Below, piece by piece: positions 1 through 64,000 of a stretch of 64,000 nt of DNA. How positions within the stretch are numbered: position 1 is the stretch's first letter; every line of letters begins with the position of its first letter. The translations under genes were made by a program, and so were the position numbers. Source of the stretch: SAR202 cluster bacterium Io17-Chloro-G2 (GTDB lineage: Bacteria > Chloroflexota > Dehalococcoidia > Lucifugimonadales > UBA3495); contig MUCP01000016.1 of the NCBI GenBank assembly GCA_002816875.1, forward strand, positions 125-64,124. The letters are read 5' to 3'. The notes under the pieces are model-generated. The model had not been told where the DNA came from and ran no database searches. It worked only from the letters and a program-made list of their open reading frames with translations.

Positions 1-590
1 GCGATCAGGATGGCCGAGATCCCGTTTTCCGGTTCCAGCCCGGCATGGGCGGCGCGGCCTTTGATGTGAGCTGTGACCACGTTTTGCGAAGGCGCGGCTA
101 CTGTGATGCGGCTGGCCGGTCCCTCCCCATCGAAAACCACGCCTTCCTTGGCGCTCAACAGACTGAAGTCCAGGTGGTGCACGCCAACCAAGCCGCCTTC
201 TTCGTGGCGGGTGAATGCCACCTCCACGGGCCGGTGGGCGCCGCCCGATTCTTTGACCGAGGCCAATGCCTCCAGCACGATGGCCAGGCCGGCCTTGCAG
301 TCGCCGCCCAGAATGGTCGTGCCGTCGGAACGTAAGGTGTCTCCGTCCACGATCGGCTTGATGCCCCGGCCTGGGTCAACCGTGTCCATGTGGGCTGAAA
401 GCATCAACGGCTCGCCCTGCCCCGGTAATTTGGCGACGATGTTGTTGAAGGAATCGTGCTGCACCTGGCATCCCAGCGCCTGTAACCGGGAAGATAGACT
501 TTCGTCGATAGCATCTTCCTCACCCGAGGGACTGTCGATGCGGATAAGGTCCACCAGGGTGTTCAACAGCCTTTCTCTATTAGCCAACAT
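1..590 (-). CDS. M20-family metallopeptidase (PepT/tripeptidase-like); C-terminal part runs off the left edge
   Basis: Open minus-strand frame from ATG (cat at 588-590) with GGAGG just upstream. It translates MLANRERLLNTLVDLIRIDSPSGEE...SAHMDTV...GGDCKAG...FTRHEEGG. It is absent from the ORF track because it has no stop in the window. Confidence 0.7.
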   Translation of the reverse strand, partial: MLANRERLLNTLVDLIRIDSPSGEEDAIDESLSSRLQALGCQVQHDSFNNIVAKLPGQGEPLMLSAHMDTVDPGRGIKPIVDGDTLRSDGTTILGGDCKAGLAIVLEALASVKESGGAHRPVEVAFTRHEEGGLVGVHHLDFSLLSAKEGVVFDGEGPASRITVAAPSQNVVTAHIKGRAAHAGLEPENGISAILI

Positions 591-630
591 AGCCTCCGCT
601 AATCATTCGATTCGTGGGTTCGCCGTGGAT

Positions 631-1047
631 TCACGGCAACGCGGCCACCGCTTTGATCTCCACCAGGAATTCCTCCCGGACCAACCCGCTGATGATCAGC
701 AGGGTGTTGGGAGGGTAATCCTTGCCGGGAAATATGGTTGGGAATATCTCGGTGCGTGCATCCACAAAGGGTTGCACCGACGCTCTTCCCACCAGGTAGG
801 TGGTGAATTCAACCACGTTGGTGAATGACGCGCCCGCTGCGGTAAGGATGGCTGACAGGTTCTCGAACACTTGCCGTGTCTGGGCCTTCACGTCCCCCGT
901 GCCCACGGGATCGCCATTCTGGTCCACCGCCACCTGTCCTGCGATATATACCAGCTTCCCCGGGCTAACCGTCACGGAGTGGGAATAGGCGCCCAGCGGT
1001 TGGGTTACCGTGGAGGGGTTGAGGATCGTGCGTTCCAGGTCAGGCAT
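631..1047 (-). CDS. RidA/YjgF-family reactive-intermediate deaminase
   Basis: Motif ...AGQVAVDQNGDPVGTGDVKAQTRQVFENLSAIL...TTYL. Start chosen at the ATG with GGAGGA upstream; the ORF track extends to 1083. Confidence 0.8.
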   Translation of the reverse strand: MPDLERTILNPSTVTQPLGAYSHSVTVSPGKLVYIAGQVAVDQNGDPVGTGDVKAQTRQVFENLSAILTAAGASFTNVVEFTTYLVGRASVQPFVDARTEIFPTIFPGKDYPPNTLLIISGLVREEFLVEIKAVAALP

Positions 1048-1181
1048 GCGTTGGTCCTCCGTCCTGGTGTTGATGATTGGCATAACCGGTTTGTTTGATC
1101 TAGTGGTTGTTTCTGCCGGCCTTGAACCATTATACGGGAAGGGTGGCTTGGGAGAACTAGGGCAATGTTATACTCGCCATT

Positions 1182-1619
1182 ATGCCTGACGGAAGCGACA
1201 AAGCCATGGGCAGGCCCCAGGTAGGGGTGGGCGTGATATTCGTCCGGGAAGGCCGGGTGTTTTTGGCCAAGCGCCAGGGTTCCCACGGGGAAGATACTTG
1301 GGCCTCGGCCGGAGGCCACCTGGAAGCGGGGGAGACGTTGGAGGAGTGCGCCCGGCGGGAAGCTATGGAAGAACTGGGGGTCGAAGTCGGCGAACTTCGC
1401 TACCTTTGCCTCAGCAACATCATCGCCTATGATACCCATTACGTGGATATCGAATTTATTGGGGATATCGGCGGCCAGGAACCAAGACTAGCGGAGCCTG
1501 AAGGGTTTTCCCAGTCGGGATGGTTTCCCTTGGACGGCCTGCCGGAGCCCCTGTTCCAGGCCGTGTGGTACGCTCTGGACAGCCTGAAGACTGGCACGGA
1601 TTACTATCCGGGCAAATAA
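1182..1619 (+). CDS. NUDIX hydrolase
   Basis: Nudix box GGHLEAGETLEECARREAMEELGVEV. Confidence 0.85.
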   Translation: MPDGSDKAMGRPQVGVGVIFVREGRVFLAKRQGSHGEDTWASAGGHLEAGETLEECARREAMEELGVEVGELRYLCLSNIIAYDTHYVDIEFIGDIGGQEPRLAEPEGFSQSGWFPLDGLPEPLFQAVWYALDSLKTGTDYYPGK

Positions 1620-1706
1620 CGGCCGATTCGAACGGAACGGCTTCCGGTATCGGCGGGCTGGCTCATATCAGGCCGGGGCCCGCGCTTAAATTGTTGGAGG
1701 ATTGGC

Positions 1707-2378
1707 ATGGCGGACAAGAAAGGCCGGGGATTGTTAATGGTTTACACCGACGTTCCCCCGGAAGTGGAGGAGGAGTTCAACCGGTGGTACAACGAGGAGC
1801 ACATCCCCGAGCGGCTGGCCATCCCAGGGGTTCTCAATGCCGCCCGCTACGTCGCCCTTCAAGGCGGTCCCAAGCATCTGGCTTGCTACGAGCTAGCGGA
1901 GCCCGAGGCTTGGTCTTCCCCCGAATGGCAAAAATGGCTGACCGATCCAACGGAATGGTCCCGGCGGATGTCCCCCAGCGTGGTGGGCACCACATACATA
2001 CGCAATCTTTACCGGTTGATTTATCCTCAAGAAGTGGCGCCGGACACTGCCGGGGCTGAAATGGCGCCCCTCATGCTGGTGGGCCGTATGTCGGTGCCGC
2101 CGGAGATAGACGCCCAGTTCAACGAGGCATACAACAACGAAAGGCTGCCCGCGGCATACTCAGTCCCCGGCTACATCCGGGGGCGCAGGTTTGAAGCCAT
2201 CATGGGTGAGCCCAAGTACACGACGGTTCACGAGATGGAATCGGAGAAGGTGGCGGAGTCTCCCGAGTGGGCCGGCTGGAGCTCGGCTGTGACCCCAGCC
2301 TGGTCCCAGACGGTCAGGCCGCAAATGGTGCATACACAAGGCTCTCCCGGCATCTACAAGCGGGTTTTCCCGGCCTGA
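1707..2378 (+). CDS. Hypothetical protein made of two tandem ~100-aa repeats (possibly dimeric alpha/beta-barrel, EthD-like)
   Basis: Internal duplication: VPPEVEEEFNRWYNEEHIPERLAIPGVLNAARY versus VPPEIDAQFNEAYNNERLPAAYSVPGYIRGRRF. The family assignment is uncertain. Confidence 0.6.
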   Translation: MADKKGRGLLMVYTDVPPEVEEEFNRWYNEEHIPERLAIPGVLNAARYVALQGGPKHLACYELAEPEAWSSPEWQKWLTDPTEWSRRMSPSVVGTTYIRNLYRLIYPQEVAPDTAGAEMAPLMLVGRMSVPPEIDAQFNEAYNNERLPAAYSVPGYIRGRRFEAIMGEPKYTTVHEMESEKVAESPEWAGWSSAVTPAWSQTVRPQMVHTQGSPGIYKRVFPA

Positions 2379-2446
2379 TCCTTAACCAAAGTCTTCAACC
2401 AAAGCGTGACTTGCCAGCCCTTCCTGCCATACAGGGAGGGGTTTCT

Positions 2447-2654
2447 CCAGGGCAATCGCGTCTTAAGTGTGATTAGTTGGTGCTGCTTCGTCATTGCTGC
2501 GAAAGCCGCAGTCCAAGGGCGCCATTGTTCCCACGAGCAAATTTCGCAGATGAAAAAGGGTCTCTGGATTCCGGCCTGCGCCGGAATGACGGTTTGGGCC
2601 GGATGTGGGTGGCCTGCGTAATCCTACAGGCATGGGTTAAAACGCGATTGCCCT
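2447..2654 (+). mobile_element. MITE-like non-autonomous element, copy 1
   Basis: TIR (c)cagggcaatcgcgtcttaa / ttaaaacgcgattgccct. It is flanked by the 10-bp direct repeat aggggtttct (2437-2446 and 2655-2664) and is about 80% identical to 51679-51885. Confidence 0.8.
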
Positions 2655-2850
2655 AGGGGTTTCTATTTCGATGCGTCCGGGCAGGGAAGTGGGGCGCCGC
2701 GATTGGCAGGCATTACAGGCGTATTCCTAGTTTTGGAATTGCCGGAAAAGGGTGAAATGCTCTATGTAGGTGAAACCTGCCTGATTTTTGGCCCAAAAAC
2801 AGGACTAATTCGAAATTCGGACAAAATTTGTGCGTCGGACGGGCCTAAAT

Positions 2851-2860
2851 CTGGTATAAT
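2851..2860 (+). promoter_or_regulatory. Extended -10-like element (cTGgTATAAT) upstream of gyrB
   Basis: TGnTATAAT at 2852-2860 in an AT-richer spacer about 130 nt upstream of the gyrB ATG. No good -35 element. Confidence 0.3.
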
Positions 2861-2981
2861 AGACATAATGTTTCTAGGCATTGATCGGGCTCCCACCGGC
2901 ACACCCCGCGGCGAACTCCAACCACTGGCCTTCTGTTTCCGTTGAATTTTGGTTTCAGCCTCGGCGAAAACCATCATATAG

Positions 2982-4925
<1,944 letters not shown>

Positions 4926-5121
4926 GCTGTTTGCGTGGTTGGGTCTCCTGGGTTTTGGAGGATTTCCAACCGGATTCACAGCTGTAACCACTGGCGGCCG
5001 GCCCGCTTGGCAGGGCGCCAGCCTTCTGCATTGGCCTCGCAATGGTTTGGCCTGAGTCTCACCTCGCCCGGTTGTTGAGCCGTCCACAGCCCATTCCTCT
5101 GGTTGATGCCTAAGTGTGGCA

Positions 5122-5150
5122 TTGGAAAGTGATCCAGCTAGGTTTATAAT
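5122..5150 (+). promoter_or_regulatory. Sigma-70-type promoter candidate for rpsT
   Basis: TTGGAA (5122-5127), 17-nt spacer, TATAAT (5145-5150). Confidence 0.4.
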
Positions 5151-5268
5151 GTCGGGTACCCCGTTGTCCCCAGGGCGGCGGGATTGATTTGAGAGCTAGA
5201 CAACCAGTCCTATCGCGATTTTATTACGCCTGGACTGCGCCGTGTTAGACCATCCATGGAGGAACAAG

Positions 5269-5607
5269 TTGCCCGCAAGAAAGGCCGCGCGTCAATCCGT
5301 CAAGCGTTCGGGAAGAAACCGGAGCGCCCGCACATCGACCAGGACAACTCTGGCCAGAGCCCTTCAGACCATTGATGAGAGGGACGTGGCCCAGGCGGAA
5401 CCGGCGGTTTTATCGGCATTGAGCAGCCTTGACCGGGCAGTTCAAAAGGGCGTACTACACAAGAACAATGCTTCCCGCCGCAAATCCCGCCTGACCATCA
5501 AGCTCAACCGCCTCCGTGAGGCCGGACCCGATGCAGCCCCAGCCCAGGCGCCTGCCCGAGGCCGTCAGACCCGAGGCCGCGCCACCGGCGCCCGCCGCCG
5601 CTCTTAG
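5269..5607 (+). CDS. rpsT: 30S ribosomal protein S20 with an Arg/Ala-rich C-terminal extension
   Basis: ARKAARQSVKRSGRNRSARTS...LDRAVQKGVLHKNNASRRKSRL. The TTG start at 5269 is preceded by GGAGGA; the ORF track starts at GTG 5242. Confidence 0.85.
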   Translation: MPARKAARQSVKRSGRNRSARTSTRTTLARALQTIDERDVAQAEPAVLSALSSLDRAVQKGVLHKNNASRRKSRLTIKLNRLREAGPDAAPAQAPARGRQTRGRATGARRRS

Positions 5608-5732
5608 GAATCCCTCGGGCATAACTCCCTCAGCCACGGTCTTATGGCGTTCGCCCATAGGATCCTTTAAACCGTCCTTAAATGTGACAGGTCATCGTTG
5701 ACAGTGGCCGGGCCCTTTGCTAGCCTGCTACC

Positions 5733-5746
5733 AGAACACCTGTTTC
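5733..5746 (+). promoter_or_regulatory. Candidate LexA (SOS/Cheo-type) box
   Basis: aGAACacctGTTTc lies 14 nt upstream of the lexA start. It has one mismatch to GAAC-N4-GTTC. Confidence 0.4.
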
Positions 5747-5759
5747 ATAAAGGACTTTC

Positions 5760-6413
5760 ATGACATTGCAGAAACGGATGCCCTCCAGGCGTCAGAGAAT
5801 CCTGGCGTATATCCAGGAGTTCCTCACCGACAACGGCGTTCCTCCCACGGTCAGAGACATCCAAAAGGCGTGCGACATCAGTTCCACGTCGGTGGTCGAC
5901 TACAACCTGCGTATCCTGGACCGGGACGGTTACCTGAACCGCCGGCCGGAGATGGCCCGGGGGATAGAACTGTTGGACAAGGTTGGGCAACCCCTCTCCT
6001 CCGCTCCCAGGGTGCATATCGTCGGCAATATCGCCGCGGGCAGTCCCCTGCCCGCCTTCTCCACCGAAGAGGCCGGCTCCAGCGCCGAATTTGACACTGT
6101 GGAGGTCGCCACCGAACTGCAGCGGCGCCATGGCAAGCTTTATGGTTTGGCGGTTAAAGGCACATCGATGATCGACGCATTGATCGACGATGGCGACGTC
6201 GTGGTGATCAAACCAACGCAGCAGGCTGATCCGGGTGAGATGGTCGTGGCTTGGTTAAAAGATGAAGAAGAAGCGACCTTGAAGAAGTATTATCCAGAGG
6301 GTAAACGGGTGCGCCTGCAACCGGCCAATAGCCAGATGAAGCCTATTTATTGCGACGCCGCCAACTTGGAGATACGGGGCAAGGTCGTAGAGGTGATCCG
6401 CAAGTTCGCCTAA
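5760..6413 (+). CDS. lexA: LexA repressor (S24 peptidase)
   Basis: N-terminal wHTH (RRQRILAYIQEF...TVRDIQKA), cleavage region GNIAAGSP, Ser/Lys dyad context VKGTSM ... ATLKKYY. Confidence 0.93.
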   Translation: MTLQKRMPSRRQRILAYIQEFLTDNGVPPTVRDIQKACDISSTSVVDYNLRILDRDGYLNRRPEMARGIELLDKVGQPLSSAPRVHIVGNIAAGSPLPAFSTEEAGSSAEFDTVEVATELQRRHGKLYGLAVKGTSMIDALIDDGDVVVIKPTQQADPGEMVVAWLKDEEEATLKKYYPEGKRVRLQPANSQMKPIYCDAANLEIRGKVVEVIRKFA

Positions 6414-6430
6414 GCTTTCCAGTCACGCCC

Positions 6431-6802
6431 TTACCGGCGGCTGCTGGTCAACGCGCCATAGGTGGCTACCAGGAACGGTACGCAATAGGTAAGCGGGATC
6501 TTCCAGAACATGGCGTTGTTCCAGTGCCCTGCAATCAATATGTCGCCCTGGTTCAACAAGGTTAGCACCGTTCCGACCACCGCCGCCGCTATGCACGACC
6601 TTTTCACCATGGGCCCGTGCCGCAGGGCGCATGAGATGCACTTGATCAATTCCGCCGCCTGATCAGGTCCGCCGGGAACCGGTCTGGGCTTGAACGAATA
6701 ACTCAGGCGTTGGCCAATGATCCGCCCGCAGTTATCACAGCTTCTGTCCCCGGAGTTTACCCCGGAACGCACCTCAGTTCCGTCCTGAAGGGTTTGGGCC
6801 AT
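6431..6802 (-). CDS. NrtS-like small membrane protein with an N-terminal CxxC...CxxC zinc-ribbon extension
   Basis: The C-terminal half AAAVVGTVLTLLNQGD...LTYCVPFLVATYGAL resembles the nitrate/nitrite transporter NrtS family, from memory. The N-terminus has CDNCG...CISCA. Confidence 0.5.
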   Translation of the reverse strand: MAQTLQDGTEVRSGVNSGDRSCDNCGRIIGQRLSYSFKPRPVPGGPDQAAELIKCISCALRHGPMVKRSCIAAAVVGTVLTLLNQGDILIAGHWNNAMFWKIPLTYCVPFLVATYGALTSSRR

Positions 6803-7118
6803 TGACCGCCACTTCCTGTCTTTACCACTGGCCGTTTTTACGGATTCCGGCCGAATCGTTTCCTATTGCTGCCGGCCGGAGCCGATGAAACAGCCTGGCT
6901 GGCAAGCCGATGGCAAGCCGGCCAGCTTCCGGCGTATTCTAGTTTGGGCCCTATGGGGTGTCAATCGGCGGTCCTGTCAACCAACGGGCACGGGGAACGG
7001 AGCCAACAGACCGCCGGGCGCCTGCTCAAGTATTAGAGACACCGGTCCGCTGGTATAATCACATCCGGTTCCAGCGTAGCCCCGGGGGCCGGATGCCGGG
7101 CGCGGGCAAGAGGTTGAT

Positions 7119-7814
7119 ATGTACGATTTCCATACCCACACCTTTCTAAGCGATGGTGTTTTATCGCCCATCGAGCTCATCCGCCGGGCCCTTGTTGCCG
7201 GCTACCGCGCAATTGGGGTAACGGACCACGTGGGTGTGGGCAACTTGGAGTATGTGGTGAAGACCCTGGTGAAAGACTGCGCGGAAGCGTGCAAACGATG
7301 GGAGATCTTAGCCATCCCCGGAGTGGAGATCACCCATGTTCCCAAGGAGGACATTGACCTGGTGGCCAGGACGGCCAAAGAGTTGGGCGCCAAATTGGTG
7401 ACTGTCCATGGGGAGACGATCGTTGAGCCGGTGGAACCTGGCACCAACGAAGCTGCGGTGCGTTCTAAGGCGGTGGATGTGTTGGCTCATCCGGGCTTGA
7501 TCGTCTATGACGATGCCCGTTTGGCGTCGGAAAATGGAGTGTTTCTGGAGGTTTCGGCCCGAAAGGGCCACAGTTTCACCAACGGACACGTGGTGAGAAC
7601 GGCCAAAGCCGCAGGCGCTGCTACGGTCCTGGATTCCGATGCCCACGAGCCGGAAGACTTGTTGAATCCGGAACTCACGCGCAAAATAGCGAAAGGCTCG
7701 GGCCTCAGCGACGAAGAGGTCCACGCCCTTCTTGAGTTAAATCCACATTCCCTGTTGACCCGTTTGGGGTTTGGTGCGGGCTTGCCGTCTCCACCGGCCA
7801 AGGCTGCATCCTAA
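7119..7814 (+). CDS. PHP-domain metal-dependent phosphoesterase (histidinol-phosphatase-like)
   Basis: MYDFHTHTFLSDG ... GYRAIGVTDH ... VHGE ... DSDAH. Confidence 0.8.
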   Translation: MYDFHTHTFLSDGVLSPIELIRRALVAGYRAIGVTDHVGVGNLEYVVKTLVKDCAEACKRWEILAIPGVEITHVPKEDIDLVARTAKELGAKLVTVHGETIVEPVEPGTNEAAVRSKAVDVLAHPGLIVYDDARLASENGVFLEVSARKGHSFTNGHVVRTAKAAGAATVLDSDAHEPEDLLNPELTRKIAKGSGLSDEEVHALLELNPHSLLTRLGFGAGLPSPPAKAAS

Positions 7815-7843
7815 AACGGGCTGGTTAAACCTGCGGCGGGATT

Positions 7844-7984
7844 TTAGGACTTACCTATGCGAAATACCTTAGTGCCGCATACGGGGCATACCCCTTGGGT
7901 GGCAGGACGGCCGTTTTTCAATGTTACCTGCTGTGGATTCCGTATTTCCTGTTTACCGCGGCACTTGAAGCAATAGGCCTCCAT
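7844..7984 (-). CDS. Small zinc-ribbon protein (DUF5679-like), 46 aa; below the ORF-track cut-off
   Basis: Hand translation: MEAYCFKCRGKQEIRNPQQVTLKNGRPATQGVCPVCGTKVFRIGKS*. It has two CxxC pairs and matches a small-protein family recalled from Actinobacteria and Chloroflexi. Confidence 0.6.
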   Translation of the reverse strand: MEAYCFKCRGKQEIRNPQQVTLKNGRPATQGVCPVCGTKVFRIGKS

Positions 7985-8428
7985 AATCTGACCCCCCATT
8001 CAAATTTGGATATCTTATGCCTTTAACGGCATCCGAAATGTAATCTGGGACCGGTCAACAGCCACTCAAACGCCGGTCCAGCCGCTCCATTCTGGTTTCT
8101 GCTGTGTCGCCCGTTTCCTTTATAGTCAGAGGCGTATCGAGAACCTGCAAACTCTCAGATTGACATAAACCCCTCAAATATACAGGCACTACGTTTATTG
8201 TCAAGAAGCCAAGGAAGCCAATTACTGATTGGAGCGCCGCTGAATATGCACGTATGCCTAATACCAACGTTTCATTGATATTTAAGCATGTATGTTATCA
8301 ATACAGCTGTAAATAGGACTAACGTGAGCCAAATTTAGGCAGAGCCGGGCGTCATACATGCATCAAATACCTGGGAAGGAATGGGGAAGGCGTCTTAGAG
8401 GGACCAGCCCGGCGGGTTAGCCGGCGAG

Positions 8429-9400
8429 CTAGACCGAAGATATTGCCGGAGCGTAAGGAGAAGGAGACTCCAGATGGAAAACCTTGACTGGCTTCCAAGC
8501 CGAAGCGGCCCGGTCGAAGCGCACCAGGGCCAAAAACCGGCCGTCGGCGCTGTAGGCGCGGAATTCTTCAAGGTAACCTGCGTCCAGCAATGGGGTCCGC
8601 AAAGCGACGGGCTGCCCATTATTAAGATGTTTTTCCGCCGCCTGGTCCATGGAAGTGCTCTTGTGATCCCTTAAGATCCAGTCTGCGGGGAAAAGGAACT
8701 TCTCTAACCCCCCCGGCTCGCTTGACGCCTCTTCCAAGGTCTCAAGGGTGACCGCGTCCGTTACTTCAAATCCGCCGCAATAAGACCTTTCCAACGCCGA
8801 AACGTGGCCACCGCATCCTAAGACCTCCCCCATGTCGTGAGCCAGCGACCGCATGTAGACCCCGGGGCCGCTTTCAATCTCCAGCACAACCTTGGGCAGC
8901 GGCGATTCAACGATTCTGATGGCGAATATTTCCACGGGCCGTGCTTCCCGTTCCACTTCAATCCCGGCTCGCGCCAGCTTGTAAAGCCGCTGGCCATCCA
9001 CCTTGACGGCGCTGTACATGGGCGGCCTCTGCTTGATGGATCCCACAAAGCTCTGTGCCACCCGCTCCACCATCTCTGGGGTCAGGCCGGTGACATCGCC
9101 GGTCTTGACAACTTCACCCTCGGCGTCGTAGGTGCCGGTGGTCACGCCCAGTTCCACCTCCATGGCATAACGCTTCCGGCCGCCCACCACATATTCCATA
9201 AGACGGGTGGCTTGTCCGAAACAAATGGGCAAAACCCCCCGGGCCATGGGGTCTAAGGTGCCGCAATGCCCCACCTTTTGGCGGTGACCTGCCAGGCGTT
9301 TAACCCGGCGGACGGCTTCCATGGAGGTTATTCCCGCCGGTTTGTAGAGATTGAGGAAGCCGTTGATGGAGGAGGATGTCTGGCTGCCGGTCTTAGTCAC
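8429..9400 (-). CDS. truB: tRNA pseudouridine(55) synthase TruB
   Basis: GFLNLYKPAGITSMEAV and GHCGTLDPMARGVLPICFGQATR. It sits in the conserved position after rbfA. Confidence 0.93.
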   Translation of the reverse strand: MTKTGSQTSSSINGFLNLYKPAGITSMEAVRRVKRLAGHRQKVGHCGTLDPMARGVLPICFGQATRLMEYVVGGRKRYAMEVELGVTTGTYDAEGEVVKTGDVTGLTPEMVERVAQSFVGSIKQRPPMYSAVKVDGQRLYKLARAGIEVEREARPVEIFAIRIVESPLPKVVLEIESGPGVYMRSLAHDMGEVLGCGGHVSALERSYCGGFEVTDAVTLETLEEASSEPGGLEKFLFPADWILRDHKSTSMDQAAEKHLNNGQPVALRTPLLDAGYLEEFRAYSADGRFLALVRFDRAASAWKPVKVFHLESPSPYAPAISSV

Positions 9401-9465
9401 GTGTCATCCGTTCCCAATGTCCTGGTGTCCCTTTCTTTTGGTGTCTATTGACGCCCAGGCCCAGG

Positions 9466-9831
9466 CTAGGTTAAGGATTCGGCTTCGCCGCCTGTCCGGA
9501 TTTGGTCCAAGACTTGATACATATGGTCCGCCTCGTCCAAGGTGTTGTCCATGACGAAGCTTAAAAAAGGCACGTATCTCATGGCCAGCCGGTCCCGTAG
9601 CTCCCGGCGAAGGTAAGTCGCGGCCGATTGGATACCTTCCAGCGCGCTCTGCTTGGCGGTAGAATCGCCCATTACGCTTAGGAATACCCTGGCGTTGCGC
9701 AGGTCGTTGGTTGTCTTGACCTGGGTGATGCTTATCACGCCGTCCAGCCTGGGGTCCTTGATTTGACGGGCTAGCAACACGCTGATTTCCTGGCGTAAGA
9801 GCTCGTTGATGCGGTCTACGCGTCGGGGCAT
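9466..9831 (-). CDS. rbfA: Ribosome-binding factor A
   Basis: RVDRINELLRQEISVLL...KDPRL...VTITQVKTTNDLRNARVF; synteny infB-rbfA-truB. Confidence 0.93.
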   Translation of the reverse strand: MPRRVDRINELLRQEISVLLARQIKDPRLDGVISITQVKTTNDLRNARVFLSVMGDSTAKQSALEGIQSAATYLRRELRDRLAMRYVPFLSFVMDNTLDEADHMYQVLDQIRTGGEAESLT

Positions 9832-9902
9832 GGAGGGCTCCCCTGCTGCGAGTCGGGATAAAAGCCGGGCGTATTCAGGCGAGGAAACCGGCAGACAGGG
9901 TT

Positions 9903-11741
9903 TTAACGCCTGCCCCGTTCCTGCCGGTGGGCTTCCAAGACATCGCCTTGTTCGAATTCGTTGAAGCCTTGGACAGTGACGCCACAGTCCGAGCCGGCGG
10001 TCATCTCCGTTACTTCATCCCGGAAGTGGCGAAGGGTGGCGATGGTTGATTCGTGGATGAGTTTGCCATCGCGCATGATCCGGATGTCGGCCCCGCGGTT
10101 GATGTGGCCATCGGTGACCCTGCAACCGGCTATCTGAACCCCACGGCGGGAAGGGAATATCTCACGAATCTCCGCCTGGCCCACCACCACATCGGTGAAA
10201 ACCGGCTCCAGCATTCCGTGGAGGGCCAGCTCTATGTCATCGGTGAGTTGATAGATGATGTTGTAATGGCGGATTTCCACGCCCATGCGGTTGGCAAGGC
10301 GCTCGGCGCTGGGTTCGACTCCGACTGTGAAGCCGATGACTATGGCCTCGGAGGCGCTGGCCAGCATGACATCCGATTCGGTTATAGCACCGGGCCCGGA
10401 ATGTATTACACGGACCTTGATAGCTTCCTCGGAGAGAATCTCCACAGCCCCCCGCACTGCCTCCACACTACCCTGAACATCGGCCTTCAACACCAAGTTG
10501 AGTTCTTTCAGGGTGCCAGCCGATTGGTGCACCACTTCTTCTAGGGTTAGCGCCCTGGACTGGACCGACTGTGAGGAGGCTAGTTTCTGGCGGTCTTCCG
10601 CTGTGGAGCGGGCGGTCCTTTCGTTGGGGACCGCCAAGAGCGCGTCTCCGGCCTCTGGCGGGGCGTTGAATCCAAGGACTTCGGCCGGGGTCCCCGGCGG
10701 GACATCTGTGATGGTTTGCCCCTGTTCGTCGGTGATGGCCCTCACCCGGCCCCAGGCGCCGCCGGCCGACACGTAGTCACCCACCTTAAGAGTGCCGTCG
10801 TGCACCAGAATGGTGGCTGTTGGACCGCGTTTGCGGTCCAGTTTGGCTTCGATGATGGTGCCGGAGGCTGATTTATTGGGATTGGCCTTCAATTCGGCCA
10901 ACTCCGCCACCAGAAGGATGTTCTCCATCAAACCGTCTATGCCATCGCCGGTCTTGGCCGAGACTTCGCTGGAGATCACGTCTCCGCCCCAGTCTTCTAC
11001 CAGCATGTTCTGCTCGCTCAACTGCCGTTTTACCCGTTCCGGGTCGGCCCCAGGCAAGTCCATCTTGTTGATGGCCACGATTATGGGAACGTCGGCGGCC
11101 TTGGCGTGGTTCAATGCCTCCAGGGTCTGGGGCATGAGACCGTCGTCGGCAGCCACCACCAGCACGGCGATGTCAGTCACCCTGGCGCCCCGGGCCCTGA
11201 TGGCCGTGAAGGCGGCGTGGCCGGGCGTATCCAGGAATGTCACGGGCTGGTCATTGAAGACCGCCTGGTAGGCGCCGATGTGCTGGGTGATTCCGCCAAC
11301 CTCTCGCTCGGCCACTTGGGTGCGGCGAATCGTGTCCAACAGGGCAGTTTTACCGTGGTCCACGTGACCTAGGATCGTGACCACCGGAGGGCGTGGCGCC
11401 AGCTCGGCATCCTCCTGGGGTCTCTGGGTTGCTGCCTTTGCGGCCGACGCTGCCGATTCCGGTTCGGCCATGGTGGTATGGATGCCGAATGCGGTGGTCA
11501 CCAATGTGGCCATTTGGTAGTCGATGATCTGGTTCATGGAGGCCATGACGCCATTCCGCATCAACTGTTTGATGACATCAATGGGGTTCTGGTCGGTAAG
11601 TTCAGAAAGGCGTTGGACGCTTAATGTTTCCGGCAGCACCAGCACGCGGGTTTGGGTGCGGCGCGGCGTTCTAGTTCTGCTCGAAGGCCTGTCTCCGGCG
11701 GCGCCGCCGTCGGCCACGCCCGGTTTTGCATCGGAAGTCAT
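9903..11741 (-). CDS. infB: Translation initiation factor IF-2
   Basis: GTPase motifs [13 protein letters not shown] and NKMD, plus the conserved C-terminal domains. Confidence 0.96.
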
Positions 11742-11744
11742 TTG

Positions 11745-12038
11745 TCAGTTCTCCCTAGAGGGTGCGGCCGCGATGGCTTGAAATTCAGAGTACAGGTTGT
11801 CCAGGTCTGCGGGGTTGGCATCGACGTTTAGCCGGCGGAAAAGGGTTCCCTTCTCGGTTCCCTTCTTCCAGCAGGTGGATTGGCGGCAGAAGTAAGCCCC
11901 ACGGCCGGGGTTTTTACCGGTGGTGTCTAGCAAGAGGCTGCCTTGGGGGGTCCCCACGACACGCACCAACTCTCTCTTGGGACGTTTTTGCCCACAACCG
12001 ACACAGGTGCGTTCGGGTATGTGTCTAGGTTTGGCCAC
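11745..12038 (-). CDS. ylxR: YlxR/RnpM (DUF448) RNA-binding protein
   Basis: ERTCVGCGQKRPKRELVRVV...GRGAYFC, located between nusA and infB. The start is placed at the GTG after the nusA stop; the maximal ORF runs to 12170 and overlaps nusA. Confidence 0.75.
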   Translation of the reverse strand: MAKPRHIPERTCVGCGQKRPKRELVRVVGTPQGSLLLDTTGKNPGRGAYFCRQSTCWKKGTEKGTLFRRLNVDANPADLDNLYSEFQAIAAAPSREN

Positions 12039-12087
12039 CGCTTCCCCAAGGCCAAAAATTCGTCCGTAAGGGCCGTTCTTGGAAGGT

Positions 12088-13677
12088 CTACCTTCCGCCG
12101 CGGGCGCCTCCCCTGGCGCCTCCGCCACGCCGGCCTCTCCGGCCGGTCCGACCGCCTCGAACGTCCTCAATTAGGTCTTCGGCAAACCTGATCTTGCCCG
12201 CGTCCGGAGCTAGGGCCGCTAGGTCGGGCAATTCGGGCAATTCAGGCAGCGCGTCTTCCTCGTCTTCCTCGTCGTCTTCAAGAGGACCAACATCGTCCAA
12301 GGTAAACGACTGGAGTTCTTCCACGCTGAGGCCTGCGGATTCTTCCCCGGCCCCGTCGGCCACTGGTGACTCTTCCTCTTCGCGGATCAGAGCTTCCAAC
12401 AGTTGGTCTTCGTCCAAGGACTCTGCCACTTCGGCGGTGGGCGCTGACGTTTCCTGTGCCTCTGCTTCAGGTTCCGCCACCGTTTGGGCCGGCGCATCTT
12501 CAGTGGCGGGCTCGATTTCCGTGGCTAATTCCGCGACGGGAGTTTCCGCCTCGACACCGCTTTCTTCTGCGATTTCTGCTACGGCTTCTTCTTTTTGAGC
12601 CAATGCTTGTTGGCGCAGCCGTTCTTCCCGGACCTGCTCCCATTCGGTCATGCCCTTGATGTCCAGCCGGTAACCGGTGAGCCGGGCGGCCAGCCGGGCG
12701 TTTTGGCCTTCCTTGCCTATGGCCAGGGAAAGTTGGCGGTCAGGCACCACCACGGTGGCTGTCTGGCCGTCGTCGGCGAATTCCACCTCCACGACTTCCG
12801 ACGGGCTGAGGGCCTTGGAAATGAACACCTTAGGGTCTTTGTCCCAGGCGACAACGTCGATCTTCTCGCCTTGAAGCTCGTTGACGATGCTTTGAATACG
12901 GTTCCCGCGCACCCCGATGCATGAGCCCACAGGATCTATGCCCTGCTGGGTGGCGTTGACCGCTACCTTGCTGCGAAAGCCGGCATCCCTGGCGATGGCC
13001 TTGATTTCCACCACGCCGTTGTAGACTTCCGGCACCTCGATCTCGAACAAACGCTTGAGCATGTTGCGGTGGCTGCGGGAGACGAGTATTTCCGGCCCTT
13101 TGGGGGAATTGCGCACGCTGATCACGAAGACCTTGGTGCGTTGACCCTTACGGTACCTCTCGGTGGGCACCTGCTCTTCGAAGGGCAGGATAGCTTGGGC
13201 CCTTCCCAGTTCCACCATTACCGCCCTGCCGTTTTCCGGCTGGTCGATCACGCCGGATACTATGTCCCCTTCGTGCTGTAGGAACTCTTGGTAAAGAAGC
13301 TCGCGTTCAGCTTCCCGCAACCGTTGCAGAACCACTTGTTTGGCGGTCTGGGCGGCAATACGGCTGGCGTTGTGGGGCAGCGGCTCCTCTGCGGCCACTT
13401 CGTCGCCTAAAGACGCGTTTTTCTTGATCACCTGGGCGTCGGTGACGGTTATCTCCCGCTCTGGGTCTTCAACCTCGTCCACCACCATCTTGAGGGCGTA
13501 GACATTCACTTCCCCAGTGTTGGGGTTGAGCTTCACCGAAATATTCTGACCGGAAGCAGGATTATCTTTTTTAAACGCGGATGCAAGCGCCACCTCTATG
13601 GCCTGAAGCACCTGCTCCCTGGGGAGATGGCGCTCTGCCGCGAGCTGGGTCAACGCTATCAAAAAATCACTTTTCAT
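12088..13677 (-). CDS. nusA: Transcription termination/antitermination factor NusA with an acidic linker and an RGG-rich tail
   Basis: [37 protein letters not shown]..., S1 and KH regions ([29 protein letters not shown]). The ATG at 13677 is preceded by GGAGGG; the ORF track extends to 13809. Confidence 0.93.
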
Positions 13678-13990
13678 TGCGATGCACCCTCCGGTCAAGC
13701 CCGTTCCGGCCTGGCCTTGTTTCCTTACAGCAAGAAAGCGGGTGGAACCCGCTTTCAAATGAGAGGGACTATGTGACGCAAGTATAGCATCGCGGATGGG
13801 CGGTTTCAAGTGGCCACGCCTAGTTCCAGGCGTGGACCCGCATGGGCTTGGGGGTAGCGAGACGATGAAGCCGGGGTGCTGGAAATAGGTTCGTGGAAAA
13901 CGAGAGGGTCGATAGGGGGCTAACTTTTTGATACCTTCAGTTGGTTCTTCCTACTGATAGCGAAACGGGCAAAACCACACGCCCGGATAT

Positions 13991-14941
13991 TCACCACCAT
14001 ATCTTCCCTTTGGACTCCTTGGCCAACTCATCGTAATCTTTGGTCCAAAGGCTGGTGCTGAGGTATTTCCACCCACCGTCGGCCAGTAGGCAGACGATGT
14101 TACCTTCTTCCATTCTTTCCGCTTGGCGCATGGCGGCGTACACCACCGATCCCGAGGAGATACCAGCGAAGATGCCTTCTTGGAGCAGCAATTCCTTGGT
14201 AGTCCGGAAGGCGTCCATACTGCCGACCAAAATCCTGGAATCCAGCATGTCCAGGTCCAGGATGGGAGGAATGAATCCTTGGTCCAGGTCCCGTAACCCA
14301 GATATGAAATCGTCGGGCTCCGGCGCAACCGCCACGATTTTGATGGCTGGATTGTGCTCCTTCAACCGGCGACCTACGCCCATGAGGGTTCCGCCGGTGC
14401 CCAGGCCGGCGACGAACATAGTTGTGTCGGGCATGGTATCGATTATCTCTTGACCGGTGGTTTCGTAGTGAGCGCCAGGATTGCCTTCGTTGCCGTATTG
14501 GTAGGGCATGAAGTAGTCATGGGGGTGTTTTTCGACCATTTCCTGGGCCACCACGATGGACCCGTTGGTGCCCAGTGTCCCGTCGGAATTGAAAATCTCG
14601 GCGCCGTAGGCCTGCAGCAATTGGGCCCGCTCCACGCTGACGTTCTCCGGCATGACCACGGCCACTTTGTAGCCTTTTAACCTGCCCACCATGGCCAATG
14701 ATATGCCGGTGTTCCCGCTGGTGGGCTCCAGGATGGTCCGGTTGGCGCTGATCTCACCATTGCGCTCGGCCTGATCGATCATTTTGAGGGCGATGCGGTC
14801 TTTTACGCTGCCGGTGGGGTTTTGACCCTCCAACTTGGCGAAGATGCGGACGCCCGGCTTGGGGCTCATGCGCTGCAGTTCCACCATGGGAGTGTTGCCG
14901 ATGGCCGCGAGGATCCCTTTATAAGCCAGCCTTGTCACCAT
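13991..14941 (-). CDS. cysM: PLP-dependent cysteine synthase, CysM-type (resembles the CysO-thiocarboxylate-dependent enzymes of mycobacteria)
   Basis: GNTPMV, NPTGSVKDR, EPTSGNTGISLA, GLGTGGT, and a C-terminal GGWKYLSTSLW...W tail. The subtype call is from memory of M. tuberculosis CysM. Confidence 0.85.
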   Translation of the reverse strand: MVTRLAYKGILAAIGNTPMVELQRMSPKPGVRIFAKLEGQNPTGSVKDRIALKMIDQAERNGEISANRTILEPTSGNTGISLAMVGRLKGYKVAVVMPENVSVERAQLLQAYGAEIFNSDGTLGTNGSIVVAQEMVEKHPHDYFMPYQYGNEGNPGAHYETTGQEIIDTMPDTTMFVAGLGTGGTLMGVGRRLKEHNPAIKIVAVAPEPDDFISGLRDLDQGFIPPILDLDMLDSRILVGSMDAFRTTKELLLQEGIFAGISSGSVVYAAMRQAERMEEGNIVCLLADGGWKYLSTSLWTKDYDELAKESKGKIWW

Positions 14942-15140
14942 GATTTCGTGTATTTACTCACCAAGATTGATGCGTCCCCCGGTTGGCGCGTAAAAAAGGA
15001 ACGCGAGTCTGAGGGTCACGCGGTTATTCGATTAGGTCCGAGATCTCTCGATTGGATGCTGGTTATGGCGCAAAAATTCCCGCCAACCTGGCTCCAATCA
15101 CTGAACAAGGGCATCCCTAAGGGAACGTCGCGGCGTGGGG

Positions 15141-15989
15141 CTAGTCTGAACCTACCCCTACCCCGGCTGCCTCTGGCTCCGTCAATCCGCAGAAAATCTC
15201 GTAATCGATGAGCTCGGTCACCGTGGGGTTGTCGCCGCACAGCGGACATGCCGGGTTTCTCTTGAGTTTTACCTCCCGGAAATTCATGCTCAACGCGTCG
15301 ATGAGCAACAGACGTGAGCTCAGGCTCTCGCCGATGCCCAAAATCAGTTTCAGCGCCTCGGTGGCCTGGATGCTACCCACCAGACCCGTGAGGGCGCCCA
15401 AAACGCCGGCTTCGGCGCAGTTGGGGACCATTCCCGGAGGAGGCGGCGATGGGAACAAGCACCGGTAGCATCCCTGGCCGGGGATAAAGACGGTGGCTTG
15501 GCCGTCGAAGATCAAAATGCTGCCGTCCACCAGGGGCTTGCCCGAAAGATAGGCGGCGTCATTGACCAGGTAGCGGGTGGCGAAGTTGTCGGCCCCGTTG
15601 ATCACCAGGTCGTATTGGCCGATGATGTCCATGGCGTTGCTGGATTCCAGCCGGTCGCCGTGCATCACAACGTTTACGTCGGGATTGTAGGAATTGATGT
15701 TGTCTCTGGCGGATTCCAACTTTGGCCGGCCTATGTCGGCGGTGTGGTGCAAGATCTGGCGCTGCAGGTTGGAGATTTCCACCACATCGAAGTCGACGAT
15801 GCCGATGGTGCCCACTCCTGCCAGGGCCAGGTAGATGGCTGATGGAGAACCAAGGCCGCCGGCCCCCACTATCAGGGCTTTGGCGCCCATCAGGTTCCTC
15901 TGGCCGTTGCTGCCCACATCGCCCATGATGATATGGCGGCTGTACCGCTTGACTTGTTCTGGTGTTAATTTGATGGGTTGCTCAGCCAT
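15141..15989 (-). CDS. moeB: ThiF/MoeB-family E1-like adenylyltransferase (no rhodanese domain)
   Basis: RYSRHIIM...VGAGGLGSP..., CxxC pairs CYRC and CPLC; AGGAGG RBS. Confidence 0.85.
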   Translation of the reverse strand: MAEQPIKLTPEQVKRYSRHIIMGDVGSNGQRNLMGAKALIVGAGGLGSPSAIYLALAGVGTIGIVDFDVVEISNLQRQILHHTADIGRPKLESARDNINSYNPDVNVVMHGDRLESSNAMDIIGQYDLVINGADNFATRYLVNDAAYLSGKPLVDGSILIFDGQATVFIPGQGCYRCLFPSPPPPGMVPNCAEAGVLGALTGLVGSIQATEALKLILGIGESLSSRLLLIDALSMNFREVKLKRNPACPLCGDNPTVTELIDYEIFCGLTEPEAAGVGVGSD

Positions 15990-16093
15990 GTTTCCTGTTC
16001 CTCCTAATTTACCTTTTGGCGATGCCTTTGGCGCCTTGAATATGCTGGGAGCCGCCGGCCGTTACGGTTCATATTTGGATAATCGAATCCCAT

Positions 16094-16140
16094 AAAAAAA
16101 CCCGCGCTTCCCCAAAGGAATTTCCCTGGATGGGCGCAGG
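16094..16140 (-). terminator. Intrinsic terminator inside the moeB-cysM leader (attenuator 3:4 hairpin)
   Basis: Minus strand: CCTGCGCccatCCAGGGaaattCCTTTGGggaaGCGCGGG followed by TTTTTTT. Confidence 0.65.
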
Positions 16141-16167
16141 CTGGCTACTGGTGTATTAGCCCGCTCC

Positions 16168-16221
16168 CTATGTAGGGAGACAGGTACACGCGCAGGTTGA
16201 TTCAAATGTTATCAGAGCCAT
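16168..16221 (-). CDS. Candidate Cys-rich leader peptide MALITFESTCACTCLPT
   Basis: 17 codons plus TAG, hand-translated, with 3 Cys codons within 5 positions. It lies between the promoter-like hexamers and the terminator. Confidence 0.5.
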   Translation of the reverse strand: MALITFESTCACTCLPT

Positions 16222-16231
16222 ATGTAAATTG

Positions 16232-16260
16232 AGTCTAGTCCCGGTGTAGGAAGTTGTCAA
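16232..16260 (-). promoter_or_regulatory. Sigma-70-type promoter candidate for the leader and moeB-cysM
   Basis: Minus strand: TTGACA (16260-16255), 17 nt, TAGACT (16237-16232). The leader ATG is about 10 nt downstream of the -10 element, so the transcript would be near-leaderless. Confidence 0.45.
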
Positions 16261-16508
16261 CCGCAATCGGCTACGGCAGTTGAGTATACCTAAGGGCCAT
16301 CATACCGCCGTGGCATCAAGACGAACCCGCGGCTTCGGCTATCAGCTTTGCTTTCAATTGTACGCCCAAAACCCTGAATTGGAGATGACCGTGGCGAGGG
16401 GGCCCCACGAGTGGTATCCTGGCGCGGGACTAAACCGGCGCCGCTCCAGGCGTGGAATTCTCATTGTTGAGGACCCTAATAAACGATCCAAGCCTGTAAA
16501 GAGGGAAA

Positions 16509-18005
16509 ATGGCACTTCAAAACATGGATCAGAACGCATGGCTCCCGAATCGATGGGACCATGAAGCCGATGTGGTGATCGTCGGCTTCGGCGCCGCCGG
16601 CGCTGCCGCTGCCCTAACCGTCCATGATGCCGGCGTCTCCATTCTGATGTTGGAAAAAGCCCCCGAAGGACAAGAAGGGGGAAACACCCGGGTGGCCGGC
16701 CAGGGGTACCTTAACGCCACGCCGGTGGACGACGCCATTACTTACTTCAAAGCCATGGCCGGGCCCTACGCCGTTCCCGATGAGATGATACAGGCGTGGG
16801 CTGAAGAGGGCGCCAAAAACAATGATTGGGTCAGGAGCATTGGCGGTGACCCTCAAGAGCACCAGCATCAACCGGTGGGCATAGAGTTTCCCGAGTTGCC
16901 GGGTTCCAACAGCGTTCACAAGTACCACCATGGCGAAACGACAGGGTACTCCGGAACATGGATGTTGTTTGAACGGGCGGTTAGAGAAAGGAATATTCCG
17001 GTCATGTACCAGACTCCGGGAAAGGAGTTGATCCAAAACCCTCTGACCAGGGAAATACTGGGGATCAAAGCGGAGCAGGGCGGCAGGCCCGTTTACGTGA
17101 AGGCCAAACGGGCGGTGATCTTGACCTGTGGAGGTTTTGAGAACAACCTGGAGATGATCAGAAATTATCTTCCGGGCATCCCATACTGCTATACCACCGG
17201 CACGCCGTACAACGAGGGGGACGGCGTACGAATGGGGATGGAAGTAGGGGCCGATCTGTGGCACATGAACAACTTTGCCGGCCCTTCAATGGGCTTGAAG
17301 GTCCCTGAATACCGGACGAGGTTTTCCATGATCGCCCTGCATTTCTCCAAAGAGATGCACGGCGGAATGATAGTGGTCGGGCCTGAAGGGGATAGGTTTG
17401 GCGATGAGAAATACAAGACCTCCCATGGAAAGATCAAGGTCTCAGGCCGTTGGGGACCAATGGCCGTGCCCTGCCCCATGTACATGATCGTGGACCACAC
17501 TCTGTTTTCCTCGGGTCCCATGTACGACAAAGACCCCAGCCACGCCTGGAATCCGATTGTCGATAGGTACGACTGGAGCGGCGACAACAGTGCCGAACTG
17601 GCCAAAGGCTGGATCAAGACGGCGGACACTATTCCAGACTTGGCCCGGATCATCGGCGTGGACCCATCCAACCTGGATGGGAGCGTCAGGCGTTGGAACA
17701 GCCATTGCCATGGGGAGGAAGACCAGGATTTTGGCCGGACCAAGATGCTGGCGCCTTTGAGCCAACCCCCATTCTATGCCGTTGAGCTAGCGCCTTCCAT
17801 GCTCAACACCCAGGGCGGTCCCAGACGAAACGAAAAGGCGCAGGTGGTGCGGCCAGACGGAACGCCCATTCCCCGTCTGTACAGCGCCGGGGAACTGGGG
17901 TCCATGTTCAGCTATCTATATCAGGGGACCGGCAACATTGGCGAATGTCTTTCCTTTGGACGTATCTCGGGCCGCAACGCCGCGGCGGAGAGGCCTTGGG
18001 AATAA
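16509..18005 (+). CDS. FAD-binding oxidoreductase (fumarate reductase / KstD-like flavoprotein family)
   Basis: DVVIVGFGAAGAAAAL...LEK...GGNT dinucleotide fold; C-terminal SAGELGS...GNIGECLSFGR. Confidence 0.8.
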   Translation: MALQNMDQNAWLPNRWDHEADVVIVGFGAAGAAAALTVHDAGVSILMLEKAPEGQEGGNTRVAGQGYLNATPVDDAITYFKAMAGPYAVPDEMIQAWAEEGAKNNDWVRSIGGDPQEHQHQPVGIEFPELPGSNSVHKYHHGETTGYSGTWMLFERAVRERNIPVMYQTPGKELIQNPLTREILGIKAEQGGRPVYVKAKRAVILTCGGFENNLEMIRNYLPGIPYCYTTGTPYNEGDGVRMGMEVGADLWHMNNFAGPSMGLKVPEYRTRFSMIALHFSKEMHGGMIVVGPEGDRFGDEKYKTSHGKIKVSGRWGPMAVPCPMYMIVDHTLFSSGPMYDKDPSHAWNPIVDRYDWSGDNSAELAKGWIKTADTIPDLARIIGVDPSNLDGSVRRWNSHCHGEEDQDFGRTKMLAPLSQPPFYAVELAPSMLNTQGGPRRNEKAQVVRPDGTPIPRLYSAGELGSMFSYLYQGTGNIGECLSFGRISGRNAAAERPWE

Positions 18006-18096
18006 CGATTGAGATGCCGGGTTGATTCAGCCGGGTTGATTCAGTACGGTGGTTTCAGCCCGTTGGGGGGAGGATGAGAAACGCCGCCAGAATCGG

Positions 18097-19182
18097 CTAA
18101 GCTCGTTTGGCGATCACTTCCCGGCCAAAGTCTTGGATAAGGTCCCGGGCCGCTTGGGCGCCGGTGACCGAGATGGCGACGTTGTCGATGCCGGCGGCTT
18201 CCATCCCCTCCAGGCGTTCGATGATCTCCGGTCCGCTGCCCGTGAGGGTCTTGGCCAGGGCCTCCTGCGTGACGAAGGCCTCTTCTCCGGGTTTTAGGAA
18301 AACCATGTGCCCCCGATGAACTTCCAGATAGAGACGGTCAGCCTCCGTCCCATTTTCCCTGGCGAACTTTCTAATATAGGCGTCATACGCGCCCGAACTT
18401 TGGGGGTCAGGGCGAACCCCCAGGTCCGCTCCAGGCCCATGGTCCGCCTCCCACTGGGCGTGCAATAAGGGCAGTATGTTGGGGCCAACCTGCGCCATCA
18501 CCCGTTCAGACGCCGGCGGCTCGCCTTCCCGTAGTACGCAACCGTTGGTCAGGGCCACGGTGTAGGGCTTAGCCGTGCTCAGTCCTGCTTTCTCCGCGGC
18601 GTCGCTCATCGCGGCGAAGTCCCGCTCCAGATTTCTTCCTGCCCGGGCCGTCACCCAGCCATCGGCAAGCTCGGCGGCAGCCTCCAGCGCCCTGGGTCCA
18701 TTGGCCGCGAGATAGATCGGAATGGGGTCTTTGATATTGATGAAACTCTCCCGGTCTGCGTGCACCAACCGGATCCAACGCTCTCGTTTCCTCTCCCGAA
18801 ACAGCACGTCTTCACCGCGCAGCAAGCCCCGTACCTGCTGGGTATACTCCTTCAACCCAGCCACCGGCACCGGAGGCAATCCCATGGTGTTCCGCCCCGT
18901 GTAGCCCGTTCCCAACGCCAAGATCACGCGGCCGGGCGCCAATTTATTGATTGTCGCTATCGCCGAGGCCGTAACGGGCGCGATGCGGTTGCTGGGGATC
19001 GCCACCAGTGTTCCCAACCGAATGCGGCTGGTGTTCTGGGCGGCCAACGCCATGGTGGCGTAGACGTCGCTGTAGATCAGCTGGGAGTCGTAAAACCACG
19101 CGTGGGTGAACCCCGCCGCCTCGGCCGCTTGCACCTCCCGCCATGCGTCGATGTATGACGGAAGCGCTATCCCATAGTCCAT
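18097..19182 (-). CDS. LLM-class (luciferase-like) flavin/F420-dependent oxidoreductase
   Basis: GFTHAWFYDSQ..., LGTGYTG, and the typical LLM length and layout. Confidence 0.75.
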   Translation of the reverse strand: MDYGIALPSYIDAWREVQAAEAAGFTHAWFYDSQLIYSDVYATMALAAQNTSRIRLGTLVAIPSNRIAPVTASAIATINKLAPGRVILALGTGYTGRNTMGLPPVPVAGLKEYTQQVRGLLRGEDVLFRERKRERWIRLVHADRESFINIKDPIPIYLAANGPRALEAAAELADGWVTARAGRNLERDFAAMSDAAEKAGLSTAKPYTVALTNGCVLREGEPPASERVMAQVGPNILPLLHAQWEADHGPGADLGVRPDPQSSGAYDAYIRKFARENGTEADRLYLEVHRGHMVFLKPGEEAFVTQEALAKTLTGSGPEIIERLEGMEAAGIDNVAISVTGAQAARDLIQDFGREVIAKRA

Positions 19183-19321
19183 CGGTCTCCCCTAACAGAC
19201 CTGGTTAGCCCAGGCACACTCTTGATTTTGGCCGCAAGTAGAAGGCGTGGAATTCCCCTGGATCGGGCTATACCAGCCCGGAGAGGAAACAAAATGGGGA
19301 GGCAGTCTAAGGGGAAGGGGG

Positions 19322-19750
19322 TTAGACCCGTGATCCGGCCAGGCTCTTTTGCCGCTGTGAAAGGTCAGCCAGGGTGATATTGCCCAAGACTTCCTGGACG
19401 GCGTCTTCCACCGATTTCCAAACTTCCTGTTGAGCACAGGACTCGGACAACGCGCAGTCTTCCGGATTGATGAAGCAATCCAACGGGGAGGTGTTTCCAT
19501 CCAGGGTGCTCATAACCATGCCCAGGTTGATCTCTGCCGGCGCCATGGCCAATTTGTGCCCGCCCTGGGGCCCCCGGCGGCTGATGACAAAGCCGAACTT
19601 ATTGAGGGTGGTCATCAACTGGTCCAGGTAGGCTTCGGGTATACCCTGCCGGTAGGCGATGTCGGCGGTCCTTATCTGGCCTTCACCGTACACGGAGGCC
19701 AATTCAACCAGCGCCCGAACCCCATAGTCCACTTTCATTGGGATTCTCAT
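19322..19750 (-). CDS. Rrf2-family transcriptional regulator with three Cys cluster ligands
   Basis: MRIPMKVDYGVRALVELA...ISRRGPQGGHKLA, and C-x6-C-x5-C (DCFINPEDCALSESC). The ATG at 19750 has a GGAGGTGG RBS. Confidence 0.85.
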   Translation of the reverse strand: MRIPMKVDYGVRALVELASVYGEGQIRTADIAYRQGIPEAYLDQLMTTLNKFGFVISRRGPQGGHKLAMAPAEINLGMVMSTLDGNTSPLDCFINPEDCALSESCAQQEVWKSVEDAVQEVLGNITLADLSQRQKSLAGSRV

Positions 19751-19928
19751 GACCACCTCCATCAGGCTCGAACCCTCGGGCCCCAACCAGGAAATTATAG
19801 CATTTGACAAGGGCCTTTTCCAACATAGTCTATTGGCTTACCCGACAACAGGTTGACTGGAAGGGGAATAGGGTTGGACCAAGTATCGCCGCCGCCGGAC
19901 TTTCAAGGGCCTGGGCCTTCAGCCTGGG

Positions 19929-20339
19929 TCAAGAGGGTGGTTGCAGCAACATGAAAGTGCCCAAGCCGCGGGCTATGAGGACCTGTTCTTCGCCGGTGAC
20001 CTCCATCTCACCGACCACGATCCTGCTGCCCTGGCTAAGGATTCTGGCGGTCGCGGTAAGTTTTCCATCTTTGGCCGGCGAAATGAAATTCATCTTGAGT
20101 TCTATCGTCACTGTTGGCTGACCCGGTTGCGACACGGAGTGGACCGCACGGGCAAATGCGAAGTCGGCCAGGGCAACGATGAGGCCGCCTTGGACGAATC
20201 CGGCCGTCTGGCGGTGCATGTCTTGGATCTCCATGAAGGCGCTGCCCACGCCGTCTTGTGAGATGCCGGCACGAATATCGAGAAGTTCGGCGAAAGGCGA
20301 CGGGGAGGATTCCTCGCCAGTGGTGGGATCGTCAGCCAT
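19929..20339 (-). CDS. PaaI-family hotdog-fold thioesterase
   Basis: ...QTAGFVQGGLIVALADFAFARAV..., about 136 aa, AGGAG RBS. Confidence 0.75.
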   Translation of the reverse strand: MADDPTTGEESSPSPFAELLDIRAGISQDGVGSAFMEIQDMHRQTAGFVQGGLIVALADFAFARAVHSVSQPGQPTVTIELKMNFISPAKDGKLTATARILSQGSRIVVGEMEVTGEEQVLIARGLGTFMLLQPPS

Positions 20340-20779
20340 GAAAAACACTCCTGTGCGCACGTTGGGAAGCCAATATCTGGGCTTGGCTATAGGTGTTGAC
20401 AGTTTCTGGATTGCGGCCCAGACCGATTCCCCACGATGGCCCCAGTATAGTCATGGTGCAAAGCCTTGGCCACTGAAACCCTTGCTTTGAGACGGCGTTT
20501 TTCAATCACCCATCAATGCAGATTATGTAGGGGGCGGATTACGTAGGGACGAGTTTTAAACTCGCCCCTGCCCGCACCGGCGATCCTACGTCCGTCGTCT
20601 GGCGCCAACGGGATTGGGCGTGAGTCAGCCCGGCTCAAATTCCCGGGTAATTCGAATGACGCTTCCCTTTGGAGAGGCGGTTGGCGTCAAAGCTCTATGG
20701 CTGGCTATAATCTATCTGTGGTCATTTCAATTTATGCAAGTGCCACGGCTTCCACCGGCGCCGGAGGAAACGATAACTT

Positions 20780-21163
20780 GTGATTAAAGGTGTGTTTATC
20801 GCCTTCGGGATCATGGTGGTTTGCCTCTTGATCCCCTTGGTCCATTTCGTTGCCGCGCCGGCATCTCCGTTCATCGGCGGCTACATAGGCATATCGTCGG
20901 CTCGGAACGATCTGCGGACTCCGGTGGCAAAAGCCACCATCTTCGGGTCCCTACTGGGTGGCCTGGTTTTGATCATTTCGGTCTTGGCTTCGGCGGTGAT
21001 AATGGCGTTGGCTGACTTGGGCCGGTTCCTGTGGGTCCTATGGGGTGGAGTGGCCATATTGGCCATGTACACGGCCAGCATGAGCGCCATGGGGGCCCTG
21101 TTCTCGTTGCTTAAGGCGGAATCTGAAAACCGGGTCTCAGACACTGGGACCGGGACCAGTTAG
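20780..21163 (+). CDS. Small integral membrane protein (about 4 TM), unknown function
   Basis: Hydrophobic segments throughout. It is the first gene of a same-strand run leading into larB. Confidence 0.55.
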   Translation: MIKGVFIAFGIMVVCLLIPLVHFVAAPASPFIGGYIGISSARNDLRTPVAKATIFGSLLGGLVLIISVLASAVIMALADLGRFLWVLWGGVAILAMYTASMSAMGALFSLLKAESENRVSDTGTGTS

Positions 21164-21323
21164 ACTGGTGGGAATCAGGGAGTACCCCGGACGAATTCAT
21201 AGCCTCCATACATCCCAAACCTGGCATCCCAAACCTGTGCTGATCCAGGCTCGGATATTCTTGACACTGGATTAAACCCAAGGCTATGATTGCCACCCAT
21301 GTGACTGCGGTTATCCCTTTTTT

Positions 21324-22124
21324 ATGCGAACCTCCAACCTACGACACCACTTGGAAGCTCTGCGTGACGGCAACCAGAGCGTAGACGAAGTGCTGCAATC
21401 GCTCCGAGACCTTCCTTTCGAGGACCTGGATTTTGCCAAGGTAGACCATCACCGGCCCCTTCGTACCGGCTTCCCTGAAGTGGTCCTGGGTCTGGGTAAA
21501 ACCGCTAAGCAGGTCTCGAAGATCGTCGAGTCACTGGCGGCAAAGGGAAACCCGGTACTGGTCACCAGGACCGATCTATCTGCTTTCCAAGCCACCCAAG
21601 AACGAACGCCCAACGCTGTATTCAACGAGTTGGCTAAAACCATTGTGGCGCCTGGCCATCATCCGGTCCCCAAGTTGCCGGGGGTCGTGGTTTTGACCGC
21701 TGGGACGGCGGACTTGCCGGTGGCCGAGGAAGCCGCGGTCACCGCCGAGTTGATGGGCAGCCAGGTTGTCCGGGTCAACGACGTGGGCGTCGCCGGACTC
21801 CACCGGCTTTTGGACTCCCTGCCGGTGTTGAAGCAGGCGAATGTGATCGTGGTCGTCGCCGGGATGGAAGCCGCTATTGCCGGCGCGGTCGCCGGTCTGG
21901 TTTCGTCCCCTGTGGTGACCGTCCCCACCAGTGTTGGCTACGGCGCCAGTTTCGATGGCCTTGCGGCGCTGTTGGGTATGATGAACAGTTGCGCGCCCGG
22001 GATAGCGGTGGTGAACATAGACAATGGATTTGGCGGAGGGTATCTGGCCGCCCAGATCAACTCTCAGACCAGACCCCAATCCGGCCCCCAGACCATCGAA
22101 ACGGCCCGGCCCGCTGGTGACTAG
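21324..22124 (+). CDS. larB: Nickel-pincer cofactor biosynthesis protein LarB (PurE-like carboxylase/hydrolase)
   Basis: FAKVDHHRPLRTGFPEVVLGLGKT, LTAGTADLPVAEEAAVTAELMG, DVGVAGLHRLL, VVAGMEAA, VPTSVGYGASFDGLAALLGMMNSCAPGIAVVNIDNGFGG. Confidence 0.9.
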   Translation: MRTSNLRHHLEALRDGNQSVDEVLQSLRDLPFEDLDFAKVDHHRPLRTGFPEVVLGLGKTAKQVSKIVESLAAKGNPVLVTRTDLSAFQATQERTPNAVFNELAKTIVAPGHHPVPKLPGVVVLTAGTADLPVAEEAAVTAELMGSQVVRVNDVGVAGLHRLLDSLPVLKQANVIVVVAGMEAAIAGAVAGLVSSPVVTVPTSVGYGASFDGLAALLGMMNSCAPGIAVVNIDNGFGGGYLAAQINSQTRPQSGPQTIETARPAGD

Positions 22125-23067
22125 CAAAACTTTGTTGCTCCTGGTGGTCTTCGCGGCGCTGGTCGCCGTTGGTCTGTTCGGTTACGGTGATTTTGGGGAA
22201 ACCCTAAGGCAGCTGGCCAACTTTCCGGTAACCCATCTGTTTGCGGCCCTGGCGTTGGCGTCGCTGAATTATGTCTTGCGGTTTCTTCGGTGGTCATATT
22301 ATCTACATGTGCTAGAGATCAAACTCTCGTTGGCCTCCAGCGCCCTGGTCTTTCTCTCCGGCCTGGCCATGTCCATCACTCCAGGCAAGACGGGAGAAGT
22401 GCTAAAAAGTTACCTGCTGCGGGACCGCACCGGCGTGCCGGTTTCGACCTCATTGCCCGCCGTCGTGATGGAACGGCTCACCGATCTGGTCGCCGTGATC
22501 CTGCTGGGGCTGGTCGGGCTTGCTTTGCTGCCGACGCCGGTGCTGGTTACCCTGTCGGTGGCCCTGGTGTTCTGTGGCGCCGGGTTGTTGGCGGTGACCT
22601 CGAAGCACAGTCAACGCCTTGTGGATCTTCCGTTGCTGCGCCGGTGGAAAAGTGATTTGTTGAACTCCCATGATTCTCTGAGGGCCCTGGCGGCGCCCCG
22701 CGTAATGCTGGCGGCGGTGGGCCTGGGCGCGGTTGCCTGGTTCTGTGAAGGTATGGCCCTCTGGGTCATACTCCAAGGATTGGATAGTCCGTTGGCCATG
22801 TACAAGGTCTTGCCGATATATGCAGCGTCCACCCTGGTGGGCGCCATCACCACCATCCCCGGCGGGTTGGGCGGGACCGAGGGAAGCATGGTCGTCCTGT
22901 TGCAGCAAAGCGGTCTCGCCCGCGACGTGGCATCCGCGGGGACACTATTAGTGCGGGTGGTGACGCTCTGCTTCGCGGTCCTCCTGGGGCTCGCGGCTTT
23001 GGTTTGGGTCAAACGCATCCGGCGTGCCCCGTGGCCGGAACCCTCTAGTCTTCGGATCAAAGGTTAG
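22117..23067 (+). CDS. UPF0104 / lysylphosphatidylglycerol-synthase-TM (flippase-like) membrane protein
   Basis: The GTG overlaps the larB stop (GTGACTAG). Multi-TM, with LRFLRWSYYL...ITPGKTGEVLKSYLL. Confidence 0.7.
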   Translation: MTSKTLLLLVVFAALVAVGLFGYGDFGETLRQLANFPVTHLFAALALASLNYVLRFLRWSYYLHVLEIKLSLASSALVFLSGLAMSITPGKTGEVLKSYLLRDRTGVPVSTSLPAVVMERLTDLVAVILLGLVGLALLPTPVLVTLSVALVFCGAGLLAVTSKHSQRLVDLPLLRRWKSDLLNSHDSLRALAAPRVMLAAVGLGAVAWFCEGMALWVILQGLDSPLAMYKVLPIYAASTLVGAITTIPGGLGGTEGSMVVLLQQSGLARDVASAGTLLVRVVTLCFAVLLGLAALVWVKRIRRAPWPEPSSLRIKG

Positions 23068-23078
23068 GTTGAGGGCCA

Positions 23079-24026
23079 TTGGAATCCGAGGATAAATCCA
23101 AGAGGCCCGCAGGAGTCAGCCTATTGCTCGAGTCGATCTGGGCCTTGGTGCGGGCCATGCGGCCACACCAATGGATCAAGAACCTGCTCATCTTCTTACC
23201 CCTCGTTTTTGCCGTTCGCGTCGCCTGGTCCCTAAGCAGCTTGGACCGGGTGCCTGAGCTTCTCATCACACTGGTCGTGGTATTCGTGGCCCTGTGCGCC
23301 ATCGCTTCGGCCGTTTATCTACTCAACGACCTTTCGGACAAAAAATCCGACCAATTGCACCCCATAAAGAGTAAACGCCCCATACCCTCGGGCATGGTAA
23401 CCGTCCCTATCGCCGTTGCGGCTATGGTGCTGTTGGCGGCGGCGGGTGTTGCAATATTTGCGGCGGTTAACCTGGCTTTGGTTTGGATAATCTTGGTATA
23501 TATCGCCATCAACTTGGCATATTCCTTGGGCGCTAAGAAGATCGTGTTGGTGGACGTTTTGGCCGTAGCCAGTGGATACGTTATCCGGGTCGCCATCGGT
23601 GCGGCGGCCATCGGAGTCGTGCCGTCGCCGTGGCTCTACGCCACCACCGCAGCCGGGGCGCTTTTCATCGCTTTGGGACGGCGATATGCCGAGGTCAGGC
23701 TGGCCGGGGACCAGGCATCCAACCAGCGGTCGGTCCTGAGCCAATACGCGGGTCCTTTCATAGGCCAACTGCTCACCATATCGGCAACGGCATCGTGGTT
23801 GAGCTATACTTTATATACGGTGGAGGCGGACAATCTACCGGAAAACAACGCGATGTTGCTAACCATACCACTGGTTACTCTGGGCCTATTCAGGTATCTA
23901 TTCCTGCTAAACCACAACAAAGAAGCTGAGTCGCCGGAGCAATTGATTGTCCGGGACCTGCCCATGGTGTTCGCTATAATTTCATGGATGGCAGTATCAG
24001 CCGTCGTATTGCTGTTAAACGGGTGA
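23079..24026 (+). CDS. UbiA-family prenyltransferase (decaprenyl-phosphate phosphoribosyltransferase-like)
   Basis: MRPHQWIKNLLIF and the NDLSDKKSD (NDxxDxxxD) motif; multi-TM. Confidence 0.8.
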   Translation: MESEDKSKRPAGVSLLLESIWALVRAMRPHQWIKNLLIFLPLVFAVRVAWSLSSLDRVPELLITLVVVFVALCAIASAVYLLNDLSDKKSDQLHPIKSKRPIPSGMVTVPIAVAAMVLLAAAGVAIFAAVNLALVWIILVYIAINLAYSLGAKKIVLVDVLAVASGYVIRVAIGAAAIGVVPSPWLYATTAAGALFIALGRRYAEVRLAGDQASNQRSVLSQYAGPFIGQLLTISATASWLSYTLYTVEADNLPENNAMLLTIPLVTLGLFRYLFLLNHNKEAESPEQLIVRDLPMVFAIISWMAVSAVVLLLNG

Positions 24027-24065
24027 CCAACGGTCACTCCGGTTTTGACTTAAGGAGACACGGAT

Positions 24066-25211
24066 TTGGTTACTCCGGGTGACCCTATCTCCCGAACAGA
24101 GGAGCTCCCAGGAGTCCAGGCCAATCGGCCCGGCGGCCGTCCAACGGTCGCGGTGGTAGCCACCCGGCCGGAGACGGTATTCGATGACATGCAAAGGGTC
24201 ATGGAATTGGCGGGGGTGACCCAGCACTTGGATTCAGACACAGCCACGTTACTCAAGATCAATATCTCATGGCAGCATTGGTATCCTGGTTGTTCCACCT
24301 CCCCATGGCAACTGGAGGGGGTGATTCGAGGATTACGTAACCTGGGTTACCAAAACCTAATAGGGGCCCATAACGGCACCGTTGTGGTCGACTCTTTCGA
24401 GGGTGAGGAGAAGAATAAGCACAAGGCAGTGCAAGATAAACTCAGTTTGCCGGTACTCCACCTGGATTCCCCTCCAAACAAGTGGGTGCAATTCAAGCCA
24501 AAGGAGAAAATGTTGGTGCTGGACGATATTTTCCCCGAGGGGATACAAATCCCGGAATCCTTCGCGGGCAAAAATATCATTCAATTACCCACCATGAAAA
24601 CCCATGTGTTCACTACCATGACCGGGGCCATGAAAAATGCCTTTGGCGGTTTGTTGCACCGAAAGCGCCACTGGACCCATTCGGTGATCCATGAAACCCT
24701 GGTGGACCTTTTGGCCATTCAGCAAGAGATACATCCAGGTGTATTTGCCGTCATGGACGGGACTTTTGCAGGTGACGGCCCGGGCCCCCGGGCAATGCGG
24801 TGGCACATCAAAAACAGGATACTGGCTAGCGCCGACCAGGTTGCCATCGATGCGGTGGCCGCCAAGATGATGGGATTCGATCCCATGAGTATCAAGTTCA
24901 TCCGGCTGGCCCACGAACGCGGACTGGGCTGCGGCGACGTTTCCAAGATCGATGTCGTCGGCGAAGACATCAGCCAGGTAAACTGGGGATTCACCGGCGT
25001 CGAGAACACCTTCGCCAGCCGGGGCCAAAAGCTGATCTATTGGGGCCCCTTAAAACCGCTGGAGAATTTCCTGCTTAGATCGCCTTTGGTGGGCCTGTCC
25101 TATCTGGCGTCCAACCTGTATCACAACGGCTACTGGCTAAAGACCAAAGGACGCAGCCGAATCAAAGAAGCCCTGAAAACGGAATGGGGTGAGCTATTCA
25201 AATCGTACTAG
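24066..25211 (+). CDS. DUF362 domain protein
   Basis: LLKINISW..., LPTMKTHVFTTMTGAMKNAFGG, ASADQVAIDAV; AGGAG RBS 8 nt upstream of the TTG start. Confidence 0.75.
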   Translation: MVTPGDPISRTEELPGVQANRPGGRPTVAVVATRPETVFDDMQRVMELAGVTQHLDSDTATLLKINISWQHWYPGCSTSPWQLEGVIRGLRNLGYQNLIGAHNGTVVVDSFEGEEKNKHKAVQDKLSLPVLHLDSPPNKWVQFKPKEKMLVLDDIFPEGIQIPESFAGKNIIQLPTMKTHVFTTMTGAMKNAFGGLLHRKRHWTHSVIHETLVDLLAIQQEIHPGVFAVMDGTFAGDGPGPRAMRWHIKNRILASADQVAIDAVAAKMMGFDPMSIKFIRLAHERGLGCGDVSKIDVVGEDISQVNWGFTGVENTFASRGQKLIYWGPLKPLENFLLRSPLVGLSYLASNLYHNGYWLKTKGRSRIKEALKTEWGELFKSY

Positions 25212-25254
25212 ATCAACGCGTATTAGCCCCCGTTGGTAAAGGTTTTACTCAACC

Positions 25255-26385
25255 ATGGAAATCGCCATCATCGGACTGCCCCAAAGCGGAAAGACGACCC
25301 TATTCAATGCCCTGACCGGGGGGCATGCCGAGGCCACAGGAGCGGGCGGTGGCGGCGCGCAGATGCACGTTGGCGTGGTCAAAGTCGACGATCCACGGCT
25401 GGAAGTCCTAGCCCGCATCTACAACCCCAGGAAGGTGGTCTATCCCGAGATCAAATATTGGGACCTGCCTGCCTTCGAACCGTCAGCCCGGTCTCAAGCT
25501 TCATCCGGGCCGTCATCGGGTTCTTTTAACTTGGAAGGCCAATCTCGAAACATCCTTCAGGGCGCGGACGCTTTCATAGTGGCCGTCCGCGACTTTACCG
25601 AACCGGCGGTGATCCATCCCGCGGGTAGTGTTGACCCCGGCCGCGACCTGCGGTCCGTGCTAGAGGACCTGATCCTGGCGGACCTGGTGGTGTTGGAACG
25701 GGTCACTGAACGGTTGGAGGACGGGGTCAAAAAAGCCCTTCCGGCGGAGCGGCCCGCCTTGCTTCGCAAATCGGAGATCGTCAAAAAGGTGAAGCAGGGA
25801 ATCGAAGACGGGGTCCCCCTGCGGCGCCAGCAATTGACGGCTTCCGAATCGGTTTTGCTGGCCGAGTACCAGCTTCTTACCGGGAAACCGGTGATTGCGG
25901 CCTTCAACGTAGATGAATCCCGTGACGCCGGCGAGCGCATCTCGTTGGAGGCGTTGGGACTGCATGCTGCGGACGCCGGGACCGTGGGCAGCGTTAGCCT
26001 GTGCGCAAAATTAGAAGCCGACCTGTCCCTGATGTGCGGCGAAGAAGCCGAGGAATTTCGCAACGAATTGGGGTTGGCCGAGTCGGCCATGGCCAAGGTA
26101 GTGCGCGTCACCTACGATACGGTGGGCCTGGTCTCTTTCTTGACTGTGGGGGAGGACGAGGTACGGGCCTGGAGCATTCCGTCTGGTCTGCCGGCCCAGG
26201 AGGCCGCGGGCACGATCCATACTGATTTCACCCGCGGTTTCATCCGGGCCGAGGTGATTCCCTACGACGACCTGATCCGCTGCGGAAGCATTGCCCAGGG
26301 CCGCAAAGAGGGCGTATTGCGGTCCGAGGGCAAGACATACAACGTCCGCGATGGCGACGTCATCAATTTCTTGATCAACGTCTAG
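25255..26385 (+). CDS. ychF: Redox-regulated ATPase YchF/Ola1
   Basis: IGLPQSGKTTLFNALT; C-terminal TGS-like RAWSIP...GTIHTDFTRGFIRAEV...VRDGDVINFL. Confidence 0.9.
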   Translation: MEIAIIGLPQSGKTTLFNALTGGHAEATGAGGGGAQMHVGVVKVDDPRLEVLARIYNPRKVVYPEIKYWDLPAFEPSARSQASSGPSSGSFNLEGQSRNILQGADAFIVAVRDFTEPAVIHPAGSVDPGRDLRSVLEDLILADLVVLERVTERLEDGVKKALPAERPALLRKSEIVKKVKQGIEDGVPLRRQQLTASESVLLAEYQLLTGKPVIAAFNVDESRDAGERISLEALGLHAADAGTVGSVSLCAKLEADLSLMCGEEAEEFRNELGLAESAMAKVVRVTYDTVGLVSFLTVGEDEVRAWSIPSGLPAQEAAGTIHTDFTRGFIRAEVIPYDDLIRCGSIAQGRKEGVLRSEGKTYNVRDGDVINFLINV

Positions 26386-26420
26386 CCAGCCCATTCCAAG
26401 CTCGCCGGTTCAAAACCACG

Positions 26421-26924
26421 ATGATCAACATCCGTTCTTTTCAGGCCCAAGATGCGGAAGCGGTCCGGTCCCTGTTCGCCCAGGGATTGATGGACTTTGC
26501 CCAGGGATTCGAGCGCGAGGTCGGCGGGTACGTTCAGGAATCGCTGAACGACGACCTGGCTGACATAGACTCCAGCTACATGGATGACCCGGCCAACCAC
26601 TTCTGGGTCGCCGACGAAGATGGAGAGGTCAAAGGAATGGTGGGGGTCCAGCGGCGCAGCGATCAAGATGCGGAATTACGGCGGATGAGTGTAGCGTCCA
26701 CCGCCCGGCGCCGGGGGGTCGGTTTGATGCTTTTGGAAACCGTCGAGGCTTTTTGCCTGGAGCGGGGCCACCAACGGATCCAGTTGACCACGGTCAACCT
26801 TTTGACAGCGGCTATCGCCATGTACCGGCGGTTTGGTTTTGAGCTAACCGGCGAGGAAAGCTACGGCAGGATGTCCGCCCAGCATTACACCAAGGATTTG
26901 ACGGATCTATCCACGCGGGCCTGA
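26421..26924 (+). CDS. GNAT-family N-acetyltransferase
   Basis: AELRRMSVASTARRRGVGLMLLE...YRRFGF (acetyl-CoA binding motif A). Confidence 0.85.
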   Translation: MINIRSFQAQDAEAVRSLFAQGLMDFAQGFEREVGGYVQESLNDDLADIDSSYMDDPANHFWVADEDGEVKGMVGVQRRSDQDAELRRMSVASTARRRGVGLMLLETVEAFCLERGHQRIQLTTVNLLTAAIAMYRRFGFELTGEESYGRMSAQHYTKDLTDLSTRA

Positions 26925-26931
26925 CACACCA

Positions 26932-27297
26932 TCATGCGGGGTTGTCCAGGCACTTGGCGAAGCTCAATTCGTGGCCGTCGGGGTCGGTGATGTGGAAATA
27001 ACGCTCGCCCCACGGTGCGTCTGCAGGGGCGGCTTCGGGCGCCAACCCGGCGTTCACCATACGCAGGTAGATCGCGTCCACGTCGTCCACGTGGAATATG
27101 GCCCTGCCCCACCAGGACCAGGCCTCTTGGGCTGCCAGCACCAGATTCAGATAACCGGCGCCGATTTTAAAGCTGGTGAAAGAGGCGTCGGAGTCGCCAT
27201 AGGACGCGTCCAGATCCAGAGCCGCACGGTAGAATTCCACTGCCCGGGGCATGTCCCTTACAGCCAATGTGATTGCGCTTATGTGGCGGACCACCAC
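26932..27297 (-). CDS. VOC (glyoxalase/bleomycin-resistance) family protein
   Basis: ISAITLAVRDMPRAVEFY...FHVDDVD...DPDGHELSF. Confidence 0.8.
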   Translation of the reverse strand: MVVRHISAITLAVRDMPRAVEFYRAALDLDASYGDSDASFTSFKIGAGYLNLVLAAQEAWSWWGRAIFHVDDVDAIYLRMVNAGLAPEAAPADAPWGERYFHITDPDGHELSFAKCLDNPA

Positions 27298-27471
27298 CTT
27301 CTCTTCCTCTCTTCAGCCTGCCGATATACAATCCCCATTGATATGTGGCCTTGGCATCGGCGATGTTCTGGGTCAAAAACATGTTATCAATCCTGTCAGG
27401 GTGGGGTAAAGGCTCGGTCCTGCCTTAGGCCCATCTGGGTCACCAACAATGTATCGAAAAGTGTCTAGGTC

Positions 27472-28665
27472 ATGAAGATCGCCTACGTCCAGTCCATCGG
27501 CGGCGCCAGCGGAGACATGCTGTTGGCGGCATTGCTAGATGCGGGTCTTCCCTTGGACTTTCTCCAAGACGAATTGGCGAAATTGCCCGTGGCGGGCTAC
27601 GCCCTCAGCGCAATCCAAGAGGCTCGGCGCGAGATGCGAGGCCTGAAGTTGAACGTGGAGGTCAAAGAGCCTGCCAGGTATTCGCCCAAGCGCCTGTTGG
27701 AGATTGTCTCCTCTAGTGCGTTGGATCACAGGACCAAACAGCGGGCCGAAATGGTTTTGACGGCTCTTTGGACTGCTGAGGGCCGGGTGCATGGGGAATC
27801 ACAAGAGGAATTGGAACTGGAGGAGTTGGGCACTGTGGACACCCTGGTGGATGTGGTGGGTGTCAGCATCGGCCTTGATTATTTGGGAGTTGAGAAGGTT
27901 TACGCATCGCCCCTGGTGCTGGGCGCGGCCGAACCACCCCGAAGGCCTGGCGGCTACCCCAACCCGGCCCCGGCCACCTTGGAGCTGGCGGCCATGGCCG
28001 GAGCGCCGGTGGCCGCGGACCATCCGATGTACCAGGGCGCTGGCGAGTTGACCACTCCAACGGGCGCCGCATTGATCACCGCTCTAGCGGAATTTGACCG
28101 GCCTGCCCTCTCGGTGAAGTCCGTTGGTGTCGGTCTGGGTTCCAAAGACCCGGACAAATTTCCCAATATCCTGAAGGTATGGTTGGGGGAGATGACGCCG
28201 GCGCCGGTAACCGTGAGGCAGGGAGACATAGTGCTTTTGGAGACCAATCTTGATGATGTTCAAGGCGAAGTCATGGGGTATGCCCAGGAGCAGCTATTCT
28301 CACTGGGGGCATTTGACGTGTGGTGCACGCCCGTCCAGATGAAGAAAAACCGGCCTGGAGTGGTCTTGTCGGCGCTGGTGCCCCAACGTCTCGAGGATGC
28401 GGCGGTGCAGTTGATCCTGCGAGAAACGCCTACTCTTGGGGTGCGAACCCGTCCGGTGGAACGGTACGTGGCCCAACGGGAGAGTCTCGATGTTGAGACG
28501 GACCTGGGTGTCATCAGCGTAAAAGTGAAGTCTCTGGAAGGCGAACCCGTTGGCGTCGCCCCGGAATACGAGGACTGCCGGCGGGTCTCATTGGAGACCG
28601 GCGTCCCCTACCAAGAGGTCTACCAGAGGGCTTTAGCCGAGGCCAGGCGGCGCTTCCTAGGTTAG
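27472..28665 (+). CDS. larC: Nickel-pincer cofactor biosynthesis protein LarC (nickel insertion, DUF111)
   Basis: MKIAYVQSIGGASGDMLLAALLDAGL, VHGE...ELGTVDTLVDVVG, TPTGAALI, MKKNRPG. Confidence 0.9.
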   Translation: MKIAYVQSIGGASGDMLLAALLDAGLPLDFLQDELAKLPVAGYALSAIQEARREMRGLKLNVEVKEPARYSPKRLLEIVSSSALDHRTKQRAEMVLTALWTAEGRVHGESQEELELEELGTVDTLVDVVGVSIGLDYLGVEKVYASPLVLGAAEPPRRPGGYPNPAPATLELAAMAGAPVAADHPMYQGAGELTTPTGAALITALAEFDRPALSVKSVGVGLGSKDPDKFPNILKVWLGEMTPAPVTVRQGDIVLLETNLDDVQGEVMGYAQEQLFSLGAFDVWCTPVQMKKNRPGVVLSALVPQRLEDAAVQLILRETPTLGVRTRPVERYVAQRESLDVETDLGVISVKVKSLEGEPVGVAPEYEDCRRVSLETGVPYQEVYQRALAEARRRFLG

Positions 28666-28700
28666 ATATGCCTATTAACCTGGGGCCGGTTAAGCCGGGG

Positions 28701-29405
28701 TCAACGGCGGCGGGTCCGGCCGGGTAAGCCGGGATAGACTCCCTCGTCCAAAACCCACTCCACTCTTTTTTGAAAAGCCACGACCTCTTCCGGCAGCAGC
28801 AGTTCCACCAATTCTTTGAGTTTACCTTGCGGATCGGACAATTGCCGGGAGAGGTTTTCCACTGCGTTCAGCAGTTTTTTGGGAATACGCTCTCCGCAAT
28901 AGTCCCATATGACGGTGCGGATCTTGGTGTCGGCATGGAAGGTCAACCCGTGGTCAATGCTCCATAACTTTCCATCTGGGTCCACCAGCAAGTGGTTTGC
29001 CTTCCGGTCAGTGCTGTTGGCCACCAAGTCGAAACAGGCGATGGTCCGCAGCTGATTGCCGATCTCATCACCCAAAGTGTAGTAATTTTGCTTAGGGTCG
29101 TGCTCTACATATTGCTGCACCGAGCCGATGCCGTAGGGACCGTCCCGGATCACCGTGGGCGGTATAAGGTCCCAACCCAATACGCCGGCCAGCAGGTAAG
29201 CGGCGTACTCTCGCTTGTAAAGGGTGCCCGAGGGGAAATCCCACAGCGGTGATTCGCCATCCCTGGGCTTGTAGATGGCCAACCCGGTCCTGCCGTCCAT
29301 TTGCAACTGGACCAAAAAAGTGTAGTTGGAGCCCGCCGGGGTTAGCTGGCAAGAAAGGATTTCGCCGCCGGTCAAGAGCTCAAAGGTTGACTGGTCTAAG
29401 GTCAC
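28701..29405 (-). CDS. SCO1664-family protein (PI3/4-kinase-like fold)
   Basis: GSNYTFLV...AIYKPRDGE.PLWDFP.GTLYKREYAAY...NSTDRKANHLL...IDHGLTFH. Family recalled from memory; it is paired with DUF3090. Confidence 0.7.
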   Translation of the reverse strand: MTLDQSTFELLTGGEILSCQLTPAGSNYTFLVQLQMDGRTGLAIYKPRDGESPLWDFPSGTLYKREYAAYLLAGVLGWDLIPPTVIRDGPYGIGSVQQYVEHDPKQNYYTLGDEIGNQLRTIACFDLVANSTDRKANHLLVDPDGKLWSIDHGLTFHADTKIRTVIWDYCGERIPKKLLNAVENLSRQLSDPQGKLKELVELLLPEEVVAFQKRVEWVLDEGVYPGLPGRTRRR

Positions 29406-29433
29406 CTATAGCCTCATTCGCGGTGATTTTTGG

Positions 29434-46260: not shown

Positions 46261-46635
46261 GTGGGAAGGACAGAAGTACAGGCCAAAGTCATTGGGGACA
46301 ATGAGACCAGGGAGTACACCTTCTTAATTGATACCGGCGCCACTTACCTCTCTCTGCCGTTGAGGGAGATCGAGGCTCTTGGCCTCAGAAAAGGTGCGGG
46401 GAGGCTCCGGTTAATGAGGGCAACAGGTATAGTTAATGTTGACACCTTTTTTGCTGATGGAGAATTGATGGGGCAGCAGTTCAGCGCGATTCTGGTTCCC
46501 GCATCCATCCCTCTAATCGGATATGAGTTGCTGGAAAACCTGAGATTTAGGGTCAATCCCGTAACTCAGGAAATCGAGAAGGTCCCCGACGACGAGGTCC
46601 ACCCTCCTTACTTATTGTTGATACGAGAGCCGTAG
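46261..46635 (+). CDS. Single-domain retropepsin-like (clan AA) aspartic protease, copy 1
   Basis: FLIDTGATYLSLP (D-T-G) and a late LIGYELLENL flap/dimer-like segment. Confidence 0.7.
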   Translation: MGRTEVQAKVIGDNETREYTFLIDTGATYLSLPLREIEALGLRKGAGRLRLMRATGIVNVDTFFADGELMGQQFSAILVPASIPLIGYELLENLRFRVNPVTQEIEKVPDDEVHPPYLLLIREP

Positions 46636-46639
46636 CCTG

Positions 46640-46666
46640 GACCTGAAATGGGGAGACACGGAGTAG
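46640..46666 (+). repeat. polA 3'-terminal repeat, copy C (12-nt internal deletion)
   Basis: gacctgaaatggggagacac|ggagtag: 19/20 identical to copy A, then ggagta. Confidence 0.8.
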
Positions 46667-47550
46667 CGGGCGTGGACCTATTACGTAGCTTGATATTCGT
46701 GCCGGGCAACCGGGCCAACATGTTGGAGAGGGCCAAGGACTTCAAGGCCGACGTCATCATGGTGGACTTGGAAGATTCGGTCCCGCCGGGAGAGAAGGTT
46801 GCGGCCCGGGATATCGCCCGGGAGTGGGTCCCCCAACTGGCCGGTAAAGGCCGGCGGGTGATGGTAAGACTGAACTCCCTGGACACAGGCCTGACCAAAG
46901 ATGAATTGGCCTCCGTCATCGGCCCCCACCTTGCCGGTATAAGCATCGGCAAGGCCGAGACAATCTGGGACCTGCAGGAGATCGACAACCTGATCGGTCC
47001 ACTGGAATCCGCGGCCGGGCTTCCGGCAGGCCAGATCAAGGTCATCCCGTGGATCGAAAACGCCAGGGCTGTCTTGACTGCCTACCAGCTAGCCACCGCC
47101 TCGCCCCGAATCGAAGCCATCGCCTTTGGGGCCGAGGATTACACCGATGACATGGGAGTTCAACGCACCGACACCAGCGAAGAGATCTACTTTGCCCGAG
47201 CCACCGTGGCCGTTGCCGCCAGGGCCGCCAGGGTTGGGTCATTGGACACGCCGTTCGTGGGATTCAGAGACACCGATGGGTTCCGAGCAGACATTGAGGT
47301 CAGCCGGCGGTTGGGATACACGGGCAGGTTCGCCATCCATCCGTCGCAGATCGAGATAATCAACGAATTGTTCGGGCCTTCTCCTGAAGAACTAGACTAT
47401 GCACGGCAGGTGGTAGAAGCGTGGGACCAAGCCGAGGCCCAGGGAAGGGGTTCCCTGTCGATTGATGGCCGTATGATCGACGTCCCGGTGGTCAAGCGCG
47501 CCCAGAACTTATTGGCCCTGGCCGAACGGATCCAGCGGACTGATCGCTGA
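46648..47550 (+). CDS. HpcH/HpaI aldolase / citrate-lyase beta (CitE, malyl-CoA-lyase-like)
   Basis: LRSLIFVPGNRANMLERA...DVIMVDLEDSV...FGAEDY...IHPSQI. ATG 46648 lies inside repeat copy C, so GTG 46672 is an alternative start. Confidence 0.85.
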   Translation: MGRHGVAGVDLLRSLIFVPGNRANMLERAKDFKADVIMVDLEDSVPPGEKVAARDIAREWVPQLAGKGRRVMVRLNSLDTGLTKDELASVIGPHLAGISIGKAETIWDLQEIDNLIGPLESAAGLPAGQIKVIPWIENARAVLTAYQLATASPRIEAIAFGAEDYTDDMGVQRTDTSEEIYFARATVAVAARAARVGSLDTPFVGFRDTDGFRADIEVSRRLGYTGRFAIHPSQIEIINELFGPSPEELDYARQVVEAWDQAEAQGRGSLSIDGRMIDVPVVKRAQNLLALAERIQRTDR

Positions 47551-47556
47551 CCGCTG

Positions 47557-47940
47557 ATGGCTGAAAGCTCCAACCCACCCGACCGCATCATTCTGGAAGG
47601 GATGCGGTTCTACGGTTTCCACGGCGTCAACCCAGAGGAAAAAGCCCTGGGACAGCCTTACCTGGTTGATTTAACGGTTGAGTTGGACCTGCGGGGCCCT
47701 GGCCGGACCGACCGGCTGGAAGACACCGTCAACTATACTGATCTTTACCGCGCGGTTCGCGGTGTGTTGGAGGGCGAGTCCAAAAACCTGCTGGAGGCCG
47801 CCGCCCAGGCCATCGCCAGCCGCATTTTGGAAGGATTCCCAGTTCAAGCGGTGCGGGTGCGGGTCAACAAACCCCAGCCGCCGATAAGGGCCTCGGTCAT
47901 CGAAAACGCATCTGTGGAGATTTACCGCCGGCGGGAATGA
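47557..47940 (+). CDS. folB: Dihydroneopterin aldolase
   Basis: IILEGMRFYGFHGVNPEEKALGQPYLVDL...DTVNYTDLY. Confidence 0.88.
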   Translation: MAESSNPPDRIILEGMRFYGFHGVNPEEKALGQPYLVDLTVELDLRGPGRTDRLEDTVNYTDLYRAVRGVLEGESKNLLEAAAQAIASRILEGFPVQAVRVRVNKPQPPIRASVIENASVEIYRRRE

Positions 47941-48087
47941 GACCCAAATCCTCTGTGCTTGCCTGGCCTGGTGCTTGCCACCTTTCGCAGGGAAATGGTA
48001 ACCTGGTAACGCCATCAGGTTGATATCTTTAAGTTTAATCCAACGGCGCACTGGTACGGATTTCAGAGAAACAGGTCACCATTAATC

Positions 48088-48303
48088 ATGAGATGTGAGA
48101 TTTGCTTAAAGTCTGGTATGAGCGGCAACAACGTGAGCCACTCCAACCGGCATACCAAGACCAGATTCAAGGCCAACGTTCATAAGCAGACGGTGTTTCA
48201 AGACGGCAAGCATATCAAAGTAAAGATATGCAGCCGTTGTCTGCGTTCGGTGAACAAGTCACCCAAGTTTAAGAAGGCATTGGCCGCGCTGGCGCCCCAT
48301 TAG
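48088..48303 (+). CDS. rpmB: 50S ribosomal protein L28
   Basis: CEICLKSGMSGNNVSHSNRHTKTRFKANV...ICSRCLR. Confidence 0.88.
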   Translation: MRCEICLKSGMSGNNVSHSNRHTKTRFKANVHKQTVFQDGKHIKVKICSRCLRSVNKSPKFKKALAALAPH

Positions 48304-48317
48304 TTGGTCCAGCCTGA

Positions 48318-49022
48318 TCACCCCGGAACCAGCCCGGCCAAACACGATCTCATACGGCCCATGGCCTGGTGTACCGTCTCTTCCCGGTTATAAATACCGG
48401 AACCCGACACCAGCATCGATGCCCCGGCCTTCACCGAGTCTTGAGCCGTCCAATCGGCTTTGATGCCCCCGTCCACCATGATTCGGGTCCCATAACCGCC
48501 CCTCTTGATCTCTTGCCGCAGCCTTTTTACTTTATCCACGGCCAATGGGATGAAGCTTTGGCCCGAGAACCCCGGATTGACCGACATCACCAGGGCAATG
48601 TCCAACAGGGGAAGTAGATCTTCCAGGGCCGAAACCGGCGTAGCCGGGTTGATGGCCACACCCACCTCGTTGCCCTCTTCCTTGATGCGGGTGACGGTGC
48701 GGTGCAAGTGGGTGCAGGCTTCGGCATGGACGATTATCTGGTCGGTGGAAGCCTTCATAAAGGTGTGCAGGAGGTTGTCGGGCTCCTTGATCATCAGGTG
48801 GATGTTCAAGGGAAGATGGGTCGACCGGCGTATGGCGTCCACCAAAACCTCGCCGAACGATATATTGGGCACAAACTGCCCATCCATCACGTCCACGTGG
48901 ATCAGGTCGGCGCCGGCATCGGTGGCTTCCTTAACCTGATCGTCCAGATTGGCGAAGTCGGCCGATAACACCGAAGGCGCGATCTGCACGTAACCCTCAG
49001 CAACCCCTCGCTCAGAAACCAT
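48318..49022 (-). CDS. rpe: Ribulose-phosphate 3-epimerase
   Basis: IAPSVLSADFANL...HVDVMDGQFVPNISFG...MSVNPGFSGQ.FI...VDGGI. Confidence 0.95.
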   Translation of the reverse strand: MVSERGVAEGYVQIAPSVLSADFANLDDQVKEATDAGADLIHVDVMDGQFVPNISFGEVLVDAIRRSTHLPLNIHLMIKEPDNLLHTFMKASTDQIIVHAEACTHLHRTVTRIKEEGNEVGVAINPATPVSALEDLLPLLDIALVMSVNPGFSGQSFIPLAVDKVKRLRQEIKRGGYGTRIMVDGGIKADWTAQDSVKAGASMLVSGSGIYNREETVHQAMGRMRSCLAGLVPG

Positions 49023-50361
49023 TCCGGGCCTCCAACAAAAGCTCCTTGGCTTGCTTCAACTCTTCGGCCACCCGCCTGGGCGCGGTGCCGCCGGGGTTGT
49101 CCCTAGCGGCGATGGACGATTCGGCGGTTATCTGGAAGACATCTTCCGCGAAGTGCTCCGAGAACCGCCGGTACTCCTCCAAAGTCAGGTCTCCTAAGGC
49201 CGTGCCGCTGGACTCGCAATGCTCGCAGACCTCCCGCATGACGCCGTGAGCCTGGCGGAAGGGCACACCTTTGCCCACCAGGTAGTCGGCGAGGTCCGTG
49301 GCAAGCATGTAGCTTTCACCAGCCAGCGACGTCACCCGGTCCACGTCCAAGGTCAGGCCGCCAAGCATGCCTTGAAAAACCCCCAATGTAGGTAACAGGG
49401 TGTCCACGGTGTCAAAAATGCCCTCTTTGTCTTCTTGCAGGTCACGGTTATAGGTTAATGGCAAGCCCTTTAGCACGGTTAGGATGGCCATCAGGTTTCC
49501 GTAGACCCGGCCGGTGCGTCCCCTGGCCAGCTCTGCGAAGTCCGGGTTGCGTTTCTGGGGCATGATGCTGCTGCCGGTGGTGAACGCGTCGGGTAGCCTT
49601 ATGAACTGGAATTCCCGGCTGGACCAAAGGACCAGTTCCTCGGCCAATCTGGAGAAATGCATCATGCACAGAGAGGCCGCCGCCAAGAATTCCGCCACGA
49701 AATCCCGGTCGGAAACCGCGTCCATACTGTTGGCGCTGACGGCGGCGAAACCCAGTTCTTTTGCTAGAAATTCCCGGTCGGTGGGATAGGGGACTCCCGC
49801 CAGGGCGCCGCTGCCCAAGGGCAGGACGTCCAGACGGTGGTGGCAGTCACGGAACCGGGAGACATCGCGCTGGAACATCTGGAAATAGGCCAGCATATGG
49901 TGGGAGAAGAGAACGGGTTGGGCCCGTTGCAAATGAGTGTATCCCGGCATCAATACGCCGGGGTATTTTTCGGCCAGGGCGACCAACGCCTCCTGGACCC
50001 CCCGTAGCCCTTCCGCGGTCTGGCTGCCTGCCTCTTTCACGTACAACCGCATGTCAAGGGCGACTTGGTCGTTGCGCGAGCGCCCCGTGTGCAGCCTCCC
50101 GGCAGTTGAACCGATGTGGTGGTCTAGCCGGGACTCGATGTTCATGTGCAGGTCTTCCAAAGACGCGTCCCAGGGGAAGCTGCCGTCTTGGATCTCGACC
50201 AGTATCTTTTCCAGCCCCTGGTTTATCTGCCGTAAGTCTTCATCGCTGATGATCCCGGTTTTGGCCAGCATCCTGGCGTGGGCCATGGACCCGGCGATGT
50301 CGTGGCGAAAAAGCCGGCGGTCGTAGTGGATGGATACGGTGTAGTCGTCGTAACTGGGCAT
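49012..50361 (-). CDS. argH: Argininosuccinate lyase (the annotated ORF lacks the usual N-terminal WGGRF segment)
   Basis: HTGRSRNDQV, GYTHLQRAQP, SSIMPQKRNPD. It starts at ...SIHYDRRLFRHDIAGS. Confidence 0.93.
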   Translation of the reverse strand: MPSYDDYTVSIHYDRRLFRHDIAGSMAHARMLAKTGIISDEDLRQINQGLEKILVEIQDGSFPWDASLEDLHMNIESRLDHHIGSTAGRLHTGRSRNDQVALDMRLYVKEAGSQTAEGLRGVQEALVALAEKYPGVLMPGYTHLQRAQPVLFSHHMLAYFQMFQRDVSRFRDCHHRLDVLPLGSGALAGVPYPTDREFLAKELGFAAVSANSMDAVSDRDFVAEFLAAASLCMMHFSRLAEELVLWSSREFQFIRLPDAFTTGSSIMPQKRNPDFAELARGRTGRVYGNLMAILTVLKGLPLTYNRDLQEDKEGIFDTVDTLLPTLGVFQGMLGGLTLDVDRVTSLAGESYMLATDLADYLVGKGVPFRQAHGVMREVCEHCESSGTALGDLTLEEYRRFSEHFAEDVFQITAESSIAARDNPGGTAPRRVAEELKQAKELLLEARNGF

Positions 50362-50364
50362 CGA

Positions 50365-50754
50365 TCAGGCAAGGGTAGGATTGGGGCGCTCAAAGCCGCC
50401 CAGAAGCATGGGCAAAGGCAGTAACTCCCGCCGAAGGGGGTCCAAGCCAAGGCCCAGCGACTCTAAAGTTAACGCTCCCAGAAGTAGGCTGTCTTCCTCT
50501 TCGCCGAAGATGACATCGGCGCCACCCACGCGATCGCCATATCTGAAAAGTGCGATACCCTTCTTGCGGACGATCTTGGACCCGTCTGCCAGCCGGAATT
50601 CCTGCTCCGACAGGGATTGGATACCAAGCCTTTCCAACACCGGAGTTGAAACCACGGAATATATAGCCCCTGAGTCGATGAGAAACTCGATCTTTTCAGT
50701 TACATCAGGGGAAGACGGGTTGCCCACCCCAATTTCTAAAACAGTCAGTCCCAT
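50365..50754 (-). CDS. Single-domain retropepsin-like (clan AA) aspartic protease, copy 2
   Basis: FLIDSGAIYSVV (D-S-G), LLGALTLESLGL. It is in the same frame as argH, separated only by TGA-TCG. Confidence 0.7.
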   Translation of the reverse strand: MGLTVLEIGVGNPSSPDVTEKIEFLIDSGAIYSVVSTPVLERLGIQSLSEQEFRLADGSKIVRKKGIALFRYGDRVGGADVIFGEEEDSLLLGALTLESLGLGLDPLRRELLPLPMLLGGFERPNPTLA

Positions 50755-50757
50755 GGC

Positions 50758-51591
50758 CTATTTCGCTCCGGAGTTAAGGCCATGCAAATAGCTGTAGCTC
50801 TCGGAAAGGTTATCGAACACGTTTTCGTGGGGCGGTATCTCCATGATGGCCGCACCCTGGTAACCCTTGGTTTCCAGCAGTCGCATCAACCTCCGGCAGT
50901 CCAGGTCGCCATCGTCCACCGCGGGATGGGGACTGCCGCCGCCGGCCTGCTTGAAGTGGATTATCTTGATCATATCCACCGGCATGGCATCCAATTCCGC
51001 CAGCGGATCGCTGCCGGGAAACCGGCGGAGTTGATTGGTGGGGTCGGGGCAAAGACCCAAAAAGGCCCCTTCGCTTTCAGACATGGCAGCCCTGGCCTGA
51101 TTGACTAAGAGGGCCATGCTGCGGATGGGCTGGCCCGAATTTTCCACGGAAATCGTCACGCCCTGGCGGGCGGCTTCCTTGGCCAGATCCGCCAAGCCCA
51201 TTGCCTCCTCGGGTATATCGCCCGATGACTCCCAGACCGATTCCGCCGGAGCGGGGTCTACGAGCCGCAGGTGGGGTTGGGTTCGTCCCACTACTTTGGC
51301 GCCCTCCAGCGCCGCTTGGAATTGCTCTCCCATGGGGTCTACCCGCTGGGATAAACATGGCAGGGCCATGGCCAAGTCGAAGGAAAGACCCGGAAATTGG
51401 TCCACCAGAGATCTTAGGTTAGACAACACCGGCCGCCAGTCCTGGTCTTTGCCGGTCTCGCAGGATCCCAAACAGGTCTGGCGCAGTTCGATATGCTTGG
51501 AATTGCGGGATTGGGCCTCTTGGACCAGGGGCAACAAATCGCCTTGCTCAAGCTGCAAACGCCAGGAATTGGTGATGGCGCCGAATATCAT
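50758..51591 (-). CDS. Sugar-phosphate isomerase/epimerase (xylose-isomerase-like TIM barrel)
   Basis: Length and pattern ...HIELRQ..., ISVENSG, HFKQ, AIMEIPPH. Moderate recognition. Confidence 0.65.
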   Translation of the reverse strand: MIFGAITNSWRLQLEQGDLLPLVQEAQSRNSKHIELRQTCLGSCETGKDQDWRPVLSNLRSLVDQFPGLSFDLAMALPCLSQRVDPMGEQFQAALEGAKVVGRTQPHLRLVDPAPAESVWESSGDIPEEAMGLADLAKEAARQGVTISVENSGQPIRSMALLVNQARAAMSESEGAFLGLCPDPTNQLRRFPGSDPLAELDAMPVDMIKIIHFKQAGGGSPHPAVDDGDLDCRRLMRLLETKGYQGAAIMEIPPHENVFDNLSESYSYLHGLNSGAK

Positions 51592-51678
51592 GTGCGAACC
51601 TCCAGGGTGTCTAGCAGGTTATTTCTCGTCAAACATATCTTATGATTTGGCAAGAAATTTGTCACTCCCGCCATGAAT

Positions 51679-51885
51679 CAGGGCAATCGTGTCTTAAATG
51701 GTACCGGTTGGCCCAGCTTCGTCGCTCCGGCGCAAGCCGGAGTCCAAGCGTGCAATTGTTCCCATGAGCATTGTTTGCAGCTGAAAAGGATTTCTGGATT
51801 CCGGCCTGCGCCGGAATGACAGTTAGACCCGGATGTGGGTGGCCTGCATAATCCTACATGCATGGGTTAAGACGCGATTGCCCTG
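51679..51885 (+). mobile_element. MITE-like non-autonomous element, copy 2
   Basis: TIR cagggcaatcgtgtcttaa / ttaagacgcgattgccctg. It is flanked by the 10-bp direct repeat cgccatgaat (51669-51678 and 51886-51895). Confidence 0.85.
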
Positions 51886-52031
51886 CGCCATGAATAGCAA
51901 CGCGGAGAAGCGCAATACGGCCTCGCTAAGCCGGCGCCCGCCGTATGGCGGGACGCTATGCTAATATTAGCCGGAAGCTGGGACTTGCTACATCCAGCGA
52001 AGCCTGAATCGTTACAGTAAGGAGTTCAGTT

Positions 52032-52379
52032 GTGAGTGCCCTCAATCAGGAAAAATGCGTTGCCTGCCGGCGGGATTCGCCCCATGTCACCCCCGATGAG
52101 TTAAACGAATTACTTCCTCGGGTATCCGATTGGCGCCTGGTGGAGGAAGACGGAATCAGAAAATTGGACCGGCCGTTTCGGTTCGCCAACTTTCAGGCTG
52201 CGCTGGAGTTCACCAACCGCGTGGGGGAATTGGCGGAGGAGGAGGGGCACCATCCCAGGCTCATCACGGAATGGGGAAGCGTGAAGGTCACATGGTGGAC
52301 CCACAAGATAAAAAATCTGCACCGAAACGATTTCGTGATGGCGGCAAAGTCTGATATGCTTTACGCTGGTATGTCCTAA
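52032..52379 (+). CDS. Pterin-4a-carbinolamine dehydratase (PCD/DCoH)
   Basis: ...FANFQAALEFTNRVGELAEEEGHHPRLITEWGSVKVTWWTHKI; AAGGAG RBS before the GTG start. Confidence 0.88.
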   Translation: MSALNQEKCVACRRDSPHVTPDELNELLPRVSDWRLVEEDGIRKLDRPFRFANFQAALEFTNRVGELAEEEGHHPRLITEWGSVKVTWWTHKIKNLHRNDFVMAAKSDMLYAGMS

Positions 52380-52530
52380 TGGTTATAATGCCGAATCGTT
52401 ATCATAGATTATTACTTGATGTCAATCGATAACCACTTGGCACGGCCCAAGCAAACTATAGTGCCACGTGCCGTTACGATACCCTGGATAGACACTCAAA
52501 TAGGCCGGATCGATGGCCGCCTTTACATAA

Positions 52531-55155
52531 ATGGCGAACAATCTCTCTAAACCTGGGCCAAAAGGCGGGGTTGATCTGATTCACGCCGCTGTGGTCCCTC
52601 TATCCGATTCGCACATAGCCGAAGCGTGCCTACAATTCGCCTCCCAAATCACACCCGTTCTTCCCATGGAAAGAATGGCCATTGTGCTGTTGGAGCCTGA
52701 AGGTGACACTAGCAGAGTAGTCTATTCATGGGCGAACCCTGCTATTTCCTGCCCGTCTCTAGCGAATCCGGTTGGCGTCAGTGTAACCCTGCCCGAAAGA
52801 ACTCTTCCCTTTCCTAGTCCTCCTCTACGTATCTCACTCAACGGGCACGGGGGACTGTTGGGAGAGGTATTGGTAAGAGGTTTTGGGCCGGAAGTGTACA
52901 GCCCGCCCCGCCGGGAGTTGGTTCAGGAATGCGCGGACCGCCTGGCGTTGGCCTTGGAAAATATCAGGTTGGTACGCTGTTTGAATGGCAACCAACTAGT
53001 TAAACGTGCGGTGCAAAGCGTCAGTCAAGCAGCGGCGCCAGGGGTGCCTCATGATCGGGTTTTCCGGCATTTTGCCGCGGAAATCAAGGAGTTGGTTGAA
53101 TTCCAACGCCTCAGAATATATTGGGTCAGTCAAGAATCAGACCTGGCAATGTGCGCCTACCAAACCGGCCAAGGCATGCGCCGCTGCCGGCCGGGAGAGA
53201 CTTTGAAGTTGTCTGACAGCGGGCTGGGAGAAACGGCCGCCAATGGGGAAAGCCGGATATTCCAGGACCTATCGGAATGTGCAAGGCCGGTAGTGTGGAA
53301 CCAAATGACGCCAACGGGAATGAGGTCCGCGTTGCTGGCCCCGGTGCTCCATCACGGTATCGCCGTAGGAATGGTTCTCTTGGAACACAGGCTGCCTCAG
53401 GCCTATGGGACCGTAGATCAAACTTGCTTGGAAGAGATTGTTGCAGCGCTTTCACCCTCTATGGCGCACCTGCCATCCCCAATTCATCTTGCCGGGAACC
53501 GGCTTGAACCGGCTTACCAGGATGTTCGGCGAGAGTTGGCCAGCATCTTGGGCGCGTCCTTGTCGATGGAAGAAGTTTTCCCTCCCTTCGTCGGTACCCT
53601 TGATAAAGTGGTTCCAATTGACCGCGCGGGCATCTCCTGGATAGACCCCAATGGATATGATTATCGTGATCTTTGGGCATCTCCTGCCACGGGGATACTT
53701 GATCCTGATTTGATACCGGCCACAGGCGTACCCACCGGCATTTCAATCGACACCCAGCTGGATTTCAAAGAGGAAACTATCGGGACTTTGACCATCTGCC
53801 GGGACCGGGGCAAGGGCTTTACCATTCAGGAGCAGACCATCCTAGTTCAGATGGGGGTTCAGATCTCCCCGGTGGTTCAGAGCAACCGCCTTTATGTCCA
53901 TGCCAAGCGGCAAGCATTTCAGCTTCAACAGCTAAGAAAAGGGGAAATGCTGCCAGACCCGGTAGAAAGCCTCACATCCTTGACCGAGGCTCTTGGCGAC
54001 CAGACGGCGAGTATCGGCCAAGCGGAATGGTATGCTGTCTTTATGCCTGACCACCAATCGCTGGGACCGTCAACCATAGCCGACGGTATTGTTCATGAGC
54101 AAGGATCGCCGAAAGCCCTCACGGAAGAGATTGAGGGCCTGGCTGCTCATTGCTTCGAAAAAGGGGCGCCGGTCCGGCGGTCTCTGCCTCACCGGCCCGA
54201 ACCGGCCGCCGTCGATCAGTCTCCAGCCAAAGACCAACCAACAGCGTTTTCCCAAGAGCGGTCTTGGGAATGCCTCGCCTTACCGTTGCAGAATTCCGTA
54301 GAAAAGACCGGTGTGCTGATGTTAGGACGAGGCGAGGGGTTTGCCTGGACCAAGGAAGAGGTTTGCTTGTTGGAAGCCTTCGTCGGAGAAGCCGCCAACG
54401 AGATAGAGTCGGCCCGCCGCAAGGATGCCGGGAATCGAACTGATTCTGGCAAACTTGAAAGCCGTTTGAAACCACTTCACCAGGAGTTGTTGGCTGAAAC
54501 CTCCCGGTCATTGCGCAGCCCCCTTACTTCGATCAAGGGCTTTAGCAGCACTATGCTGCGTCAAGACATCAGTCGGTCCCAGGAAAGGTACCGGGAGTTC
54601 TTACAAATCATCGAGAGGGAGTCCGATAGGCTGGACCGGGCTGTTTCAGATTTGCTTACACCCACGCAAAAGGAATTGGGGGCTATAGCCCTTAGGCCGG
54701 AGTCTCTCCGAATCGAGGATTTGTTCCACCAAGCCCACGCAAAATGCGCGTTGGATGCGGACCGCCATCTGGTCTCATTCGACTATGAACGAACTTTACC
54801 CAAAGTGCTCGTGGACCCCGCCAGAATGGTTCAGGTCATCACCTATTTGGCTAAAGAAGTTGAACAGGCAAACCCCGGCTGTCACCCCGGTTGTCAAAGA
54901 GTGACGGTTGATGCCAGGTGGCGGGAGGGAAAGCCATCGGTATCCATCGGCCTTGCTGAAGGCGGGGATGCTGCTGCCAACGCCGCGTCCAGCCGGCGGC
55001 ATCATCGCCTTAGGCTAGAGATCTGCCGGACCTTGCTGTCCGCCCATGGACAAAGGCTGGAAACCGTGTGTCCCGGCCTTGGTACAGAAGTCTTCCAGTT
55101 TTTCCTTACGCCGGCAGTTGAATACCAGACCGCTGGCCAATCAAATACAACCTGA
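52531..55155 (+). CDS. Multi-GAF sensor protein with a degenerate histidine-kinase C-terminus (pseudokinase)
   Basis: DHp-like LLAETSRSLRSPLTSIKGFSSTML has Arg (54505-54507) where the phospho-His is expected. The N, G1 and G2 boxes are not recognisable. Confidence 0.75.
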   Translation: MANNLSKPGPKGGVDLIHAAVVPLSDSHIAEACLQFASQITPVLPMERMAIVLLEPEGDTSRVVYSWANPAISCPSLANPVGVSVTLPERTLPFPSPPLRISLNGHGGLLGEVLVRGFGPEVYSPPRRELVQECADRLALALENIRLVRCLNGNQLVKRAVQSVSQAAAPGVPHDRVFRHFAAEIKELVEFQRLRIYWVSQESDLAMCAYQTGQGMRRCRPGETLKLSDSGLGETAANGESRIFQDLSECARPVVWNQMTPTGMRSALLAPVLHHGIAVGMVLLEHRLPQAYGTVDQTCLEEIVAALSPSMAHLPSPIHLAGNRLEPAYQDVRRELASILGASLSMEEVFPPFVGTLDKVVPIDRAGISWIDPNGYDYRDLWASPATGILDPDLIPATGVPTGISIDTQLDFKEETIGTLTICRDRGKGFTIQEQTILVQMGVQISPVVQSNRLYVHAKRQAFQLQQLRKGEMLPDPVESLTSLTEALGDQTASIGQAEWYAVFMPDHQSLGPSTIADGIVHEQGSPKALTEEIEGLAAHCFEKGAPVRRSLPHRPEPAAVDQSPAKDQPTAFSQERSWECLALPLQNSVEKTGVLMLGRGEGFAWTKEEVCLLEAFVGEAANEIESARRKDAGNRTDSGKLESRLKPLHQELLAETSRSLRSPLTSIKGFSSTMLRQDISRSQERYREFLQIIERESDRLDRAVSDLLTPTQKELGAIALRPESLRIEDLFHQAHAKCALDADRHLVSFDYERTLPKVLVDPARMVQVITYLAKEVEQANPGCHPGCQRVTVDARWREGKPSVSIGLAEGGDAAANAASSRRHHRLRLEICRTLLSAHGQRLETVCPGLGTEVFQFFLTPAVEYQTAGQSNTT

Positions 55156-55246
55156 TTAGGAGCCCTGAGGTATACTTGGGAGGCTCCTAATATATGGTGC
55201 CGGTTCCGGGGCTAGAGGCCTCCCGGACTTGCGGTCGGAGGGTTGT

Positions 55247-56272
55247 ATGCGGGTTCAATACCATCTGGCTTCCAAAGACCTGAGCGGAGTGGCTGCCGAG
55301 GCTTCCTGGGCCGAATCCATGGGCTACGACGGGGTTTCGGCCAGCGAAACCTCCCACGACCCGTTCTTGCCCCTGGTTCTGGCTGCCACGGCCACGTCCA
55401 AAGTGTCCCTCGAGACCAGGGTGGCCATTGCCTTTCCTCGTTCACCCATGGTCGTGGCCCATACAGCCAGGGACCTGCAGGAACTTTCTGGGGGCCGGTT
55501 TCGCCTGGGCTTGGGCACCCAGGTCAAGGGCCACATCGAACGGCGGTTCTCCACCAAATGGGAATCACCGGGGCCCAAACTGCGGGAATATGTCGAATCT
55601 TTGCGACACATTTGGGATTGCTGGAACGGTGATGGGAGTCTGGACTACCAGGGGAAGTTTTACCAGTTCTCCCTGATGTCGCCGTTTTTCAATCCTGGAC
55701 CCAGCCTCTTTCCCCACCCCGGCGTCTACAACGGCGCGGTAAACGCCTACAACAGCCGGGTGGCCGGCCAAGTGACCGACGGCTTGATGCTCCACAGCCT
55801 CACCTCCGGCAAGTACGTGCGGGAAGTGATAAAGCCCAACGTGGTAAAGGGAGCTGAACAGGCGGGACGGGACCCTTCTCAAGCCAAACTCAGCGGCGGC
55901 GGTTTTATCATAACCGGACCTAACACATCCAGCATCAAAGCCATGGAGTCCGAAGTCCGGCGGCGTATCTCTTTTTATGCGTCAACCCGCACTTATTTTC
56001 CGGCGCTGGAGTGTCACGGGTTCACTGAGGTGGGCCAGCAATTGCATGAGATGTCTCTGAACGGGCGGTGGGCTGAGATGGCCGAACTTGTCAGCGATGA
56101 GATGTTGGACGCTTTCTGCATCCGCGGGGAATACGACGAGATTGCCGATATATTCCTGCAGCGGTACGAGGGCCTGCTTGATGAGGTGAGCTTCTCGCCT
56201 CACACGGCGGAACCCATAGAGGAAGCTCAGCTAAAGAAGATCATCCGCCGTTTCCAGGAACCTGGCGCCTAG
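55247..56272 (+). CDS. LLM-class F420-dependent oxidoreductase
   Basis: AESMGYDGVSASETSHDPF..., LGLGTQVKGHIERRF; GGAGGG RBS. The ORF track starts at 55229. Confidence 0.75.
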   Translation: MRVQYHLASKDLSGVAAEASWAESMGYDGVSASETSHDPFLPLVLAATATSKVSLETRVAIAFPRSPMVVAHTARDLQELSGGRFRLGLGTQVKGHIERRFSTKWESPGPKLREYVESLRHIWDCWNGDGSLDYQGKFYQFSLMSPFFNPGPSLFPHPGVYNGAVNAYNSRVAGQVTDGLMLHSLTSGKYVREVIKPNVVKGAEQAGRDPSQAKLSGGGFIITGPNTSSIKAMESEVRRRISFYASTRTYFPALECHGFTEVGQQLHEMSLNGRWAEMAELVSDEMLDAFCIRGEYDEIADIFLQRYEGLLDEVSFSPHTAEPIEEAQLKKIIRRFQEPGA

Positions 56273-56283
56273 TTTTGCGAATA

Positions 56284-56414
56284 CCCGTTACAAACTACCG
56301 TTCGATGTGAACTCAGACCGCAGGTCGCGAGTCGCGACGAAGTCGGACCTATCGAACCACCCTAGGGGAAAAGACCCTTCGACAAGCTCAGGGCGAACGG
56401 GATTGATAACGGTG
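56284..56414. repeat. Short palindromic intergenic element bounded by an imperfect inverted repeat
   Basis: cccgttacaaactaccgttcg ... cgaacgggattgataacggtg. The interior contains gcaggtcgcgagtcgcgacgaagtc and ccttcgacaagctcagggcgaacgg. Confidence 0.4.
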
Positions 56415-56524
56415 ATTTCTGCAACGAACTGCTAAAGCAGGAACTCAGGTAGAGGAACCGGCCAAACCCGGACCTCCGGCGCCCAATCGGCAAAATAACC
56501 CACTGCCACTTCGGAGGCGATCCA

Positions 56525-57316
56525 ATGCCAGCCCTCGATTATTCAAAGCTGGACCGGCCTGAAATCTCCATGAACTCGTTTTATCCCCGGAAGAATTGGT
56601 CTCCGACTCCGGACGGCGCTGAAGACCACATGGTGCGGGTGGAGGATGGAATATCCCTCTCCTGCCGTTTCTTCCCCGCGGGCGCCGATGCTTCTAAAGA
56701 CGAAAGCCCCACCATTCTGTTCTTTTACGGCAACGGCGAGACGGCGTGTGACTACGACGGCATCGCTCCCATATACAACAAGGTCGGTCTCAACTTCTTT
56801 GTTGCCGATTACCGGGGTTATGGCGGCAGCGACGGTAGCCCAGCCTTTTCCACCATGCTTTCCGATGCGTGCAAAATCCAGGATTCGTTGTGGGGATTAT
56901 TGGAGTCCGGGGGTTACCAGGGCCCCAGATTCGTCATGGGGCGTTCCATGGGACGCCACGCGGCCTTTGAACTGGCGGCCAACCCGCCGGGGGGCCTCAA
57001 AGGTTTGATAATCGAGAGCGGCCGCCCCACCTTGGCGAATTTCACACGGGGATTAGACCCGGAGGAAGGCAAAAAGTTCCAGGCCGACTACCTGGAAAAG
57101 GTGCTATCCATAGAGATCCCGGTGTTGGTGATTCACGGCCAGATGGATGGCCTGGCGCCGTTGAGCGATGCGGTGGGGATGTATCAAAAATTCGTGTCAC
57201 CGGATAAACACCTACTGATCATTCCGGGGGCGGGCCACAACGACTTGATGCACCTGGGTTTCACCGAGTACTTCACCGCGATCCGCCAATTCGCGTCGCC
57301 AAAGGCTAACGGCTGA
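56525..57316 (+). CDS. Alpha/beta-fold hydrolase
   Basis: Nucleophile elbow GRSMG, late D and GAGHND. Confidence 0.8.
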   Translation: MPALDYSKLDRPEISMNSFYPRKNWSPTPDGAEDHMVRVEDGISLSCRFFPAGADASKDESPTILFFYGNGETACDYDGIAPIYNKVGLNFFVADYRGYGGSDGSPAFSTMLSDACKIQDSLWGLLESGGYQGPRFVMGRSMGRHAAFELAANPPGGLKGLIIESGRPTLANFTRGLDPEEGKKFQADYLEKVLSIEIPVLVIHGQMDGLAPLSDAVGMYQKFVSPDKHLLIIPGAGHNDLMHLGFTEYFTAIRQFASPKANG

Positions 57317-57333
57317 TAGCTAACAGCAATCAG

Positions 57334-58083
57334 CTACCGGTGCAGGAAGCTCCAATCCTCCGAGCCGATGTCGAATTGGATCCGCCTAAACCCCTCGGCG
57401 TAGGCGACGCCGGCCTTCTCGCCGGTTTCGCCGGACCACCGGTGAATCCGCTCCATACGGTCTGACGGCTGTCTGTTCCGCATCTGGCTCACGTGGCGGC
57501 TCAAGGATTCGGCCTTCATCTCAAGGTATGCGTCCGCCAGCTCTACAAAGGAATCGGGGGATTCGCTACCCCACAAAAACGCCTGCTCCACCCGGTGGGG
57601 TTCCAAGCCCTCCTGGGATATCTGATCGGGAAAGTAGAGGTAACTCCAAGCGTAGGTGAAGGCGGCGTCCAGGGCTACCTGGCCGCTCATCCGGTGGTCC
57701 CGGTGGGTGTGGCTTTTGCTGCGGTAGGGGTCGATGCAGAAAATGGTATCGGGCCGGTGCTTGCGGATCTGCCGCACCACCTGGCCGCGGAATTCCATCG
57801 TATCTTCCAAACCGCCGTCTGGGTATGCTAAAAACACCACGTCTTTAACCCCCAGCACGCTGGAGGCGTCCCTTTGCTCTCCTTCCCGGATGGCGGCTAA
57901 TTCAGCTGACCCCAACTCGCGGTCCGAAGTCCCCTTGTCGCCGTTGGTGCACATGAGGACCGTAAATTCGCTGCCCGACTCTTTGATCCACTTGGCCATG
58001 GTGGCCCCACAGCCGCCCTCTGCGTCGTCGGGATGGGGCGTGACCACCAGCGCCTTGCGCGCCGGCTCGGTTATCAATTGCAT
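57334..58083 (-). CDS. PIG-L/LmbE-family deacetylase
   Basis: ALVVTPHPDDAEGGCGATMAKW ... HRDH. Confidence 0.85.
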   Translation of the reverse strand: MQLITEPARKALVVTPHPDDAEGGCGATMAKWIKESGSEFTVLMCTNGDKGTSDRELGSAELAAIREGEQRDASSVLGVKDVVFLAYPDGGLEDTMEFRGQVVRQIRKHRPDTIFCIDPYRSKSHTHRDHRMSGQVALDAAFTYAWSYLYFPDQISQEGLEPHRVEQAFLWGSESPDSFVELADAYLEMKAESLSRHVSQMRNRQPSDRMERIHRWSGETGEKAGVAYAEGFRRIQFDIGSEDWSFLHR

Positions 58084-58157
58084 TTAGGCATTGTCCTTTC
58101 ATCGAGATTTTTGTAAGGCACCAAAACCAAATATTCCAGACCCTCTGCGAAATTGCT

Positions 58158-59690
58158 TCAACTGAGTTCGGTACGCAGAAACTCGGCGGCCAGCATCATT
58201 CTAGTGTCACGAAATTGATGAGCTAGAGGGATGTGTTTGGTAATCAAATAACTTCGCACGTCGTATTCTTCCCAGGGACGTTTTGGGGCAAGGTATTGGG
58301 TAAAACTATCCACGTTCTTTTGGAAAAATTCCAAACGGAGCTGTTGGCGGCATGCTTCGTCCCTGAGACCACCCTTGCCGAGCAGCTCTTGTCTGATCAA
58401 GTTGGCTCCCGTAAATGACGATGGGGCCATATCACGGTATTTTGCGTCGGCGAGCATGATGCACCGCGCATCTTCAGAGAGTGCCAGGATATCGTACTCG
58501 AAAGTTTGACCTTGGGCACGAATCGTGACCGCTTCATCCGGACCATTGTAACCGTGGTTGTGGATCTCCTTTCTCAGCCAATCTTTGAATCTAGGCCCAA
58601 GACGGCTCCTGATTTTGTTCAGTATAGGTTCATCGATTGACGGTCCAATGTCGTCTGTCGGCATCAGACAACCGTGGAGGTAGATTAGGAAGTAAATAAT
58701 AGTTAGACGGTCCATTATTAAACCATCTGGAGTCCGGACGACTACAGGCACAAGTTCGGTATGATCCACGTAATGGTTCAAGAAGTCGGAGGCTGACCGA
58801 CGTCCGCATGAGTATTGACTTATGTGCTCGTGTAAATTCCCGAGATCGTCGAATGACCAAACCCCAGTGTCGTTGGTTTCAATCATTTTCAGATGCCATC
58901 CCGCCAGAACCGACATGTCAACTGGATTCGGCTTGTAATCGTATTGATGAAGGGTTCTGGCATGGCTCCGAAATGCGTACCGCATTTGGAGACTCATTTG
59001 CCAAAGGGTATCGAACCACTCCGAAAGATCGGTGGTTGTACCAGGGTCTGCATCTGCGACGACCGTGTCCTCTAGGAAAGAATAGGTGAAGGGATCCTCC
59101 GCGTCTCCTAAGTCACCAATGGACATTAGGCCTAATGACTTTTGATTTTCCCTAATTGCAGAGGCGTATTTGATCCAAAAAACCCGTAACTCGGCCTCGG
59201 TTCGTCCGATATAGTATCTCTTTGTTCGTAAGTCCTCGAGGTTGCGGTGATGGAAACTCCACTTTCGAGTGACTTCGAGTAGAGCCTTAAACCTTTCGAT
59301 GTCGGTAATTACGCCAGATGGTGGGCGTTTATTTATCAATAAAAGTAGCTCGCCAATGGCGAACCAAAAGTCGAGAGAGGGCATTACTCCCTGGTCGATC
59401 GCTATGGTGATTAGCTCTTTTCGTGCTCTGTAGGTGAGGCGAGCTAATTCTCCATGGTCCCATTGGCCAATCTCGGATTCAAGTACGGCCTCCATTTCCT
59501 TTAGTTCCTGGTAGATTTGCGGCTCGTTTTCCGCTGAAGCGTCGACAATGGAAGTCAGTTCTTTCGGCCATAGTTCGCATGTTTGATTGAAACATACGTC
59601 CCTTGGGGGCTCCGAAGAGTCTGTGTACAGCAATCCTTCGCAGTAGGAACAGAGATACACTGATTTTAAATCTTCCCGGTTGTAATTCAT
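58158..59690 (-). CDS. Orphan 510-aa protein: N-terminal Cys4 zinc ribbon, helical middle, C-terminal PD-(D/E)xK-like motif
   Basis: CSYCEG...CFNQTCE at the N-terminus, and FEYDILALSEDARCIMLADAKYRD near residue 400. The region is clearly lower in G+C (about 42-45% on hand-counted lines versus about 60% in the flanks). Confidence 0.6.
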   Translation of the reverse strand: MNYNREDLKSVYLCSYCEGLLYTDSSEPPRDVCFNQTCELWPKELTSIVDASAENEPQIYQELKEMEAVLESEIGQWDHGELARLTYRARKELITIAIDQGVMPSLDFWFAIGELLLLINKRPPSGVITDIERFKALLEVTRKWSFHHRNLEDLRTKRYYIGRTEAELRVFWIKYASAIRENQKSLGLMSIGDLGDAEDPFTYSFLEDTVVADADPGTTTDLSEWFDTLWQMSLQMRYAFRSHARTLHQYDYKPNPVDMSVLAGWHLKMIETNDTGVWSFDDLGNLHEHISQYSCGRRSASDFLNHYVDHTELVPVVVRTPDGLIMDRLTIIYFLIYLHGCLMPTDDIGPSIDEPILNKIRSRLGPRFKDWLRKEIHNHGYNGPDEAVTIRAQGQTFEYDILALSEDARCIMLADAKYRDMAPSSFTGANLIRQELLGKGGLRDEACRQQLRLEFFQKNVDSFTQYLAPKRPWEEYDVRSYLITKHIPLAHQFRDTRMMLAAEFLRTELS

Positions 59691-59763
59691 CGAACGCTAT
59701 AGCCAAGACCAGCGCTCAAAGTGTCTCCTGATCCGCCTTGCGAGCAACCAGTCATGTCCACGC

Positions 59764-61176
59764 CTAAAGGTGGAACACCACCATCTTTAGCTCGCTCATC
59801 TCTTGGACGGCGTAGGACGGGCCCTCTTTGCCCATGCCGCTGTCCTTCAGGCCTCCGTAGGGCATCAGGTCGGCCCGCCAGCCGGGGGCCGAGTTGATGT
59901 GCAGGCTGCCGGATTGGACTTCTCGCGCGAAACGCATGGCCCAGTCCAGGTTCTGGGTGAAGATACCCGCCGACAGGCCGAATCGGCTGTCGTTGGCCAT
60001 GGAAATGGCGTCGTTGATGTCGGTGAAAGCGCTGACGGCCACGGCGGGGCCGAAAAGCTCCTCCCGGGAGACCCGCATGTCGGGCTTGACGTCGGCCACC
60101 ACTGTCGGGGAGTGAAGCGTCCCTTCGTGGTCTCCGCCGGCCATGATCCGGGCGCCGCCGCTGACCGCTTCAGATATCCACTCGCCGACCCGGTTGGCGT
60201 CGGACTCGCGGATCATCGGTCCCATGCGCACGCTTTCATCCAGGGGATTTCCCATGGAAAACGCTTCGGTGGGCGCGACCAGCGCATCCAGAAAATCGGC
60301 ATAGATGCTTCGGTCGGCGAACACCCGTTGGGTGGAGATACACACCTGTCCGGCGTTGGCGAATCCACCAGCCACCGTGGCGGCCGCCACCTTCTCTATA
60401 TCCGCGTCGGACATTACGATGAGTGGACTGTTGGAGCCCAGTTCCATGGTTACCTTTTTGATCCCGGCGTTGCGGCAGATGCGGTCGCCCACTTCCATGC
60501 TGCCGGTGAAGGTTATCTTGCGGACCCGGGGATCGCCGGTGATGGCGTCGCCTATCTCCGCTCCCGAGCCGGTGACACACTGGATGGCCTCGGCGGGCAA
60601 ACCGGCTTCCAGAAGGATCTCGGTCAGTTTCAGACCCGAAAGGGGTGTGTCTCCCGCCGGCTTCAACACCACCGCGTTGCCCGCAGCCAGGGCGGGTCCA
60701 ACCTTGTGGCATACCAGGTTCAATGGGAAGTTAAATGGGGCGATGGCCGCGACCACGCCCACGGGGACGCGGATGGTGAACCCAAACTGGTTCAGGTTTC
60801 CGGGAGCGGCGTCCAAGGGCACGGTCTCTCCGTGGAGCCGCTTGGCTTCCTCGGAGGAGCCGGTGATGGTCTGTATGGCCCTTTGCACCTCGGTTCGGCC
60901 CTCGGCGATGACCTTGCCTTCCTCCATGGTTATCGTCTTGGCCAGGTCCTCCGAGCGCTCGGCCAGCAGATCGGCGGTCTTACGCAAAATGGAATAGCGG
61001 TCATAGGCGGTCAATTTGCGCATGGCCTCGGCGCCCCGGACGGCGCTGGCGATGGCCTGGTCAACGTCGGAAGCATTGGCCTTGGGGACGGTATCTATCA
61101 CCGATTGGTCGAATGGGTTAAACACCGGCATAGTCTCGGCTTTTTCGACCCAGGAACCGTTGATGTACATTTTCAT
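59764..61176 (-). CDS. NAD(P)-dependent aldehyde dehydrogenase
   Basis: MKMYINGSWVE..., VTMELGSNSP, FANAGQVCIS, EELFGP. The ATG at 61176 has a GGGAGG RBS; the ORF track extends to 61308. Confidence 0.92.
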   Translation of the reverse strand: MKMYINGSWVEKAETMPVFNPFDQSVIDTVPKANASDVDQAIASAVRGAEAMRKLTAYDRYSILRKTADLLAERSEDLAKTITMEEGKVIAEGRTEVQRAIQTITGSSEEAKRLHGETVPLDAAPGNLNQFGFTIRVPVGVVAAIAPFNFPLNLVCHKVGPALAAGNAVVLKPAGDTPLSGLKLTEILLEAGLPAEAIQCVTGSGAEIGDAITGDPRVRKITFTGSMEVGDRICRNAGIKKVTMELGSNSPLIVMSDADIEKVAAATVAGGFANAGQVCISTQRVFADRSIYADFLDALVAPTEAFSMGNPLDESVRMGPMIRESDANRVGEWISEAVSGGARIMAGGDHEGTLHSPTVVADVKPDMRVSREELFGPAVAVSAFTDINDAISMANDSRFGLSAGIFTQNLDWAMRFAREVQSGSLHINSAPGWRADLMPYGGLKDSGMGKEGPSYAVQEMSELKMVVFHL

Positions 61177-61402
61177 GGAAGCCGCCTCCCTTTGAGTTCG
61201 GTTAAATAGCCCGTAAATGGCCCGTGTTGGGTTCATCGAAATGGGAAATATCACCGCTAAGGATATTACCCCCAACGGCAAGCCGCAACTGTAGGCGCCT
61301 AAAATCAAACTTGGATGCTAATGGCTGCTTGGGACGGGGCTGCGTCAGGCACGGGACTTCGGTCAAATGGAGTGAGACGGGCTGGGAATCTCGCACGATT
61401 TG

Positions 61403-62149
61403 TCAGAGAAGGTTGGTTCCCTTCAAGACCACCGCCCGGCCTGCGTCGGTGACAGAATAGCGGCCCGACCTGCCGGGGACCCGCTCCAGCCAGCGAAATT
61501 TACTGCGGGCGGCGTTGCGCAGGGCCTGTGTGAAGCTGTGGGGCTGGGACCAACCGGCCGTGTCAAATAGGTGTCCCAACTCCCAGGCGTCTACGTTCTC
61601 CATGGAAAACATCCGGGCGGCCCCTTCTGCGGCGGCCACCACTTTCCGCATATCGCCCATCGGATTGACCGTCCTGCAGAAAACCGTGAAATCGTGCCCC
61701 AGCCGTGGGTCTGAAAACTGAGCCGGAATGGATGGACTGGGTGTGTTTTCCGGAGACGGCTGCCCGCCGTTGGAACCTGCCGCCGTCGGGGGGTCCTGAA
61801 CGGAGGGGTTCTGGCCGGAGGGTTCTTTGGTGGTTGGTTCGGCCGCCGGTGGTGGTGGAGCGGCTTCGGGGATATCCTGCTGGGCCGGCGAACCGCCCCG
61901 GGTCTTGCGGTCGCTGACTGGGTTGATGTCAGGCGTGTGGCCGGCGCCGTTGGCCGGTACACTGTTATCTTTGTCGGGATGCTCCGGTACATCTTTGATT
62001 TGGGTACCTGCCGGGGGCAACTGAACCAGTTCGCTCAGAAGGTCGCTTTTGAACAAGCCGACCATCTGCCGCATCTCAGAGGCGTCCTCGGCTTCCAGGC
62101 TGATCTCAGTGATGTTGGGCAGTGTTATGGATATCTTGGCCATGGTCAC
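61403..62149 (-). CDS. Hypothetical protein: short N-terminal domain, Pro/Gln-rich linker, ~100-aa C-terminal domain (possible winged helix)
   Basis: A long ORF with coding-like composition. The C-terminus is ...ALRNAARSKFRWLERVPGRSGRYSVTDAGRAVV. No family recognised. Confidence 0.5.
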   Translation of the reverse strand: MTMAKISITLPNITEISLEAEDASEMRQMVGLFKSDLLSELVQLPPAGTQIKDVPEHPDKDNSVPANGAGHTPDINPVSDRKTRGGSPAQQDIPEAAPPPPAAEPTTKEPSGQNPSVQDPPTAAGSNGGQPSPENTPSPSIPAQFSDPRLGHDFTVFCRTVNPMGDMRKVVAAAEGAARMFSMENVDAWELGHLFDTAGWSQPHSFTQALRNAARSKFRWLERVPGRSGRYSVTDAGRAVVLKGTNLL

Positions 62150-62560
62150 ACCGGTGAATCAATTACATTGACGGCTATGGTAATCGAGTACCCTGATGTA
62201 ATCAAGCCGGAAAAGGTGTAGGAATGTAAGGGTCGTCGATGCCGTTGGACGACAAACGAATCCTGGAAAAACAGCTAGGAAACCTCACCCGTATCCTCCA
62301 TTTGGGCCGAACTATTGATGTGGTAATTCGATAAGATCGTTACCCGTAAGGCCGCTCCATGAATCTTGTAGCCGGGATTAAGATGAATCGCGTACCGGCT
62401 TCGGAAGCGCCCGATGGGTGGCGGCGCAAAGGCTCCATTGATCCGCAATATCAACCGTCAATCCCCAGCCGTCAGGGAAGCTGCCAACTTACCAACGATA
62501 CAACACGTTTTTGATAGGGCCGAGCCATAGGGTGGCCCACCTTGGCGAATCGGATAGGAG

Positions 62561-62589
62561 TTGACCCATACGGGAAGTGGTTTTATAGT
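62561..62589 (+). promoter_or_regulatory. Sigma-70-type promoter candidate for the 303-aa gene
   Basis: TTGACC (62561-62566), 17 nt, TATAGT (62584-62589). Confidence 0.45.
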
Positions 62590-62676
62590 TCAAGAATCCC
62601 TTAGAACCCCATAGTTGGGGGACCTATTCGATCTGGGAAATGCAGATCAAGCCCATCGGCGGACTGACTCGAGACG

Positions 62677-63588
62677 GTGAAGAACATGCAGGACCGCGCC
62701 AGTAAAAGCCAGAAAAATCGGATAAGAGCTGTTGGAAATCAGCCTTCGCGGGAAGACAGGGGCAACAAGGCGACAATTCGCTTTATTGATAATCGCCCGG
62801 AAGCCATACAGCTTAGAAACCTACATGAGATTGCAGATAACAGCTTTCAAGTAAAGCAACTGGAGGCCATGCAGGACATGGCGGACAAAGATCACCAGGC
62901 TGCTAACACCGCTCGCTTGCAAGCCATGGCCGGCAGGGGCCCTAATCCCGTGGCTCGGAGGATGCCGACGAAAGACGTTTCCGTTGGACCTGCTCAAAAT
63001 AACGAAAATAAGACGGGACCATCCGGCAAAGGTGATCAACCTGAAACGACAACTCAAAGGACCTCGCAATTTGCGAGAGATGAAGGCTCGTTGAATGTAG
63101 TGCAACGTTTAAGTAAGGCGGGCGATCCGTTGAAAATCGCAGAAGAGGAGTACGCACTTGTAGCAAGCGGTAAGAAACTAAAATATACTGCGCTGTCAGC
63201 AGGCTGTATGGCTGTGACGGTAATGTTTAAGGACGGCGGCGGGGGAGGGGTACATATGGCTATGGAGGAGCAAGGGAAGGGTCAGTGGACGGGATTTTTA
63301 GCCGCGATCAGTGGAAAGACCGTTAAGGAAGCGCACATAAATTGCGACAGCTGGGGTAGTCACGAGGATTGGCGGGTAAAAAAGGGAGAATCTTCTCCAA
63401 TGTCGACATTGGCCTTGGTTATGGCCGCGAACTTTGAGAAGTTCGCGGATGAAGACAAAAAGAAAGACGCATTTTACAAAGATGGCTGGGTATATGAAAC
63501 CGCTTCGATTTTAGACTGGTTCAAGGGCAAATTGGGAGTAAAACCAAACAAGCACGGAAGCGGCAGTCTAGAATATACGATGCCATAA
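62677..63588 (+). CDS. Orphan 303-aa effector/toxin-like protein (repetitive N-terminal leader plus a C-terminal Cys/His domain)
   Basis: FIDNRPEAIQLRNLHEIADNS / QLEAMQDMADKD repeats. The C-terminus has TALSAGCMAVTVMFKDGGGGGVHMAM. Lower G+C (about 47% on a hand-counted line). Confidence 0.55.
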   Translation: MKNMQDRASKSQKNRIRAVGNQPSREDRGNKATIRFIDNRPEAIQLRNLHEIADNSFQVKQLEAMQDMADKDHQAANTARLQAMAGRGPNPVARRMPTKDVSVGPAQNNENKTGPSGKGDQPETTTQRTSQFARDEGSLNVVQRLSKAGDPLKIAEEEYALVASGKKLKYTALSAGCMAVTVMFKDGGGGGVHMAMEEQGKGQWTGFLAAISGKTVKEAHINCDSWGSHEDWRVKKGESSPMSTLALVMAANFEKFADEDKKKDAFYKDGWVYETASILDWFKGKLGVKPNKHGSGSLEYTMP

Positions 63589-63885
63589 GGGGTGGATCTC
63601 AGCTGAAAGCCAAAGCGGAAATGGCGGGACGTTAACCTAATATCCTCCTGATACTCTCCAATAGACGGTATCTATCTTGGAGAGCCATGACAGATTCAAG
63701 GACGAATCACCAGCATAGGCGGGAACGGCCTTCAGGGACGAATAGGTGGCTTTCAATGATTTAACAAATGGGGCATGGGAAGCCCTAATAGAAAAGGCCT
63801 CGTGCCCAAAGAAGTTGATCTACAGATTACCAGTGCCAGCGCTCCCATGTTGGTTCGGCATCGGAGAAAGCGGTGCGATCCGGCC

Positions 63886-64000
63886 CTACAACGTTTGCTT
63901 GAGGCGCAGGGCCAGGGAGCGGGTCATTCCGGGAACAGCGGCGATATCGTCCACCGGGGCTTCCTTGATGCCCTTTAGCGTGCCAAAGCGGCGTAAGAGG
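63886..64000 (-). CDS. uvrC: Excinuclease ABC subunit C, C-terminal (HhH)2 end; the gene continues off the right edge
   Basis: Hand translation: ...LLRRFGTLKGIKEAPVDDIAAVPGMTRSLALRLKQTL*. Confidence 0.6.
   Translation of the reverse strand, partial: LLRRFGTLKGIKEAPVDDIAAVPGMTRSLALRLKQTL

Follow-up and report, generated by a model that had tools for sequence, protein, structure and literature searches.

A probable cysteine-keyed transcription attenuator before the moeB-cysM operon of SAR202 bacteria

Ribosome-mediated transcription attenuation is known classically from the trpL, hisL, pheL, leuL and thrL leaders of Enterobacteria, and is textbook material for Trp, His, Phe, Leu, Thr and Ile/Val. 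SAR202 bacteria are abundant in the deep ocean and stand out for their sulfur metabolism; cultures from the group were reported in 2023. Almost nothing is known about RNA-level regulation in its phylum, the Chloroflexota.

Leaders keyed to cysteine are, as a kind, already known or predicted elsewhere, at the level of translation in mycobacteria and as a prediction before cysS. Mycobacterial polycysteine leaders were first predicted by Seliverstov et al. 2005 (PMC1262725), where no conserved terminator was found, and polycysteine leaderless small open reading frames (sORFs) have been described as a “Cys ribulon” (Canestrari et al. 2020, bioRxiv 10.1101/834739). The one mycobacterial element examined closely, Ms5788A, works at the level of translation, where it exposes a masked ribosome-binding site (bioRxiv 10.1101/834739). 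In Rhodobacterales, the uORFC-8-2 motif before cysS is a predicted attenuator with a terminator (Brewer et al. 2021, PMC8632094). The Cys T-box, the S-box (SAM) and CymR of Firmicutes perform the same task as the leader described here, controlling cysteine and sulfur genes through termination or an Rrf2-family repressor. The first-pass annotation of the present locus had called Cys-codon attenuators rarely described; the rarity stands, although Cys-keyed leader ORFs were already on record (bioRxiv 10.1101/834739; PMC8632094).

The locus lies in a 64 kb stretch of DNA (the window) from the genome of an uncultured marine SAR202 bacterium (Dehalococcoidia, Chloroflexota), which was compared with 80 Dehalococcoidia species genomes and with metagenome contigs. 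Comparative sequence evidence indicates that the leader before moeB-cysM is, with good confidence, a ribosome-mediated transcription attenuator of the classical type, gauging how much Cys-tRNA(Cys) is available. Its parts and the genes behind it are the following.

16255..16260, minus strand: -35 hexamer TTGACA of the leader promoter, with a 17-nt spacer to the -10 box
16232..16237, minus strand: -10 hexamer TAGACT, conserved in relatives in the form TAnAcT
16168..16221, minus strand: leader ORF MALITFESTCACTCLPT, 17 sense codons plus TAG (ATG 16221-16219, TAG 16170-16168)
16180..16194, minus strand: regulatory Cys codons TGC 16194-16192 (codon -8), TGT 16188-16186 (codon -6) and TGT 16182-16180 (codon -4)
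16174..16184, minus strand: region 1, CCUG-U-CUCCCU, 5' arm of the 1:2 hairpin, overlapping the last Cys, Leu/Pro and Pro codons
16158..16169, minus strand: region 2, AGGGAGCGGGCU, 3' arm of the 1:2 hairpin and 5' strand of the antiterminator, beginning inside UAG
16132..16142, minus strand: region 3, AGCCUGCGCCC, 3' strand of the antiterminator and 5' arm of the terminator
16094..16107, minus strand: region 4, GCGCGGG plus U7, 3' arm and U tract of the terminator (hairpin 16142-16099)
16000..16005, minus strand: moeB Shine-Dalgarno sequence AGGAGG, before the moeB ATG at 15989
15141..15989, minus strand: moeB/thiF-type adenylyltransferase, 282 aa, first regulated gene (Pfam ThiF, 7.9e-82)
13991..14941, minus strand: cysK/cysM-family cysteine synthase, 316 aa, second regulated gene (Pfam PALP)

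Most of this architecture had been read from the letters in the first-pass annotation: a TTGACA-17 nt-TAGACT promoter, a 17-codon sORF with three Cys codons, a stop codon inside a hairpin, an alternative pairing of 9 of 10 positions with one G:U, a long hairpin with T7 before moeB, the 1:2, 2:3 and 3:4 geometry, and moeB and cysM as targets. All of these were found again at the positions given, with the alternative pairing longer by one flanking T:A, and the comparison bears them out. The checks that had been proposed, a search for known riboswitches and T-boxes and a search among orthologues for the small ORF, its Cys codons and a terminator, gave the results reported below.

The leader promoter agrees with the consensus at 10 of 12 positions, and only one other site in 5 kb does so. 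TTGACA with a spacing of 17-18 nt is present in every leader whose promoter was recovered (by a search for TTGAC[AT]). The promoter is strong and probably constitutive. The ATG of the sORF follows the -10 box by 10 nt in the window; among 88 leaders the mode is also 10 nt and the bulk falls at 8-11 nt, while the distance is 7-9 nt in the sir-type leaders of a second operon (see below) and 6-7 nt in L073, L049 and L055. The mode lies 2-5 nt above the distance typical of leaderless genes (PMC3160421). The sORF has no Shine-Dalgarno sequence and the space before its ATG is too short for one, so the transcript is probably near-leaderless, with a 5' UTR that promoter geometry alone puts at 0-4 nt.

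Conservation of the reading frame was assessed on 92 distinct promoter-plus-leader sequences. An in-frame ATG located 4-17 nt after the -10 box and open to the UAG is found in 88 of the 92, and the other two frames are open in the same manner in 0/92 and 1/92. Three of the four leaders without an in-frame ATG have an in-frame TTG. The sORF is mostly 16-19 codons long among relatives; the peptide shows no conservation over its N-terminal two thirds, and the frame is nevertheless open.

The Cys codons were counted in 86 sequences, with codons numbered backward from the UAG, which is itself invariant (86/86). Cys stands at codon -6 and at codon -4 in 85/86 sequences. Codon -6, which lies outside every modelled helix, varies only synonymously (TGT 62/86, TGC 23/86); codon -4 is TGT in 83/86 and TGC in 2/86, and codon -8 is TGC in 46/86. 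The near-invariant Cys codons thus number only two and are not adjacent. Relatives have 2-4 Cys per leader. The window has three in 17 codons, in the pattern C-A-C-T-C, and CC or CCC occurs in relatives L015, L019, L143 and L161. Two species are exceptional, L007 with a single Cys and L024 with a frameshifted ORF. Cys makes up 0.99% of codons in the long ORFs of the window, and at this background the probability of at least three Cys in 16 codons is about 5e-4. The sORF is also the only one in the 64 kb with at least three Cys in its last nine codons and a T run behind it. Given the low Cys background, this uniqueness and the recurrence of the pattern in many species, a chance origin is unlikely. 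The peptide tail Cys-x-Cys-Pro-x-Thr-UAG is almost invariant. Conservation of the Pro codon, the final ACA codon and the TAG goes beyond what a simple attenuator model needs.

Three RNA helices can be drawn over the leader. The 1:2 hairpin consists of CTCCCT (16179-16174), an acat loop and AGGGAG (16169-16164), to which RNAfold adds CCUG:CGGG, and has a folding energy of -14.7 kcal/mol. It is 87.6% paired across relatives. Compensatory change in this hairpin was sought and is almost absent, at shuffle level, which in principle leaves room for some other function behind the conserved sequence.

The antiterminator forms when AGGGAGCGGGC (16169-16159) pairs with GCCTGCGCCC (16141-16132). With the flanking T:A included, 10 of 11 positions pair, with one G:U and one A/G mismatch. 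The duplex has an energy of -17.8 kcal/mol, better than 99.96% of 11-mers in the surrounding 5.5 kb, and across leaders its median percentile against the local background is 0.3%. Antiterminator pairing, computed over 37 species and over the 86 sequences, is 79-81%, against at most 61% when the strands are slid, and two positions show compensatory change from G-C to A-U.

The terminator has a 9-pair outer stem in RNAfold, in which seven pairs are G-C or G-U and the other two are A/G-U pairs that extend into the T run. Its T7 occupies 16100-16094, and the hairpin energy is -23.2 kcal/mol. In 37 species the terminator is 87.7% paired, and five pairs have compensatory changes. A simple terminator scan missed it (loop above 8 nt); it was revealed by folding. 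Two species, L015 and L022, have a poor U tract.

The antiterminator excludes both the 1:2 hairpin and the terminator. When the nascent transcript is folded before region 4 has been synthesised and with region 1 blocked, the minimum-energy structure contains the 2:3 pairing in 31/37 moeB-type and 17/18 sir-type leaders, and the antiterminator captures eight of the nine bases in the 5' arm of the terminator. The coding and folding layers are also in register: Cys codon -4 falls within region 1, Cys codon -6 is 4 nt upstream of that region, region 2 shares its first bases with the UAG, and the spacing between Cys codons and regions is invariant in the leader alignment A2. This masking geometry relies on background values for the ribosome footprint.

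The leader precedes moeB in 36/80 Dehalococcoidia species genomes, and 55 metagenome contigs show it as well. A second operon, which encodes a NirA-family sulfite/nitrite reductase and a hemD-like gene, is headed by a homologous leader with 3-4 Cys (sir-type leaders). Both types occur on one chromosome (loci L006 and L171), and a sir-type leader is present in SAR202 Io17-Chloro-G9, whose MoeB is 97% identical to that of the window. A generic scan of 1.12 Mb for a Cys-rich sORF followed by a terminator returned 65 such leaders and eight other matches. In the metagenome pattern scan, 17 of 90 matches were set aside as chance, having no promoter, Cys run or model score. Within the window, the covariance model run with filters off matched only 16094-16200 and so gave no second copy; a 10.1-bit match inside cysM is noise.

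Sequence-divergent leaders with Cys runs and a terminator also stand before moeB in other lineages (L049, L055, L076 and L073), and divergent Cys-containing leaders were folded for these four and for L064. In lineages without the leader, rrf2 is still directly before moeB. Rfam 15 was searched with the 64 kb window at gathering scores and with the leader region also at E up to 10. At gathering score the window gave no match, riboswitch, T-box and leader families included; matches within 15900-16600 were at chance level (E of at least 2) and comprised a group II intron fragment on the terminator, Ms_IGR-8 and ar45.

The downstream genes belong to cysteine supply. The MoeB of the window is MoeB/MoeZ-like by NCBIfam, has no rhodanese domain and is 81-97% identical to the MoeB of SAR202 relatives. 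The cysteine synthase scores 355.8 bits against TIGR01136 (cysKM), above the cut-off of 344.15. No ThiS/MoaD-like (CysO) gene lies beside moeB in the window or in window-type loci, so a CysO-thiocarboxylate route is only a guess for this organism. The T run is 104 nt from the moeB ATG in the window and 20-154 nt from the moeB start in relatives, across a spacer with no conserved sequence. In seven species the gap is no more than 40 nt (20-39 nt) and is essentially the Shine-Dalgarno region alone. Such a gap has no space for a separate promoter, so moeB would be transcribed only through the terminator. Upstream of the leader, rrf2 is the direct neighbour in nearly all relatives; it lies 3 kb away in the window, where its protein scores under the CymR and IscR cut-offs, and is not adjacent to sir-type leaders. 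In relative L088, metatranscriptome contigs span rrf2, the leader, moeB and cysM; they carry no depth profile or transcript ends, and may derive from DNA.

A coherent working model follows the classical scheme. Initiation at the leader promoter would yield an RNA with a 17-codon ORF within 0-4 nt of its 5' end. When cysteine is plentiful, the ribosome would reach the UAG in the 1:2 hairpin and cover region 2, and once it has left the UAG, hairpin 1:2 would re-form. Region 2 would be unavailable either way, so regions 3 and 4 would fold as the terminator and polymerase would halt at U7, about 104 nt before moeB. When charged tRNA(Cys) is scarce, the ribosome would wait with Cys codon -4 or -6 in its A site, holding region 1 in the mRNA channel, fully at codon -4 and by its outer four pairs at codon -6. 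During such a stall, free region 2 could pair at once with newly made region 3. This pairing would remove the base of the terminator stem, so that polymerase reads on into moeB-cysM. On a leader that is not translated, for example after read-through from upstream, 1:2 and 3:4 would both form and transcription would stop. In this scheme the start site, translation of the sORF, the stalling geometry and the response to cysteine are deduced, as is any pausing role that the 1:2 hairpin might have.

Several other readings of the same conservation deserve consideration. The region could be a terminator/antiterminator switch controlled by a protein or ligand, in which sensing falls to the 1:2 hairpin and its ACAUAG loop and the ORF plays no part. 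The hairpin and loop are indeed highly conserved in sequence without compensatory change, and both ACA, the last sense codon, and the TAG show more conservation than a plain attenuator would call for. An incidental ORF, however, would not keep its frame and a placed ATG in 88/92 leaders against 0-1 for the other frames, nor a Cys codon outside the hairpin that changes only synonymously. The divergent moeB leaders (L049, L055, L076, L073) again have Cys runs and a terminator, and no Rfam model matches, so this switch is improbable. Control could instead lie with the Rrf2-family (CymR/IscR-like) neighbour, which would regulate the promoter in response to cysteine while the hairpins and T run serve mainly as an rrf2 terminator or insulator. 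The adjacency of rrf2 in nearly all relatives, the RNA contigs running from rrf2 through the leader in one of them, and the retention of rrf2 just before moeB in lineages that do not have the leader fit this account. It leaves both the Cys codons and the 2:3 pairing unexplained, however, and the leader owns a consensus promoter downstream of the rrf2 stop, sir-type leaders have no adjacent rrf2, and the window's rrf2 is 3 kb off; as a replacement for attenuation it is quite improbable. Rrf2 control of the promoter and attenuation may well coexist.

A stalled ribosome could also free the moeB ribosome-binding site with no part for termination, as Cys-rich leaderless sORFs do in Mycobacterium smegmatis (bioRxiv 10.1101/834739). 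Against such a translational attenuator, the canonical G+C-rich stem and U tract are conserved and covary, and the 20-154 nt between U tract and moeB Shine-Dalgarno sequence are unconserved. A spacer this variable makes conserved sequestration of the Shine-Dalgarno sequence unlikely, and we regard the mechanism as very improbable here. Least probable of all is that the stretch from promoter to terminator is a gene in its own right, for a small RNA or a Cys-rich micropeptide acting in trans, despite its compactness (a promoter and a terminator of its own within about 130 nt) and the conserved peptide tail C-x-C-P-x-T. Conservation is absent from the N-terminal two thirds of the peptide, the unit is always co-oriented with and directly upstream of sulfur/cysteine genes, and several species have no space for a promoter behind it; a trans role would in any case add to attenuation, not replace it. 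An independent sRNA gene combined with a separate moeB promoter is rejected in view of the short spacers between T run and moeB.

Cysteine-keyed transcription attenuation is thus the preferred reading, and it could have a further layer. The nascent peptide might also act at the stop codon, by TnaC-like arrest or slow release, within a SAR202-wide, 70S-initiated “Cys ribulon”. The near-invariant tail, the UAG in 86/86 sequences, the 5' UTR of 0-4 nt and the presence of copies on at least two operons point in this direction, and we consider the proposal speculative and unlikely. If peptide arrest were true, the leader could sense free cysteine, sulfide or redox state, beyond Cys-tRNA.

The attenuator as described resembles the Enterobacteria leaders in its short ORF rich in codons for the end product, its overlapping 1:2, 2:3 and 3:4 helices, the stop codon at the boundary of regions 1 and 2, and the intrinsic terminator that stands ahead of the first structural gene. 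As in trpL, the regulatory codons are few and specify a rare amino acid. It differs in sensing cysteine, in a member of the Chloroflexota, and in having no Shine-Dalgarno sequence and an ATG 7-11 nt after the -10 box; its regulatory codons alternate (C-x-C) instead of standing in tandem, it shares no sequence similarity with those leaders, and their Rfam models do not score. With the mycobacterial “Cys ribulon” it shares unannotated Cys-rich sORFs, here probably at the transcript 5' end, before cysteine/sulfur operons, several operons per genome, and stalling at Cys codons as the proposed signal. At the core of the SAR202 element, in contrast, are an intrinsic terminator and an antiterminator that both covary. 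The window has no run of two or more adjacent Cys codons, which is the mycobacterial criterion, and the SAR202 leader lies in another phylum, with homology not evident.

In both uORFC-8-2 and the SAR202 leader, the first stem contains conserved Cys codons and the terminator has a U run. The former is alphaproteobacterial and targets cysteinyl-tRNA synthetase, whereas the SAR202 leader precedes biosynthesis genes; its Cys codons are tandem (14-15), against positions 10, 12 and 14 in the window, and a conserved AUG is described for it, with a leaderless start not noted (PMC8632094). The Firmicutes systems sense through binding of uncharged tRNA, binding of SAM, or a protein, and no T-box or SAM model scores on the SAR202 leader. 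No description of a Cys-keyed leader in Chloroflexota was found in the literature. As far as these searches show, a four-segment cysteine attenuator with a covarying terminator, placed on cysteine-synthesis genes, is undescribed.

The leader marks the genes that a SAR202 cell treats as its cysteine supply, namely moeB-cysM and the NirA-type reductase with hemD. It extends beyond Actinobacteria the idea that several operons can be coordinated by stalling at Cys codons, and, with its short 5' UTR, it lends itself to asking how transcription can be coupled to a leaderless or near-leaderless start. Annotators gain a covariance model for an unannotated sORF and leader, and the phylum Chloroflexota gains a clean, testable example of such an element.

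The leader of the moeB-cysM operon lies on the minus strand, and when that strand is re-read all coordinates of the first-pass annotation prove correct. Its elements in the window are:

16260-16255, minus strand: -35 hexamer TTGACA, 17 nt before the -10 hexamer
16237-16232, minus strand: -10 hexamer TAGACT, 10 bases before the sORF ATG
16221-16168, minus strand: short open reading frame (sORF), ATG GCT CTG ATA ACA TTT GAA TCA ACC TGC GCG TGT ACC TGT CTC CCT ACA TAG, also present in the ORF list
Minus strand, by RNAfold: hairpin 1:2, CCUG-U-CUCCCU / AGGGAG-CGGG, with the stop codon inside
Minus strand, by RNAfold: terminator hairpin (3:4), 9-pair outer stem AGCCUGCGC / GCGCGGGUU, of which the final two, A/G-U pairs, extend into the T run
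16100-16094, minus strand: terminator U7, directly 3' of the second hairpin

The TTGACA/TAGACT pair is one of only two 10-of-12 matches within 5 kb in a promoter scan. RNAfold gives both hairpins in 16226-16085 (minimum free energy -49.4 kcal/mol, z = -2.35 versus shuffles). The alternative 2:3 pairing, worked out by hand in the annotation, is real: AGGGAGCGGGCU (16169-16158) and AGCCUGCGCCC (16142-16132) form 10 of 11 possible pairs, and the duplex energy of -17.8 kcal/mol is better than for 99.96% of the 11-mers within the 5.5 kb around it. An Rfam search for a known riboswitch or T-box finds no family at gathering score anywhere in the window, and nothing meaningful over the leader at E up to 10.

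Relatives carry the same Cys-rich sORF and terminator upstream of moeB. Among moeB loci from 80 species-representative genomes, 36 have a homologous leader (L001-L017, L019-L035, L038, L039), and scanning metagenome contigs with a DNA pattern adds 55 of the moeB type, almost always arranged as rrf2, leader, moeB, cysM. A covariance model built on 37 leader sequences has a single match in the window, the leader itself (78.8 bits); elsewhere it recovers all members and nothing else. Within the 80-genome set the leader is not found in locus L018 or in more distant moeB loci, many of which have an Rrf2-family regulator gene immediately 5' of moeB instead. L018 lacks it even with a MoeB that shares 88% identity with that of the window. 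One leader (L007:2313-2454) retains a single Cys codon (TGT to AGT), and in another (L024:2266-2413) a 2-nt deletion, either a true change or an assembly error, wrecks the sORF frame. Marine metatranscriptome contigs (L088:170-2717, runs X13-X16) run unbroken from rrf2 through leader and terminator to moeB and cysM; they may stem from read-through transcription or from carried-over DNA, and show only that the region occurs in metatranscriptomes. The window itself was found in no RNA run.

The sORF behaves as a coding sequence. In 88 of 92 distinct sequences that span promoter and leader, drawn from both types of operon, an in-frame ATG 4-17 nt past the -10 box opens a frame to TAG, against 0 and 1 for the other two frames; of the four exceptions, three have an in-frame TTG 7 nt past the -10 box and one is the frameshifted L024. 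The stretch from the start to the Cys codons is almost unconserved, while most of the sORFs still measure 16-19 codons. With codons counted back from the stop, a structural alignment of 86 distinct leaders has TGT in 83 and TGC in 2 at codon -4, TGT in 62 and TGC in 23 at codon -6, and TGC in 46 at codon -8. Codon -6 lies outside every modelled helix, so its invariant T-G and free pyrimidine third base fit the prediction of selection on a Cys codon. Leaders have 2-4 Cys codons, compared with a Cys share of 0.99% in the long ORFs of the window (chance of at least 3 in 16 codons, P ~5e-4). A generic scan of 1.12 Mb for sORFs with at least 3 Cys near the end and a downstream terminator picks up 65 leaders of this family plus 8 further matches. 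The peptide tail beyond the Cys codons is also kept, as Pro, any residue, Thr, TAG (alignment columns 22-33, window 16179-16168): Pro uses all four CCN codons, the Thr codon is ACA in 76 and AAA in 6 of 86, and TAG is present in 86/86. Pairing accounts for both C's of the Pro codon and for the G of TAG, but not for the loop ACA.

All three helices are conserved. In the 37-species alignment (MAFFT), hairpin 1:2 is 87.6% paired, the terminator 87.7%, with five pairs showing compensatory changes, and the antiterminator 2:3 79.3%, versus 37-52% when slid. The antiterminator combines one conserved internal mismatch with compensatory G-C to A-U changes; in the 86-sequence model alignment it is 81% paired, with both sides changed at four pairs (12 cells), a count reached by 1 of 500 shuffles. 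In hairpin 1:2, compensatory changes do not exceed what shuffles give. The 5' arm of this hairpin doubles as the stretch that codes for Cys-Pro, and the hairpin is therefore supported by conservation rather than covariation. Energies average -13.6 (1:2), -17.0 (2:3 segment) and -25.4 kcal/mol (3:4). A nascent transcript folded from the G of UAG to just short of the terminator 3' arm, mimicking a ribosome on region 1 with region 4 unmade, has regions 2 and 3 paired with each other in the minimum-energy structure of 31/37 moeB-type and 17/18 sir-type leaders (those before a sulfite reductase operon), and captures at least 3 bases of the terminator 5' arm in 32/37 and 18/18.

Across relatives, 20 to 154 nt separate the U tract from the moeB start. 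In seven species this spacer is 20-39 nt and contains little beyond a Shine-Dalgarno sequence, so moeB there can be transcribed only from the leader promoter through the terminator. This makes the terminator a checkpoint rather than the point where some other gene ends.

The leader most probably works by ribosome-mediated attenuation of the trpL/hisL type, and its layout follows trpL logic. The ribosomal mRNA channel extends ~11 nt from the first P-site base, with ~15 nt protected. With Cys codon -4 (16182-16180) in the A site, the ribosome would reach ~16175, holding all of region 1 (16184-16174) and leaving region 2 free. With codon -6 (16188-16186) there, the outer four pairs would be opened and the 3' half of region 2 freed. 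With UAG (16170-16168) in the A site, 16169 to ~16159 would be covered, nearly the whole of region 2. A ribosome halted at codon -8 would occlude little of region 1, in agreement with the weaker conservation of that codon. We infer this stalling geometry, the transcription start and the cysteine response.

Translation would begin close to the 5' end. The gap between -10 box and ATG has no space for a Shine-Dalgarno sequence; most moeB-type leaders have 8-11 nt between the two (mode 10), sir-type leaders 7-9 nt and divergent variants 6-7 nt. This short spacing and the missing room suggest that the transcript probably has 0-4 nt ahead of the AUG. Genes predicted to be leaderless, Chloroflexi examples among them, typically have a TANNNT box that begins ~12 nt ahead of the start codon (PMC3160421). 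In the present leaders the box begins 14-17 nt before.

The genes around the leader are:

15989-15141, minus strand: ThiF/MoeB-type adenylyltransferase (Pfam ThiF, 7.9e-82)
14941-13991, minus strand: PLP enzyme of the CysK/CysM cysteine synthase subfamily (above the curated TIGR01136 cut-off)
16509-18005, plus strand: FAD_binding_2 oxidoreductase, between rrf2 and leader
18097-19182, minus strand: luciferase-like monooxygenase, between rrf2 and leader
19810-19322, minus strand: rrf2 (Rrf2-family regulator), 3 kb from the leader

MoeB homologues at 81-97% identity all belong to Dehalococcoidia (Chloroflexota), SAR202 included; among those with a named source, that of SAR202 cluster bacterium Io17-Chloro-G9 is closest. 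The moeB-cysM gap (14942-15140, 199 nt, no ORF above 21 codons) is wider than in many relatives (roughly 60-220 nt). Downstream of the cysteine synthase gene lie nusA, infB, rbfA and truB. A promoter-like TTGAAA-17-TATACT with an upstream TG (13781-13809, minus strand) sits between the cysM end and the point where nusA likely begins; nusA is probably driven by a separate promoter, outside the regulated unit. Relatives have the order 4HBT thioesterase, rrf2, leader, moeB, cysM, nusA (L174, L081-L170); in the window, over 16509-19810 with rrf2 counted in, the two extra genes look like a 3-kb insertion parting rrf2 from the operon. In three distant relatives a ThiS/MoaD-like sulfur-carrier domain ending GG lies directly upstream of MoeB, apparently in frame (L067:387-659, L079:1961-2233, L080:2216-2488), preceded by a cysteine synthase gene, and another ThiS-like copy follows moeB. 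Neither the window nor the flanks of window-type loci contain a carrier gene of this kind.

The leader also precedes a second operon. Eighteen pattern-matching metagenome contigs lack moeB and score 32-58 bits over the full covariance model length. Leaders of this second type are:

L171:2816-2977, sir-type leader
L172:2803-2981, sir-type leader
L144, L099, L107, L143, L121, L135, L155 and 9 others, sir-type leaders

These have the promoter TTGACA-17-TAGACT, an ATG 7-9 nt past the -10 box, sORFs with 3-4 Cys each (including MNRFDSTFCFCTCPPT, MESMINLFCRCTCTCPPT and MKLHPSIFCCCTCPPT, each to its stop) and, as in the moeB type, the UAG inside a hairpin. The terminator is in a different register (GCGCCCACC...GGUGGGCG, then UUUUAUUUU), and region 3 is still complementary to region 2. 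The first gene encodes a NirA-family protein of 610-625 aa with two NIR_SIR/NIR_SIR_ferr domain pairs, labelled nitrite/sulfite reductase in source annotations and presumably an assimilatory sulfite reductase; the second encodes a HemD-like uroporphyrinogen-III synthase. Chromosome OY762444.1 has both types, moeB-type L006 and sir-type L171 (sORF MICTAVSACFCTCPPT, to its stop), and Io17-Chloro-G9 has a sir-type leader (MVAFHTLICACTCPRT, to its stop). Other Dehalococcoidia moeB loci have sequence-divergent sORFs with Cys (CTCT, CCC, CPC) followed by terminators:

L049:2232-2402 and L055:2234-2404: GTG 7 nt past an extended -10, tail ...EDCTCTRRSA to the stop
L076:2193-2410: divergent moeB leader, sORF tail ...TCTCTRRCVNTQRR to the stop
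L073:2350-2460: ATG 6 nt past TATAAT, MNIxNLKLNICCCRRSVEL to the stop
L064:2228-2411: divergent Cys-containing moeB leader

In L073, L049 and L055 the start codon 6-7 nt past the -10 box matches canonical leaderless spacing.

Other explanations have to be weighed against attenuation. A ligand- or protein-operated switch is quite improbable, as it leaves the frame, the ATG and the out-of-helix Cys codon unexplained. Control by the neighbouring Rrf2 regulator may well coexist with an attenuator; as the explanation of the leader it is very unlikely, for it cannot account for the sir-type leaders, which are without rrf2, or for the window, where rrf2 is 3 kb off. Cys-rich leader ORFs are predicted 5' of actinobacterial cys operons, without terminators (PMC1262725), and those of Mycobacterium smegmatis have been shown to act on translation (bioRxiv 10.1101/834739). 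Translational control of this mycobacterial type is highly unlikely here: the covarying terminator speaks against it, and the spacer before the moeB ribosome-binding site is unconserved. A trans-acting sRNA or peptide role, scarcely probable at all, would be an addition rather than an alternative.

In Rhodobacterales, a Cys-Cys uORF with a terminator is predicted 5' of cysS (PMC8632094). A full-text literature search found no description of a Cys-rich leader for SAR202, Chloroflexi or Dehalococcoidia. Since such leaders are known elsewhere, the present one is filed as a SAR202 family of known mechanism, a putative cysteine-keyed leader-peptide transcription attenuator with a near-leaderless start, placed before at least two operons. 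That at least two sulfur and cysteine operons have this putative sensor in common strengthens its tie to cysteine.
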